Shown piece after piece: positions 1 to 64,000 of a DNA stretch of 64,000 nt. The DNA lies in contig CAXXLZ010000002.1 in assembly GCA_963675595.2 (NCBI GenBank), positions 1 through 64,000 of the forward strand, given 5' to 3'. A model generated the notes under the pieces. The model searched no databases. It was not told the origin of the DNA and saw only the letters and a program-made list of their open reading frames with translations. Positions within the stretch are counted from its first letter, which is position 1. Every line of letters starts with the position of its first letter. Source of the stretch: Thermodesulfobacteriota bacterium. GTDB taxonomy: Bacteria; Desulfobacterota; Desulfarculia; JACQYL01. Both the position numbers and the translations under genes were made by a program.

Positions 1-164
1 ACACGGACTCCCACAACCCGTTGGAGAAACACCGCCACGGAAAGATAGAATCCGATCAGCACAACGGCCCAAACCACCGGTGTGCGCCGTCCGGTCCAGC
101 TTCCCTCACTTGCCTGGTAATACGGCCCCTCTTTCGGGATATCAGGTTCGGGGTCCGTTCCCAT
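1..164 (-). CDS. N-terminus of a membrane protein, truncated by the window edge (MGTDPEPDIPKEGPYYQASEGSWTGRRTPVVWAVVLIGFYLSVAVFLQRVVGV...)
   Basis: Manual translation; GAGGAG RBS 6 nt upstream of ATG at 164; hydrophobic helix; frame open to the edge. Not in the ORF track. Confidence 0.5.
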   Translation of the reverse strand, partial: MGTDPEPDIPKEGPYYQASEGSWTGRRTPVVWAVVLIGFYLSVAVFLQRVVGVR

Positions 165-278
165 CGGTTACTCCTCGCATGGGTTTCATCCTCCTCTTGG
201 GCTGCCGACCCACGACCTGGACTACTGAGTTCAAGCACGCTGTCACCGATGAACGATTACATTTCACTGCGTCCTTGG

Positions 279-716
279 CAGCCCGTTGAAAAGGTATGTA
301 TTCACGGGGGAGGACTTTCGAGAAAGTCCTCCCCCGAACCCCCTCACAAAGCAGGTTGGACAGGCCTCACCGCCTTCGGCGGAGAGGCTGAGGCGGAAAT
401 AGGTCTCCTCGCGGGACTCCAACCTTCCCTACATCTGCTGAATCGGCAAAGATGCTCCCAAGTTCGGCTTCGTCCCGGAAGGGACGGGACTCCGTTTCGC
501 CTTTGCGAATCACCTACGGAATTCGCAAAACGAGCAGCATGTGCCGTTCAACGTACTAAAATACTGCAAGTTTTTAGGAGGGAGCCCGAGGGAACCCTTT
601 TTTCAAAAAGGGCTCCCTCGGATACCCCTCTGAACGGATACTTGAAAGAACCCGGTTCACGGGTTGGTGAAAAACGATGAACCGCAACGCCGCGGGTCGC
701 GTTTTTCAACGGCCTG
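279..716. repeat. Composite miniature element: CAGCCCGTTGAAAA...TTTTTCAACGGCCTG MITE containing a nested GTA...TAC-ended palindromic element (294-641)
   Basis: Outer TIRs match the 33522-33673 element. Inner ends GTATGTATTCACGGGGG / CCCCTCTGAACGGATAC are flanked by TTGAAAAG / TTGAAAGA. Palindromes at 306-335 and 586-621. Confidence 0.8.
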
Positions 717-795
717 GTGGGATCCCTTGTGCTCGGCTTCGCGATGTCAGGGTATGACCGCTTTCAGGTAAACACGGTGAACACACGATAAGCCT

Positions 796-1139
796 TCACC
801 GGTACAATCTTCCAACAGCAATCATGATGTAAACAAACAACATCAGTTTCATGAAGTAGCCGGACAGCATCAAGGTCAACACCAAACCAAGTCCGGCGGA
901 ATCCGAACCATATTTTTCAGGCCGTTTCCTTGTCATTCTGTATGACAGATAGTGACTCGCGCCGGATATCACATACATGACCGTCCATATTGTTATGATT
1001 TCATACTTGTCTTTGGCGTCGAACTTGCCGGGTGGTGCAAATTTAAACCCACTAACAAAACCAATAGGCCGATACCCATCATCGCAGATAAATAGATGAG
1101 ACTATTTCTGAGCGTTCTTGCTCTTGTGGGCTCATTCAT
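796..1139 (-). pseudogene. Small multi-TM membrane protein, apparently frameshifted near 1065
   Basis: ATG 1139 with AGGAG RBS gives MNEPTRARTLRNSLIYLSAMMGIGL; a shifted frame continues GFVSGFKFAPPGKF...WTVMYVISG...LYR* and includes the 796-978 ORF. Confidence 0.45.
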
Positions 1140-1188
1140 TAACCGGGCGCTCCTAAGGCGACGTATCCGTCGTACCGGTTTTCAGCAG

Positions 1189-1299
1189 CTATTTGATCAA
1201 CGGAAAAAACCTCGGACCCAACAAAGCTACAATCAATCCCACGACAAAATGAATTAGAGAAAGGATCAGCATCACATAGGCTTCTTTTTTGAAATTCAT
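1189..1299 (-). CDS. 36-aa single-TM hydrophobic peptide (MNFKKEAYVMLILSLIHFVVGLIVALLGPRFFPLIK)
   Basis: GAGGAGG RBS 5 nt upstream of ATG; co-oriented between two membrane-protein genes; below the ORF-track cutoff. Confidence 0.5.
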   Translation of the reverse strand: MNFKKEAYVMLILSLIHFVVGLIVALLGPRFFPLIK

Positions 1300-1383
1300 A
1301 AAGGCCTCCTCGTCGCCCATGTTCCTTTCTTGAGGTCCATTGTTGCTGAAAAACATGGCTCCGCTCTATTGGAAGCGATAGAC

Positions 1384-2187
1384 TTAGTAGTAATCGGGAA
1401 AAAACGAGAAATTCACCACGGCATTGCAGCAGATCGGCGCAATGAGTCCGTCGAATCGGTAGAACAAAGCGCCGAGAGAAAGTTGAAACAAGAAGACAAA
1501 TATCAGGTAGGCGGCGGCCGCTCCGTCGGCATAGTAGATTTTCACTGTTGATCCCGTCATGAAAAGGGTATGTATCGCGGCCTGTATGAAAACCGCGACA
1601 ATTATCCTGCATCTCTTTCGAATGTAGGCTGCAATCAAACCCCTATCATAAATTTCCAATTCAATGGGCAACGCCATGAACCTCAATACAAGGTGAAGGA
1701 CCAACTGAAATCCCACGAGACTCGCAAACGGTTTGTGCAATTGAGCGTGCCATATCAGCCTCATATCCCGCCAAAAGGGAACGATTCCCACAAGCACGAT
1801 CAACACGAAAGAGATCAGCAATCCCGTTAGGACTTGTTCTTTTACGCTCGTATTTCCTTTTCTCATGCCCAGAGCGGCGAAGCCCACGTGATACCGTTTG
1901 TTCATCCGGAGGTAGGGTAAGGCGAAGCCTACGCAGTAGTTGTAAATAATGAAGATGGAGTACTGCACAGTGCCTTGATCCACCAGCTTCCGAGAGAACA
2001 GCAGGGGAACGATGAAAAGAACGAAACCAACCAGATGTACAAAAACGATGTCCCAGATCCGCCAGGGGACTTTTTCATACGACGGCCTAAGCGACGCCGC
2101 TGCCTCTCTCCCGCAAACAACACTGACGGCCGAATTGGAAGAAGGCCCGTTTCCGGCCGGTGGGGGCGTCTCGGGTGAATCTCTCAC
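1384..2187 (-). CDS. CPBP/Abi (CAAX protease-like) intramembrane protein with degenerate catalytic motifs
   Basis: Multi-TM; PW-x3-D N-terminal motif; PIELEIYDRG (EExxxR-like); GLIAPICCNAVVN (HxxxN-like). GTG start with GGAGG RBS chosen; ORF extends to 2223. Confidence 0.7.
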   Translation of the reverse strand: MRDSPETPPPAGNGPSSNSAVSVVCGREAAASLRPSYEKVPWRIWDIVFVHLVGFVLFIVPLLFSRKLVDQGTVQYSIFIIYNYCVGFALPYLRMNKRYHVGFAALGMRKGNTSVKEQVLTGLLISFVLIVLVGIVPFWRDMRLIWHAQLHKPFASLVGFQLVLHLVLRFMALPIELEIYDRGLIAAYIRKRCRIIVAVFIQAAIHTLFMTGSTVKIYYADGAAAAYLIFVFLFQLSLGALFYRFDGLIAPICCNAVVNFSFFPDYY

Positions 2188-2626
2188 ATGGCCTCCGTGC
2201 GGAAAAAAGGACTCACCCAGCACCTGCGCCGTGAGCGGGCCCTTTCGGCGCGACGGACCTCGGAATCCCTACATGCGCCGAATCTATTGCATTACATCCG
2301 AAGCAAAAAGAGCGGTCTCAGGATACCCATTCGAACTCTATTCCATATCTATTAGGGATTCTTAGCTTCTATCAGGCATATCCCGTGTTTCCATTGGATC
2401 CTAATATTTCCCTTCATGTCAAGTTCATTTGTCTTGCCTTTTTGCCCTATTTTTGACGGTTTCTATTCCGCTCCTTCCCGGCTTCGACTGTATTACAATG
2501 GAAGCACCATCCGCGCGGGACTCGCGCGAAGGACGGACTCCCCAAGCAAAGTCGTTTACGAATCACCAACGACGCGTCACAGCGGAGGCAAGAAGACGGA
2601 ATCTTTCAGGGGAAGGACTCTTCCAT

Positions 2627-3119
2627 GTTCGAATTCACAGGGTAACCGGGAAACCACGAAGCACGGGGGTACAGCGGAGAAGGCGGGCCTTCGTGAGCCT
2701 TCAGAGGGGCATCCGAGGGAACCCTTTTTGGGAAAAGGGTTCCCTCGGGCTCCTTCCGAAAAACTTTAAGCATTTTAATATATTGTAGGGCACATACTGT
2801 TCGTTTTGCGAATTCTTCAGGCGATTCGCAAGATGGAAACGGAGGTCCGCTCCTTCCGGGACGTTGCCGAACTTGGGAACCTCTTCGCCGATTCAGCAGA
2901 TGTAAGAAGCCTTGGGAATGAGTGAGAAAACCGGATTTCTTCCTCAGCCTCACCGCCTTCTGCGGAGAGGCTCCTTTGATGACGGACCCGGTTGCCTATT
3001 CAGTGTAACGCCCGACCTCGGTTGCGACGCGCCGGCGAGCAACACGCTCAAAATGTTTGGGAAAGGGTCCGGAAAAACCTTTTTCAAAAGGTTGTCCGGG
3101 ATACCCTCTGAATGGACAC
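2627..3119. repeat. Modular palindromic miniature element; about 2700-2960 is an inverted copy of about 365-635
   Basis: Ends GTTCGAATTCACAGGG / CCCTCTGAATGGACAC; palindrome at 2713-2748; the shadow translations of ORFs 21-680 and 2606-2953 align. Confidence 0.8.
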
Positions 3120-3131
3120 ATCTTTTCGATG

Positions 3132-4043
3132 TCACTCGGTCGAGTCTTCCATCAAACGGTCCGGGTCATGCTCCGGTTGCGGGGATTCGGACAACACCTT
3201 GATCGTACCGGAAGCGCATTCGGCCAGAAAACCCTCCAAACCGTCCAGATACACTCTACCGGACGAGAGAAACCCTTCATTGTGGGAGCCCCGGATTTCC
3301 AAGAGCCGTTTGGGGGCACCGGCCGCCTCGTAGATTCGTTGGGCGTGTCGGTAGGGAATGATCTCATCGTCCCGACTATGGACGACCAGGACCGGACACC
3401 GGATTGCCTGCATTAATGACAGGGTGTTGTATTGAAGTCGGCTGAGAAGGCGCACCGGCAAAAAACGGTACAGGTCGGCCGCCAAGTCCGGAATCGAGGC
3501 AAAGGTCGCCTCCAGAATGAGACCGGCCGGTGTTTTCTCACTTGCCAGGCGAGCAGCAATCGCTCCCCCCAGGGATCGCCCGAAACACACGATCTTGGAC
3601 GGGTCCGCGCCCCTGTCTCGAACCAGGTGATCCCAGGCCCCTTGGGCGTCCAGATAGGTTCCCTCTTCCGACGGTTTGCCTTCGCTTGATCCGTAACCCC
3701 GATAATCGAAAATGAAGACGCTCCATCGCAGGTGATGAAACAGGGCGATGGAATCCAGTCGATGAGAGATATTCCCCGCGTTGCCGTGATGAAACAGGAT
3801 CACGCCGTGGGCGTTCTCCGCGGGGATAAACCACCCGGACAACCGGACTCCGTCCATGGAGCGAAACACCACGCCGTCGTAATCCAGGCCGATATGCTCA
3901 GGGGAGTGCACGATCTTGGAATCGGGAAAGTAGAGCATTCGGGACTGAAACACGTAGACCAGCAGGGCGAGGCCCGCATATCCCGCCAAAAACAGCGCCA
4001 CCAGGAAGGCCGCCGCGCGCAGCAGATTGAATTCTCCCGGCAT
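3132..4043 (-). CDS. Alpha/beta hydrolase with N-terminal membrane anchor (ABHD13/17-like)
   Basis: HGNAGN, DYRGYG, GRSLG nucleophile elbow, HSRDDE, GSHN catalytic His. Confidence 0.92.
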   Translation of the reverse strand: MPGEFNLLRAAAFLVALFLAGYAGLALLVYVFQSRMLYFPDSKIVHSPEHIGLDYDGVVFRSMDGVRLSGWFIPAENAHGVILFHHGNAGNISHRLDSIALFHHLRWSVFIFDYRGYGSSEGKPSEEGTYLDAQGAWDHLVRDRGADPSKIVCFGRSLGGAIAARLASEKTPAGLILEATFASIPDLAADLYRFLPVRLLSRLQYNTLSLMQAIRCPVLVVHSRDDEIIPYRHAQRIYEAAGAPKRLLEIRGSHNEGFLSSGRVYLDGLEGFLAECASGTIKVLSESPQPEHDPDRLMEDSTE

Positions 4044-4048
4044 CTTGT

Positions 4049-4277
4049 CAGCCCGTCGGAAAACTCGAGGGTTCTATTCGCGGGGTGGGCGGGGAAACCT
4101 TTCAAAAAAAGGTTTCCCCGGACCCCATCCAAAACTTTTTGAGCGGGTTGCTCGCTTCCGCGTCGCAACCTGGGTGAGCGGCACTTAGGAGACCGATTGC
4201 CGGACGCGTACACGGAAGCACACCGCAGCAACGAGAGATGAAGTGCAACGCCGCACATCGCGTTTTTCAACGGCTTG
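4049..4277. repeat. Composite miniature element (degenerate MITE TIRs plus palindromic module)
   Basis: CAGCCCGTCGGAAAA...TTTTTCAACGGCTTG; palindrome at 4090-4120; aligns with 33404-33690. Confidence 0.75.
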
Positions 4278-5578
4278 TTATGCCCCCCCGCCCCATAAGC
4301 GCTAACTTAAGCATTGTTTGCTATGCTTCTTTCCGTCTGAGGAATCAGCCGCTGAAGTGCTCGTTTCCTTGGCGGTTCTCGCAAATAAAAAGATATGTTA
4401 TCCCAGCCGGCAATGCATTCGGCCAAGCCGAGTTTAGGGTTCACGGCTTGTTTCAGCAGGTGTAACATAAACATGGTCTCTCTCCAGAAGCATCGATTTC
4501 TACGGTGGTTCTTTTTGGAGTGGGTATCCCCAGGGAAAAAAAGATTCGCCTGCGGCGATCATGGCCTCCACTAAGAAAGCCACCAGTAGTTTCCCATGGA
4601 TCCAGGCCTTGGCTCCTTCGATGTCGGTCTTTCTAAGATGGCCTAAACCGAGAATGGACTTTAGACGCTTGAAAGCGAGTTCAATTTGCCATCGACCTCG
4701 GTACATCTCGAGGACCTGAGAGGGCGAGATTTCACGGCCCAATGTTGTGAAAACAAATATGTAGGCCGCCGCTTCGAGGGTGTCCGGAGTAACTTGGCGA
4801 CCTTTTTTCCTCGCCTCTTTTTCTATCGCTTTACGAGCTTTTTCAGTGGCGTCTTTGCTCTTCTTGATGGCACAGATTCTACCTGGAACCAAGCGTTGTT
4901 CAAATGGAACGAATGCATCCCACTCGCCAAGCTTATTTACACGTAACGTCCTTAGATGAGGGAGTAATTGGAATCGTTCCCCTTGCTTGTCCACCATGGC
5001 GACACGGTGTTTCATTCGAACCAGGACGTCGCCGCCGTTGTCTATGACATGGTGAATTCCTCTTGGTGTGCAATAGGCTCTATCCGCTACAAGAAGTTCA
5101 CCGCCATGGACTTTGAAATTGGTGAAGGATTCTCCGATCTTGGGGTCTGTTACATAGACTTCGTCGCAGCGCAGCGAAGGCAATTGTATGGAATAATGGA
5201 CCCTCCAAGTCGTTCCGGTACTTCCAGGTTCTTGAATGGTGGAGGCATCGATCAACCTGATGCGTGAATTCTCTCCAAAAACAACGGCGGGCAGCTTTCG
5301 AAACCATTTCTCCATGACCCCTAAGGCCATCCACCGAAACCACTCTCCGCATTTATTCAGTCGTTTTAGGAGAGCTACGTCGGAAATCGACGTAATGTTG
5401 CCGAACCTGGCTTTGGCCGCCGTCAGCCGAAGTGAGCAACCTTCCGCCAGATGGATCAGAAGCGTTCGCAACAGACCTTCGGCGTCCACGAACTTACGGT
5501 ATCTGACAACGGCACCAAGTTCCCTTGCTTTGGATTGCCAGCCATCGGGAAGAAAACCCTGGAGAACTTCCCAGTCTT

Positions 5579-7454
5579 GATGCCGTCGTAAGAACCCCCC
5601 TTTACGAACAGGGCTGTTTTTTGGAGCATTGGAAGTTCAAGCGGCCATTGCAACACTGCCAAGGTTACTGTCATCGTGACATAGGCTACAAAGACGACGG
5701 AAATTATCGTTGCTGCCTCCCTCTATCGAGTTGGAAAGGGCCTTCTTGGCCTTATCAAGGCGGCTCTGGACGAACCTCTTGATGTTGATGGCCAGGGCCT
5801 TCATGAAAACAGATAAGGTGACCCGTTTTTTGCCTCGGGTCCACGATCGTTTCAATCCCGTGACCCGATCCGCTTCGGAGATGGTGGCCTCGATGCCGGA
5901 CCGGATTTTGTAGCGTTCTTTGAAATCATGGCTTTCCTGCTGTAGTCTGCGCTTGGAGGTCGCCATGTCCTTGCGCTTGTACTTCAGTCGATAATTTCCG
6001 CCCTTGATCCGTTTTACCGGACAGATGGGGAGAAATTCGCATAGGAGACAGTGCTCGCGGGAAAACACGGCTTCCACCGCTTTGCCGCGGTCAACGATCT
6101 TGCATTCAAGTGGCGCGTGCCCCCGGATACAGTAAACGACCTGGGTGCAGTCCTCGTTCGTTTCAAAGTCACTCAACTGCATCTTATTGAGATCCGGCGC
6201 TTTTCCGCAAGTCACCGGAGCGGTAAGCTCGACTCCGTGCTCGTGAGCTTGAAGGATGTTCTCGCCGCTGCCGTAGCCTGCGTCGGCGAACAACTCTTCG
6301 GGTTTGCGGCCCGTTTCCTCCAGGCGTTCGATAACGGGCATCACGTCTTTCTGGTCGCTGTCATAGGAAGGGGCCACGTCCACATCGGTGATCACCTGGA
6401 AGGGATTTTCCTTCACGCAGGTCTCCGTGAGGGAAGCCTTATATCCTTTGCCCTTGCGCCCATAGGTGGCGTCGGGATCCGAAGGATTCTGCAGGGAGTC
6501 CGCAGGGATTTCCTTGGGCTTCTCGAGTTCTGTTTTGTCGGGATCTCCCTCGGTGAAACGGCATTGCTCCGACAGTAGTCGGGCCATCAGCCGGTATTCT
6601 TTCATTCGGCTGATTTCCGGATGACCTCGGAAGCGGTCCACCAGGTCGGCGAGATGGCGGGCGGACTTGTCCAGACGACGCTTGGCCCGCGATGATTTTG
6701 CATCGGCAAAATAGCCTGCGCGCTTCAAGTAGGCCTTGTCGTAAAGTCGGGGCAGTTTCTCATACAACTTGGGATGTTTCTTATGGAGCCGTTTCAAGAA
6801 CGCCTCGATGGTGCGCGTAAAGAGCCCCAGACGGCTCAGATGAGCCATGTTGGAAGTGATCTGTGTGGAGTCCAACCGCTGTTTGTCCGTGCTAAGGGCC
6901 GCCGTCTCGATGATGGCGTCCGTGATTCCGGTAAAGAGGCTCCGCGCTTGCTTGTTGTCGGTAATCAAGGTCCGGAAATTGTGCAGGGTCTTCTGGCAGA
7001 CGTGAGATTCAAAGGCGTTGATGTTGAAGGCATATTGCCAACGCAGATCGAAGTCCAGAGCGCCCAAGACTTCCGCATCGGTCAGGCTGTTCATTTCCTT
7101 CAAAACACACGCTCCGACAAGGATGGCCACGGGTCTGTTGGGCCTGCCGTTGTCCTCACAGTAGAAAGGCCGGAAAGACTCCTCATCGATCATGGGAAGC
7201 ACCAGGCGCCGGAACGGACCGGCCCACGTCTTCTCCAACGCCTCGATCCTGTCTGCGGGAAGGCAAATATCGTGGTCGAAAATGGTCTTTTGCGTTCTCT
7301 TAGGCCGAAACAAAACAACCCCCCTAAGGACCATATTATTAATCAAGTCAGATACTTATCATACAGGACCCAAAAGAAAGGTCAACCCATAAATGCCATT
7401 TTTATTCATATTTTCAACTAGATACCTTTACGGAGAGGTTTTTACGAACTCATC
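5579..7454 (-). mobile_element. Nested IS (IS1182/ISNCY-like), 1876 bp
   Basis: Imperfect TIR GATGCCGTCGTAAGAACC / GATGAGTTCGTAAAAACC; 6-bp TSD AGTCTT (5573-5578 / 7455-7460). Confidence 0.9.
5637..7313 (-). CDS. DDE transposase (DUF772-like N-terminus, DDE_Tnp_1_6-like C-terminus)
   Basis: DNGRP, RLDSTQ, PSDPDATY, ADAGY, CxxC zinc motif, YKIRSGIEAT; probable TTG start at 7313. Confidence 0.9.
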   Translation of the reverse strand: MFRPKRTQKTIFDHDICLPADRIEALEKTWAGPFRRLVLPMIDEESFRPFYCEDNGRPNRPVAILVGACVLKEMNSLTDAEVLGALDFDLRWQYAFNINAFESHVCQKTLHNFRTLITDNKQARSLFTGITDAIIETAALSTDKQRLDSTQITSNMAHLSRLGLFTRTIEAFLKRLHKKHPKLYEKLPRLYDKAYLKRAGYFADAKSSRAKRRLDKSARHLADLVDRFRGHPEISRMKEYRLMARLLSEQCRFTEGDPDKTELEKPKEIPADSLQNPSDPDATYGRKGKGYKASLTETCVKENPFQVITDVDVAPSYDSDQKDVMPVIERLEETGRKPEELFADAGYGSGENILQAHEHGVELTAPVTCGKAPDLNKMQLSDFETNEDCTQVVYCIRGHAPLECKIVDRGKAVEAVFSREHCLLCEFLPICPVKRIKGGNYRLKYKRKDMATSKRRLQQESHDFKERYKIRSGIEATISEADRVTGLKRSWTRGKKRVTLSVFMKALAINIKRFVQSRLDKAKKALSNSIEGGSNDNFRRLCSLCHDDSNLGSVAMAA

Positions 7455-7643
7455 AGTCTTCCATTTCCTCGGAAAAAACGAGACGCTCCATTGCCACCTC
7501 CTTTGGCGGCAACGGTACCATAAACCTCACCAAAACAAAAGGCTTAAGTTAGCGCTTATGCCCCCCCGCCCTCGCGAGCACTCATCGCCCTCCCGAAAGC
7601 CCTTCTTGGAGGACCCTCTTTCAGTTCGCCTGCACATTTCTTC

Positions 7644-7671
7644 TTGACACGAGGAGGACAATAGGCGTAAT
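7644..7671 (+). promoter_or_regulatory. Candidate sigma70 promoter for the leader/aroA'B' operon
   Basis: TTGACA-N16-CGTAAT upstream of the leader ORF. Confidence 0.45.
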
Positions 7672-7713
7672 GGACCTACCATCTTCCAAATCCATTTTAG
7701 GACGGTTCGAAAC

Positions 7714-7788
7714 GTGAATCAATCCAGGCGCTTTTACTTTTATTTTTATTATTACTTCGTTCACGGGGGTGGACTGCCTGCGGATTGA
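7714..7788 (+). CDS. Attenuator leader peptide MNQSRRFYFYFYYYFVHGGGLPAD
   Basis: GTG start after AGGA; nine consecutive Phe/Tyr codons; followed by an intrinsic terminator and aromatic-biosynthesis genes. Confidence 0.88.
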   Translation: MNQSRRFYFYFYYYFVHGGGLPAD

Positions 7789-7811
7789 TCCATAGTCGTT
7801 TGTCTTGACTT

Positions 7812-7850
7812 AAGAGCCGTGGGCACCCCGCCCACGGCTTTTTTGCTTTT
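7812..7850 (+). terminator. Attenuator (rho-independent) terminator
   Basis: AGCCGTGGGC-ACCCC-GCCCACGGCT stem-loop followed by TTTTTGCTTTT, about 40 nt upstream of the aroA' start. Confidence 0.9.
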
Positions 7851-7889
7851 TGCAGCGCTCTTTTCAACGCGAAAACAAAAGGAGACGAC

Positions 7890-8690
7890 ATGATCGGGAA
7901 GGAAATCAGACTGGAACGTTTCATGAACCGAAAGACGGGAAGAAGCGTGCTGGTGCCCATGGACCACGGAGTCAGCGTGGGACCCATTCACGGCATCACG
8001 GACATGAAGCAGGCCATGAGCCAGGTGGCCGACGGCGGCGCCAACGGAGTGGTGGTTCACAAGGGAGTGGTGGCTCGCGGTCACCGGAAGAGCGGACCCG
8101 ACATGGGGCTTATCCTGCACCTTTCGGCCAGCACCTCCCTTTCTCCGGAACCCAACGCCAAGACCCTTGTGGCCACGGTGGAAGAAGCCATCAAATTGGG
8201 GGCCGACGGAGTCTCCGTTCACGTGAACATCGGCGACGGCAGAGAGAAGGAAATGCTGGCCGATTTCGGGTTTGTGGCGAGGATCGCCGCGGAATGGGGC
8301 ATGCCGCTTCTGGCCATGGTCTATCCGAGAGGAGAAAAGATTTCCAACGAATACGACTTGGAAGTGGTCCAGCACTGCGCACGCCTGGGGGCGGAACTGG
8401 GGGCGGACGTGGTCAAGGTTTCCTACACCGGAACACCCGAAACATTCAGCAAAGTGGTGGAAGGCTGCCACATCCCGGTCATCATCGCCGGAGGTCCCAA
8501 GATGGAATCCGAACGGGCCGTTTTCGAAATGGTCAAAGACGCCATCGATGCGGGAGCCGCCGGAACGTCCATCGGCCGAAACGTGTTCCAGCACAAAGAC
8601 CCGACCAAGATCGTCAAAGCCTTGTGCAAGCTGGTCCATGAAAACGCGAGCGTCGAAGAAGCCATGGAAATCACCAACGGCGGGGCTTAG
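7890..8690 (+). CDS. 2-amino-3,7-dideoxy-D-threo-hept-6-ulosonate synthase (class I DhnA-type aldolase, AroA')
   Basis: [20 protein letters not shown] (Schiff-base Lys), AGGPK, GRNVFQ; adjacent to DHQ synthase II. Confidence 0.9.
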
Positions 8691-8951
8691 CACCCGGTTA
8701 CGAAACGTCCGGTCATCGGGTGACGACCCTGCGTGCATGCGAGTGACCTCCAAGCCTCCTCATGATTCATTTTCCACGGTCCGGCCGTGTTTCACGGTCC
8801 GGGGGGAGGAGCCGGAGGCGCTTCTTGGGGAAGGGCCCGCGGTACTGTGAAATCGGCCGGCCGGACACCGATGATTCATTGAAGAATCCCTTCCCCGGGC
8901 GGGCCCTTGGCTCCGGTTCGTCCCGGTCCAACAACCTGCGGGAGTATTCGA

Positions 8952-9947
8952 ATGAAAGAAATCTGGGTGAACGCGGACCCTTGGGACAAAGAACTGGTTA
9001 CCACGGCTCTCGAATCCGGGGCGGACGCGGTGATCGTACCCCAAGAACGGGTGGAGGAGACCCGAAAATTGGGACTGATCAAAATCGTGTCGTCAAACGG
9101 CGATCTGCAATGGGACCGAGACGTGGTCCGGATGGAAGTCGGTTCCTCCGAGGATGAGGATCGCGTGGTCGCGGCAAGCCGCGAAGGGAAACGGGTTGTT
9201 GTGCAGACCAAAGATTGGAAGATCATCCCTCTGGAAAATCTCATCGCCCGTGGTGGGAATCTTTTTGTGGAAGCGGCAGATGAAGCGGACGTGGAGACGG
9301 CTTCGGGAATCCTCGAAAAAGGGGTCAACGGGCTCATTATCAGCCATCCGGACCCTCTTCGGGTGAAGACGTTGCTCAGCTCGATCCGGATGCACGACGA
9401 AGCTCTGGAGCTTTCCGTCCTCACCGTGGAGGAGGTGCAACCTCTGGGCATGGGCGATCGCGTTTGCGTGGACACTTGCAGCCTCATGGATCATGGTCAA
9501 GGATGTCTGGTGGGAAACAGCAGCAGGGCTCTTTTCCTGGTCCACGCCGAAACCCTGCAAAACCCTTATGTGGAGCCGCGTCCTTTCCGCATCAACGCGG
9601 GACCTGTGCATGCCTACGTCCGGGTCTTGGATGGCAAAACCCGTTACCTTTCCGAGCTGAAGGCCGGCGACCGGGTCCTGGGAGTGGACGCTTCGGGCGA
9701 AACCATGCCCCTCATTGTAGGGAGAGTCAAAATAGAACGACGGCCCTTATTGCTGATCAAGGCGAGAGAGCCCAACGGATTGGTGTCCACCATCTGCCAA
9801 AACGCCGAAACCGTTCGTTTGGTCGTGCCCGGAGGAGAAGCCCGCTCCGTGGTGGAACTCAAACCCGGCGACGAGATTCTAGGCCATCTTGAAGCGGCCG
9901 GCAGGCATTTCGGGCATCGCATCCAAGAGACGATCACCGAGAATTAG
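8952..9947 (+). CDS. 3-dehydroquinate synthase II (AroB')
   Basis: DWKIIPLENLIA, GDRVCVDTC, RPFRINAGPVHAY, QNAETVRL, GRHFG signature motifs. Confidence 0.95.
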   Translation: MKEIWVNADPWDKELVTTALESGADAVIVPQERVEETRKLGLIKIVSSNGDLQWDRDVVRMEVGSSEDEDRVVAASREGKRVVVQTKDWKIIPLENLIARGGNLFVEAADEADVETASGILEKGVNGLIISHPDPLRVKTLLSSIRMHDEALELSVLTVEEVQPLGMGDRVCVDTCSLMDHGQGCLVGNSSRALFLVHAETLQNPYVEPRPFRINAGPVHAYVRVLDGKTRYLSELKAGDRVLGVDASGETMPLIVGRVKIERRPLLLIKAREPNGLVSTICQNAETVRLVVPGGEARSVVELKPGDEILGHLEAAGRHFGHRIQETITEN

Positions 9948-10192
9948 CGGTCTCCGCCGTCAATCCCTCCATCACCCCGGGTGCCCGTCCGCCGGCGGCG
10001 GACGGCCCCGTCCTGCGATGATCCCTCGAGCACGGTCGTACTCATTACCGGTTCTTGGAGGGCATTAAATAGAGCTTCTCCGGCCGGTCGGCATACGGGA
10101 TAACACGGTATGGAGCTCCTTATGCCGACTTCGGCGTGCGTTTCCTCGTGACTCCCGCTTTCCTTGATCCGGCAAACTGATATAATGGAGAG

Positions 10193-11425
10193 ATGAAACC
10201 ATTTCACACCATGCGCGACTTCGCGCCTTATCTCCAATGGATCGAAACCCAGCACGACTCCATGAAGTCGTGGCTGTTCCACTGGTGCGGCATTAATTCC
10301 GGGAGCCGGAATCCCGAGGGCCTCGACCGAATGCGCGCCGTGCTTCGGGAAGCGTTGCTCCCCCTCGGTGGTGAAATCTCGTTGATTCCCGCCGCTCCCG
10401 CATTGCAGGTTTCATCCGAAGGAGAAGTCTCCGAACTTCCCGTGGGCGGCATCTTGAGGGTTCTCCGAAGACCTCGGGCACGCACGAGGGTGCTCCTCGT
10501 GTGTCATCTGGACACGGTGTTTCCGCCGGAGCACGCCTTCCAAAAGGTGACCGAACCCGGAGACGGAACGATCCATGGACCGGGGGTCGCCGATGCCAAA
10601 GGCGGCATCGCGGTGATGATCAAAGCGCTGGAGGCTTTTGAAAGGACTCCGTTTGCCGGAGCCCTGGGCTGGGAAATCCTGATCAATTCCGACGAGGAAC
10701 TCGGTTCGCCCGGCAGTGCTTCGGTCTTCGCGGAAACAGCTCGAAATCACCAAGTCGGACTGGTTTTCGAGCCCGCCATGCCCGACGGTTCCCTGGTGAG
10801 CAGCCGCAAGGGAAGTGAAAACTATACCGTGGTGATCCGTGGAAGAGAGGCCCACGCCGGCCGCACCCCGGAAGCGGGACGCAGCGCCGTCAACGTGCTT
10901 GCCGAACTCATTCCGCACTTGAACGCCGCGGCCTCGGGCCTGCCCGGCGCCCTGGTCAACGTGGGGGTTATCTCAGGAGGAACCGCCGTCAACGTGATAC
11001 CCGGACTGGCATTGGCCCGTTTCAACCTGCGGGCGGTTTCCATGGGAGACCAACGCCTCCTCGCCCAACGGGTCAGAGAAGCAGTGGATCGGTTCCAGGA
11101 TCGGGACGGTATTTCACTTGAGCTCCACCGTACCTCTTCCCGGCCTCCCAAGGAGGCGGATGAGCCCATGGCCCGCTTGATGCACTCCGCGGAAGACTGC
11201 GCCGATGAATTGGGGTTCTCCCTCCAATGGCGGGCCAGTGGAGGCGTCTGCGACGGCAACAACTTGGCGGCCTCGGGCCTTCCCACGCTGGACACCATGG
11301 GCGTCCGGGGGGATCACCTGCATTCCGCCCTGGAGACCATGGTTTCGGACAGCCTGGTGGAAAAGGCCAAGCTCTCCGCGCTGTTGCTCATGAAAACGGC
11401 CGTCGAGAGCGTCCATCGGCCTTGA
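10193..11425 (+). CDS. M20-family metallohydrolase (candidate succinylglutamate desuccinylase)
   Basis: HLDTV, GPGVADAKGG, DEELGS, FEP, HAG, GVCDGN; first gene of the AST cluster. Confidence 0.85.
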   Translation: MKPFHTMRDFAPYLQWIETQHDSMKSWLFHWCGINSGSRNPEGLDRMRAVLREALLPLGGEISLIPAAPALQVSSEGEVSELPVGGILRVLRRPRARTRVLLVCHLDTVFPPEHAFQKVTEPGDGTIHGPGVADAKGGIAVMIKALEAFERTPFAGALGWEILINSDEELGSPGSASVFAETARNHQVGLVFEPAMPDGSLVSSRKGSENYTVVIRGREAHAGRTPEAGRSAVNVLAELIPHLNAAASGLPGALVNVGVISGGTAVNVIPGLALARFNLRAVSMGDQRLLAQRVREAVDRFQDRDGISLELHRTSSRPPKEADEPMARLMHSAEDCADELGFSLQWRASGGVCDGNNLAASGLPTLDTMGVRGDHLHSALETMVSDSLVEKAKLSALLLMKTAVESVHRP

Positions 11426-11515
11426 CACCGTTCCACATCCATCCGTGTGGCCGATCCTGCCCGTCATCAACGGTCGCACCTCGGCCCGATCACCCTTTTC
11501 GCTTTGGAGCGTGTG

Positions 11516-12904
11516 ATGAAATCGCTGTCGGCGGAGACTTTTCTCTCGGATTCTCGTGTGGTGGAAGCCAAACAATTGATCCTGTCCGCTCTGGCGGATC
11601 ATCAAACGGCCCTCTCCACGGTCCGACCTCCGGACCCCGCCCGTAAGACGTCTTATGACGAGGTCCTCCGCCGGTTTGAGAATCTCAGGGGCGCTCCCCT
11701 GTTCTTCCCCTATCTCGGAAGCGGTTTCGGCAACGGTGTCTTCGTGGAACTGGCCGACGCCTCGGTCAAGTACGACTTCATCAGCGGCATCGGCGTTCAC
11801 TACTTGGGACATAATCATCCCGCATTGGTGGAAGCCGCCTTGGATGCGGCCCTGCAAGATACGGTGATGCAGGGCAATCTCCAGCAGAACGTCCAGAGTC
11901 TGCCGGTGCTGGAGAAGCTGGTCGCGTGCGCCAAAGGCCGGGGAGCCCGTCTGGATCATTGCTTCCCGTCCACCAGCGGCGCCATGGCCAACGAGAACGC
12001 GCTCAAGATTCTCTTCCGGAAGAAGTACCCGGCCGATCGGCTTCTCGCCTTCCAAGGCTGCTTCACCGGGCGAACCTTGGTGTTGTCGCAGGTCAGCGAC
12101 AAGCCCGCTTTTCGCAAGGGGCTGCCCCGGACCGTTGCGGTGGACTATGTGCCTTTCTACGATCCCGAAGATGGCGAAGGAAGCACGAAGAGGGCGGCCG
12201 CGGTGCTCAAAGAGCACCTTCTTCGATATCCGGAAAGACACGCGGCCATGATGTTCGAACTCGTCCAGGGGGAAGGAGGATTCTTCCCGGGCGATCGTTC
12301 CTTCTTTGTAACGCTGATGGAAATGCTGAGGGAACACAACGTATCGATCCTCATCGATGAAATCCAGACCTTTGGAAGGACCTCGGAACTCTTCGCTTTC
12401 CAACATTTCGGTTTGGACGATTACGCCGATGTGGTCACCGTGGGCAAGCTGCTTCAAGTCTGCGCCACCTTGTTCCGGGACGACCTGGCGCCTGAGCCGG
12501 GTCTGCTCAGCCAGACGTTCACCGCCTCGACCTCGGCGCTTTTCGCGGCTTCCGCCGTGTTGGATCATCTCACGGAAAGCCGGAAATACCTGGGTCCCGA
12601 GGGTCGCATCGAGGAGTTGCACCGGCTTTTCGTACGGAGCGTGGAAACCATCCGGAAGAAAGACCCGGACCTGCTGTCGGGTCCCTACGGTCTGGGCGCC
12701 ATGTGCGCCTTCACACCGCTGGACGGCTCCCCCGACAAGGTTACGGCCTTCGTCCGACGGTTGTTCGACGCGGGAGTCATTGCATTTATCGCGGGATCCA
12801 ACCCCGCCCGGGTCAGATTTCTCATGCCCGTGGGCGTGGTGACCGATGGGCACGTGGCCGAAGTCATGGACATTGTCCACCGAGCCCTTGTGGAATCCCG
12901 ATAG
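11516..12904 (+). CDS. Class III PLP aminotransferase (candidate succinylornithine transaminase)
   Basis: SGAMANENALK, FTGRT, ELVQGEGG, DEIQT, TVGK (PLP Lys). Confidence 0.85.
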   Translation: MKSLSAETFLSDSRVVEAKQLILSALADHQTALSTVRPPDPARKTSYDEVLRRFENLRGAPLFFPYLGSGFGNGVFVELADASVKYDFISGIGVHYLGHNHPALVEAALDAALQDTVMQGNLQQNVQSLPVLEKLVACAKGRGARLDHCFPSTSGAMANENALKILFRKKYPADRLLAFQGCFTGRTLVLSQVSDKPAFRKGLPRTVAVDYVPFYDPEDGEGSTKRAAAVLKEHLLRYPERHAAMMFELVQGEGGFFPGDRSFFVTLMEMLREHNVSILIDEIQTFGRTSELFAFQHFGLDDYADVVTVGKLLQVCATLFRDDLAPEPGLLSQTFTASTSALFAASAVLDHLTESRKYLGPEGRIEELHRLFVRSVETIRKKDPDLLSGPYGLGAMCAFTPLDGSPDKVTAFVRRLFDAGVIAFIAGSNPARVRFLMPVGVVTDGHVAEVMDIVHRALVESR

Positions 12905-12988
12905 CGCGGTCCGCACCGTTGGAGGAGGACCGACCGGGCCGGCCGGATATTCCCGGCTGCAACGTCCATCGGGGCACCCGAAGGGGAA

Positions 12989-14035
12989 ATGGAAATGATT
13001 CTTGTACGTTCCATCCATCAAAGCGACCTGGAAGCCCTGCTCCGTCTGGCGGAAACCGCCGGTTACGGGCTCACCACGCTGCCTCCCGATATGGAGCTCC
13101 TTAGAAAGCGGGTGCTCCGTTCGGAACGAAGTTTTGCCTGTGCCGTCGAGGAACCCGGCGGGGAGATTTATACCCTGGTCATGGAAGATACGGATACGGG
13201 CGAAATCATCGGGACGAGCAGCATCGTGTCCAAAGTCGGTGGCTTCCAGCCCTTCTATGCGTACCGAATCGAGTCTGAGGTTTTCGAGTCCAAACAACTC
13301 GGAATTCGTAAAGAAATTCAGAGCTTGAACCTGGTCCGGGAGCACAGCGGTCCCACGGAGATCGGCGGTTTGTTCATCTCACCTCAACAACGCCGCAAAG
13401 GTATTGGACGGCTGATTTCCTTGTGTCGTTTTCTCTTCATGGCGGAGCATCCGCACCTATTCGAGCCCCAAGTGATGGCGGAGATGAGAGGCGTGGTGGA
13501 CGCCAACGGACATTCCCCGTTTTGGGAAGCCCTTGGGAGGAAATTCTTCGACCTGGATTACTCCAAGGCGGACCTGCTGAGCATGAAGGACAAGCGATTC
13601 ATCGCGGACCTGATGCCCGAGGAAAGAATTTACATTCCCCTGCTTCCGGACGAGGCGCAGGCGGTGATCGGACAAGTGCACGATCACACGCGCCCCGCTT
13701 TAAAGATGCTCCTGGATGAAGGATTCCGGGTCACGGACCTTGTGGACATTTTCGAGGCGGGTCCCATTGTCCTTTGTGACCGGGACAAGATCCGAACCGT
13801 GCGTGAAAGCCGACGGGCCGAAATCGCCGATTTGAGTCCTGAAGAGCCCTCTTCGGATGCCCTATTGGTCGCCAACACCGACATCGAGTTCCGTTGCTGC
13901 CTGGGCTCGATCGCGGAGGCGGGCCAAGGCACGGTTCGAATTTCCGGGCGGGTTGCCGAAGCCCTGAAGGTGGGTAAAGGGGACCGGGTCCGCTTCGCTT
14001 CGCCTCGCCCATCCGAACCCCCTAAGGAGGCATGA
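12989..14035 (+). CDS. astA: Arginine N-succinyltransferase
   Basis: GLTTLP, TEIGGLF, AEMRG, SPFW, FIADLMP, IGQVH, VDIFEAGP motifs. Confidence 0.93.
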   Translation: MEMILVRSIHQSDLEALLRLAETAGYGLTTLPPDMELLRKRVLRSERSFACAVEEPGGEIYTLVMEDTDTGEIIGTSSIVSKVGGFQPFYAYRIESEVFESKQLGIRKEIQSLNLVREHSGPTEIGGLFISPQQRRKGIGRLISLCRFLFMAEHPHLFEPQVMAEMRGVVDANGHSPFWEALGRKFFDLDYSKADLLSMKDKRFIADLMPEERIYIPLLPDEAQAVIGQVHDHTRPALKMLLDEGFRVTDLVDIFEAGPIVLCDRDKIRTVRESRRAEIADLSPEEPSSDALLVANTDIEFRCCLGSIAEAGQGTVRISGRVAEALKVGKGDRVRFASPRPSEPPKEA

Positions 14036-15501
14036 TGGCGGACACAAAAGGGCTGTTCATCAACGGGCAATGGGTCCGGGGTCAGGGAACGGAACTTGTA
14101 TCAAGGAATCCCGCCGATGGGGAGCCCGTATGGCGGGGATCGACTGCGGATTCGGATCAGGTGAACGCGGCAATGGATGCGGCGCGCCGCGCCTTCGATT
14201 CCTGGTCCCGAACCTCCTCTGCGGATCGGGCGGGGCTGCTCGAACGCTTTCACGGTGAACTCAAGGCTCACAAGACCGAACTGGCGGAAGCCGTTTCCAT
14301 GGAAGTGGGCAAACCTCTTTGGGAGTCTCTCCAAGAAATAGACGCCATGGCGGCCAAGATCGATGTCTCCCTGGACGCCTATCAAGAGCGATGTCCCACC
14401 GTGGTAAAGTCGCGGAACAATACGGCGTCCGTGTTGCGCTACAAACCTCATGGGGTCGTTGCCGTAGTGGGTCCTTTCAATTTCCCCGGGCATCTTCCCA
14501 ACGGTCACATCGTCCCGGCGTTGCTCGCCGGCAATGTCGTGGTGTTCAAACCGAGCAGCCGGGTTCCCGCCGTGGCCGTTAAGACCGCCGAACTATGGGA
14601 AGCCGCGGGAATTCCCCCCGGCGTGTTCAACCTGGTGCTCACGGACTCGTCTTCCACCGACACCCTGGTGGAACACCCGGCATTGAACGGACTGTTCTTT
14701 ACCGGCAGCAACGCCACTGGGAGGGCCATTCACAGAAAGTTCGCCGGACATCCGGAGCGTATCCTGGCCCTGGAAATGGGCGGCAACAGTCCTCTGGTGG
14801 TCTGGGACGTGAAAGACCTCGAGTCCGCCGCTCTCGTGACGGTGCAATCCGCGTTCATCACTTCCGGACAGCGATGCACCTGCGCCCGGAGGCTCATTGT
14901 TCCCGACGACGAACGAGGGGCCGCCTTTCTTAAAGTTCTCTCTTCCCTTACGAAACGAATTCGTGTGGGCCGTTACGACGAATCTCCCGAACCGTTCATG
15001 GGCCCGGTGATCGGAGAGGAAGCCGCCGACAAGTTGATGAAGGCTCAGACAAATCTCCGGTCCTCGGGAGGCTCGAGTTTGGTCCCTATGGAACGCCTCG
15101 ACAGGAAAGGAGCCTTTCTTTCTCCCGGAATCCTCGATGTCACCGAGGTTTCCCAACGCCCGGACGAGGAGCTCTTCGGACCTCTCCTCCAGGTGGTGCG
15201 TGTGGGAGACGTCCATGATGCGCTCAGGGAAGCCGACCGGACCCGGTACGGCCTGGCCGCGGGTCTGTTATCCGATTCCCGGGAACTTTACGAGCGTTTC
15301 CTGTCCGAAATCCACGCCGGGGTCGTGAACTGGAACCAACCCACCACCGGAGCAAGCAGCCGCATGCCTTTCGGCGGTGTGGGCGCCAGCGGCAACCATC
15401 GTCCCAGCGCCTACTTCGCGGCGGATTATTGCTCCTACCCCGTGGCTTCCTCGGAAGCGGAAACCGTCCCGCAGTTCAAACCACCTCCGGGAATCCAGTA
15501 A
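14032..15501 (+). CDS. astD: Succinylglutamate semialdehyde dehydrogenase
   Basis: GPFNFPGHLPNGHIVPALLAGN, LEMGGN, GQRCTC, SGNHRPSAYFAADYCSYP. Confidence 0.96.
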   Translation: MMADTKGLFINGQWVRGQGTELVSRNPADGEPVWRGSTADSDQVNAAMDAARRAFDSWSRTSSADRAGLLERFHGELKAHKTELAEAVSMEVGKPLWESLQEIDAMAAKIDVSLDAYQERCPTVVKSRNNTASVLRYKPHGVVAVVGPFNFPGHLPNGHIVPALLAGNVVVFKPSSRVPAVAVKTAELWEAAGIPPGVFNLVLTDSSSTDTLVEHPALNGLFFTGSNATGRAIHRKFAGHPERILALEMGGNSPLVVWDVKDLESAALVTVQSAFITSGQRCTCARRLIVPDDERGAAFLKVLSSLTKRIRVGRYDESPEPFMGPVIGEEAADKLMKAQTNLRSSGGSSLVPMERLDRKGAFLSPGILDVTEVSQRPDEELFGPLLQVVRVGDVHDALREADRTRYGLAAGLLSDSRELYERFLSEIHAGVVNWNQPTTGASSRMPFGGVGASGNHRPSAYFAADYCSYPVASSEAETVPQFKPPPGIQ

Positions 15502-15523
15502 TGACAGCACAGAGGTGCTTCGC

Positions 15524-16909
15524 ATGATGGAAGAGCGGACCGTGGAGATGAACTTCGACGGCTTGGTAGGTCCCACCCATGGCTATGCGGGTCTGTCGTA
15601 CGGAAATCCCGCGGCCATGCGCCACGAAGGCTCCATGTCCAACCCGAGGGAAGCCTTGCGCCAGGGTTTGGACAAAATGAAACTTTGCGCGGACCTGGGA
15701 ATCCCCCAAGGGGTACTGCCTCCCCGGGAACGTCCCTATCTCCCCGTTCTCCGTCGGTTGGGATTCCAAGGATCGGACGAAGACATACTGCGACAGGCGG
15801 CCGCCCAAGACCCGGTGTTGCTGGCCGCCTCCGCGAGCGCTTCGAGCATGTGGGCCGCCAACGCCGCCACGGTTTCTCCTTCCGCCGATACCGATGATGG
15901 TCGCGTGCACTTCACCCCCGCCAACCTGACGACCCAGTTCCACCGATCCTTGGAAACCGTGTCCACGGCCGAAGCCCTCCGCCTGATTTTTCCCTCCCCG
16001 GAATATTTCGTCCATCACCCTCCCCTCCCCTCGGGCCCACATTTTTCCGACGAAGGGGCCGCCAATCACACCCGCCTGTGTCCTTCAATTCACGAGCCGG
16101 GCCTGGAAATCTTCGTGTACGGCAAAAAAGCGTTCCATAGTTCGGACGCCCTCCCCAAGAAGTATCCAGCACGGCAAACGATGGAAGCGTCCAACGCCGT
16201 GGCGCGCCTTCACGGCCTGCACGCCGATCGAGTGCTGTTCCTCAAACAAAATCCGGACGCCGTGGACGCCGGTGTGTTTCATAACGACGTCATCGCCGTT
16301 GGACACGAAAACGTATTCCTGGTTCATGAACAGGCCTTTGCGGAAGGAAAGGAGGCCGTCGCAAAAATCAAGCGGGCCTTCGAAGGACTTGCGCAGGCTC
16401 CCCCGCACGTGATTGAGATTCCCAGGGAACGGATTTCGCTGGAGACTGCTGTGGAGACCTATTTGTTCAACAGCCAGCTGTTGACCTTGCCCGACAGGTC
16501 CCTCTGTCTCCTGGCTCCCAAGGAATGCGCGGAGCATCCCGCAGCCGCGCACATTTTGGAGGAGCTGCCCGAACTCGGCACCCCCATCCGGCGCATCGTC
16601 TATGTCGACGTGCGTCAGAGCATGAAGAACGGCGGAGGACCCGCCTGCCTGAGACTTCGAGTGGTGCTGAGGGACCAAGAACGCCGAGCGGTGCACGCAA
16701 ATATCGTCTATTCCGCGAAACTCCATCAACGGCTGTTGAAATGGGGTGATGCGCATTACCGGGATCGCCTTCATCCGCGTGATCTGGCGGACCCCGCCCT
16801 GCTCCGTGAGAGCCGTACCGCCCTGGACGAACTCACGGACATCCTGGAACTGGGGCCGTTTTATGATTTTCAGCGGGAGCCCATGCAAAGCGGGAACGGA
16901 CCGGCATAG
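15524..16909 (+). CDS. astB: N-succinylarginine dihydrolase
   Basis: NFDGLVGPTH, SSMWAANAAT, DEGAANH, GVFHNDV, SMKNGGGPACLRLRV. Confidence 0.97.
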   Translation: MMEERTVEMNFDGLVGPTHGYAGLSYGNPAAMRHEGSMSNPREALRQGLDKMKLCADLGIPQGVLPPRERPYLPVLRRLGFQGSDEDILRQAAAQDPVLLAASASASSMWAANAATVSPSADTDDGRVHFTPANLTTQFHRSLETVSTAEALRLIFPSPEYFVHHPPLPSGPHFSDEGAANHTRLCPSIHEPGLEIFVYGKKAFHSSDALPKKYPARQTMEASNAVARLHGLHADRVLFLKQNPDAVDAGVFHNDVIAVGHENVFLVHEQAFAEGKEAVAKIKRAFEGLAQAPPHVIEIPRERISLETAVETYLFNSQLLTLPDRSLCLLAPKECAEHPAAAHILEELPELGTPIRRIVYVDVRQSMKNGGGPACLRLRVVLRDQERRAVHANIVYSAKLHQRLLKWGDAHYRDRLHPRDLADPALLRESRTALDELTDILELGPFYDFQREPMQSGNGPA

Positions 16910-16979
16910 ACGCGTCGGCGGGTATTCATAGAGAAGCCCTGCAAAGGTGTTCCCCATACCTCTAAACAAGACGGACACC

Positions 16980-17318
16980 ATGGCAATCTCCGCTTTCCAA
17001 AGTCTCAAATTTCAGGTGCTCGATTTGGTGAATCTTTCCAGAGACGCCGTGCACATGCATGTCGGAATCGCCGTGTTCCTGTTCACCGTGGCGATCCGAA
17101 AGAAAGAAGGAATGGACTGGTTGTGTCTATTACCGGTCTATGCGTTGGCCGTATCCACGGAACTATTGGACCTGAGAGACTGCCTTACGTCATTGGGGCA
17201 CGTTCGGTGGTCCGCCGGCATCCACGACATTCTTAACACCGTTTTCTGGCCCACCGTGATGGTGTCTTACGCCTATCTCAGCCGAAAGCTTCATGACGTG
17301 AACAGCGGGCGACTTTGA
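16980..17318 (+). CDS. Small hypothetical membrane protein
   Basis: Three hydrophobic segments; DAVHMHVG and DILNTVFWP motifs; co-oriented after astB. Confidence 0.65.
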   Translation: MAISAFQSLKFQVLDLVNLSRDAVHMHVGIAVFLFTVAIRKKEGMDWLCLLPVYALAVSTELLDLRDCLTSLGHVRWSAGIHDILNTVFWPTVMVSYAYLSRKLHDVNSGRL

Positions 17319-17509
17319 AGGCCTGACAAGAGTCGCGCTGCGCCTTTGCCCGGTTTCGCGTTTCCGCTTCACGAATCCTTTGCGCCAACCAGCCGTCCGC
17401 CGGTAGCGACGCGTTCTCCCCAACGCGTCGGATTACGAAAAAGACAAGGGGAAACGCCTTCCGGCACCTCCCCTTTGATCCGCTTCGTGCTCACGAGTTA
17501 TAGAGATCG

Positions 17510-17929
17510 CTACTTCCTCGGATGAGGCGCGTTCCCACCGGGCCCCCACAGCAGGTCGCGCAGTTCGTTTTCTTTTTCACCGGACCACACCGTGTCCCAG
17601 CCCTTGTCGGTCTTCACCTGGAGCTTTTCCACCCGAATGGAGTTCTGGGTATCGTGTTTCTGCCCGATCACCAGGACCTCCTCATTCACATGGCGGGCCA
17701 GTACACTGCGATCCAGATTGGGCAGCACGTACCACTTCTTGTTGTTGTCCACCAGCACAAAAGTACTCTCCATGGCGATGAGAGCGTCCTCATACCCCAC
17801 CGGGCACAACTTGCCTTCCACCGCACACTGGAGGCCCTGGATCGTACCCTGATACTCGCCGGCCTGCGCAGACAACGGAATCATGAAGGCACAAACCAGC
17901 ATTGCGAGAATAACGACTCCTCTTTTCAT
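17510..17929 (-). CDS. Exported hypothetical protein with Cx6C motif
   Basis: GGAGG RBS; signal peptide ending AQA; QCAVEGKLC. Confidence 0.8.
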   Translation of the reverse strand: MKRGVVILAMLVCAFMIPLSAQAGEYQGTIQGLQCAVEGKLCPVGYEDALIAMESTFVLVDNNKKWYVLPNLDRSVLARHVNEEVLVIGQKHDTQNSIRVEKLQVKTDKGWDTVWSGEKENELRDLLWGPGGNAPHPRK

Positions 17930-18152
17930 ACCGTTCCTCCCAGTCGAAGTTTGATTGGACTCGTTGTTCCTACGGGTCTCCTTGCGGAACTCGCTCGGCC
18001 CTAAGAAGGGACGCCGACTTTCCGAATCCGATTAAGTCTTGATTATATCAAGGGAGTCACATTCGAGGATACGGTTCCCAATGTATTCCGGGACAGGGCA
18101 CGCTGTATGGAACCCCCAGAGGAGGGGAGGGAAAGAGGAAGCGTACTTTGGA

Positions 18153-18194
18153 GAAAAAGAAATGGAGGGTTCCCCCCTTGGGAGAACCCTCCAT
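18153..18194 (-). terminator. Intrinsic terminator of the fdh operon
   Basis: ATGGAGGGTTCTCCC...GGGGGAACCCTCCAT stem followed by TTCTTTTT on the minus strand. Confidence 0.75.
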
Positions 18195-18218
18195 GATCAC
18201 GGTCAATGCGTCGGAGCT

Positions 18219-20990
18219 TTATGCGGCCCTCTTCATATTCACTGCGCAGACCTTGAACTCCGGAATCTTGGATATAGGATCCAGAGCCGCCAGGGTCAGC
18301 TTGTTCACCACCGATTCGGCGTAGTGAAAGGGAACGAAGATGGTCTTGCGGGGAACCCGCTCGGTCAACAGGGCGTGCGCCACAATCTCCCCCCTGCGTG
18401 ACGCAAGAAGCACGCCGTCCCCGTCTCCAATGCCCAATTCCACGGCGTCCGACGGATGAATTTCGGCGTTGCACACCGGAGCCAAGGTTTCGATGCCCTC
18501 GCATCGTCGGGTCATGGTGCCGGTGTGGTAGTGATAAAGAACCCTTCCGGTGGTCAGGGTGAAGGGGTACTCATCCGACGGCCTCTCCGCGGGTTCCTGG
18601 TGTTCCACGGGTGAAAACATGCCCAAACCGCGGCTGAATTTCCCCACGTGCAGCACCTGGGTTCCCGGATGATCTTCGGAAGGACAAGGCCACTGGATTC
18701 CGTCCCGTTCGATCCGTTCGTAGGTGATGCCCGCATAGGAAGGCGTCAGGCTCCGAATCTCGTCGAAGACCTCTTTGGGGGTCGAGGCCGTCTGATTCAC
18801 GCCCATTCGCCGGATCAGATCCGCCAGAATATCCACGTCCGGTCGGGCCTCTCCCGGAGGCTCCACCGCCTTGCGCACCCTTAGGACACGACGTTCCGTA
18901 TTGCTGAAAGTGCCTTCCTTTTCCGCAAAGCACGCGGCCGGAAGCACCACGTCCGCCAACGCCGCCGTTTCGGTGAGGAAGATATCCTGAACCACCAGGA
19001 ACTCACATTCCTTCAGCGCCTCTTCCACATGGTTGGAATCCGGGTCGGACAACATGGGATTCTCGCCGAGGACGAACATGCCCTTGACCTTGCCGTCGAG
19101 TATGTGATGCATCATTTCCACGACGGTCAAACCCACGTTCGAGTCGGTCTTCACTCCCCAGGCTTCCTCGAACTTCTTCTGCACCTCGCCGTTGGTCACC
19201 ACCTGGTAGCCGGGAAACACATTGGGCAGGGCGCCCATATCGCACGCACCCTGAACGTTGTTCTGGCCTCGGAGCGGGTTCACCCCGGTGGACGGACGGC
19301 CGATCTGGCCGCACGCCATGGACAGGTTCGCCAATGATTTCACATTGTCCGTGCCGTGGCTGTGCTGGGTAATGCCCATGGCGTAGAGAATGGTGGACGC
19401 CTTGGCGGTTGCGAAGAGTCTCGCGGCCTCCATCAGGTCCTTGGCGGGAATTCCCGTGATTTCCTCTACTTTCTTGGGCGTGTAGGAGGCCACGACTTTG
19501 CGAAGCGCCTCCACGTTCTCGGTGCGCTCTTTAATGAACTCCTCGTCCGCCAGCCCTTCGGAGAAAATCACATTCAGCAGACCGTTGATCCAGGCGATGT
19601 CCGTGCCCGGACGTTGCCGTAACCAGATATGGGCGAAGTCCACCAGATCGATGCGCCTGGGGTCCGCCACGATGAGTTTGGCTCCGTTTTTGCGCACCGC
19701 TCGCTTGACGAACGTGCTCAACACGGGGTGGTTTTCCGTGGTGTTGGTTCCGGTAATGAGAATCACTTCCGCATCTTCGATTTCCGCGATGGAATTCGTC
19801 ATGGCACCGCTTCCAAACGCCGCGGCCAGACCGGCCACAGTGGAGCTGTGTCAGAGACGTGCGCAGTGGTCCACATTGTTGGTGCCGAACCCCGCGCGGA
19901 CCAGTTTTTGCATCAGGTAGTTCTCTTCGTTGGTGACCCGGGCCGAGCTGAGTCCGGTCAGGGCGGCAGCTCCGTGTTTGCGTTTGATCTCGGTAAAGCG
20001 ATCCACCACCAAGCCCAACGCTTCATCCCAGGAGGCTTCCCGGAACTTCCCCTTTTCTTTGATCAAGGGACGGGTCAGTCGTTCCTGCGAGTGAACGAAT
20101 TCGAAGCCGAAGCGGCCTTTGACGCACAAACGGCCCCGGTTGGGAGTCCCGTTTTCCACGCCCGAAGCCTTGACGATCTTTCCATCCTTGACGTGAAGCC
20201 ACAGTTGGCAGCCCACACCACAGTAGGTACAGGTCGTTTTCACTTTGTGTAATTCACGATCCAGGCCCAGGTCGAAACTTCGCTTTTCGAAAAGCGCCCC
20301 CACCGGACAGGCCTGAACGCACTCACCGCAATGGGTGCACTTGTCATAATCGGCCAGCGGGTACCAACCCTCGGGCGACGGTTTGTCTTCCCTCCGTCCG
20401 TAAGGATATGGAATGGCCTGATTCATCTGAACTTCGTTGCACGCTGCAACGCAGCGTCCGCACTGGATGCAGCGGGCGAAATCCCGGACGATGAGGGGAT
20501 GTCCGTCGTCCATGGGAGCGTCGCCGCAGGGTTTCGGCTGAATTTGGTCCGTACGTACGCCGTACTCCACCACCAGGTCCTGGAGTCGGCAGTTGCCCCA
20601 GGACGCGCAGATGACCTGATGCCAAGGTCTTTCCATGGCTTCAAGCTGGTAGTCCGCCCACTTGTCCGCATCCAGGTTCGTGACGAAGCAGTTGTGCTGT
20701 CCGGAAGCCACCAGCATCTCAAGAATGGCCTTGCGGGCGCTCCGCACCTTGGGACTGTCGGTGCGGACCACCATGCCGTCGGCCGCCGGGGTTGCACAGG
20801 AAGGCAACAAGCGGTCCTCGCCTTCGGCCTCGACCACGCAGATTCGGCACAAACCGGTGGGGTTCGCGTCCTTCAAATGGCAAAGGGTGGGAATGCGTAC
20901 CCCCATTTCCGAGGCGACTTCAAGAATCGTGCGCCCCGGTTCGAAGGTTGCTTCCCGGCCGTTGATGATCATCTTCCATTCCATTTCCAT
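18219..20990 (-). CDS. fdhF: Selenocysteine-containing cytoplasmic formate dehydrogenase alpha subunit (Mo/W-bisPGD) with N-terminal Fe-S domains; in-frame UGA at 19851-19853
   Basis: ORFs 19851-21026 and 18219-19838 join as [17 protein letters not shown]; [25 protein letters not shown]; no Tat signal. Confidence 0.95.
19822..19853 (-). promoter_or_regulatory. UGA codon plus bacterial SECIS element
   Basis: GUGGCC-GGUCU-GGCCGC hairpin 12 nt after the UGA, resembling the E. coli fdhF SECIS loop. Confidence 0.85.
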
Positions 20991-21006
20991 CTCCCTCAAA
21001 CAGTGG

Positions 21007-22929
21007 TCAAACGGCGACCATGGCAATGCGGTAGCATCGCAGGCAGCGATTCGCTTCCTTGAGAGCCTCGGCCGGAGAAGGACCGGATTCCACTTCGTCG
21101 AAGCTCTTGATCCGGACCTCGGGTTCCAAAGTTTCTGGTTTCAATTTGTGGGTTTGCGCGGAAAAAGGCTTGGGCTCCTTCCAATCGAACACGCCGAGCT
21201 TCGAAATCATTTCCTCGATGCGTTCCTGGTTCGTCACGCTGCACGCACCTCCTTCGAGGGACTGCATGATGTACCGCGCCGCCTTTTTTCCCGCGTTCAA
21301 CGCGGCGATCAAAGTGGCGGGACCGGTCACGCAATCGCCGCCGCCGAAAATCTCGGACTTGGAAGACTGAAAAGTCTTTTCGTCCACGTTCATCGTCTTC
21401 CAGTCGCTGATATCGGATTCATCGGGCAGCACGCAATCCACCACGCAGGTTTGTCCGATGGCCGGAACCACCGCTTCCGTCTCGATGACGAAGTTCGAAC
21501 CCTCAACGGTCACCGGCCGACGCCGGCCGGACTTGTCCGGTTCTCCGAGTTCCATCCGTACGCACTCAATGCCGGAAACCCGCCCCTTGTCGGCGAGAAT
21601 CTTGACGGGCTGAACCAGGTAATGAAATTTGACGCCTTCCTCTTTGGCTTCTTCGATTTCCACGGGGTCTGCGGGCATTTCCGCCTCGGTCCTGCGGTAG
21701 ATCAGGTTCACGTCCTCGAAACCGATCCTGAGAGCGGTTCGGACGCAGTCCATGGCCACGTTTCCGCCGCCGATCACCGTGATCTTGCTGCCGGCCAAGG
21801 GTCGGGTTCCCTGGGCCACCTGTCTCAGCAGTTCGATACCCGTCATGAAGCACTGGTACCCTGCGTCTTCACCTTCACATCGCATTTTGGAGGATTCGGG
21901 CGCGCCCACGCCGACAAATACGGCGGCATGCCCTTCCTTCATGATCTGTTCGATGGTGATGTCTTGGCCCACGTTCACACCGTATCGGATTTCACATCCC
22001 AGTCTCTCCACGATGGAAGCCTCCCGACGCAACACGTCGCGGGGCAGGCGATAATCGGGAATCCCCACGGCGGCCATGCCGCCCGGTTCGTCCATAGCCT
22101 CGAAAATCGTGGATCGGTAGCCGTTCATCCCCAGGTAATAGGCGCAGGACAAACCCGCGGGCCCCGCACCGATGACGGCGACTTTGGGCTCTTTCTGCTG
22201 CACGTCCGGAAGGGGCGGTAAGACGCCTCGGTGCAACTCCTCGTCCGCCGCGTAGCGTTTGAGAGCCCGGATGGCAATGGGCTCGTCCACCAGGCCTCGG
22301 CGGCAATTATACTCACACGGCCTCACGCACACGCGCCCGATGGTGCCCGGCATGGGACAATCACGCCGCACGACTTCAAGGCATTCATCCCATCGGCCGA
22401 AGCGAATCTTTTCCACGTAATTCGGAATGTCGAGGTGAGAGGGGCATGCGTTGGTGCAGGGAGCCGTGACCTTGAAGACATACTCGCCCCGCGCAAGGGG
22501 CTTCTTCTCTTGAACGGCCTTGAGAAAGGATTCCCTGTAGTTCTTGAGAGCGTCCAGGATCGGACGTGGTGCGGTCTGCCCGATGTCGCACTTGGCCGTG
22601 TCCTTGATTTGGTGAAGCAGAAATTCCAGCCGCGCCAAATCCGACTCCCTGCCCGAGCCCTCACAAATGCGCTCCAGCACGGAGTGGACTTCTTCGCTTC
22701 CCATGCGGCAGGGGAAACATTGGCCGCAGGATTCCAGTTTCATGCGTTCGGCGTAAGCTCGAACCATGTCCACCATATCGACGTCGGCATCGCACACGAA
22801 AACGCCGTCCCAACCCATGAAGGCCTTAACTTCCAGGTCCGGGGAGAACTGCACCGGCAGAGTCTTCAGGTTCACCGGGGTTCCGGCCTGTGTCCAAGTG
22901 CCCCACGTTGAAAAAGACACCTCTTTCAT
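21007..22929 (-). CDS. FAD/NAD(P)H oxidoreductase: NuoF-type 4Fe-4S domain fused to a GltD/SfrB-like module (FDH partner subunit)
   Basis: ESCGQCFPCR, CTNACP, GRVCVRPCE, GAGPAG, GGGNVAMD, YRRT (NADP-type), RCLRC. Confidence 0.9.
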   Translation of the reverse strand: MKEVSFSTWGTWTQAGTPVNLKTLPVQFSPDLEVKAFMGWDGVFVCDADVDMVDMVRAYAERMKLESCGQCFPCRMGSEEVHSVLERICEGSGRESDLARLEFLLHQIKDTAKCDIGQTAPRPILDALKNYRESFLKAVQEKKPLARGEYVFKVTAPCTNACPSHLDIPNYVEKIRFGRWDECLEVVRRDCPMPGTIGRVCVRPCEYNCRRGLVDEPIAIRALKRYAADEELHRGVLPPLPDVQQKEPKVAVIGAGPAGLSCAYYLGMNGYRSTIFEAMDEPGGMAAVGIPDYRLPRDVLRREASIVERLGCEIRYGVNVGQDITIEQIMKEGHAAVFVGVGAPESSKMRCEGEDAGYQCFMTGIELLRQVAQGTRPLAGSKITVIGGGNVAMDCVRTALRIGFEDVNLIYRRTEAEMPADPVEIEEAKEEGVKFHYLVQPVKILADKGRVSGIECVRMELGEPDKSGRRRPVTVEGSNFVIETEAVVPAIGQTCVVDCVLPDESDISDWKTMNVDEKTFQSSKSEIFGGGDCVTGPATLIAALNAGKKAARYIMQSLEGGACSVTNQERIEEMISKLGVFDWKEPKPFSAQTHKLKPETLEPEVRIKSFDEVESGPSPAEALKEANRCLRCYRIAMVAV

Positions 22930-23072
22930 TGTTGTCCTTTCTTGCCCGGGGATTCCGCTCTAAAGGCAGATAGCAGGCGGCTTGATCCGCCGAAAGGTAT
23001 CGTTCTTAATCCGTCCGGCGAGTTTTCGGCCGCGGATCAAGCTGAGTCAAGGGTATTCCAAAAGCGCCCCTG

Positions 23073-23101
23073 ATCGTACAAGAATTCACAAAGACTGTCA
23101 A
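23073..23101 (-). promoter_or_regulatory. Sigma70 promoter of the fdh operon with an overlapping Rex-like site
   Basis: TTGACA-N17-TACGAT; TTGTGAA-TTCT-TGTACGA at 23074-23091. Confidence 0.65.
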
Positions 23102-23155
23102 TCATTCACTTGATCATTTACAGTCCGAAACCGCCGGCGCCCATGTGTCCGACCT

Positions 23156-24379
23156 TCACCCATGGAACACGGCGAGCCCCCACAGCCACAACCCTGCAAA
23201 TCCCAGCGAGATGAGAGTCACCGGTATGCCCACGCGGGCGTGCTCCGCCCAAGAGATTCGGATGTTCATTCTCTCCGCCTGGTCCACCACGATGATGTTC
23301 GCGATGCTCCCCACAATCAGCAAATTTCCGGCAAAGGTGCTCGCCAGCCCCAGAACGAGCCCGGACATGGAGTGGGACGCGGCCGGCAGAAGCAACATCA
23401 CCGCCGGCACATTGGAGACGATATTGGACAGAATCGCCGCCGCGCCGAACAGGACCCCGGGATGCTCCAGGGCAATCCCGTACCCCTGGAGAGCCGTTAT
23501 GGCCTCGGCCGTCAGACCGGAACTCTCGAGAGCTCGGTTGACCACGAAAAGCCCGATGAACAGCACCAGCAACGGCCAGTCCACCAGCGCCAGAAATCGG
23601 CGGGAAGCCAATCTGCGGCCCGTGAGAAGCACACCCGCGGCACTCAGCGCCACAATCTCTCGCGGCAGGGAACCCGCCAGGAACAGCCACACGACCCCCA
23701 AAAGGATCAGCGCCCCTTTGCACGTTTGGTACAGGTCGAACGGGGGAACTTCCACCTCGGGAACCTTTGTGACCTTCTCCCAACGACGGCGGTAGATGAA
23801 AAAGATCACGCTCCAAACTGCCGCAAGGGAGAGAAGCACCGGGACCCAGGCATCCGCCGAGTATCCACCGAACGACAGCCCCAGGGACTGTCCGATCAAC
23901 ATGTTCTGCGGGTTGCCGATGAGCGTGACGGCCGACCCGACGTTGGAGGCGCAAGCCAAGGCCAGCAGAAAGGGAACCGGGTTCAGCCTTCTTCCGGCGC
24001 ACGCTTCGACCAACACGGGGGCCATGGCCAGGCACACGATGTCGTTGGCCAAAACCGCGGAAAGCGTTCCGGAGATCAACACCAGCAAGGCAAGCAGGGT
24101 GCCCGTCGCCACCCGCATGGCCCCCAATTTCCGCGTCACAAAGGCATAAAAGCCTCCCAGCCGAAATTGCGCCGAAACCACCATGAGTCCCAGCAGCAAG
24201 CCGATGGTAGGCACATCCACGGACATCCAGGCATCCCGGGCGTCCACCCTGCCCGAGGCCATCAGGGCAATGGCCCCCAACAAGGCGATACCGGTCCGGT
24301 CCAGGGCCAATCCAGGGAGTTTTCCCAGAATCATCCCCAGGTATACGAATGCGAAAATCCCAAGGATCAAGATATCCAT
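23156..24379 (-). CDS. ArsB/NhaD/CitMHS-superfamily anion transporter
   Basis: LDRTGIALLG, ASNVGSAVTLIGNPQN, SNIVSNVPAV, GSIANIIV; many TM helices. Confidence 0.9.
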   Translation of the reverse strand: MDILILGIFAFVYLGMILGKLPGLALDRTGIALLGAIALMASGRVDARDAWMSVDVPTIGLLLGLMVVSAQFRLGGFYAFVTRKLGAMRVATGTLLALLVLISGTLSAVLANDIVCLAMAPVLVEACAGRRLNPVPFLLALACASNVGSAVTLIGNPQNMLIGQSLGLSFGGYSADAWVPVLLSLAAVWSVIFFIYRRRWEKVTKVPEVEVPPFDLYQTCKGALILLGVVWLFLAGSLPREIVALSAAGVLLTGRRLASRRFLALVDWPLLVLFIGLFVVNRALESSGLTAEAITALQGYGIALEHPGVLFGAAAILSNIVSNVPAVMLLLPAASHSMSGLVLGLASTFAGNLLIVGSIANIIVVDQAERMNIRISWAEHARVGIPVTLISLGFAGLWLWGLAVFHG

Positions 24380-24703
24380 GACGGGCGGACTTTCTTCAAC
24401 ACACCCAAAGGGAACACCGTAATCGTATGTTGGGAGCGCCTTGCTTCGAGTCTTCGTCGCAAGAATGTCCCGGAACATCGGAAAAAGCTCCGCCGCGGCG
24501 GGCGGCGCGCGGCTCGATTGATATCCCATTCCGTCCACGGCGTCATTCATTTCCTTTTAATGAAACCTCTTTTGTTGAATTGAAACGCTGCAGTGGTTAT
24601 GTTTTTGGCGAATTCAGCGGTCGACTCCGGGAATGCCGGAGTCCGGCAAAAGGCTTCGTTCCGGCACGCACCCAATCATGACTCAAGGCAACGCGATACC
24701 GTC

Positions 24704-25102
24704 ATGCCCAAAACCAAACCCGGCATAGACAACAATGCCATGGCCGTGGGACCCGAACGTTCGGGGCTTCAGGTCAAAGGACGCCTCTGGGTGGAAAAGG
24801 ACGGAGGCACCTTCGTTTCTTGGGGCCGTGTGGTTCTGCTGGAACGCATCGCCCGGGAAGGGTCCGTGTCCGCCGCGGCCAAATCCATGGGTATGAGCTT
24901 CAGCCACGCTTGGAAGCTGGTGGAGGAAATGAATCGCCTTTCTCCCAAACTCCTGGTGGAAAAACAGGTGGGAGGCCCAAAGGGAGGCGGCGCGTGGCTC
25001 ACCCCCGAAGGCGAGCGCCTCGTGACCGAGTTCTGGTCCCTCGTCCAAGAGTTTCAACACTGGATATCAAGCCGGCATCTTCCCTCCGATTCTTCGGAAT
25101 GA
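24704..25102 (+). CDS. modE: ModE-family winged-helix regulator lacking molybdate-binding domains
   Basis: GRVVLLERI...GSVSAAAKSMGMSF..AW...GGPKGGGAWLT; directly upstream of modABC. Confidence 0.85.
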   Translation: MPKTKPGIDNNAMAVGPERSGLQVKGRLWVEKDGGTFVSWGRVVLLERIAREGSVSAAAKSMGMSFSHAWKLVEEMNRLSPKLLVEKQVGGPKGGGAWLTPEGERLVTEFWSLVQEFQHWISSRHLPSDSSE

Positions 25103-25146
25103 GCCCTTAACGCTCCCCGCACATCGCGGATGATTCCCCTTGAACT

Positions 25147-25170
25147 CGCTATTCTTTTACATATATAACG
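25147..25170. promoter_or_regulatory. ModE box
   Basis: CGCTATTCT-N6-TATATAACG resembles the CGNTATATA-N6-TATATANCG consensus and lies upstream of modA. Confidence 0.7.
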
Positions 25171-25269
25171 TCTAACGGATCATCTCCGTTGGATGAAGGG
25201 GCCGGTTCTTCCAGGAAACAAGTCCACAGGCTCCTGACGCACACAACGCCTTTCAGGAAGGAGCGCCAT

Positions 25270-26055
25270 ATGTCCTCGTCTTCCCGCCTTTTTTTCATTG
25301 CTGTACTGATCTTTTCCCTGCTTTCATCAGGAGTGTCCTCGGTTCACAGCGCCTCCGACGCAAAGCTGCTGGTATTCGCCGCGGCCTCCACCACCAATGC
25401 GGTAACCGACGTCAACGATCTATTTTCCGCCTCCGGTAAGGGAGAAGCAACGGCCTCCTTCGCCTCTTCGTCGACCCTTGCCAAACAGATCGCCCAGGGA
25501 GCGCCTGCCGGCGTGTTTCTTTCCGCCAATCAGAAATGGATGGACTATCTGGAAAAGGAAGGCTTTATCATCAAAGAAACCCGCTTCGATCTTTTGAAGA
25601 ACCGGCTTGTGCTCATCGCTCCAATAGATCGAGACGTTCCGACCGTGGAAATCAAACCTGGATTCGATCTCAAGGGACTGCTGGATCAAGGCCGCCTGGC
25701 CATGGGAGACCCCACTCATGTCCCCGCCGGCATGTATGCCCGTCAAGCCCTGGAAAGCCTGGGAATATGGAAGGACCTGGAATCTCGGGTGGCCGCCGCC
25801 GCCCACGTCCGTGCCGCCCTGGCCCTTGTGGAACGCGGCGAAGCGCCCCTGGGGATCGTTTATGCCACGGACGCCGGGATCAGCGATAAGGTCAAGGTGG
25901 TGGGAACATTCCCGGAATCCACTCATCCGCCCATCGTATATCCCGTGGCCGCGGTGGCCGGTACCGACGCACCCTTGGCCGAGGCGTACCTCGAGTTTCT
26001 TAAGTCTCCCAAGGCTTCGGAAGTATTCATCAAGTACGGATTCCAGCCCAACTGA
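25270..26055 (+). CDS. modA: Molybdate ABC transporter substrate-binding protein
   Basis: Signal peptide; FAAAS, FASSSTLAKQI, VPAGMYA, VYATD. Confidence 0.95.
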   Translation: MSSSSRLFFIAVLIFSLLSSGVSSVHSASDAKLLVFAAASTTNAVTDVNDLFSASGKGEATASFASSSTLAKQIAQGAPAGVFLSANQKWMDYLEKEGFIIKETRFDLLKNRLVLIAPIDRDVPTVEIKPGFDLKGLLDQGRLAMGDPTHVPAGMYARQALESLGIWKDLESRVAAAAHVRAALALVERGEAPLGIVYATDAGISDKVKVVGTFPESTHPPIVYPVAAVAGTDAPLAEAYLEFLKSPKASEVFIKYGFQPN

Positions 26056-26065
26056 CGACGGACTG

Positions 26066-26752
26066 ATGCTGACCCCTCTGGAAAAAGAAGCCCTGGAGCT
26101 GAGTATCCGGGTTTCCGCCCTGGCCCTCGCGGGAATCCTGCCTCCGGGAATTTTGGCGGCTTGGGTCCTGGGTCGATACCGTTTTCCCGGAAAGACCTTG
26201 CTGGATGGATTCGTCCATCTTCCGTTGGTCCTGCCACCCGTAGTCACGGGGTACCTGCTGCTCGTGTTCCTGGGTAGAAGAGGGGTTCTGGGAAGTTTCC
26301 TCTACGACACCTTGGGAATCACCCTCGCCTTTTCCTGGAAAGGGGCCGCCGTCGCATCGGGCGTTATGGCGTTTCCATTGTTGGTGCGCGCGGTGCGACT
26401 CTCGGTGGAAAGCCTGGACGCGGGCCTGGAATCCGCCGCGCGAACCCTGGGCGCGGGACCCGTCCGGGTCTTCTTCACCATCACCCTGCCCCTGATCTCT
26501 CCGGGAATCCTTACCGGTGCCCTCCTGGCCTTTGCCAGAAGTCTCGGGGAATTCGGCGCGACCATCACCTTTGCTTCCAACATTCCGGGAGAAACACGGA
26601 CCCTTCCCATCGCCCTTTATTCTCTGATCCAGACTCCGGAAGGGGAAACCGCGGCCGCCCGATTGTGCGTCATCTCCATTGTCGTCTCCCTGGCGGCCCT
26701 GGCGGCCTCGGATATTCTTTCCAAAAAGCTGACTCGAAGACTCAGAGGGTGA
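26066..26752 (+). CDS. modB: Molybdate ABC transporter permease
   Basis: LPLVLPPVVTG, AARTLGA, FARSLGEFGATI. Confidence 0.95.
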   Translation: MLTPLEKEALELSIRVSALALAGILPPGILAAWVLGRYRFPGKTLLDGFVHLPLVLPPVVTGYLLLVFLGRRGVLGSFLYDTLGITLAFSWKGAAVASGVMAFPLLVRAVRLSVESLDAGLESAARTLGAGPVRVFFTITLPLISPGILTGALLAFARSLGEFGATITFASNIPGETRTLPIALYSLIQTPEGETAAARLCVISIVVSLAALAASDILSKKLTRRLRG

Positions 26753-26757
26753 CCGTC

Positions 26758-27447
26758 ATGTTGCGGGTCGATCTTGAAAAACGTCTCTGCGACTTCCGGT
26801 TAAGCTTGGAGTTTCAATCCGTGGAATCCGGAATCACCGCGCTCTTCGGTCCTTCCGGGTCGGGCAAGACCACGGTCTTGAATCTCATCGCCGGTCTGGT
26901 GCGGCCGGATCGGGGCCGCATATCCGTCAACGGGCGCGTTCTGTTCGACGCTGAAAAGAAGATCGATCTCAAACCCGAGGAGCGGCGAATCGGTTATGTG
27001 TTCCAGGAGGGAAGACTGTTTCCTCACCTCTCGGTCAAAGGCAACCTGCTTTACGGCCTGCGGATTCTTCCGGAAGGCGAGCGACGTCTGCGGCCTCGGG
27101 AGGTCATCGACCTCATGGGCATCGGACGGCTTCTCGACCGGAGGCCGTATTCCCTCTCCGGAGGGGAGAAACAGCGGGTGGCCATCGGCCGGGCTCTCCT
27201 CACCAGTCCCCGGCTGCTCCTTATGGACGAACCCTTGGCCTCGTTGGACCCGGAACGCAAGAAAGAGGTGCTCCCCTTTCTCGCGGGACTGAGGTCGGAA
27301 CTGCATTTGCCCATTTTGTACGTCAGTCACGCTCCGGACGAAGTAAAACGCTTGGCGGACCGAGTGCTTTTCGTGGCCCACGGCCGTCTCGTGAAGGACG
27401 TGCCCGCCGAAGAAGCTTTTCCCTCACCCAACGGAGCGCCTTGCTGA
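26758..27447 (+). CDS. modC: Molybdate ABC transporter ATPase
   Basis: GPSGSGKT, LSGGEKQRV, MDEP, YVSH. Confidence 0.95.
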   Translation: MLRVDLEKRLCDFRLSLEFQSVESGITALFGPSGSGKTTVLNLIAGLVRPDRGRISVNGRVLFDAEKKIDLKPEERRIGYVFQEGRLFPHLSVKGNLLYGLRILPEGERRLRPREVIDLMGIGRLLDRRPYSLSGGEKQRVAIGRALLTSPRLLLMDEPLASLDPERKKEVLPFLAGLRSELHLPILYVSHAPDEVKRLADRVLFVAHGRLVKDVPAEEAFPSPNGAPC

Positions 27448-27579
27448 GCAAACGGACGCCTTTCCGGACCACACACTTCGGGATTCACTCCCCGCTTGAT
27501 TACCGAAGCCGAAACCCGCGCCTTTCATTGTTTGATCGGGCGCTTGCTTGCTCCCCATCTTTAAAAGGGCTATCCTGCC

Positions 27580-27713
27580 GTTCGTATTCACGGGGCGACC
27601 GGGAAACCACCGGCATTGGAAGGTACGGCGGAAAAGGCGGGCCTTCGGCCGTCTTCCGGGCGGGCACTGTGGCCTGCCCCTGCAATAGACGGGTTCCCCC
27701 CGTGAATGATTGC
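27580..27713. repeat. Short member of the GTA-ended miniature element family
   Basis: GTTCGTATTCACGGGG...CCCCGTGAATGATTGC; internal segments shared with 2633-2693 and 30958-31010. Confidence 0.75.
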
Positions 27714-27771
27714 GGTAATCGAACATCCAGCGGGTCCGAATTCGGACTCATGCCAACGAGAGGAATCGACG

Positions 27772-28623
27772 ATGGAACAAGCCGGTATTGCCGTTGTCAC
27801 GGGTGCGAGCAGCGGGATCGGTCGTGAAACGGCCGCCACTTTGGCTTCCAAGGGGTACCGGGTCCTGGCCGCGGCCCGACGTTTGGACCGACTGGACTCC
27901 TTGGCGAAGGAATCTCCGAACATCGTCCCCCATCAGGTGGATTTTTCGGACCCGGCCCAAACGGAAGCCTTCTGCAACACGTTGTCTCAGACCCCGGAGC
28001 CCGTCTCCGTGCTCATCAACAACGCGGGATATGCCTTCCGCGGCGCCGTGGAAGACGTGCCCATCGACGATACCCGGCGTTTGTTCGAGGTGAACGTCTT
28101 TGCGCAGATTCGGGTGACACAGGCCTGTCTGCCCGGAATGCGTCGCGCCCGTTCCGGCTTCATCGCCAACATCACGTCCGTGTCGGGCCTCATCTCCTTT
28201 CCCGGTAACGCCAACTATTCGGCCACCAAGCATGCCATGGAGGCGTACACCGAATCCCTGCGCATGGAAGTGGCTCCCTTCAACATCCGGGTGGTGGCCG
28301 TGCGCCCGGGCCCCATCAATACGGAATTCAGCGCAACCACGGGCCGCATGACGGGTGATCGCGTGGAGAAGGCCCCTGATGACTATCGCCCACTTTACCG
28401 GGAAATGACGGGGTTCTTCGCCCGCTTGTTCGGGGGTATGGAGGTTCCGGGCCCGGAAGCCGTACGAGACGTGATCCTGCAGGCCATGGCCGATCCCGCT
28501 CCCGGTCGCGGCTACCTCGTGGGCCCCATGGCGGCGGAATACCTTCCCCTGCGAAAGCGCCTCAGTGAAGACGAATGGGACCGCTTTCTCGCACAAGACC
28601 CGCAGGAAAAACCCCATTCATGA
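27772..28623 (+). CDS. Short-chain dehydrogenase/reductase
   Basis: TGASSGIG, NNAG, YSATK. Confidence 0.93.
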   Translation: MEQAGIAVVTGASSGIGRETAATLASKGYRVLAAARRLDRLDSLAKESPNIVPHQVDFSDPAQTEAFCNTLSQTPEPVSVLINNAGYAFRGAVEDVPIDDTRRLFEVNVFAQIRVTQACLPGMRRARSGFIANITSVSGLISFPGNANYSATKHAMEAYTESLRMEVAPFNIRVVAVRPGPINTEFSATTGRMTGDRVEKAPDDYRPLYREMTGFFARLFGGMEVPGPEAVRDVILQAMADPAPGRGYLVGPMAAEYLPLRKRLSEDEWDRFLAQDPQEKPHS

Positions 28624-28856
28624 CGGTAGAGCGCGCCCTGCTTCGATGGGGCGTGGGCTCCGTAGGATTGGACTTCGATTTGCTTGGGATTCGCCGCGTG
28701 GGGGGAATCGAGAAGAAATCTTGTTTGAAGGATCGGCCGGCTCTGTTCCGCCGGAGAACGCTCCCGCAGGATATTGGCTCACAGGGAGTGGGCACCCTGC
28801 AGGCTCCCCGGCGATCGAGGCCGTCGGTTCGGTCAATACGGCCCGTACCCTTAAAT

Positions 28857-28884
28857 AAAAAGGGCGGCTCTTGCGAACCGCCCT
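28857..28884 (-). terminator. Terminator after csp
   Basis: AGGGCGG/CCGCCCT stem followed by a T-tract on the minus strand. Confidence 0.7.
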
Positions 28885-28909
28885 GGAAAAATTTCGCGTT
28901 TCAGACCGG

Positions 28910-29110
28910 CTAGATCGGCACCACATCCTTTGCAGCGGGGCCCTTGCTCCCCTGTCCAATCTCGAATTTCACCCGGTCCCCTTCCGCCAGAGTTTTGAAG
29001 CCGGCCATATTGATGGCTGAAAAGTGGACAAAAACGTCCGGTCCGTTATCTTGTTCAATAAACCCGTAACCTCTCTGACTGTTGAACCACTTCACTGTGC
29101 CTTCCGCCAA
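28910..29110 (-). CDS. csp: Cold-shock protein (CspA family)
   Basis: [21 protein letters not shown]; TTG start with GAGG RBS. Confidence 0.97.
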
Positions 29111-29220
29111 AACTTCATCTCCTCTTTCATCTGGTTCCTCCAGGCTCTTTCGCCCGGAAAGCCGATCTTTACCGGCAAAGAGCCGTGAGCCAGATTATTC
29201 GGAGGGGGGCTTGAAGTCAA

Positions 29221-29499
29221 CTAGAAATGGTAAGATGTGACGGATCCGTGAAGCCCGCTCCACAATTTGGTGTCGTTTTCAGGCTGTCGACGGGCCCAGA
29301 AATCACCGTGCAACGCACCATTCCAGACCTGTTTTTCCGAAATTTCGACTTTCGCCGAAAATGATGGAAAACCTTGTCGATCGACATTAAACTCAAGTCG
29401 GTTAATCGTGCTGAAATGTTCGTTTTTCATGGCATTTATAATAACACCCGTTGAAGATAGTGTGACTTTCCCAACAACATTACGATTAGACATGGTCAT
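29221..29499 (-). CDS. Hypothetical protein (92 aa, AT-richer)
   Basis: ORF with AAGGA RBS; no recognised motif. Confidence 0.4.
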   Translation of the reverse strand: MTMSNRNVVGKVTLSSTGVIINAMKNEHFSTINRLEFNVDRQGFPSFSAKVEISEKQVWNGALHGDFWARRQPENDTKLWSGLHGSVTSYHF

Positions 29500-29565
29500 T
29501 TCCTTGCTTTTTCGTTATCCTGAGACCCTCAATAGAAGAAACTTCCGAATAAAATCGGGGAAGAC

Positions 29566-30306
29566 ATGAGGACACACTTTGAACGCAGTCTCAGAGACCT
29601 CCGGATGCTCCTGGTGGAAGCGGCCGGGCGCGTGGAAAACGCCGTCAGAGCCTCGCTGGAGGCCCTGCTGAACCGCGATTCCGGGCTTTCAGTACGGGTT
29701 CTGCGTGAGCACGGTCGAATCCATGAGCTTGAAGAACGCATCCACGAGGATTGTCTCAGAATGCTGGCCTTGAAACAGCCCAAGGCCGGTGATTTGCGTC
29801 TCATCGCCTCCGCCCTGAGAATATCATCCGAATTGAAGGGCATAGGGAACTTGGCGAGAAGCATTGCCGGGCGAGCCATGGACATCAACGACCATCCTCC
29901 CCTCTCCTATCGGGTGGACGTGGAATCCTTGGGATTCGTCACCCTCAGGATGCTGGAGGACAGCGTGACGGCTTTGGTAAACAAGGACGCCCAACTCGCC
30001 CGTGACGTGTGCGGCATGGACGATACGGCGGACCTGCTCACCTCGGAGCTCATCCAGGAACTCCTCAATCACATGGTCCAAAGCGCCCACACGGCCCCCA
30101 GGGCCGTTCAATGGATTCTGGTCGCCAGGAGTCTGGAACGCATGGCCGACCTGGTGACCAATATCTGCGAAGCCACCGTGCTCTACATTGAAGGAACGAC
30201 CATCAAACACCACTGCGCGAATCGACCCGCCCACCGTCGGCACCGAATCGGAGTGTCCGTCGATGCCGGGGGCGGTCCCTTGGGCCTGAGCACGCTTTCC
30301 GCCTGA
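29566..30306 (+). CDS. phoU: PhoU-family protein
   Basis: QPKAGDLR; two helical repeats (EL..IG.LA and LERMADLVTNICE). Confidence 0.9.
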   Translation: MRTHFERSLRDLRMLLVEAAGRVENAVRASLEALLNRDSGLSVRVLREHGRIHELEERIHEDCLRMLALKQPKAGDLRLIASALRISSELKGIGNLARSIAGRAMDINDHPPLSYRVDVESLGFVTLRMLEDSVTALVNKDAQLARDVCGMDDTADLLTSELIQELLNHMVQSAHTAPRAVQWILVARSLERMADLVTNICEATVLYIEGTTIKHHCANRPAHRRHRIGVSVDAGGGPLGLSTLSA

Positions 30307-30577
30307 GACGGGTTTTCTCGGCGCTCACTTTCCCACGCAACCGTCATGGAACGTCTTTCCGTCCGGCATCCCCGCCCGTCGCCCTCTTGAACAAACCGCT
30401 CTTCTTCACGGCACCTTACACATCCTCGGCGCCATGGGGTCCCGGTTCTGCTTGACAGCTCCGGACAAGGACGACTTCGAGTACTCATGAACCGGTGAAA
30501 AGTCGTCCCACGGTTGACATCCCCTGTCGCATTTTGTATACTTATGTAAAGTCGTATGGTGTTTTAGGGAGATCAAA

Positions 30578-30823
30578 GTGGAGATCAGTGAAGCGGCCAA
30601 ACTGGTTCAGGACGTATACGCGGTCCAGCCTGCCACCGGAGCTCGGAGCAACGAGCAACGGGAGACTGTGGGGCAAGGCTCGGCGGATCGTCTGAGACGC
30701 GCCGCGCGTGAAGCTTCCTCGAATCAGGGCCGTTCCCGTCGCAAAACCGCAAGCGCCTCGAACGAAGCCCCGGTCGCGGCTCGAGGTCCCAACGTGGGGA
30801 ACCGTATCGACATCATTGCCTGA
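30578..30823 (+). CDS. Small low-complexity protein ending GNRIDIIA
   Basis: GGGAG RBS, GTG start, own terminator. Confidence 0.6.
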   Translation: MEISEAAKLVQDVYAVQPATGARSNEQRETVGQGSADRLRRAAREASSNQGRSRRKTASASNEAPVAARGPNVGNRIDIIA

Positions 30824-30848
30824 CGAAGCTCGAAATTGAAATGATACG

Positions 30849-30876
30849 AGGGGGTGCCGCAAAGGCCCCCTTTTTT
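30849..30876 (+). terminator. Intrinsic terminator
   Basis: AGGGGG-TGCCGCAAAGG-CCCCCT followed by a T-tract. Confidence 0.75.
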
Positions 30877-30879
30877 ATT

Positions 30880-31187
30880 GGCGTTCAGGGACTGCTTAGG
30901 CCGAGCTTTGCTCGGCTCCATGCTCTTCCGGGTTCTTGTCGCGCAAGCCGCAAAGCCGGGCCTTCGGCCGTCTTCTGAGCGGGTACCGTGGCCCGCCCCT
31001 GCAATAGACGAAACCGAACTCGGGAGCATCCTTGCCGATTCAGCAGATGTAAGGAACGTTGGTAATTAGTGAGGAAACCCGATCTCCTCCGCAGCCTCTC
31101 CGTCGAAGGCGGTGAGGCCTGCTTGAGATGTTTGGAGGGGGGTGTACGGGGGGAACTTTTTCAAAAGTTCCCCCCGTGAATGAATAC
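30880..31187. repeat. Modular palindromic miniature element
   Basis: GCCGATTCAGCAGATGTAAGG and GAAGGCGGTGAGGCCTG modules; palindrome at 31147-31176; right end CCCCCGTGAATGAATAC. Left end approximate. Confidence 0.75.
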
Positions 31188-31189
31188 CC

Positions 31190-32335
31190 TCAAGCCGTCT
31201 TGCGCGCCCTGCCGGGCATGTCTTCTTCCGGCGCCGGGTATACGCAGCAATCCCGTTGTTGTTTGGCCAGGTACAGTCGTCGGTCCGCTTCGGCCAACAA
31301 GTCCGCCCCCGTTTCATGGCAGGTTGGATCGCAGGTGACCACCCCATAGCTGGCCCGCAGGGGGATGGATCCTCCGTGCCATTCCATCGGCGACTTCGCG
31401 GCTCGTTCGGCGATCTTGCACGCCGCCGCGAGCGCATCGGGCAGGGCGGCGTGAGAAAGGATGACCACGAACTCGTCTCCTCCGTAACGCACGCAAACGT
31501 CCGTACTCCGGGTATCCTCTTTGAGAATGCGGGCGAATTCCTCCAAGAGCCGGTCTCCCACCTGATGACCATGGGTGTCGTTCACCGCTTTGAACCCGTC
31601 CAAATCGATCATGAGACAGGAAAAGGGGATTCCGTGGCGGCTCCGACGGTTCATTTCCTGTTCTAGAACCTCCAGGAGATGTTTCCGGTTGAACAGCCCG
31701 GTCAAGGGATCCGTAGCCGCCTTAAGCTCCAGCATTTCCTGGTTCCAGGCTTTTTCGATTCCCAGACAGACCTTGCGCCCCAGGTGACTCAAAAGGCTCG
31801 TATCCAACTCGGGATGGAACCTTCCGGGATCGTGGCTCCCGATGTTCAGGCTTCCCAACAACTTTCCCGAAGAATTCAAAGGAACCAGGGCCATGGAATG
31901 CACTTCCATGACGGCGGACGGAAAAAAGAACAGCAGCTCCTCCTTGAGGGGCACGTCGGAAAGCGACGGATTCTCTTCGCTCACCATTCTCTGAGTCAAT
32001 TGATTCCCCTCAACCCATCGGAATCCCGAGTGTTCCACATCCGGTCTGAATTCCCGGCCCTCGGAGGATTGCGGATCAATCAGGAAGACCAACGCACGGA
32101 CTCCGAAGCGTTCCTCCAACTCCGCGATGACGCACTCCACCACCTCACGAACGCTCGAGCACTCGTACACCGACGCCTCGATATCGGAGAAATGATTCAG
32201 GATACGCTCGTTATCCACGACCCGATCGTAAATGTCTCCGATAGTGCGTCTCAGCTCCGTATTTTCCCGAGAAATGCGTTCGATGATGCGATGACTTGAA
32301 TCCACCACATTGTCCCGGCGCTTTTCCTTAGGCAT
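31190..32335 (-). CDS. GAF (DUF484-like) plus GGDEF diguanylate cyclase
   Basis: DPLTGLFNR, DLDGFKAVND, RSTD I-site, RYGGDEF. Confidence 0.93.
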   Translation of the reverse strand: MPKEKRRDNVVDSSHRIIERISRENTELRRTIGDIYDRVVDNERILNHFSDIEASVYECSSVREVVECVIAELEERFGVRALVFLIDPQSSEGREFRPDVEHSGFRWVEGNQLTQRMVSEENPSLSDVPLKEELLFFFPSAVMEVHSMALVPLNSSGKLLGSLNIGSHDPGRFHPELDTSLLSHLGRKVCLGIEKAWNQEMLELKAATDPLTGLFNRKHLLEVLEQEMNRRSRHGIPFSCLMIDLDGFKAVNDTHGHQVGDRLLEEFARILKEDTRSTDVCVRYGGDEFVVILSHAALPDALAAACKIAERAAKSPMEWHGGSIPLRASYGVVTCDPTCHETGADLLAEADRRLYLAKQQRDCCVYPAPEEDMPGRARKTA

Positions 32336-32391
32336 ATGCACGTCCGTTCTTCCGCGACGGTCCCCGAAACGGCGGGCGCGGCGGTTTGGGA

Positions 32392-33273
32392 TTACGAAAG
32401 GATCCGTTCGGACAATTCCAGGATATCGTCCCTTTTCTTCGACATCTTCAGCGCGAAATCGTCTACGACCGCCGCATCCAGCCCCAAGAGTCCAAGAGCC
32501 TCGGGCAACGGCGGCGGAGGATTGGCGGAGCCCGAATATCCGAGTTCTAGGCGCACGGCCAGGTAGTCCGCCACGTGAACCAAGGCGGTTTCCAGGGCGA
32601 AAGGTGCCGCAGCGGACGGCTGGTGGTGCATCTCCGTTGTGACGCAACACTCTTCAGGCAAGTGCCGCCTCTTCAGCAAGGCGGCGCCCATCTTGCCGTG
32701 GGAAAGATTCACGATCTCTTCCGCCTTGAAAAAAGGCACTTCCATCACGTCGGAGAAGGTCATGAGGTCTTCGATGAGCAAAGGATCCGCCGTAAGATAG
32801 GTCAACTTGCCCACGTCGTGGGCCACTCCGAGGCTGAACGCCTTTCGCTCCTCGGGAAGCTTGAGGGTTCGCGCCAGGAACTTGAACATGAACGCCGTTC
32901 CCACGGAATGAAGATCGAAACTCTTCGCGTCCAGGTTCTGAACTCGAAAGCCTTCGTCGGCCAGGGAAAGCAACGAGGCGCCGAATACCACTTCCTTGAA
33001 TTGGTTGAATCCCAGGATCACGATGGCCCTGCCGATGGAGTTCACTTCCGAGCAGCCGTAAAACGGAGAGTTGATGATCCGTAGGATCTTTCGAGCTATG
33101 GACGGATCGCTCTGGATATTGTCTTCGATTTGACGAATGGACGAAAGCTCGTTCTCGAGGGTCTTAACCACGGTGGAAAAGGCCGGGGAGAAGGAAAGCA
33201 TCCCCTCTTCCGTCGCCACCAGCCGTTTGAAGGCCTCGACTCGTTCCGGAGCCAACCGGTCGCTGAAATTCAT
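32392..33273 (-). CDS. HDOD-domain protein
   Basis: DPSIARKILRIINSPFY, AIVILG, HSV, AHDVGK, HGKMG, HHQP. Confidence 0.92.
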   Translation of the reverse strand: MNFSDRLAPERVEAFKRLVATEEGMLSFSPAFSTVVKTLENELSSIRQIEDNIQSDPSIARKILRIINSPFYGCSEVNSIGRAIVILGFNQFKEVVFGASLLSLADEGFRVQNLDAKSFDLHSVGTAFMFKFLARTLKLPEERKAFSLGVAHDVGKLTYLTADPLLIEDLMTFSDVMEVPFFKAEEIVNLSHGKMGAALLKRRHLPEECCVTTEMHHQPSAAAPFALETALVHVADYLAVRLELGYSGSANPPPPLPEALGLLGLDAAVVDDFALKMSKKRDDILELSERILS

Positions 33274-33335
33274 CTCATCTCAATCACGGGGGAACAATAG
33301 AAAAAGCGCCCCGTGCCCCCTTCAAGCGTATTAAA

Positions 33336-34104
33336 CAGGCCTCACCGCCTTCGGCGGAGATGCTCCTCGCATCTCCCGAATCGGCTGGGAAGCTACCTGG
33401 TTCGTGTCGATTCACAGGGTTGGCGGGGAAACCTCTTGAAACAGGTTCCCCCGCACCCCATCCAAAACTTATTGAGCGGGTTGTTCGCTTCCGCGTCACA
33501 ACCGGGGAGAGGTGCCCTTAGACAGCCCGTTGAAAAAGCCGGTTGCCACAGGTTGGTGAAAAACGATGACATGCAAGGCCCGCAAATCCCGAGGAAAGAG
33601 GCGTACATAGAAGCACGCCGCAGTGACGAGGGATGAAGCGCAACGCCGCAGGTCGCATTTTTCAACGGCCTGTTGGGAGACCGATTGCCGGGCGCATCAG
33701 GAACGGAGCCCTCGACAAGGGCGACCCGGTCCGCAAATCTACTCACCGCATGAAGCCTCTCCGCCGGAGGCGGCGAGGCCCGCTTGAAGCCTTCGAGGGG
33801 GGGACAGGGGGCATTCCGAGCCCCCGTTCTCGTTCCCGGCCCAACGCCGGCGACTGCGAGAGATGACGCTTTGGAGATATGTGGGTTTCCGAATGCGCAG
33901 TGTAGGGGAACTTGCGCGGAACGTCAAGAATTCCGCGCCCTTCGGTGAATACAATCCGGGAAAACCACACCGCGCTGTTGAAAAACGCGATCCACAATTC
34001 GTTTCCGTCGTGCCCCCCTTTGCCGAAGGCGGTGAGGCGCCCCTGGAACGCTTTCAAAGGAGGGCGCGGCAAGACTTCCTCGAAAGTTTTCCCACGCGAA
34101 CCCC
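33336..34104. repeat. Large cluster of nested miniature-element modules
   Basis: CAGGCCTCACCGCCTTCGGCGGAGA; palindrome at 33424-33453; MITE at 33522-33673; partial TIR near 33975-33990; GAAGGCGGTGAGG near 34025. Confidence 0.75.
33522..33673. mobile_element. 152-bp non-autonomous MITE
   Basis: 16-bp TIR ACAGCCCGTTGAAAAA / ACAGGCCGTTGAAAAA; the matching empty site is visible at 4181-4203. Confidence 0.85.
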
Positions 34105-34156
34105 ACAACAACACTTGACCTCGCAGATCAAAATTGCTAATAGCAACTACCCTCTC

Positions 34157-34249
34157 GGAGGGATGGCCGAGTGGTTTAAGGCGGCGGTCTTGAAAACCGT
34201 TGTCCCGTGATGAGCGGGGCCGTGGGTTCGAATCCTACTCCCTCCGCCA
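34157..34249 (+). tRNA. tRNA-Ser (anticodon TGA)
   Basis: GGAGGGA/TCCCTCC acceptor stem with GCCA; CT-TGA-AA loop; long variable arm; GGTTCGAATCC. Confidence 0.97.
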
Positions 34250-34273
34250 ATCACTCAAAATCGTAGCGTTCGC

Positions 34274-34368
34274 GGAGAGATGGCCGAGTCGGCTGAAGGC
34301 GCTCGCCTGCTAAGCGAGTGTAGGGGCAAAAACCTCTACCGAGGGTTCGAATCCCTCTCTCTCCGCCA
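34274..34368 (+). tRNA. tRNA-Ser (anticodon GCT)
   Basis: GGAGAGA/TCTCTCC acceptor stem with GCCA; CT-GCT-AA loop; long variable arm. Confidence 0.97.
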
Positions 34369-34379
34369 TTTTGATATCC

Positions 34380-34409
34380 AAGCCGCCACCTCGTGGCGGC
34401 TTTTTTTTT
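34380..34409 (+). terminator. tRNA operon terminator
   Basis: AAGCCGCCAC-CTC-GTGGCGGCTT followed by a T-tract. Confidence 0.9.
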
Positions 34410-34648
34410 GCTTGGAAGCCCGAGCGTATCCCCGCCTGTTGGGCGTGCCGTTACTTCTCAAGTCCCCTGCGCACACCTCGCTCCCTCGTTTGATCCGGTA
34501 CCCCTGGAGCTTGCACCGAATCCTGGCCTGTGGTCATCATAGGACGGCCGCACGGCCATGGGTCGTGCTCAACGTGGATGTGGGCGGGTATGTGGTAGGG
34601 CGGAGTACGGAGAAGGTATGGGAAAAACCGGGTAAGCGAACATCATTT

Positions 34649-36526
34649 TCATCTGAAGGCAGACTGAATCGCAGTGACCATCTTCTGCCAGAACGGAGGA
34701 AGATCATAATACTTTTCTTCCATGTATGACATTAACCGCTCGTTGTCTGTTTTCAACGTGAGGATGCCCAATGGCAGACCCGCTTCGACAACAACGGGGG
34801 ATCGTTCTTCGCCGGCCTGGTTGCGTTCTTGATTATCAAGGACCTTGTTGACGGACTCCTGAAGAGCGATCAATCGCTCGGTGATCTCTTTGCCGTCTTC
34901 TTGAGGATCGATGTTCAACAACTTCAGCAAAGAAACGTCGTTGGAGAGGGCCTCTACACCCTTTATGATGATCCGATTTGGGCCGTACTTTTCACTGAGG
35001 GCTGAAAGAACCAGACGCGCCGTGAACAGGCCGGATGGCTCCAAGGGGGCGTGGAGTATGATTTCATGGATATGTTCAAGGTGCGCGTACAACCTCTCGA
35101 AATCCTTTTCAGCAAATGGAATCTTCTTGCCTGCCCTGACAATGTAGTCGCACTTGATGTCTTTAATGATCCATCGTGAGAGATTCGTATCCGTGAGGTT
35201 CGCTCCGGAGAGATCCGCGCCCGCCAAAACAGCTCGTGTCAGGTCGGCATCACGAAGGTCCGCTATTTTGAGGTTCGCTCCGCTGAGGTCTGCTCTTTTC
35301 AGGTCCGCAGCGCTGAGGGCCACGTCACGGAGATTCACATTGCTGAGGTCGGCATTGTCGAGTTTGGCTCCGCTAAGATTCACTCTGCTGAGGTTCGCAC
35401 TTTTGAGATTCGCATCTTTCAAGTTCGCTTCCTTGAGTTTCGCCCTGCTGAGGTTCGCTCGGTTTAGATCTGCTGCTATTAGTTCCGCACCAGTTAGGTC
35501 CGCAAGAAATAAGTTAGCCTGCGTCAGGTTAGTTCGAAATAGGAATGCCTTGTTGAGGTTGGCCTCTTCAAGGTTTGCCTTTTCTAAAGATGCGTCCATC
35601 AGTTTTGTTTCACTGAGGTTCGCCAACCTAAGGTCCGCTTCGTTCAGAGATGCTTGATGCAGGTTCGACCGGAAAAGGTCAGCCGAAATCAGGTTCGCGT
35701 TGTCGAGTTTGGCTCCCCCGAGGTCAGCTCCAACGAAGTTCACCTTACCGCATTTTGCTACCGCAAGTTGCACCTTGCTGAGGTTCGCCCCGCTGAAGTC
35801 CGCCTCTCTCAGGTCTGCTCCCCTGAAGTCCATTCCGCTGAAGTCCATTCCGCTAAGATTCGCCTTCCTGAGATTCGCTTGGCTGAGATGGCCGCACAAC
35901 CTGGTATTTCTCAGGTCCAACCCGCTGAAGTTCGTTCCGGTGAGCACCGTCGAAACGAAAGATGCTCCGTCGGGCTCCGCCTCGCGGAGGTCCGCGTTGC
36001 TGAGGTTCGTTTCACTGAAGTCTACTCCCTTGAGGTCCGCTCCCCTGAGATCCGCTCCCCTGAGATCCGCTCCCCTAAGATCCGTGCCGACGATGCTGGC
36101 CCCTTTAAGGTTTGTTTTTCGGAGGTACGAATGGCTGAGATGCGCTGCGTCCAAGTTCGCCTCACAAAGGGTAGCACTGCGGAGTGTCGCTCCTGTCAAG
36201 ATTGCCTCACGAAATTCCGCCTTGTTAAGATTCGCTCCTTTGAGGTTTGCACCAATTAGATACGCCCCAAAGAGGTTTGCCCCAGAAAGATTCGCTTGCC
36301 TGAAGCCAGCTCCATCAAGTGCCCCTTCGCACAAGTTCACTTGGCAGAGTTTTGCTTTTCGGAGTTTAGCTCCCCTGAGTTTGGCTTTGCTGAGATTTGC
36401 CGAGTTGAGGTTGGCCTCGTTGAGGTCCGCCTTGCATAGGTCCCACACTCCTTCCGGCATCGGGCCCTGAGCAGCGCCCAGCTCAACGAGTTTCCGCCAA
36501 GTCTCTTCTCGGGTCACGGCAACCAT
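34649..36526 (-). CDS. Very long pentapeptide-repeat protein with a roughly 175-aa unique C-terminal domain
   Basis: About 85 A(D/N)Lxx repeats (35174-36442, estimated from coordinates); probable start MVAVTREETW. Confidence 0.92.
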   Translation of the reverse strand: MVAVTREETWRKLVELGAAQGPMPEGVWDLCKADLNEANLNSANLSKAKLRGAKLRKAKLCQVNLCEGALDGAGFRQANLSGANLFGAYLIGANLKGANLNKAEFREAILTGATLRSATLCEANLDAAHLSHSYLRKTNLKGASIVGTDLRGADLRGADLRGADLKGVDFSETNLSNADLREAEPDGASFVSTVLTGTNFSGLDLRNTRLCGHLSQANLRKANLSGMDFSGMDFRGADLREADFSGANLSKVQLAVAKCGKVNFVGADLGGAKLDNANLISADLFRSNLHQASLNEADLRLANLSETKLMDASLEKANLEEANLNKAFLFRTNLTQANLFLADLTGAELIAADLNRANLSRAKLKEANLKDANLKSANLSRVNLSGAKLDNADLSNVNLRDVALSAADLKRADLSGANLKIADLRDADLTRAVLAGADLSGANLTDTNLSRWIIKDIKCDYIVRAGKKIPFAEKDFERLYAHLEHIHEIILHAPLEPSGLFTARLVLSALSEKYGPNRIIIKGVEALSNDVSLLKLLNIDPQEDGKEITERLIALQESVNKVLDNQERNQAGEERSPVVVEAGLPLGILTLKTDNERLMSYMEEKYYDLPPFWQKMVTAIQSAFR

Positions 36527-36642
36527 CCTCTGCTTTGGGAGTGGGAAAACGGGTGGAATTGAGAATTTCTTAACGCAAATCGGCTGAGAAGGAAAGAATG
36601 AATTGGAATCTGGAGACACCGAATAGATTCTTGAGAAAGACC

Positions 36643-36942
36643 ATGGAAAAACACGTCGACCTTCTCATCGCCGCGGGCTCCCTCGTGTACACCGTCGTGA
36701 ACGGCCTTATCGCCTACATCCGGGTGAGCAAGTGGAACGACATCAAGGAAGTGCTCAAAGACCCGAAGGAAACAATGGGGAGGAAGGTTGACGAGGCCCA
36801 ATGCCTCCAATGGCGGAAGCGTCAGTGCCGAAAACTCTCCGGCCTCGAGGCCCGGCTCAACAAGGAGGACTACGAGCTGGGGGAAGCCGTCAATCGGCAT
36901 TCCCACGAATGGCTGCCGGGAGAAGGGAGGGTGGTGAGGTGA
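36643..36942 (+). CDS. Small protein with N-terminal TM helix and coiled coil (possible phage remnant)
   Basis: MEKHVDLLIAAGSLVYTVVNGLIAYIR...; GC3-rich codons; a decayed paralog lies downstream. Confidence 0.6.
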   Translation: MEKHVDLLIAAGSLVYTVVNGLIAYIRVSKWNDIKEVLKDPKETMGRKVDEAQCLQWRKRQCRKLSGLEARLNKEDYELGEAVNRHSHEWLPGEGRVVR

Positions 36943-36977
36943 GGGGTGAACTTCTTATGCGAAAGCCCGGAACTTCC

Positions 36978-38276
36978 TGTCAAGCCCCCGGTTTTTGGTC
37001 CAGCAATTATGAGAGTTTTTCTCAAGGCCCTGTGATTTCTGTGCTTGGTCCTTGGGGCATCGGCGAAGCCGAGCAAAGCGAGGCGGAGTCGATGCCCCAA
37101 GGATCGGCCGCGAACCGGGCCGGGGTCATATAATTCAACGCACTGTGCGGTCTTTCCTCGTTATAGGCTTTCCTCCATTTGGCGGACAGAATTTGCGCTT
37201 CCTTGATATTATTCAAAACCTCCACGTTCAAAAATTCATCCCGAAATCGGCTGTTGAAGCTTTCCACATAGCCGTTCTGCCAGGGAGCCCCCGGTTCGAT
37301 GAATAGGGCTTCCACTTCCAGGTCTTTCAGCCAATTTCTCACCCTCTTGGCTATGAATTCCGGACCGTTATCCGATCGAATCCCTTTTGGAACTCCCCGC
37401 ACGCCCATCAACCGACTTAGTTCGTCCAAAACCTCATCACCCGTGATGGAACGGTCGATCCTCAAGGCCAGGTTTTCCCGGGTAAACTCGTCGACAATGG
37501 CCAAGCACTTGAAATGACGGCCGTCGGCCAGGCGATCATGAATGAAATCCAACGTCCAGACATCATTTGGAAAAGTCGCCTTTCGTTTGTGGCACGCGTT
37601 GGCATCGACTCCCAGGAATCGTTTCTTCCGGGCTCTTCGAGGCACCTTGAATCCTTCTCGTTTCCAAAGTCGGTGGACTCGCTTGTAGTTCACTACCCAT
37701 CCCGCTTCACGCAGCAGACGGGTGATCCGACGACATCCAAAACGAGGATGCTCTCCAACCAACCGGTGAAGGTCCTTGATCAATTCCTCCTCATCATCCA
37801 ACTCCTTCGGCCGATAACGTTGGGTGGATCGATGTTGGCCGGTTATTCGACAGGCCCGACGCTCTGAAGCGGCATGTTCCCTTCGAACATGCTCAACCGC
37901 TTTCCTGCGACGCGCCGGGCTTAGAAGTTTCCCTCCGCAAGGTCCTTGAGCATTGCTTTGTCCAACATCAGGTCGGCCACCAGCTTCTTCAAACGGGCAT
38001 TCTCTCTTTCCAGTTGTTTGAGCCTCTTAGCCTCCTCAGCCTTCATACCCCCATACTGGTTTCGCCATCGGTGGTACGTCGCCTCGCTCACCTCCAGGAA
38101 CTGGCAGACCTGCGCTATGGTCTGCCCAGCGGTCAGCCGACGGTCCGCTTCTTCCAGTTTCCGCACAATTTGCTCCGCGCTATGTCTCTTTCGCTTGGCC
38201 ATGCAATCCGTCTCCTTCCCTTTTCTTGGGCTTCAGACTCTCATTATACATGGACCAATTATCGGGAGGCATTCCA
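36978..38276 (-). mobile_element. IS3-family element (IS407-group-like), 1299 bp
   Basis: TG...CA ends with imperfect TIRs sharing TTGGTCCA...ATGAGAGT; 4-bp TSD TTCC on both sides. Confidence 0.93.
37022..38202 (-). CDS. IS3 transposase OrfAB (OrfA 37921-38202; OrfB by -1 frameshift)
   Basis: OrfA HTH ending AEGNF with GGGAAAC slippery site (37927-37933); OrfB WTLDF, SDNGPEF, PWQNGYVESFN. Confidence 0.93.
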
Positions 38277-38336
38277 TTCCCATTTATTCGCGCGATATGT
38301 CCGTAAGGATTTATCGCGTCAAGCGGGGACTGGGTA

Positions 38337-38543
38337 TTACGACTTGCTTTCTTCTAAAGACTTGGCCCATTCGGAGGCCAATTCCCCGGCTTCATCTTCC
38401 GAAATCTCAACGGACTTCGATTCGATTTTGACGCGGCTTTCCGAGTCGTCTATCTTCACCCAGTTGTCGCCGTCCATTCGGAAGAGATTGAAATCGTCAT
38501 CTCGTACAAAAGGAACGCCGTCCAGTTCCATAAAGATCGGCAT
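38337..38543 (-). CDS. Small acidic hypothetical protein (68 aa)
   Basis: AGGAGGTGA RBS before MPIFMELDGVPF. Confidence 0.55.
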   Translation of the reverse strand: MPIFMELDGVPFVRDDDFNLFRMDGDNWVKIDDSESRVKIESKSVEISEDEAGELASEWAKSLEESKS

Positions 38544-38879
38544 TTCATCACCTCCTTCTTCCAACATTTTGGCGGTTGAAGCATCTGCCGGCAAGCGCCG
38601 TGCACGATGAGAGACAATGCATCCTAATTCAAATTTCACGATGAGCGTCGGGTGGAATAGGAACGACCGGCCCCTAAAATGGGGGACCGCCTATTGAAAA
38701 TCTGGGTTCCACCGCGCTTTTCAGGCTAGGGCAATCTTATGGAGCAAATTTTTTCTCATGCAGAAGAGCGATAAGCGCCAGAAGCTCCTTTCACCTCGCC
38801 CTTCTCACCACGGGAATCAAATCATCCAGCTCTTGCACGCCCTCCGGGATCGGCGGATATGCGGGCGCGGACATACCAC

Positions 38880-39016
38880 CGGAATGCAGAGAATACCGCC
38901 TGCTCGGACCGCACCCATCGGTATGGAAGGACGACTCTCGAAAGAGGATCGGAAGCTGTAGAATGCCACCCATGGTTACACCTGAAGGCATCCCCGGGGA
39001 AGGGAGGGTGGTGAGG
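38880..39016 (+). pseudogene. Decayed paralog of the 36643-36942 ORF
   Basis: ECREYR / GMEGRLSKEDRKL* / PGEGRVVR versus QCLQWR / GLEARLNKEDYEL / PGEGRVVR; 18-bp identical repeat (36922-36939, 38999-39016). Confidence 0.6.
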
Positions 39017-39052
39017 AAATCGTGATCCCAAAAGCAGTGCCGGTCGTTCTCC

Positions 39053-39301
39053 TCAATTTCCCCAGAAATCCTTGGGGTCGATATCGAATCGTCTTAACAC
39101 GGCGCCGACGGTTCCCTTGCCGACTTCCGTGTTGTCACCGTGGTGTTTGATGGGGATTTGAGGTCCTTTGCCGGAACCGGGCGTCTCGGGTCTGAGCAGG
39201 ATGCGTTCGGACCCTTTGCCTCGCTTGACCATTTCGACGATTCCAAACCGCCGCAATCGTTGAACGAATTCCCGATACTTGAGCGCCTTGTTACCGGACA
39301 T
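39053..39301 (-). CDS. HicA-like toxin (GSE in place of GSH)
   Basis: Basic 82-aa protein with HicA pattern (..LRRFG....RGKGS.....IPIKH....VGKGTV.AVLR); overlaps a HicB-like gene. Confidence 0.75.
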   Translation of the reverse strand: MSGNKALKYREFVQRLRRFGIVEMVKRGKGSERILLRPETPGSGKGPQIPIKHHGDNTEVGKGTVGAVLRRFDIDPKDFWGN

Positions 39302-39671
39302 GACCTTTGGACGAGGTTTGACACATCTTGGCGGTCACCCAAGGGGGAACGAAAACGGGAGCGTGATGGGGATCGGAAAAGGACGGGTGAATCTCCGCTT
39401 TGATTTCAAATTCCTCAAGACCCTCCGTGTCGCTGAGACATCGATAGAACGCTTCCCAGACATCGCGAGGCGCGGGGCGATACAGGTACGCCAAGTTGTC
39501 GTTGCTGAAGGCGTAATCCACCGCAGCGGTGATCAACCCCTGAATCTCTTCGAGGACCTCTTGTTTGTCGGGTCCCTCCGCGACAATATCCAGTTCGAGA
39601 CAATGCGCGGTGTAGATGCCCTCTTCCTGGGAAACCAAAACATTGACGATCATGCCGTCACCCGACCGCAT
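39291..39671 (-). CDS. HicB-like antitoxin
   Basis: EEGIYTAHCLELDIVAEGPDKQEVLEEI partial RNase-H-fold pattern; acidic; upstream of the toxin. Confidence 0.75.
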   Translation of the reverse strand: MRSGDGMIVNVLVSQEEGIYTAHCLELDIVAEGPDKQEVLEEIQGLITAAVDYAFSNDNLAYLYRPAPRDVWEAFYRCLSDTEGLEEFEIKAEIHPSFSDPHHAPVFVPPWVTAKMCQTSSKGHVR

Positions 39672-40133
39672 GAATAACCTCCATAATCGCTAAAAGGATT
39701 ATGTCAAAAAATAACACAATTGTTGGGGACGTACAAGAAAGGCGGAATTCATGGAAAAGCCACTAACATGCAGTATCGGCACCGAGATTCGTTCCATCAA
39801 GTGCCTATTGCGCCGGAGGAATTCTCCACGATTCGCGGATAGAATCCGGCTATGATCGACCATAGCTCACTTCAACGGCCTCACCGTAAGAATCAACTCG
39901 TCGATGTCCTTCGCCCCCACGGGGCCTGGAGGCAACGATGATCTTAAATACCACATTTGAGAAAAAGGACTCTGAACTTCTTTAGTGTAGAAAGAAGCGC
40001 CGACGGTGAAGAAGGCCATGTCGACTTTTTCGGGGCTCGAGATTTCATCATCGGCCGACCACGGCACCCCTCACACACCCCGTCCGCCCCGCTTGCTTTG
40101 GCCCTCAATCCCTGCTAAACACCAAGGCGGCGG

Positions 40134-40362
40134 CAGGCCGTTGAAAAACGCGATCTGCGGCGTTGCACTGCATCCGTCGGCACGTGACGAAGCCGAACCA
40201 GAGAGCTTCCCTGCCGATTCAGAAGATGCAAGGAACGTTGGAAATCAGTGAAGAAACCTGTTGCTCCCTCAACCTCTCCGCCGAAGGCGGTGAGGCATTC
40301 TATAAAAGCTTTGAAGGGGACTGGGGGAAACTTTCTCGAAAGTTTCCCCCGTGAATGAAAAC
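40134..40362. repeat. Composite miniature element
   Basis: CAGGCCGTTGAAAAACGCG MITE end; GCCGATTCAG module; CCGCCGAAGGCGG hairpin; palindrome at 40323-40350; end GTGAATGAAAAC. Confidence 0.8.
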
Positions 40363-40407
40363 AATCCCCCGGCCTTTCGGCCGCAGCCTTACCATCAGCG
40401 GGGTTTC

Positions 40408-41097
40408 ATGCGTTATTACAGCGTCAATCTCGACATTCAGGACCGCACCTGCTTGGTGGTGGGAGGCGGAAACGTGGGGACCCGCAAGGTGCAGGGCCTG
40501 TTGCGGAGCGGCGCACGGGTGGTGCTGGTGTCCCCGGAGCTCACGGACGAACTGGCCGACCTGGTAAGCAGTGGCGTGATCCGGCACCAATGCCGGGAAT
40601 TTACGGAAGCCGACCTGGACGAGGCCTTTCTGGTGATCGTGGCCACGGACGATATGGACCTGAACCGGCGGGTGGCCGGTGCGGCCCTGTCCAAGCGGGT
40701 GCTGTGCAACGTGGTGGACCGGCCCGAGTTGTGCACCTTTGCGGTGCCGGCCGTGAGCGTCAAGGGCGATCTGGCCGTGGCCGTGTCCACCGGAGGCAAG
40801 AGCCCCGGTCTGGCCCGGCGTCTTCGAAAACAATTCGACGAGTTGCTTTCCCCGGCTTACGGTCCTTTCCTCGATCTGATGGGCGCTTTGAGGACCCGCC
40901 TGAAACTGCGCGGCAGCGGGTTCTACGCGGAAATGTCCAAACTCGACGCCCTGCTGGACTCTCCTTTGCTGGGCTGGATCGAGGAGAAGAATCAAGAGGC
41001 CGTGGAAACCTACGTATCCAATGTGATGGGGGAAGCTTTGACCCTGGACGAACTCGGCGTGTCGTTGGACGCACGGGAACCCGAACCATGGCGGTAG
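40408..41097 (+). CDS. Precorrin-2 dehydrogenase/sirohydrochlorin ferrochelatase (CysG N-terminal/SirC-like)
   Basis: VVGGGNVGTRK, NVVDRPELCTF, STGGKSP. Confidence 0.93.
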   Translation: MRYYSVNLDIQDRTCLVVGGGNVGTRKVQGLLRSGARVVLVSPELTDELADLVSSGVIRHQCREFTEADLDEAFLVIVATDDMDLNRRVAGAALSKRVLCNVVDRPELCTFAVPAVSVKGDLAVAVSTGGKSPGLARRLRKQFDELLSPAYGPFLDLMGALRTRLKLRGSGFYAEMSKLDALLDSPLLGWIEEKNQEAVETYVSNVMGEALTLDELGVSLDAREPEPWR

Positions 41098-41921
41098 GAT
41101 TTTTCTGGGCGGCTCTTTGCGCGTACCTGTTGGGCGCCGTGCTGTATGTTCTGTTCATCATCAAACAGCACACGCTCTTCAGCCGGGTGGGACTGGGCGC
41201 ACTGGGCGCCGGATTCGTGCTGCAGACCGTGCACCTGGTTCGGGTCTATTACGAAATCGGCTACTTTCCCGTGGTGAACCTCCCGCAATCCTTTTCCTTT
41301 TTCGCGTGGGCCCTGGTGGGCACGTTCTTCATCTTCCAGGCCCGTTTCAACCTGCGGGTCCTGGGGTCCTTTGTGGCCCCCCTGGCCGCGGTGCTGCTTA
41401 TCAGCTCGTCCCTGTTTCCCGTGGAATCCCTGCCGCAGAAGCCTTCGTACCACAGCATCTGGCTGCCCATACACGTGGTGTCCATGTTCCTGGGAAACGG
41501 AATCTTCGCGGTGGCCTTTCTGGTGGGCGTCATGTACCTGATCCAGGAACGGGCCATCAAGACCAAAAAGTTCGGGTTTTTCTTCCGCCGCCTGCCCTCT
41601 CTGGACCGGCTGGACGCTTTGAACTACGGATGCCTGGTTTCCGGTTTTCCTCTGCTGAGCCTGGGCATGATTACCGGAGCCATTTACGCGCAGGTGTCCT
41701 TGGGGGCCTACTGGCGTTGGGACCCCATGGAGGTCTGGTCACTCATCACCTGGCTGCTGTACGCGGCTTTTCTGCACCAGCGGCTCACCGTGGGGTGGCA
41801 GGGAAGGCGAGCCGCGATCATGGCCATCATCGGATTCACGATTTTGCTGTTTACCTTCCTGGGGGTGGGCACCCTGCTCACGGGGTATCATTCCTACGCC
41901 TTGCCGGGAGGACCGTCGTGA
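41088..41921 (+). CDS. ccsA: Cytochrome c biogenesis CcsA/HemX-like membrane protein
   Basis: WLPIHV, WRWDPMEVW (WWD domain), C-terminal HSY. Confidence 0.88.
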   Translation: MAVGFFWAALCAYLLGAVLYVLFIIKQHTLFSRVGLGALGAGFVLQTVHLVRVYYEIGYFPVVNLPQSFSFFAWALVGTFFIFQARFNLRVLGSFVAPLAAVLLISSSLFPVESLPQKPSYHSIWLPIHVVSMFLGNGIFAVAFLVGVMYLIQERAIKTKKFGFFFRRLPSLDRLDALNYGCLVSGFPLLSLGMITGAIYAQVSLGAYWRWDPMEVWSLITWLLYAAFLHQRLTVGWQGRRAAIMAIIGFTILLFTFLGVGTLLTGYHSYALPGGPS

Positions 41922-43216
41922 ACGTGGCGCTGGTGGGCATGAACCACAAAACCGCACCGGTGGAATTGCGGGAATGCATCGTGCCTCCGGAGGAGGGCCC
42001 GACCCAAGTCCTTGCCAGGATATCGGAGATCCACACGGTGGGGGAAGCCCTGTTCCTGAGCACCTGCAACCGGGTGGAGGCCCTGCTGGCCGCGGAGAGC
42101 CCCGAAGCCGCGGTGCGCGACGTGACGGCGTTCTTTTTGGCGCATCCGGAAGCGCGCTCCAAGGACGCGGCGGATTTCCTGTACATCCTCAACGGTCGCG
42201 AAGCGGTGTGCCACCTGTTTCGGGTGGCCGCCGGCCTGGACTCCATGGTCATCGGAGAACCCCAGATCCTCGGCCAACTCAAGGAAGCGTATCGCGTGGG
42301 CCTGGGGGGCGGATTCTGCGGAGTCATCCTCAACCGCCTGCTCCACAAGGCCTTTTCCGTGGCCAAGCGGGTGCGCACGGAAACGGGCATCGGCACGGCC
42401 GCGGTGAGCATCAGCTATGCCGCGGTGGAACTAGCCAAGAAAATTTTCGGGGATTTATCCGCCAAAAAGGTCCTGCTCATCGGCGCGGGAGAAATGGCCG
42501 AACTGGCGGTCCGGCATCTCGCGGCCAACGGGGTGCGTGAAATCCTGGTGGCCAATCGCACCTATGAACGGGCCATGGAACTGGCAAAGCAGTTCCATGG
42601 GGCGGCCGTGTCCATGCAGGAAATCGAGGAGCGTCTCAAGGAAGTGGATATGGTCATCTCCTCCACGGGCGCGCCGGGATACGTGGTGTCCCACAAGCAG
42701 GTCCACGGACTCATGCGCAGGAGAAAGAATCGCCCCCTGTTCTTCATCGACATCGCGGTGCCGCGGGACATCGATCCGCGCATCAACGACATGCCCAATA
42801 CCTACGTGTACGACATCGACGAACTCCAGGGCGTGGTGGAGCTCAACCTGCAGGAGCGAAAGCGGGAGGCGGTAAAGGCTGAGCGCATCGTGGAAGAGGA
42901 GGCGGTCAAGTTCGAACGGTGGCTGTCCACCCTGGACGCGGTGCCCACCATCAAGGAATTGTTCGAACGGGCCGAAGAAATCCGTCGGGCCGAGATTCGA
43001 AAAACGATGCCGCGCCTCGCGTCCCTGACGCCGGAACAGATTCGGGACATCGAGGCCATGAGCCACGCCATGGTGAAAAAACTGCTGCATCATCCGGTGG
43101 CGTTCCTCAAGGAACCTCGGAGACACGAAGAGAACCGACAAAGAGACCTGATTTTCGTAAGGCGGTTGTTCAATCTCGACGATCCGGACCAGGACACACT
43201 CATTGACGCTTCGTGA
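41918..43216 (+). CDS. hemA: Glutamyl-tRNA reductase
   Basis: HKTAPVELRE, STCNR, GLDSMVIGEPQILGQ, DIAVPRD. Confidence 0.97.
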   Translation: MNVALVGMNHKTAPVELRECIVPPEEGPTQVLARISEIHTVGEALFLSTCNRVEALLAAESPEAAVRDVTAFFLAHPEARSKDAADFLYILNGREAVCHLFRVAAGLDSMVIGEPQILGQLKEAYRVGLGGGFCGVILNRLLHKAFSVAKRVRTETGIGTAAVSISYAAVELAKKIFGDLSAKKVLLIGAGEMAELAVRHLAANGVREILVANRTYERAMELAKQFHGAAVSMQEIEERLKEVDMVISSTGAPGYVVSHKQVHGLMRRRKNRPLFFIDIAVPRDIDPRINDMPNTYVYDIDELQGVVELNLQERKREAVKAERIVEEEAVKFERWLSTLDAVPTIKELFERAEEIRRAEIRKTMPRLASLTPEQIRDIEAMSHAMVKKLLHHPVAFLKEPRRHEENRQRDLIFVRRLFNLDDPDQDTLIDAS

Positions 43217-43281
43217 AGGCCGATGATAAAATCCTGAAAAAGAGGAGCCAAACGTGCTCAACGCCTGAATCGAGGGTGAAT

Positions 43282-43656
43282 ATGGCGGAAGTCATTGATC
43301 TTACCAACAAGAGGGCCCGGAAAAAGCAGGTCGGGCAACGCGACAGACTGGAATCGGCGCGCCGCGTCTTCCTGTGCAGCGGCTGCCCTTCGAGGTGCGC
43401 CAAGTGCGGCACGCAACTCGAATCCCGAGAGCACGACTGCTATTCCGGCGGGGGGGATTTCTCTTTCTGCGACATTTGCGCCTCCGAGTGGGAGGTCTTC
43501 GACAAGGCCCGTCGAGGAGAAGACGTGGAGCGGCAGTACTACCATAACCAGGCGTGGTTCACTCTGTGGGAGTCCTGGCTCACTTATCGAAAGGCCTTGA
43601 CCGAGTATCGGGACTCGGAAGATTTTAAACGATTGCTGATGGAACTGGACCAGTAA
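43282..43656 (+). CDS. Cys-rich hypothetical protein (probable zinc-binding)
   Basis: CSGC..RCAKCG...CDIC; lies between hemA and tatA. Confidence 0.75.
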   Translation: MAEVIDLTNKRARKKQVGQRDRLESARRVFLCSGCPSRCAKCGTQLESREHDCYSGGGDFSFCDICASEWEVFDKARRGEDVERQYYHNQAWFTLWESWLTYRKALTEYRDSEDFKRLLMELDQ

Positions 43657-43674
43657 AGAGCGGAGGCGATATCC

Positions 43675-43878
43675 ATGTTTGGCATCGGAATGCCGGAGTT
43701 GATCATTATCCTGGTGATCATTCTGATCATTTTCGGAGCGGGGAAACTGCCCGAAATCGGGGGCGGCATCGGAAAAGGAATCAGGAATTTCAAGAAAGCG
43801 ACCAAAGAGCCCGACGAGATCGACGTGACTCCGGAGAAAAAGCGGGAAGAGCAGCAGGACGAGAACAAGAACGCCTGA
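43675..43878 (+). CDS. tatA: Twin-arginine translocase TatA/E
   Basis: [12 protein letters not shown]...[10 protein letters not shown]. Confidence 0.96.
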
Positions 43879-43900
43879 TTAACCGAGCGTATACGAAATT

Positions 43901-43940
43901 GGGAAATCCGCGGCCGTGCGCTGCGGATTTCGCTTTTTCC
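43901..43940 (+). terminator. Terminator after tatA
   Basis: GAAATCCGC/GCGGATTTC stem followed by a T-tract. Confidence 0.65.
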
Positions 43941-43989
43941 GCCCCCGTGCGCCTGGTGCGTGAGACGGCTCACGCACTTGAGGCGGGTT

Positions 43990-45855
43990 TCACTTCTTCT
44001 CGCGGAGGCATTCGGTCATGGCCAGGAGAAGCGCTTCCTGCAGCAACGCGGCGGTTTCAAAACGCTCCGTCGGTTTCTTGGCCAAGGCGCGACCGAAGAC
44101 CCGTCCCATGGATTCTGCAAAAGCCTCGTTGGGGTGCCGATAGGGCGTGGGGTCCTTGAAACAGATATTGTACATCATGGAAGAAGACGACGGCCCTTGG
44201 AACGGATGCTCCCCGCTCAACAACTCGTGGAGGATCACCGCCAAGGAGAACACGTCCGTGGCCGGGCTGAACGGCTCGCCGGAAAAGTGCTCCGGCGTGA
44301 AGTACGGACCGGCGCCCCGGTCCATGGTCATTGAAGGCGGCCGGATCGCGGTTTCGAAGCGATACAGGCCGAAGCCGTCGAGCTTCACCGTGAGTTCCCG
44401 GGACAGAAAGATATGGGAAGGATCCAGGGAAAGATGCAGGACACCCTCGTTATGGACCTGATCGAGAGCGCCGGCCACTCGAATTCCGATTTCCAGGCAG
44501 AGCCTGAAGGGGAGCTCCCGCCCGCTTTTTAGAAATTCCGAAAGATTCTCATCGTCGCCCGTATCCTGCACCACGTAGAAGGCGTTGTTCTCCCGACAGG
44601 TTTCGATGGTCGAAACAAGACAGGGAAATTTCAATCGACCCACGCGTTCCAGCATTTCCCAGGCCTCATCGATCATGCCGAAATCCGCGTCGGGAAAATC
44701 GTCGGGCAGGACCGCGTACCGAATCACCCGCACCTTTCGTTTCAATTCCTGGTCCGCGGCGAGAATGAGGGCTCCAGGCCCTCGCCGCTCTTCCTTCACG
44801 GGCAGGTACCGGCTCAGGAGAACCGTGGGTTCTTCGGGTTTGAGGGTGGTTCCCGTGAGGGCGAGGTGTCGCTTGAGACGGCGGGCGTCGCCGAAATCCG
44901 GGTTCAGTTTGAGCGCCTTGTCCAGGGCTTCCATGGCCTCCTGAGGCTGCTTGGATTCGAAAAAGGCCCTCGCCAGATTATAGTGCACGAAGGGATCGAA
45001 AGGATTGAGCTGCAGGGCCATTTGATAATTATGGATGGCCTTCCTGAGGTCCCCCGACTTTCGGTAGAGGATGCCGAGGGTGTTGTAGGGGTTCGTGCTC
45101 CCCGGATTGACCTGAAGGGCCATGAGAATGGCTTTTCGCGCCTCATCGAACTGGGTTCGTTCGATGAAGAGTTTCCCGCTCTTGAGCAGGTACTTCTCCG
45201 CCTCGTTGATGTCCCCTTTTTTGATATAGGCTTCACCCAAGCCGCGATAGGCCTCCGCGTACATGTGGTTGATTTCGATGGCCTTGCGAAACGCCCCGAT
45301 GGCCTCATCGAACCGACCCGCAGCCATGTAGCGATAGCCCTCGTCGTAATAATCCTCGGCCTTCAGGGGCTCGCCCACCGCCTGCTGGAAGGACTCGATG
45401 GCTTCGTCGAGTTTGCCCTCGTTGAGCAAACGGTGGCCCTTCTCTATGCGCTTCATTTTCGCGGCAAAGGACAGGCGTGCTTTGAGCAGTTGCACGGCCT
45501 TGTTTTCCATCGTGGATAAGGTGTAGGGTTTCAGGACATACCCGCTGACCCCCTCACAGATCGCCTCGATGATCTTGTTCTTCCTGTTCTCCTCCGTGAC
45601 CATGATGAAGGGAATGAGGAACAGGTTGGGATGGGACATCATTTTTTTCAGCAGGGCCATGTCTTCCGTGGAGGAAATCTCCCTTTCCGCAACCACGAGA
45701 TCGCAGCTGTGGGCTTTGAGCAGGTCCCAAGCGGATTCCAGGCTGTCCGCGGCCAGGACCTTCTTGAAACCCAAATCCTCGAACCCGGAGCGAAGCCGGT
45801 TCAACTCGGACCGAACGCGAAAGGCAAGCAAAATGGTGAAATCAAAGATGTTCAT
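43990..45855 (-). CDS. Pseudo-receiver + TPR + Ser/Thr pseudokinase fusion
   Basis: REC fold (MVT, KP) with Glu at the phospho-Asp site; about 6 TPRs; Hanks-kinase C-lobe (PE, DVFSL, GEHPF, ERF) with degenerate catalytic motifs. Confidence 0.85.
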   Translation of the reverse strand: MNIFDFTILLAFRVRSELNRLRSGFEDLGFKKVLAADSLESAWDLLKAHSCDLVVAEREISSTEDMALLKKMMSHPNLFLIPFIMVTEENRKNKIIEAICEGVSGYVLKPYTLSTMENKAVQLLKARLSFAAKMKRIEKGHRLLNEGKLDEAIESFQQAVGEPLKAEDYYDEGYRYMAAGRFDEAIGAFRKAIEINHMYAEAYRGLGEAYIKKGDINEAEKYLLKSGKLFIERTQFDEARKAILMALQVNPGSTNPYNTLGILYRKSGDLRKAIHNYQMALQLNPFDPFVHYNLARAFFESKQPQEAMEALDKALKLNPDFGDARRLKRHLALTGTTLKPEEPTVLLSRYLPVKEERRGPGALILAADQELKRKVRVIRYAVLPDDFPDADFGMIDEAWEMLERVGRLKFPCLVSTIETCRENNAFYVVQDTGDDENLSEFLKSGRELPFRLCLEIGIRVAGALDQVHNEGVLHLSLDPSHIFLSRELTVKLDGFGLYRFETAIRPPSMTMDRGAGPYFTPEHFSGEPFSPATDVFSLAVILHELLSGEHPFQGPSSSSMMYNICFKDPTPYRHPNEAFAESMGRVFGRALAKKPTERFETAALLQEALLLAMTECLREKK

Positions 45856-46105
45856 GTGCACTGCGCAAAATGGGGAGGAGGGAGGCCTGGAAATCCGACC
45901 GTGTAAACGAACCGGTCGATCCCGAATATATGACAAACTTTAGGCAAGCGCCGACGAACTGTCAACTCCAAGGATCCGGCATGTCGAAGTTTCTTCAAAA
46001 AGCCCAGGGCGGAGGATTCCATGGCGCCTCGCCTTGACTCCGAGCGACTTTCTGTTAATATGCCCGGATGTTTGCTTCTATGTCCTTATATAAACTGAGA
46101 AAATC

Positions 46106-48541
46106 ATGACAGACGACAACAAGACCAATGAAGTGCCGGAGTTTCGATCTCCCATCGAGCAGTTTTACATTCCGGAACATATTCCCATGCTCCCCTTGAG
46201 GGACGTGGTCATCTTTTCGCACATGCTTCTTCCTCTTTTCGTCGGGAGGGAAAAGTCCGTTCGGGCCCTTGAGGATTCCTACGCCGCCCACCGGCTTATT
46301 TTTCTCGTGTCTCAGAAGAAACCCACGGTCGAAGACCCCAAGCCGGAAGATCTTTATGAAATGGGAACCGTGGGAATGATCATGAAGGTGCTGCGCGTTC
46401 CCGACGGTCGTTTCAAGATGCTGGTCCAAGGCATCACCAGGGCGCGGATCACCAAGTACGTGCAAACGTCTCCCCATTTCCTGGTAAGCGTCGAAATGGT
46501 GCCCGATGATTCACCTTTGGAAACCTCGCCCGAAACGGAAGCCCTGATTCGCACCGTACGCGACCAGGCCGAAAGAATCCTCTCCCTGAGGAGCCTGCTG
46601 AATCCGGACGTATTGGCGATTCTCAACAGCATCGATGATCCTGGACAACTGGCGGACCTGATGGCGTCCAACCTGCGCATTCAGGCCGAAGAGGCTCAGG
46701 AGATTCTGGAAATCCCCAACCCGGTGGATCGCCTGTCTCGAGTGACCCGCGCTTTGAGCAAGGAACTCGAGGTTTCCACCATGCAGGCCAAGATCCAGTC
46801 CGAGGCCAAAGAAGAAATCGGCAAGATGCAGCGGGATTACTACCTCCGCGAACAACTCCGGGCCATCCAGAAGGAACTGGGAGAGCTGGACGAACGCAAC
46901 GAGGAGGTGGAGGAATACCAGACCAAGATCAAGAAATCGCGCATGCCCAAGCCGTCGGAAAAGGAGGCCCTGAAGCAACTGGAGCGACTGGACCAGATGC
47001 ATCCCGACTCCGCCGAGGCCGCCGTGATCCGAACCTATCTGGACTGGCTGGTGGAGCTTCCCTGGAAGAAAAGCACCACGGATCAACTGGATGTAAAACG
47101 CGCCAAGACCATCCTGGATGAGGACCACTACAACCTGGTGAAGATCAAGGACCGGATTCTGGAATATCTGAGCGTGCGCAAGCTGAACCCGAAAATGAAG
47201 GGCCCCATCCTTTGCTTCATCGGTCCTCCGGGTACGGGCAAGACATCGTTGGGCAAGTCCATCGCTCGGGCCATGGGAAGGAAATTCACCCGCATTTCCC
47301 TCGGCGGCGTCCGCGATGAAGCGGAAATCAGAGGCCATCGCAGAACGTATGTGGGCGCCCTCCCCGGCAGAATCATTCAGGGGATCAAACAAGCGGGTTC
47401 CAACAACCCGGTGTTCATGATCGATGAAGTGGACAAGATCGGGACGGATTTTCGGGGAGACCCCTCCTCGGCCCTTCTCGAGGTGTTGGACCCGGAACAG
47501 AACGAAGCCTTCAGCGACCATTACCTGAATCTGCCCTTCGATCTGAGCAAGGCCATGTTCATCCTCACGGGCAACATGGAAGAGTCCATCCCCCACGCGC
47601 TCCGGGACCGGATGGAGGTGCTGAGACTGGCGGGCTACACGGAAGAGGAAAAGCTGGCCATCGCTTTCGACTACCTGCTGCCGAAGCAGATCAAGGAGCA
47701 CGGGCTTACCTCGGAGTACATCCGTTTCAGCAGGGATGCGGTGAAGACCATCATCTCCTCCTATACCCGAGAAGCCGGATTGCGAAACCTCGAACGGGAA
47801 ATCGGCTCCTTGTGCCGCAAGGTCGCCCGGCGTATCGCGGAAGGAGAGTCGGGTCCTTTCCAGGTCACCCGAAGCAATGTCCACGTCTACCTGGGACCAC
47901 CCAAGAACATCGACGACATGGAGCAGGAGACGGATGAAGTGGGCGTGGCCACGGGCCTTGCATGGACGGAAACCGGTGGAGAGATTCTTTTTGTGGAGGC
48001 TTCCCTGCTTAAGGGTAAAGGCAATCTTGTGCTGACGGGACAACTCGGAGACGTGATGAAGGAATCCGCTCAAGCGGCCCTGAGCTACGCCCGATCCCGC
48101 AGTGAGCATTTCGAACTGTATCCCGAGTTCCACGAGAAACTGGATTTCCACATCCACGTACCCGCCGGCGCCATACCCAAAGATGGTCCTTCGGCCGGAG
48201 TCACCATGGCCACGGCCATGATCTCCGCCTTGACGGACAGGCCCGTGCGTAGAAACGTGGCGATGACCGGAGAAATCACCCTTCGAGGCAAGGTACTGCC
48301 CATCGGCGGACTGAAGGAGAAGTCCCTGGCCGCGGCGAGGGCGCGTATCGATACCTTGATCCTGCCGGAAAAAAACCGGAAAGACCTGGCCGAGATTCCG
48401 GGCAACATCCGCCGCAAACTGAAGTTCGTTCCCGTAAGCCACATGGACCAGATTCTCAAGATCGCGCTTGGAGAACCCGTGTCTCGAACGGACGCGCCTT
48501 CCGAACCCACGGAGCCGACGAAGCGCAAGGCCGGTTTTTAG
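46106..48541 (+). CDS. lon: ATP-dependent Lon protease (LonA)
   Basis: GPPGTGKT, DEVDK, PKDGPSAG (Ser), GGLKEK (Lys). Confidence 0.98.
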   Translation: MTDDNKTNEVPEFRSPIEQFYIPEHIPMLPLRDVVIFSHMLLPLFVGREKSVRALEDSYAAHRLIFLVSQKKPTVEDPKPEDLYEMGTVGMIMKVLRVPDGRFKMLVQGITRARITKYVQTSPHFLVSVEMVPDDSPLETSPETEALIRTVRDQAERILSLRSLLNPDVLAILNSIDDPGQLADLMASNLRIQAEEAQEILEIPNPVDRLSRVTRALSKELEVSTMQAKIQSEAKEEIGKMQRDYYLREQLRAIQKELGELDERNEEVEEYQTKIKKSRMPKPSEKEALKQLERLDQMHPDSAEAAVIRTYLDWLVELPWKKSTTDQLDVKRAKTILDEDHYNLVKIKDRILEYLSVRKLNPKMKGPILCFIGPPGTGKTSLGKSIARAMGRKFTRISLGGVRDEAEIRGHRRTYVGALPGRIIQGIKQAGSNNPVFMIDEVDKIGTDFRGDPSSALLEVLDPEQNEAFSDHYLNLPFDLSKAMFILTGNMEESIPHALRDRMEVLRLAGYTEEEKLAIAFDYLLPKQIKEHGLTSEYIRFSRDAVKTIISSYTREAGLRNLEREIGSLCRKVARRIAEGESGPFQVTRSNVHVYLGPPKNIDDMEQETDEVGVATGLAWTETGGEILFVEASLLKGKGNLVLTGQLGDVMKESAQAALSYARSRSEHFELYPEFHEKLDFHIHVPAGAIPKDGPSAGVTMATAMISALTDRPVRRNVAMTGEITLRGKVLPIGGLKEKSLAAARARIDTLILPEKNRKDLAEIPGNIRRKLKFVPVSHMDQILKIALGEPVSRTDAPSEPTEPTKRKAGF

Positions 48542-48603
48542 CCGAATCGAGGGCGGCCCTCGATAAGTCCGCGCGGGAAAACGAACCATCGGGAGAGTGA
48601 CCC

Positions 48604-50199
48604 ATGCACCGACTTCGATTCCTGATCACCTCGTTGATAACGCTCTGCCTGTTCATCGGCGCCGTGGCGGGGGCGACGGAGCAACTTCCCACCGTGGCCG
48701 TTCTGGATTTCGAGAGTATCGGATCGGAAGAGTATCTTGGAAAGGCCGTGGCCGAGATCATACGAACCGAACTCGTGGGCACCCGGAACTACCGGGTGGT
48801 GGAGCGCTCTCAGATCAACCGGGCCGTGGAGGAACAGGAACTCCGCATGTCGGGAATGATCGACGACCAAAGCGCCGTGGAAATCGGCAAGTTGCTCGGG
48901 GCCGACCTGATCGTGGTGGGGTCCGTGGTTCGGATCGGGAACGCGTACACGATCAACTCAAGGATGATCGACGTTGAAACGGGAGAGGCGCAACTGGGCC
49001 GTAACGTCACCGGAACCGACCTCAACCTGTTGACGGATATGAGCCGGGAACTCATCACCGTTCTCTTCAGGGGTGGCGAACCCGCCCACGAAACCGAAGA
49101 ACCAAAACTTGTTGCTACCGAAGAAACAAGACCTGTTGATGCCGAAGAGCCCAAAGGCCCCGTCGCTGAGCCCACCACCGTGACCTGGGATTTCGAAACG
49201 GGAGATTTGACCGGATGGGAAGCCGCCGGCGACGCATTTCTCAACCAACCCACCTACGGAGACAATCCCACGGAACGCCGCCGGGGACAGCCTTCGATGC
49301 ATCAGGGAGATTACTGGATCGGCGGATTCGAGTTCCGAAAGCGGCCTTCCGACCCGCCCGGCCGGATTCAGGGGGATGCGCCCCAGGGTACGCTCACCTC
49401 GGCTCCGTTCCTGATCGATCGACCCACCATCACCTTTCTCGTGGGCGGAGGGTGTGACAAGAGCAAGGTGCGGGTTGAGCTGCTGGTCGAGGGTCAAGTG
49501 GTTCGCACCGCCACGGGCAGGTGTCGTGAGAGTATGACTCGTGAGCGCTGGGATGTCGCCCCATTCCAGGGAAAGACCGCCGAGATTCGACTGGTGGACC
49601 AATCCGGCGGAGGCTGGGGCCACCTCAACTTCGACGACCTTCGCTTCGAAGGGGATACAACGCCTCGGAAAGAATACAAGCCCGGAGCGGTTCACGCCAA
49701 GCCGGCTCATCCGCCCCAACAAGAAATCACATGGGACTTTGAAACAGGCGATCTGCGAGGATGGCACGCGTCCGGCCCCGCCTTCGCCTTCCAACCCACC
49801 TACGGTGATAATCCCACGGCCCGACGTCGCGCCCAACCCTCCAAACATCAGGGGGATTACTGGATCGGCGGATTCGAAAAACGTCGAGGACCCGAGGACC
49901 CCGCCGGGGGAATCCAAGGCGACCGTCCTCGTGGGGTTCTGACCTCCGAGCCTTTCACGATCGGGAAGGGTTTCATCACGTTTCTGATCGGGGGCGGCTG
50001 CGACGCCGCCAAGGTTCGAGCGGAACTCGTGATAGGAGGCCGGGTGGTGAGGACCGCCACGGGCGAATGTAACGAAACCATGAAACGCCGAAGGTGGGAT
50101 GTGCGTGAATTCAGAGGGAAATCCGCCGTAATCCGGTTGGTGGACGCCTCCGGAGGCGGTTGGGGACACCTCAACTTCGACGACGTTGGATTTGAGTGA
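48604..50199 (+). CDS. Exported protein: CsgG/FlgO-like domain plus two tandem 155-aa beta-sandwich-like domains
   Basis: Signal peptide; VAVLDF, VVERSQI, IGKLLGAD, IDVETG; repeats at 49186-49650 and 49732-50196. Confidence 0.85.
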   Translation: MHRLRFLITSLITLCLFIGAVAGATEQLPTVAVLDFESIGSEEYLGKAVAEIIRTELVGTRNYRVVERSQINRAVEEQELRMSGMIDDQSAVEIGKLLGADLIVVGSVVRIGNAYTINSRMIDVETGEAQLGRNVTGTDLNLLTDMSRELITVLFRGGEPAHETEEPKLVATEETRPVDAEEPKGPVAEPTTVTWDFETGDLTGWEAAGDAFLNQPTYGDNPTERRRGQPSMHQGDYWIGGFEFRKRPSDPPGRIQGDAPQGTLTSAPFLIDRPTITFLVGGGCDKSKVRVELLVEGQVVRTATGRCRESMTRERWDVAPFQGKTAEIRLVDQSGGGWGHLNFDDLRFEGDTTPRKEYKPGAVHAKPAHPPQQEITWDFETGDLRGWHASGPAFAFQPTYGDNPTARRRAQPSKHQGDYWIGGFEKRRGPEDPAGGIQGDRPRGVLTSEPFTIGKGFITFLIGGGCDAAKVRAELVIGGRVVRTATGECNETMKRRRWDVREFRGKSAVIRLVDASGGGWGHLNFDDVGFE

Positions 50200-50203
50200 G
50201 GAT

Positions 50204-51409
50204 ATGGGTAAGACCCTCTATCTGGATTGCCCCGCCGGCCTGAGCGGGGACATGATTCTGGCCGCTCTGATCGATCTCGGCCTGTCCACCGACGACCTGG
50301 AACGAGAAATCCGCGACGGACTGGGACTGCAGGGATTCGCCGTGCGCACCTTCGAAGCCCGAAAGCAGGGCATGAGGGGATTGCGCCTGGAAGTGGACTG
50401 TGAACACCCGCAACCTGAACGACATTTCAGCGAAATCGCCGGGCTCATCCAGCGGTCGAGCCTGCCGCAACCGGTGAAGGACAACGCCGTGGAGGCGTTT
50501 AAGCGCCTGGCGGAGGCGGAGGGACGAATTCACGGAGTCTCCCCGGACCACGTACACTTTCACGAGGTGGGAGCCGTCGATTCCATCGTGGACACGGTGG
50601 GTGCCATGCTCGCATGCAATCGTCTCGGGATCCAACGTTGTGTCTGCGCGCCCCTCCCTTTGGGACACGGGACCGTCCGCTGCAGGCACGGCATCATTCC
50701 CCTACCCGCTCCGGCCACGGTGGAACTGCTCAAAGGCGTACCGGTATACGGCGTGCCCGTGGAAGGCGAAACGGTGACTCCAACGGGCGCCGCCGTGGTG
50801 ACGACCCTTTGCGGCGAGTTCGGGGGCGTGCCCGATATGACCATCGAATCCGTGGGATACGGACTTGGATCGAAAGACTGGCCCGACCTCCCGAATTTGT
50901 TGCGGGCCTTCATCGGCGTTACTCATGCGGAAGAGGACCGTGTGTTGGCGGTGGAGTCCAACCTGGACGATCTGAGCCCGGAGTTGGGGGGCCATCTGAT
51001 GGATCGGCTCTTCGAGGTAGGCGCTCTGGACGTGCTCTTTCTTCCCGCGCATATGAAAAAAAACCGGCCGGGTTGGCTGGTGCAGGTCCTGGCGCGTGAA
51101 GATCGGTTGGAGACCGTCTCCAGGGTCCTTTTCACGGAATCCACGGCCATCGGAGTGAGGTACCATCCGGTGGGCCGTATTGTGCTTCCTCGAAAAGCGG
51201 AAACCTTGGAAACTCCCTTCGGCCGCGTTCAGGTGAAGAAGGTGGCATTGCCGGGCGGAGAAGTGCGATATTATCCGGAGTTCGAATCCTGCCGCAGTCT
51301 GGCCAAGTCCCGGAACGTCCCTCTCATGAGCGTTTACGAAGCCGTGAAAGTCGCGGCGGAGCACAGGGGGAACTCCGAATCGGACGATGCGAAACCTCCT
51401 CTCGATTGA
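50204..51409 (+). CDS. larC: Nickel-pincer cofactor nickel insertase LarC
   Basis: GLSGDM, HFHEVGAVDSI, PAPAT, TPTGAA, MKKNRPG, PEFE. Confidence 0.95.
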   Translation: MGKTLYLDCPAGLSGDMILAALIDLGLSTDDLEREIRDGLGLQGFAVRTFEARKQGMRGLRLEVDCEHPQPERHFSEIAGLIQRSSLPQPVKDNAVEAFKRLAEAEGRIHGVSPDHVHFHEVGAVDSIVDTVGAMLACNRLGIQRCVCAPLPLGHGTVRCRHGIIPLPAPATVELLKGVPVYGVPVEGETVTPTGAAVVTTLCGEFGGVPDMTIESVGYGLGSKDWPDLPNLLRAFIGVTHAEEDRVLAVESNLDDLSPELGGHLMDRLFEVGALDVLFLPAHMKKNRPGWLVQVLAREDRLETVSRVLFTESTAIGVRYHPVGRIVLPRKAETLETPFGRVQVKKVALPGGEVRYYPEFESCRSLAKSRNVPLMSVYEAVKVAAEHRGNSESDDAKPPLD

Positions 51410-51417
51410 CCGGTAAA

Positions 51418-52695
51418 ATGAACACGGCCGAAAAGAGAACCCAATTCGAAGTCATCACCATTGGGAACGAGATTCTGTCCGGAGCCGTTTCGAATCTCAA
51501 CGCCCGGTATGCCTGCAAGCGTTTGTCCGCGGCGGGCTTCAGGATTCGGGGCATCGTTTCCGTGGGGGACGTTTTTGAAGACATTCGTGACGCCCTGCTC
51601 CGGGCCGTCGACAACTCGCCTTTCGTTCTGGTGACGGGAGGACTCGGACCGACTCCGGACGATATTACCACCCGCAGCGTGGCGGAGATCTTCGGCAGGC
51701 CGCTTCGACTCGACGCGCATCTTCTGGAAAGCATCCGCGAACACCTGGAACGTCGTAATCTCCCCTGGTCCAAGGATTTCGAAAGGCTCGCCTATTTGCC
51801 GGAACGTTCCGGACGCATCGATCCCGCCGGCGACATGTGCGGCTATATGTTGCAGGAACGAGACGCGACCGTCTTCTTCCTTCCCGGTGTGCCCGAGGAA
51901 ATGAATCGGCTGCTGGACGAATTCGTGATTCCCTACGCCCTGCGGAATACCGGGGCCCCCTGTCGATTGGCCGTAAGACTCTACAAGGTTTTCGGAATTC
52001 ACGAACAGGCCGTGGCCGAAGCGATCCGGGACCTTGAGCATTCCTATTCGGACGCGTTCATCGGCTACTACCCCCAATATCCCGAAGTCCACGTCAGCCT
52101 GACCGTATTCGGAGAAACTCGGGAAGAAGTGGATTCCCGTCTGGAAACCCTGGATCGCCTCATCCGAGACCGGCTGGGACATCGCGTTTTCGGAAACGAC
52201 CAACAGACCCTCGAATCCGTGGTGGGGGACCTCCTCCGAAGCCGAAAAGCCTCTCTGGCGGTGGCGGAATCCTGCACCGGCGGACTCATCGGCCATCGCA
52301 TCACCTCCGTCCCGGGCAGTTCGGACTATTTTGAGCGCGGAGTTATCGCCTATTCCAACCGGACCAAAATGGATCTGCTGGGCGTGGACCCCGCCGTGCT
52401 GGAAGCACACGGAGCCGTCAGCGCGGAATGCGCCGAGGCCATGGCCGTGGGCGTCCGGACATCGGCCGGAACCACCTTCGGTCTTTCCTGCACGGGCATC
52501 GCGGGGCCGGGAGGAGGTTCGGAGGAGAAGCCCGTGGGCACGGTGCACATCGGACTGGCCTCCGAAAAAGGCGCGACTTCCAAGAAATATCAATTCTTCG
52601 GAACCAGGGAACAGGTCAAGATCATCACCTCGGAAACCGCCCTGCACTGGATTTGGAGAGCCATGAACCATGATCCGTTCTTTCATCGCCTTTAG
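51418..52695 (+). CDS. cinA: CinA (MoCF-like domain plus PncC NMN deamidase)
   Basis: IGNEILSG, GGLGPTPDDIT, PGVP, AESCTGG, TGIAGPGGG. Confidence 0.95.
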   Translation: MNTAEKRTQFEVITIGNEILSGAVSNLNARYACKRLSAAGFRIRGIVSVGDVFEDIRDALLRAVDNSPFVLVTGGLGPTPDDITTRSVAEIFGRPLRLDAHLLESIREHLERRNLPWSKDFERLAYLPERSGRIDPAGDMCGYMLQERDATVFFLPGVPEEMNRLLDEFVIPYALRNTGAPCRLAVRLYKVFGIHEQAVAEAIRDLEHSYSDAFIGYYPQYPEVHVSLTVFGETREEVDSRLETLDRLIRDRLGHRVFGNDQQTLESVVGDLLRSRKASLAVAESCTGGLIGHRITSVPGSSDYFERGVIAYSNRTKMDLLGVDPAVLEAHGAVSAECAEAMAVGVRTSAGTTFGLSCTGIAGPGGGSEEKPVGTVHIGLASEKGATSKKYQFFGTREQVKIITSETALHWIWRAMNHDPFFHRL

Positions 52696-53230
52696 AATCC
52701 CGCCCGAAGCCAAGGATTGTCTATCCCGAATTCAGAAAAGTCTGAAAACCTCCAAGACCAATCTTCGTTTCACCCGACCGGAAGGGATTCACCTGACGCT
52801 GAAATTTCTCGGTGACATCCCGGAGGACCAGGTGGATCGCGTCCACGCCGCGATGGAGTCCGCCTCCAAAGGGCAAAGCCGGCTTTCGGTACGATTGGGA
52901 TCGTTGGGAGCGTTCCCGACGCCTCGGAAGGCGCGTGTAGCCTGGGTGGGGCTCGAAGGGGACCTCGAATCCCTGGTCGCACTGCAGCGCTCTTTGGACG
53001 CAAACCTCGAACCGTTGGGTTTTCAGAAGGAAAAACGACCCTTCCAGGCCCACCTGACCCTGGGTCGTGCCGGAAGAAACGACAATCCCCCCAATCTTTC
53101 GAAAGTTCTGGAGAACCTCAAGGCGGATTTTCAGGAACCCTTTTCACTGGAAGCTCTCGTTCTGTACAAGAGCGATCTCCGGCCCGGAGGGGCGGTTTAC
53201 GAAGCCCTTCGAGAGATTAAATTACCTTGA
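52670..53230 (+). CDS. thpR: RNA 2',3'-cyclic phosphodiesterase (2H family)
   Basis: Two HLTL motifs; follows cinA. Confidence 0.93.
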   Translation: MIRSFIAFRIPPEAKDCLSRIQKSLKTSKTNLRFTRPEGIHLTLKFLGDIPEDQVDRVHAAMESASKGQSRLSVRLGSLGAFPTPRKARVAWVGLEGDLESLVALQRSLDANLEPLGFQKEKRPFQAHLTLGRAGRNDNPPNLSKVLENLKADFQEPFSLEALVLYKSDLRPGGAVYEALREIKLP

Positions 53231-53370
53231 GCAAGGTACTTTCTCTCGGTCGTCCGAGCTCGAGGATGCGAAAGCAATCTTCATGCTCCGGGTTGGGAAG
53301 GAACGGAAGACCTTTGAAAGAAAATCGGAATCAACCACCAAAGAACTCATTTGGGAAAGGAATATCAATC

Positions 53371-53862
53371 ATGACGTTCGAACAAATGGAACAGGAAGCC
53401 GGAGATCTCATGCTCAAGGGATTCCATTGCGGGCAGGCCGTTCTGTGCGTCGGCCTGAAGAAACTTGGGATTGAAGACAAGAACCTGGTGAAATCCCAGG
53501 CATCCATGGGCGGAGGCATCGCTTCCACGGGAGGTCCTTGCGGCGCGTTCACCGGAGGGGTGGTCTGTATAGGGCGAGTTTTCGGCAGAATCACACCCGA
53601 AGACCCCGACGACCGTCGTATGTGGAAAGCTTCCTATGAATTCTACAAGCGTTTTCAGCAAGAAATCGGCAAGGAAGCCGGCGGCTCGGTGCACTGCGGG
53701 GATCTGGCCCGGGTCGACTGGAAGAACAGAGAACAAGTGGCCGCCCATTACGGCGGTCCCGGCCGAGCCCGTTGCGCCGGATTCACCGGCAAAGCCGCCG
53801 CCATTCTGGGAGAAGTACTGGAAAAGTACGTGACCGAAGAGGATATCAAGAAAGGGATTTAA
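53371..53862 (+). CDS. C-GCAxxG-C-C family redox protein
   Basis: HCGQAV, CGAFTGG, later conserved Cys pair. Confidence 0.88.
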   Translation: MTFEQMEQEAGDLMLKGFHCGQAVLCVGLKKLGIEDKNLVKSQASMGGGIASTGGPCGAFTGGVVCIGRVFGRITPEDPDDRRMWKASYEFYKRFQQEIGKEAGGSVHCGDLARVDWKNREQVAAHYGGPGRARCAGFTGKAAAILGEVLEKYVTEEDIKKGI

Positions 53863-53925
53863 CTTCGGTTGCGAGGACTGCGGCGTACATGGAGTACGCC
53901 GCAGACAGGATTGACCGACTCCCTT

Positions 53926-56034
53926 CTAGAAGCGTTCAAACTCCAACGAAGCGGCCCCCGACTGATCCGAACCGGTATAGGGCGCTTCGATGCATCTCTC
54001 GATATTCTCGTCGCTCCCCTGCTCTTCGAAATTGAGTCTCAAATGATACGGCTTTCCGCTGAGTTCGTCCACGTCGATCCCGTTGTTCACATTGGGGTCC
54101 AGAAAAACGAAATATTCCGATAGATCCGACGTGCCCACCACAATGGCCGAGCCCGAGGAGTAGGTCTGCAGGTAGAAGTTCACGTCCACCTCTCCACAAC
54201 TCGGGCTTTTCCATAGTCCGTGGTTTTCAGGAGACGCCGCGATGGCCACGGTCTTGGTGATGGAGTAGGTTTCCGCCGTGCCGGGTCGAGTAAATTCCAG
54301 CGTGCCCGACTCCTCCGAGTCGAAATTCAGCACGATCCGGTACCCCAGTCCCCCGTATTCATCCGCCTGAATACCGTCTTGGTAGTTGTCGTCGATGAAC
54401 ACATAAAACTCTACGAGGTCGGGTGAGGCCACCACGATCGTCGACCCGTCGATATAGGTCTGGATGAAAAAGTTCATGCTCAGGTCGTCTTTCTTCCATA
54501 TGCCGTCGAAAACGACCTCGTCGCTGAACACTCTCACCTCCACCACGTCGACGGTTGAGTGGCCGAAGTCGTCGGTCACGGTCAGGCGGAAAACGAACAG
54601 AGCCCCCTCTTGTGTGGTTTGGGGAGCTTCAAAGGATGCGTCGGGCGTGTCCGCATTTTGGATGCCCACCACCACGGATCCGGCAATCTGAGCCCACTCG
54701 TAGGTCAACGCGTCACCGTCCGGGTCGGAAACCTCGGCGGATAGGGAGACCGTCTGTCCGGACACTCCCATTCGGTTCGGCCCGACGTCGACCACGGGCG
54801 GTTCATTCACGGGGAAAACGGTCAGGATCATCAGGTCCGTTGCGGATGCCGCGTGCGCATCGGTTACGGTGAGGCGCAGGGTGAATTCGGCCTGTGCGTC
54901 CCCCACTTCCGGGGCGACGAAGGAAGTCTCCGGATTGGTGGGGTCCTGGAAGTCGATGGCCGTGGGACCTGAAACCACGCCCCATCGATAGGTAAGCTCG
55001 TCTCCATCCGGGTCGAAGCCGCTGCCGCTCAATACGACAACGTCCCCTTCGGTGGCGACTTTGTCCGCCCCGGCATCCGCGGTGGGGGCCGAATTCACGA
55101 ACTGCACGCTCACCTGCATCCCGTCGGTACTGGAGACTCCATGCACGTCCGTAACCTTGAACTCGAAAGTGTAGACGGCTCCGCTTTCACCCACCTCCGG
55201 CGCGAGGAAAAAGGCGTGGGATGAGTCGGGGTTGTTCAGACCCAATGTGGTGGGACCCGACTTCTGAGTCCACAGGAACGTGACGGCGTCCCCATCGGGA
55301 TCGTATCCCTCTCCGATGAGTTGAACCGTTTCACCCGGATGAGCCACCAAATCCTGGCCCGCATTGGCCACAGGAGACTGGTTGACCGGTTCCACGCTCA
55401 CCTGAAGTCCGTCAACGGAAATGGCGCCGTTGACGTCGGTCACTCTGAACTCGATGGCGAACACGGCGGCGTTGTCTCCAACGTCGGGCGCCGTGAAGGA
55501 AGCTTCGGGCGAGTCGGCATTTTGGATACTCAGGGTTACCGGACCCGATTTCTGGTTCCAGAGGAAGGTAACAGGATCACCGTCGGGATCGTATCCCGTG
55601 CCGATGAGCTGCACCTCTTCTCCGGGAGACACGGTCTGATCCGGTCCCGCATTGGCATATGGAGGCTGGTTTTCGGGCTCGACACTCACCTGAAGCCCGT
55701 CAATGGCGAACGCCCCGTGCGTGTCCGTCACGCGCAACTCAATGGCGTACACGGCGAATCCCGAACCGCTCGAAGGGGCTTCGAAAGACGCATTGGGAGA
55801 ATTGCTGTTCAATATTTCGAGCGTGACCGGACCCGACTTCTGAGTCCACTTGTAAGTAAGCGTATCGCCGTCCGCATCGCTGCCGATACCCGTCAGCAAA
55901 ACAATGTCGCCCACGGAGACCAACTGGTCGGGTCCCGCGTTCGCCGTGGGTGTCTCATTGGCTCCGCCCTGCACGGCGGTCAGCAAAATCAGACAAAGGA
56001 CGATTCCCGAAACGAGACAACGATGAGCCTTCAT
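53926..56034 (-). CDS. Secreted protein with five PKD-like repeats and a duplicated C-terminal domain
   Basis: GGAGG RBS; signal peptide; repeated PxANAGPDQ...DPDGD...W.Q..GP...F.AP...VTD. Confidence 0.9.
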   Translation of the reverse strand: MKAHRCLVSGIVLCLILLTAVQGGANETPTANAGPDQLVSVGDIVLLTGIGSDADGDTLTYKWTQKSGPVTLEILNSNSPNASFEAPSSGSGFAVYAIELRVTDTHGAFAIDGLQVSVEPENQPPYANAGPDQTVSPGEEVQLIGTGYDPDGDPVTFLWNQKSGPVTLSIQNADSPEASFTAPDVGDNAAVFAIEFRVTDVNGAISVDGLQVSVEPVNQSPVANAGQDLVAHPGETVQLIGEGYDPDGDAVTFLWTQKSGPTTLGLNNPDSSHAFFLAPEVGESGAVYTFEFKVTDVHGVSSTDGMQVSVQFVNSAPTADAGADKVATEGDVVVLSGSGFDPDGDELTYRWGVVSGPTAIDFQDPTNPETSFVAPEVGDAQAEFTLRLTVTDAHAASATDLMILTVFPVNEPPVVDVGPNRMGVSGQTVSLSAEVSDPDGDALTYEWAQIAGSVVVGIQNADTPDASFEAPQTTQEGALFVFRLTVTDDFGHSTVDVVEVRVFSDEVVFDGIWKKDDLSMNFFIQTYIDGSTIVVASPDLVEFYVFIDDNYQDGIQADEYGGLGYRIVLNFDSEESGTLEFTRPGTAETYSITKTVAIAASPENHGLWKSPSCGEVDVNFYLQTYSSGSAIVVGTSDLSEYFVFLDPNVNNGIDVDELSGKPYHLRLNFEEQGSDENIERCIEAPYTGSDQSGAASLEFERF

Positions 56035-56321
56035 GCAGAACCTCCCGTATTGTTGCAAAGGACGTCGCCGAACGAGGCGGCGGTATCGAACAAGCCTTTC
56101 GGGATGACAAATGCCACCCGAACAACGAACAGCTTCGGCCATCTAGATAGAAAAAGCCTCATCTCGTCAAGATAAACCTCCGGCACGTTCGCCAATGCCG
56201 GTTTTGTCAATGACTGTGCGTACTTCGTTGACTTTGCAGGACCTGTCTGCTACGTTCAGGCTCACCGATTTTGTATTCGGAAAATCCGTGAACACTCGCA
56301 CGTTTAAGGGAGAATTACAAT

Positions 56322-56828
56322 ATGGAAACCCAGACCAAGAAAAACCTGAGCCAGGCTTTCGCAGGTGAATCTCAAGCCAATCGTCGTTATCTCGCCTTTG
56401 CCGAGAAAGCACAGGAAGAAGGTCTTCCCGGTGTGGCGCGCCTGTTTCGAGCCGTGGCCCAATCCGAAACCATCCACGCGCTCAACCATCTGAAGGCCGC
56501 CGGAGTGGTGAAGACCACGGCGGAAAACCTCGCCAAGGCCATCGAAGGTGAAAAAAGCGAATACACGGGAATGTACCCCATGTTCATGGACCAGGCCAGG
56601 AGAGACGCCGACAGCGACGCTTTGAACTCCTTTTTCTGGGCCAACGAAGCCGAACAGACGCATGACGACTTCTACGTGAAAGCACTGGAAGCGGCAAAGC
56701 AGGGAAAGGACATCGAACTGGGCGAACTGCACATCTGTAAGGTGTGCGGCTACACCGTGGAAGGCAATCCCCCGGATGTCTGTCCCGTGTGCAAAAAGGG
56801 CAAAGAGGTCTTCATAAAAGCCGATTGA
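56322..56828 (+). CDS. rbr: Rubrerythrin
   Basis: AFAGESQANRRY, ETIHA, EQTH; C-terminal CKVCGY...CPVC. Confidence 0.95.
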   Translation: METQTKKNLSQAFAGESQANRRYLAFAEKAQEEGLPGVARLFRAVAQSETIHALNHLKAAGVVKTTAENLAKAIEGEKSEYTGMYPMFMDQARRDADSDALNSFFWANEAEQTHDDFYVKALEAAKQGKDIELGELHICKVCGYTVEGNPPDVCPVCKKGKEVFIKAD

Positions 56829-56967
56829 CGCATTCGTCCATGGAGGGAACCATGAAGATACCCTTGGTGGTTCCCTCCCGATCGAGAAGGGAATCCCGGG
56901 CCCGTAAGATCCTCGAGACATACGCCCGGTTGCCCGCCGGGTTCCAAATCTTTGGAGGAAAAGACCT

Positions 56968-58026
56968 GTGGAACGCTACATAGAGAAAGAATGGCGGGCA
57001 CTCAAGTCCATCAAAGACCGGAATCGCGTCGGTGTATGGGGTTTCGGCAATGTTTCGAGGGACGTAGTTCTTTACCTGGCCGATTCGGGGCTGGGCAAAG
57101 AGATCGTCTTTTACGGGAGACCCAAAGAGCACTACGGCAATCGAGCGGGGGCGTGGGTCAGCGATCTCCGAGCGAATACGATACACGGCCCCCGGCTGGT
57201 GGGCACAAACCGTGTCAAAGGCATGGCCGACCTCGACGTGATTTTTTTCGGGGTGGGCGTCCCCCGGAGAGAAGGACAAACACGAAGAGACCTGCTCTCG
57301 GTAAATACGGAAGTGATCGCAAAAACCTGCCTCGAGGTTCGCGACCTTTACAAGAACACTCCCCCATCCGACCTGCCCGTTCTGGTATTTCTGGGGAACC
57401 CGGTAACGGCCTTGACCTGGGTGGCCTACAAAGTCACGGGCTTTCCCGCGAATCTCGTCATGGGACAGGCAGGGATATTGGATTCCCGCCGAATCTGTCA
57501 TGCCGTCTCCCTGGAACTCGGTCTTTCCGGAAACGACATGAGGGGCATTGTCTTCGGAGACCATGGAGACTCCATGGTGGTAAGCCCCCGATACTTCACT
57601 GTGGGAGGCATTCCCCTGGACGTCGTCGTCGAGAACCAAAACGTGGATCTTCGCGCCATACTCGAAGTCATTGAAGACGCTAAGAAGGGGGGAACCCATT
57701 TCGTCAACGAAACGGGTCAAAGCGCCTCCGCTGGACCGGCAAAAGCAGTAGGGCAAATGCTCCGATGCGTTGTGTCGGGACAGCCCGAGGTCCTCCCCGT
57801 AGTCGCCGTCATCCGGGAAGAATACGGCCTGCTCCGTCCTGAGGACGGTCTCGACTCCATGAGTTTCGGAGTGCCTGCGAAAATCGGTTCCGGCGGGGTC
57901 GAGCATATTTATGAGCTGCCTGTGGACGACGTAAGGGAAGACATGGAACGGTCCGCTGCGGAGATCAAGCAGGACCTTCACATTGCGGCCGAAACACTCC
58001 AAAAGAAATACGGTATCGAGGTATAG
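56968..58026 (+). CDS. mdh: LDH-like malate dehydrogenase
   Basis: GFGNV, PRREGQTRRDL, GNPV, LDSRR, GDHGD. Confidence 0.85.
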   Translation: MERYIEKEWRALKSIKDRNRVGVWGFGNVSRDVVLYLADSGLGKEIVFYGRPKEHYGNRAGAWVSDLRANTIHGPRLVGTNRVKGMADLDVIFFGVGVPRREGQTRRDLLSVNTEVIAKTCLEVRDLYKNTPPSDLPVLVFLGNPVTALTWVAYKVTGFPANLVMGQAGILDSRRICHAVSLELGLSGNDMRGIVFGDHGDSMVVSPRYFTVGGIPLDVVVENQNVDLRAILEVIEDAKKGGTHFVNETGQSASAGPAKAVGQMLRCVVSGQPEVLPVVAVIREEYGLLRPEDGLDSMSFGVPAKIGSGGVEHIYELPVDDVREDMERSAAEIKQDLHIAAETLQKKYGIEV

Positions 58027-58120
58027 AGAGCATTGAGAGTCGCCGAGTCGTAGAAGCGGGCCGGCGCGCTTTCAACTCGAATCGCCACCACCACCACCCG
58101 ATGCGGGCAAGGAGTGACCG

Positions 58121-58774
58121 ATGGACAAGCCTTTGGAGCATTATTGGAAACTGCGTTTGGCCGAACTGAAGGAAGAACTGGAAGCCAACAACTTCGAAGT
58201 TCACACGGCGGACTCCGTTTCGGACGCCAAACGGATCGTGCTGGAGAACCTGATTCCAAAAATCAATCCGAAGTCCGTCTCCTGGGGCGGATCCATGACC
58301 TTCACGGCCACGGGGCTTTACGATGCGCTCAAGTCCGACGGCAGGTTCGAAGTGTTGGACGTTTTCGACCGCAATCTGACCCCTCAGGAAAACATCGAAT
58401 TGCGAAGGCGCTCTTTGTTGGTGGATCTCTATATCACTGGGACCAATGCGGTTACGGAGACCGGTAAACTGGTGAATCTGGATATGACGGGCAACCGAGT
58501 GGCGGCCATAACCTTTGGGCCCAAAAACGTTATCATACTCGTGGGTCGTAACAAGATCGTCCCCGACGATGAAGAGGCCTCTTACCGAATTAAGGACTAC
58601 GCCGCGCCCGCCAATGCCATGCGACTGGACAAAAAGACACCGTGCGTTAAGACATCCTATTGCGAGGACTGCAAGAGCCCGGACCGCGTGTGCAATACCT
58701 GGACCATTACGGAAAAATCTTTCCCCAAAGGACGGATCAAAATCGTACTCATCAACGACGTCCTCGGCTTATAA
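58121..58774 (+). CDS. LUD-domain (lactate utilization LutC-like) protein
   Basis: GGSMT, TGTNAVT..GKLVNLD..GNRV, VGRNKIV, C-terminal Cys cluster. Confidence 0.9.
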   Translation: MDKPLEHYWKLRLAELKEELEANNFEVHTADSVSDAKRIVLENLIPKINPKSVSWGGSMTFTATGLYDALKSDGRFEVLDVFDRNLTPQENIELRRRSLLVDLYITGTNAVTETGKLVNLDMTGNRVAAITFGPKNVIILVGRNKIVPDDEEASYRIKDYAAPANAMRLDKKTPCVKTSYCEDCKSPDRVCNTWTITEKSFPKGRIKIVLINDVLGL

Positions 58775-59302
58775 GGGTGTCGGCCCGGCTGTTCCCGGAG
58801 GTGCCGCAGAATTCGGGCGGCCGACCCGACTCTCCGAAGCCGAACGTTCCAGCCGGGTGAATGAACACGAACGAGCCTCCCCGAAAGGTCGGCAAGGAGG
58901 GTGAAAGGTTTCTCAGCAATTTGGAGCCGGAAGAATAATCGGGACCCGGGTGCCTTCCGGCCGCCCGGGTCCCGCGCGTGTGGAGGATGTCTCCGATAGC
59001 GGAGAGCATAGGAGTTGAATCCATCGTACTATTGTTTGGATGCGGCTTCCATCCAAGGGCTTCCACCCGGATGCCCAAACCGTTCCGTCGGTCGACGTTT
59101 TCCAAAGAGGCAATTAGCGTGCCATCCAGCAGACAATACTTGTTTACCGTAACTCGTTGATAATATAGAATTTTCATGATCGGCTGGATCGTCCGGCACA
59201 TCACAGGACGTGACGGATTCTCTTACAAACTGCAAAGAAAGGCGGCACCCGAGAAATGATCATCCACGTAGGCCGTGTGAGAACACGCGGTCACGGCATG
59301 GT

Positions 59303-59764
59303 TCAGTAGATGCCCGCCTCGCATCCGGCGGCCAGGGTCCCGCCGAGTTCGCGGCATGAGCGCAATGCGGCGGCGTCCACCTCGCCTCTGATGATGACCG
59401 GCTCGCACACTTTCTTGAGGCGGTATCCCTGAACGATTCTCTCAATGGAACGCAAGGCTCCGCTGCCATCGTTACCCGCGCTGATGAACACGACATAGGG
59501 CTTTCTGAAAATCTCCTTCTTCCCCTGGGCGTCGCTGTAGGTCCTATCGAAAAAATCCTTCACCATGCCCGCCATGAATCCGAAATACTCGGGGGAGCCT
59601 ATGGCCAGCCCGTCGCACTCCATCAGGTCTTCAAGCGTCGCCTTCTCCGCCTGTTTGAGCACCACCCGCACGTTCTCCACCAAACCCGCCCCCTCGGCCG
59701 CAGCCCTGGCCAGGGCGGCCGTATGCCCGTGCTGTGAATGATAGATGATCAGGATGCTACACAT
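59303..59764 (-). CDS. Flavodoxin/WrbA-like FMN protein
   Basis: YHSQHGHT phosphate loop, GSPEYFG, AGNDG. Confidence 0.9.
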   Translation of the reverse strand: MCSILIIYHSQHGHTAALARAAAEGAGLVENVRVVLKQAEKATLEDLMECDGLAIGSPEYFGFMAGMVKDFFDRTYSDAQGKKEIFRKPYVVFISAGNDGSGALRSIERIVQGYRLKKVCEPVIIRGEVDAAALRSCRELGGTLAAGCEAGIY

Positions 59765-59996
59765 TATGGCCCCCTTTGTTTGCTTGCGACGGTCGGCTTT
59801 TCGAAAGCAGCGGAACGCCGATATGAATCGGTCGGATGTTTGTCATTCAAATCCCCAACCCCCCGAGAAGCCGGTAGGAAGAGTATTTCGTGCACGACCG
59901 ATCCGAAGTCTTGTAAGTTGCGATCCGGCATGCCATATTCACACGCACTCATCCCTTTTTACCGCCCGTTCCGGGTCAGGAAGCTTCACAAGTCCG

Positions 59997-62519
59997 TTGT
60001 TCAAAGTCATACTTCGAATTCTCATCTGTTCGGCCCTGCTCGTGTCCCCCGCTTTGGGTTCGCCCATGGAAGACGGGGGGGAAGGCAACGTCGAGCCTCT
60101 TACGCTCTCACCCGCCGAGGCCCGCTACCGCTTGGGACGTTTTGCGGAGATACTGGAAGACCCGGAAAAGACCTGGAGCATCGACGAGGTCGCCTCTCCT
60201 CCCTTGTCCAACCGTTTCCGCCCCGTGGGCTCCGATGCAGTCAACGCCGGTGTCACCTCTTCCGCCCTTTGGATCCGTTTCACGCTCGTCGAACCGAAAA
60301 GGTCATACCCCTCCCGAGCCAAGTCCGTTCAGTGGATTCTCGACATCGGACGAACGCATTTCTACGAAGAGACTCTCTACGTGCGCGTTCCGGAGCCTCA
60401 AGAGGGATCAAGTCGTTGGACCGTGCTGAAATCGTGTGAATACGCGCCCTGCCGGGAAGGCGTGCGTCCCAGGCAACGCTATTTCGATCTACCGACCGAT
60501 ATGGAACAACCCACGACTTTCTTCCTGCGTGTCGAGGGATATAGTTCCGTCATGATCCCTCTGGAGGTATTGACCGAAAAAGCCTACCTGGAAAAATCCG
60601 GACATTGGATGTTCGCCTATGGTCTTTATTACGGCTTGATGGCGGCCATGATCCTATATAACCTCTCCGTCTTCCTCTATCTCAATGACCGGAACTACCT
60701 GTACTATATCCTTTACCAGGGGTTCGTGGTACTCTACTTTCTGACCCTCAACGATCTCACGGTCGAAAATCTTCTCCAATTCAGCGTGGAAAGCATTTCC
60801 CGGTTCTGTCTGTTCTGCTTGGCGGTCTCGCTGATTTGGGCCGCCCAGTTCTCTCGATCCTTTCTAATAACCAGGCGGAACGCCCCGTTTTGGGATCGAC
60901 TGCTGCTCGGCTTCATGGCCTTTGCAGGGCTCGTCGCCGTGCTCACTCCGTTCCATTCATACAAAGCTCTGCTGGACTACCTTAGCTTCATGGGCGGCAT
61001 CGCTCCATTCCTCACCATCGGAGCCGGCCGGAGGGCCTGGAAAAACGGGTTCCGCCCCGCCAGGTTCTTCTTGCTCGGCTGGGTGATGCTCTCCTTGGGG
61101 GCCGTGTTCTTCGTATTGAGCTTCAGAAATCTGCTGCCGTATACGCGTCTGGGGTTTCATTCCTTTCAAGTCGGGTCGGCACTGGAGGCTCTGTTGCTTT
61201 CCCTGGCCCTCGGCGATCGAGTGCGCACGTTGAGGTCCGCCAAAGAGAAGCTAGAACAAAGCACGGAGCGTTTGCGAACCATTATGGACTCGATACCAAG
61301 CGGCATATTCATTGTGGATATCGCCACGCATCGGATCGCGGAGGCCAATCTCGCCGCCGCAGAAATGGTGGGCTTGCCCAGGGACGATTTGTTGGGAACC
61401 GTTTGTACGGAGTTTCTGGGTCGGGCTGAGAGAGGGAAAAGTCCCGTCACCGACCTTCAGCTGACCTGCGACCAGTCCGAAAGAGAATTGGTCAATTCCC
61501 ATGGGGAGCGAATTCCCATTCTCAGGAACGCCGCAATCATTGAAGTCGAAGGCCGAAAAATGATCATCGAGAGCTTTGTGGACATTTCGGATAGAAAGAC
61601 CGCGGAGCTCAACCTCGAGCAGCATCTCAATCTGACCCAGGCCGCTTTGGACTCCACAGTGAACGCTTTGATCGTGCTGGACAAGCGTCAAAACGTCATT
61701 GCGATCAACCGGCGTTTTTTCGATATATGGGGTTTGCCCGACTCCTGGCCGACCATGCCCGACCCGGGCAAGCGGATCGAGCTTCTTTCGGTCCAGGTAA
61801 AACATCCTGAACGGTTCCTCCAAAGTGCCAACGAGCTTTTTGTTGATCTCGAACGCGAAGAGTGCGGCTGGATTGAGATGAATGACGGGCGTATGATTGA
61901 GTATTACGCACTTCCCTATCGTATGGCGAACCGGACCATCGGCAGGCTCTTCACCTATCTTGACATCACCGAACGAAAGAAGATGGAGACGGAGCTCAGG
62001 CGACTCGCCGTCACCGATTCTCTAACGGGGATTTTTAATCGTCGCCATTTCATGACCTTGGCTCACCGTGAATTTCTCAGATCACGCAGGTATCGATCAC
62101 GCTTTTCCATTCTTCTCCTCGACATCGACCACTTCAAGAACATCAACGATACCTATGGGCATTCCGCCGGTGACGAGCTTCTCAGACGAATGGCTCAGGA
62201 AGTACGTAACACGCTTCGCGGAGCCGATATTTTTGGAAGACTGGGAGGTGAGGAATTCGCGATCATACTTCCTGAAACCAACAGCGGCCGGGCCATGGAA
62301 GCGGCCGAAAGACTTCGCGCCCTCCTATCCCAAGTGAGAATAGATGCGGTATCGGGACCGGTAGGAGCAACGGTAAGCATCGGCGTGGCAAGCAACAGGG
62401 ACGAGGACGATTCCCTTGAAAGCATTTTGAGGCGAGCGGATCAGGCCATGTACCAGGCCAAAGCCTCCGGCCGAGATCGAGTGGAGTCCGCCGATCCCGT
62501 CGATTCCATGTCGAGCTGA
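59997..62519 (+). CDS. 7TM-DISM receptor - PAS - PAS - GGDEF diguanylate cyclase
   Basis: Periplasmic DISMED2-like domain (ALWIRF); 7 TM helices ending EALLLSLALGDR; two PAS-like domains; RGAD I-site; GGEEF. Start uncertain (ORF extends to 59745). Confidence 0.9.
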   Translation: MFKVILRILICSALLVSPALGSPMEDGGEGNVEPLTLSPAEARYRLGRFAEILEDPEKTWSIDEVASPPLSNRFRPVGSDAVNAGVTSSALWIRFTLVEPKRSYPSRAKSVQWILDIGRTHFYEETLYVRVPEPQEGSSRWTVLKSCEYAPCREGVRPRQRYFDLPTDMEQPTTFFLRVEGYSSVMIPLEVLTEKAYLEKSGHWMFAYGLYYGLMAAMILYNLSVFLYLNDRNYLYYILYQGFVVLYFLTLNDLTVENLLQFSVESISRFCLFCLAVSLIWAAQFSRSFLITRRNAPFWDRLLLGFMAFAGLVAVLTPFHSYKALLDYLSFMGGIAPFLTIGAGRRAWKNGFRPARFFLLGWVMLSLGAVFFVLSFRNLLPYTRLGFHSFQVGSALEALLLSLALGDRVRTLRSAKEKLEQSTERLRTIMDSIPSGIFIVDIATHRIAEANLAAAEMVGLPRDDLLGTVCTEFLGRAERGKSPVTDLQLTCDQSERELVNSHGERIPILRNAAIIEVEGRKMIIESFVDISDRKTAELNLEQHLNLTQAALDSTVNALIVLDKRQNVIAINRRFFDIWGLPDSWPTMPDPGKRIELLSVQVKHPERFLQSANELFVDLEREECGWIEMNDGRMIEYYALPYRMANRTIGRLFTYLDITERKKMETELRRLAVTDSLTGIFNRRHFMTLAHREFLRSRRYRSRFSILLLDIDHFKNINDTYGHSAGDELLRRMAQEVRNTLRGADIFGRLGGEEFAIILPETNSGRAMEAAERLRALLSQVRIDAVSGPVGATVSIGVASNRDEDDSLESILRRADQAMYQAKASGRDRVESADPVDSMSS

Positions 62520-62871
62520 GGGAATACCGGTTCATCGTCAAGTTCTGAGAAACGTATTGATGCCTTTCCCCGTATCGGCTCCCGCAGGCACAGTTTGCGT
62601 GCTCCCGACTATTTACGGGCTTTTTCGCGCCCCGCCCGCTTCCACCTCGTTCCCATCCACCATCGGCGAGGTGAGCCTCCGCGGACGGCCCGCCGCATTC
62701 CGTCTCACTGGAAAGCAATCAAACAACCTGGTGAATCGTCGGACGTCGCAGCCACGGAACGAGAGTCATTTGCCGGCCGCCGTTTTATCCGTTAGACTAT
62801 CTATAGAGTAAGAGGAACCGGTTACTGTAGCCGCCGGCATGTCGCTCACTATTCCACGGAAAGGACACCTC

Positions 62872-63291
62872 ATGAAGAGCTATCGCAAAGAGCTGTGGTT
62901 TGACGTACCCACCCGAACGGCCTTCGTACATATCACTCGCACTGTGGAGGAGTGCGTCCGGGAAAGCGGCATCAGAGAAGGTTTGGTACTGGTGAACGCC
63001 ATGCACATTACGTCATCCGTGTTCATCAACGACAACGAATCCGGACTTCACAAAGACTACGAGCATTGGTTGGAAAAGCTGGCGCCGCACGAGCCCATCT
63101 CCAACTATCAGCACAACCTCACCGGGGAAGATAACGGAGACGCCCACCTGAAACGGCAGATTATGGGACGTGAAGTGGTGGTGGCCCTCACCGAAGGCGA
63201 ACTCGACTTGGGCACTTGGGAACGCATCTTTTACGGCGAGTTCGACGGGCTCAGAAAGAAAAGAGTTCTGGTCAAAATCATAGGAGAATAG
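62872..63291 (+). CDS. yjbQ: YjbQ (UPF0047) protein
   Basis: [28 protein letters not shown]. Confidence 0.93.
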
Positions 63292-63372
63292 CTCCGACGC
63301 ACCCCGGGCCGTTCACTGAAATGCCGGGTTATGCGATCCTTTCGCGAATCCTCAAATCATGGGAGAACATTT

Positions 63373-64000
63373 ATGCTGGTAGTGGAGGACCTTCAGGTCC
63401 AACTTGGAGAAACGGTTATTCTCCAACACATTGATCTCGAAATCAGGCCCGGCGAGACCCACATCCTTTTCGGTCCCAATGGATCGGGAAAGACTTCGCT
63501 CCTGATGACCATCATGGGATATCCGCAATACAAGGTCACCGGAGGGAAGATATTCTTCAAAGGCGTCGACATCACGCACGCACCCATCTACGAACGGGCC
63601 CGAATGGGCATCGGCATGTCCTATCAGCGCCCCCCTACGATCCACGGGCTGAAAACCAGACAGATGGTCAACCTGTGTGCCGGAACCACTTCCGATGTTG
63701 ATTCTCTTGCGGAACGGGTCAACTTTGAAAACTTCCTCGACCGCGACGTTAACGCCGGGTTTTCCGGCGGAGAGATCAAACGCTCCGAACTCCTGCAATT
63801 GCTGGCACAGAATCCGGACCTCATGCTTTTTGACGAACCGGAGTCCGGAGTGGACATGGAGAACATCGCTCTGGTGGGTCAGACCATTGCCGAACTTCTT
63901 CAGAAGAGTCTGAATCCGAGCCCGGATAAATCCATAGCGCAAATGAAAAACGACCGGACCAAAATGGGACTGATCATCACGCATACCGGATACATTCTGG
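63373..64000 (+). CDS. sufC: SufC-like Fe-S assembly ABC ATPase, truncated by the window edge
   Basis: Manual translation: GPNGSGKT, ERARMGI, NAGFSGGEIKRSE, DEPESGVD, ITHTG. Confidence 0.9.
   Translation, partial: MLVVEDLQVQLGETVILQHIDLEIRPGETHILFGPNGSGKTSLLMTIMGYPQYKVTGGKIFFKGVDITHAPIYERARMGIGMSYQRPPTIHGLKTRQMVNLCAGTTSDVDSLAERVNFENFLDRDVNAGFSGGEIKRSELLQLLAQNPDLMLFDEPESGVDMENIALVGQTIAELLQKSLNPSPDKSIAQMKNDRTKMGLIITHTGYIL

Follow-up and report, generated by a model that had tools for sequence, protein, structure and literature searches.

In the window (the whole stretch of DNA analyzed here, 64,000 nucleotides), the region upstream of the aroA' and aroB' genes very probably carries a ribosome-mediated transcription attenuator, which would admit RNA polymerase to these genes when charged tRNA-Phe or tRNA-Tyr is scarce. 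The sequence elements, the gene identities assigned by HMMs, the conservation in relatives and the folding energetics point to this reading; the start site, leader translation, stalling, termination and the Tyr input are deduced from them. The original prediction of pheL/trpL-type ribosome-mediated attenuation of aroA'/aroB' is thus well supported by the anatomy, folding and conservation of the region. Its features are as follows:

7644..7673, + strand: probable sigma-70 promoter, with an exact TTGACA at 7644-7649 and a non-consensus -10 box at about 7666-7673
7697..7706, + strand: weak ribosome-binding site of the leader, from its anti-SD duplex; a similar stretch precedes the L008 leader
7714..7788, + strand: leader peptide ORF of 24 aa with a GTG start, from sequence and homologous leaders at other loci
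7714..7730, + strand: segment 1, the 5' arm of the protector in the MFE fold, spanning the start codon and codons 1-6; the pairing can be extended back to 7697
7732..7758, + strand: control codons, nine consecutive Phe/Tyr codons by codon reading; the leader frame is the richest in aromatic codons in 17/17 type-A leaders
7775..7793, + strand: segment 2, which pairs with segment 1 (protector) or, via 7775-7783, with segment 3, and holds the leader stop codon
7812..7851, + strand: intrinsic terminator, with its 5' arm (segment 3) at 7812-7824 and its 3' arm (segment 4) at 7830-7842
7890..8690, + strand: aroA', 2-amino-3,7-dideoxy-D-threo-hept-6-ulosonate synthase (TIGR01949, 382.3 bits; cut-off 299.45)
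8952..9947, + strand: aroB', 3-dehydroquinate synthase II (NF002627, 451.6 bits; cut-off 392)

The leader is an unannotated ORF that encodes the peptide MNQSRRFYFYFYYYFVHGGGLPAD. Codons 7-15 read FYFYFYYYF (4 Phe, 5 Tyr, zero Trp); both the ORF and this run were found as originally described. It is the only run of at least four Phe/Tyr codons across the six frames of the window, and the chance expectation for runs of at least nine is about 5e-7. Dinucleotide shuffling of the intergenic region gave no Phe/Tyr run longer than 7 (0/2000).

The first gene after the leader also matches NF005556 (403.9 bits; cut-off 241), and scores under cut-off with the fructose-bisphosphate aldolase models. Judged by these model matches, the ADH synthase and the adjoining DHQ synthase II make up the alternative dehydroquinate route, which would supply the precursor common to the aromatic amino acids that the leader encodes. 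The two genes are separated by a GC-rich, strongly folding spacer of 261 nt (8691-8951), in which no promoter or terminator was called. Further downstream, an arginine succinyltransferase cluster (astA-like, astD, astB, aminotransferase and peptidase genes) lies on the same strand at 10178-16909; this cluster may have its own promoter, given a perfectly matching extended -10 motif at 10178-10186.

A strong terminator had been predicted after the leader, and the hairpin at 7812-7842 agrees with this. It has 13 pairs (-24.1 kcal/mol) and a T tract (7839-7844 and 7847-7851), and is the strongest terminator-like site on the + strand within 7600-17500. Folding of alternative structures, the check proposed at the outset, gave this terminator together with an antiterminator (7775-7783 with 7817-7825, -12.5 kcal/mol) and a protector helix (7714-7730 with 7775-7793 in the MFE fold). 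The protector duplex reached -16.4 against a shuffle mean of -6.7, and none of 300 shuffles was equally low. On naked RNA starting at 7678, the protector had a probability of 0.95 with each of six 3' ends, and the antiterminator a probability of 0.00. The antiterminator excludes the terminator, and in the model alone it is free while the ribosome is at the control codons and blocked when the ribosome is at the stop codon. With a ribosome footprint covering 9 or 12 nt past the A-site codon, the probability of the antiterminator was 0.93-0.99 for stalls at each of codons 7-15, faded at codons 18-19 and was 0.00 from codon 20 onward; all these folding states are equilibrium models. The untranslated state is sensitive to the end points chosen, because naked RNA from 7714 to 7833-7834 prefers the antiterminator (0.81-0.83).

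The antiterminator originally proposed was assigned to other pairs. All four of its segments are present at the positions given and are complementary, but the two helices are weaker (-5.4 for 7762-7766:7817-7821 and -9.7 for 7766-7771:7824-7829, vs. -12.5 for 7775-7783:7817-7825), and 15 relatives do not preserve them. They share base 7766 and cross, and therefore cannot form a single nested helix. We rejected them as the core switch; the earlier proposal placed the pairing wrongly and overlooked the protector helix. Pairing of 7766-7770 with 7825-7829 may still extend the antiterminator in some modelled states, as a trait specific to the window.

Taken together, transcription would begin near 7680, and segment 1 is modelled to pair with segment 2 before segment 3 is synthesized. 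A ribosome loading at the GTG at 7714 would open the protector helix. If this ribosome stalls on codons 7-15, segment 2 would be free to pair with 7817-7825, so that the terminator is blocked and transcription continues into the genes; once the ribosome has reached codon 20 or beyond, segment 2 would be covered and 7812-7842 would terminate transcription. When the leader is untranslated, segment 2 would remain bound to segment 1, and 7812-7842 would again terminate. Since the control codons come after segment 1, late stalls may leave this segment free unless a following ribosome covers it.

A single GTDB scan with aroA' was performed to collect relatives. It gave 22 loci with 61-78% identity, most of which bear the titles Desulfobacteraceae, Desulfobacterales or Deltaproteobacteria; 21 of them were evaluable, L022 having no upstream sequence. 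A plasmid search returned only two haloarchaeal matches (~42% identity). Neighboring genes were named with Pfam for 117 + 12 selected locus proteins, and were read from synteny and ORF size in L003, L007, L012, L016 and parts of L013. A look for Phe/Tyr-rich uORFs before aroA' orthologs had been suggested as a check, and a related aromatic leader with a terminator is present in 20 of the 21 evaluable loci: within 450 nt of aroA' in 17, and at the head of the gene run containing aroA' in L002, L006 and L015. In L021 (Kiritimatiellia), one frame is rich in Phe codons, but neither a terminator nor a model match is present.

These leaders fall into two types. Type A, to which the window belongs, stands at the operon head behind a TTGACA box, usually 5' of a shikimate kinase gene; 18 complete leaders were found (including the window), and one more in L007 is cut off. 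Type B stands directly 5' of aroA' and comprises 15 leaders. A covariance model built from 16 type-A leaders, for which E-values are rough, recovered the left-out L006 leader (E 7.5e-16) and matched 15/15 type-B leaders (E 7e-13 to 1e-3) as well as L018 (E 1e-3), the most divergent type-A leader, assigned by position. Types A and B are paralogous, and they often occur within one operon. When L018 is excluded, one open frame with a start codon holds the aromatic codons in 17/17 type-A leaders, and the codon phase of segment 2 is constant in the same 17; the spacing from the last aromatic codon to segment 2 is 7, 10, 13 or 16 nt, in steps of three. Such a constant frame and phase, with spacing in threes, is what translation predicts, and not what mere T-richness would give.

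The two types stand back to back in four loci, where complete tandem attenuators precede aroA' (L011 717-1108, L014 5362-5751, L020 5519-5910 and L017 965-1248). On the minus strand, divergent trp leaders with NWWW and a terminator resemble the aro leaders (L001 6822-6956, L003 6550-6658, L004 6886-6945, L005 8362-8430 and L008 6910-7019). The type-A model matches them with E 3e-5 to 0.05, which suggests an RNA module in common. In L018 (9908-9947) and L019 (after 9901), the terminator of the attenuator is followed by another terminator-like hairpin, and such a second hairpin likewise lies behind the trp leaders of L001, L004 and L005.

The pairing of the switch is kept in these leaders. The antiterminator 7775-7783:7817-7825 is paired in 93.1% of 144 cells, compared with 35-47% for slid registers. 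It shows 4 two-sided changes, a number reached by 1/500 shuffles; all 4 come from the near-identical sister loci L010 and L013, and therefore from one lineage. The protector is paired in 76.4% of 208 cells (16 leaders) vs. 26-44% for slid registers, with 13 two-sided changes (14/500 shuffles) and a covariation score reached by 3/500. The 1:2 duplex beats shuffles in 11 of 17 leaders (at most 11 of 300 shuffles) and is no better than shuffles in the other six (49-133 of 300). In type B, the antiterminator is 87% paired, with covariation not above shuffles (110/500) in an alignment that includes the partly misaligned row of the window. In the footprint model, the probability of the antiterminator across 17 type-A leaders is 0.72-1.00 for a stall at the first Phe/Tyr codon and 0.44-1.00 for a stall at the last; its value of zero at the stop codon is by construction. 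On naked RNA the probability is below 0.5 in 15 of the 17, while L003 and L015 favor the antiterminator.

The amino acids that are read can be considered from the codons. The original prediction of a leader sensing Phe and Tyr "but not Trp" holds for the window, whose leader has no Trp codon, but does not extend to its relatives: 13/18 type-A and 14/15 type-B leaders contain one to three Trp codons each. The Trp-free leaders are those of the window, L005, L006, L018 and L019 in type A, and that of L005 in type B. Judged by its codons, the leader of the window lacks Trp within a Thermodesulfobacteriota/deltaproteobacterial family whose leaders mostly carry it, and the lack of Trp is a trait of the window's lineage rather than of the family. 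In the aroA' tree the window's position was without resolution. The Trp codon just 5' of the aromatic run pairs in the protector, and an Arg codon that likewise contains GG takes its place in the window; some Trp codons may thus be kept for RNA pairing. Other Trp codons lie within 5-8 nt of segment 2, and a ribosome stalled there would hinder antitermination in part. Trp sensing by the relatives is plausible. A rule by which leaders with Trp codons would go with operons containing trp genes was considered and dropped, as no clean pattern appeared. L011, L014 and L020 have Trp-rich leaders, and trp genes directly follow aroA' in L011 and L014. In L001, L003, L004 and L008, the aro leaders contain Trp although the divergent trpE has its own WWW leader, and L005 has a divergent WWW leader, yet its aro leaders are Trp-free.

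The same attenuator might read Phe alone in practice, the Tyr codons being tolerated or minor. This is reported for the aroR leader of Corynebacterium glutamicum (Phe-Tyr-Phe), which precedes aroF and, according to a review, responds to Phe and is unaffected by Tyr availability (PMC11802643; this leader is also covered in PMC4046766). However, aroR has one Tyr codon, against five in the window leader, three of them consecutive. Tyr codons occur in 32/32 family leaders counted, and all five in the window lie where the model permits antitermination. These 32 leaders contain Tyr and Phe codons in nearly equal numbers (100 vs. 98), which argues for selection on both. We therefore consider a Phe-only attenuator unlikely; Tyr, on the basis of its codons, would count as an input beside Phe.

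Control might also be mainly translational, through masking of the leader start by the protector or through coupling to aroA', with the terminator acting as a fixed damper. The leader start codon does lie under the protector, and 7/15 type-B ORFs enter or cross the terminator without an early stop (L003, L005, L009, L010, L012, L013 and L016), the stop of the L009 leader overlapping the aroA' start. In the window, however, the leader stops 101 nt 5' of aroA', whose ribosome-binding site (~7878-7883) is outside every modelled helix, and the conserved 2:3 helix competes directly with the terminator. This makes translational control improbable as the main mode compared with attenuation of transcription.

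The elements that would start the process are the weaker parts of the attenuator reading: the GTG start, the weak ribosome-binding site and the non-consensus -10 box count against it. The consensus promoter scan made no call at the 7644 TTGACA site. A TTGACA box is located 54-111 nt 5' of the leader start in 17/17 type-A leaders examined, and transcription of the window leader probably starts near 7678-7681. The duplex of the leader ribosome-binding site is -6.8 kcal/mol, vs. -7.1 for aroA' and -6.6 for aroB', as scored against an anti-SD heptamer. A 15-codon ORF (7670-7717) with a strong ribosome-binding site (-10.1) has a stop that overlaps the leader GTG, the site and the ORF together spanning 7652-7717. 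It starts inside the probable promoter and is therefore absent from that transcript, so we rejected it as a part of the leader transcript; coupling to the leader would be possible only on transcripts begun further upstream.

Mobile elements lie nearby. An IS4-family element (4294-7560) has 22-nt terminal inverted repeats at 4294-4315 and 7539-7560 and an identical C-rich 11-mer on each flank, and an IS1182 transposase gene (5637-7346, minus strand) sits within it. A 216-nt repeat occurs at 419-634 and 2700-2915 of the window in inverted orientation (82-84% identical), with partial copies near 31014 and 40183. Two neighboring tRNA-Ser genes with anticodons TGA and GCT are found at 34157-34368.

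The -35 box of the leader promoter comes 84 nt after the end of the IS4-family element, the -10 box is weak, and only aroA'-aroB' follow the leader, whereas the operons of relatives are long. Thus, the leader could be a decayed relic, in which regulation was lost when the operon was reduced to two genes beside insertion sequences. But all elements are intact, the window's aromatic run ranks with the longest of the family, and the protector is stronger than in shuffles; decay is improbable. Among the relatives, canonical DAHP synthase and AroB genes occur in the aroA' gene run of L002 (6942-8818), L004 (12569-14439) and L008 (12502-14219); in L002 and L004 a DHQ synthase II is also present, so both routes stand side by side. 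A second aldolase paralog, ~47% identical to aroA', lies just 5' of the type-B leader in L001 (8923-9741) and L005 (8910-9677), and likewise right before it in L003, L004 and L008.

A T-box, a riboswitch for a metabolite, or non-coding sequence that is simply T-rich ahead of a terminator is the least credible reading: GGGTGG at 7768-7773 loosely resembles the T-box bulge, and the Rfam trpB motif has a sub-threshold match over the terminator (19 vs. 59 bits), but no Rfam family reaches the gathering score here and no leader family appears up to E 10 in the window, the T-box core is missing, the GGGTGG stretch is not conserved in relatives, and the aromatic codons lie in one started frame in 17/17 leaders, so that a T-box or other riboswitch was ruled out by Rfam and the missing core.

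Attenuation before these genes has precedents. For Desulfovibrio vulgaris, a putative attenuator was listed in 2005 for the operon running from aroA' and aroB' through pheA to the trp operon (PMC1173090 Table 7), an entry that derives from a terminator/antiterminator database. The word "leader" is absent from that paper, and thus no leader peptide or sensed amino acid is given there. This putative attenuator has the same target genes and comes from the same broad group as the window. Attaching an attenuator to the aroA'/aroB' route is thus not a new idea. The C. glutamicum aroR leader, for which attenuation has been tested, is described as likewise combining Phe and Tyr codons at the entry of the shikimate pathway. 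It differs in belonging to Actinobacteria and in preceding a canonical DAHP synthase gene instead of aroA'. In Desulfobacterium autotrophicum, a possible pheL consisting of a Phe-codon uORF and a terminator is mentioned (PMC3082878), and it could belong to the window's leader family. The Acholeplasma uORFC-13-1 before aroF is a predicted Phe-codon uORF with a terminator (PMC8632094). Both are described as Phe-only, unlike the Phe/Tyr leader of the window. In other reports, Shewanella aroF is listed as "attenuator sensing tyr-tRNA" (PMC2659441), and the Desulfovibrio aldolase-DHQ synthase-trp cluster is described as co-regulated, attenuation being unmentioned in the text available (PMC4162548). 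A Desulfobacteraceae motif has 8 uORF candidates, of which 2 are described in the text, none of them there as aromatic (PMC11109978). The accessible parts of PMC4833913, PMC2965389, PMC7311316 and PMC13434334 contain nothing on this leader family.

A literature search with most subscription papers outside its scope found no description of the family, and in NCBIfam the 12 leaders submitted (11 aromatic, one trp) matched 0 families. Lopatovskaya et al. (2010) and Vitreschak et al. (2004) reportedly surveyed attenuators in proteobacteria, and either survey could already list family members. What the window holds is, as modelled, a real, intact and conserved attenuator. Its mechanism class, a Phe/Tyr leader at the shikimate entry and an attenuator before aroA' are precedented; no description was found of the leader family as such, of the members with Trp codons, or of the use of two leaders per operon or in tandem. 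It is possible, at somewhat less than an even chance, that these leaders form an undescribed "aromatic" attenuator family, in which the codon mix sets two (Phe/Tyr) or three inputs, the device is used twice per operon (at its head and before aroA'), the four tandem loci require two stalls for read-through, and the RNA switch is common with the trp attenuators of the same organisms.

The attenuator would provide a concrete control mechanism for the aroA'/aroB' route used by anaerobic bacteria; the sole precedent found for such control is a database prediction. A leader that counts aromatic products ties the aldolase-like genes to aromatic biosynthesis. About 33 natural variants differ in their Phe/Tyr/Trp codons and in single vs. 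tandem layout, and this series is suited to studying how inputs are acquired or lost by attenuators and whether Tyr sensing of this kind is possible. Because the mechanism is a textbook one, a specialist would find the result welcome but not surprising.

In sum, the window leader can be set beside the classical systems. In pheL and trpL of Escherichia coli, a small leader ORF containing consecutive cognate codons is combined with a 1:2 protector, a 2:3 antiterminator and a 3:4 terminator with a U tract. The window has the same parts: a leader codon run, a protector, an antiterminator and a terminator. No sequence relationship to pheL and trpL was detected, as no Rfam leader family matched. The window also differs from them in that the codons of its family are mixed Phe/Tyr(/Trp), the leader governs pathway entry and not pheA or trpE, and segment 1 overlaps the start codon and precedes the control codons. 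In thrL, ilvL and ivbL, several end products of one branched pathway are sensed through a single leader; these leaders are multi-input, as that of the window would be, but for other amino acids and genes.
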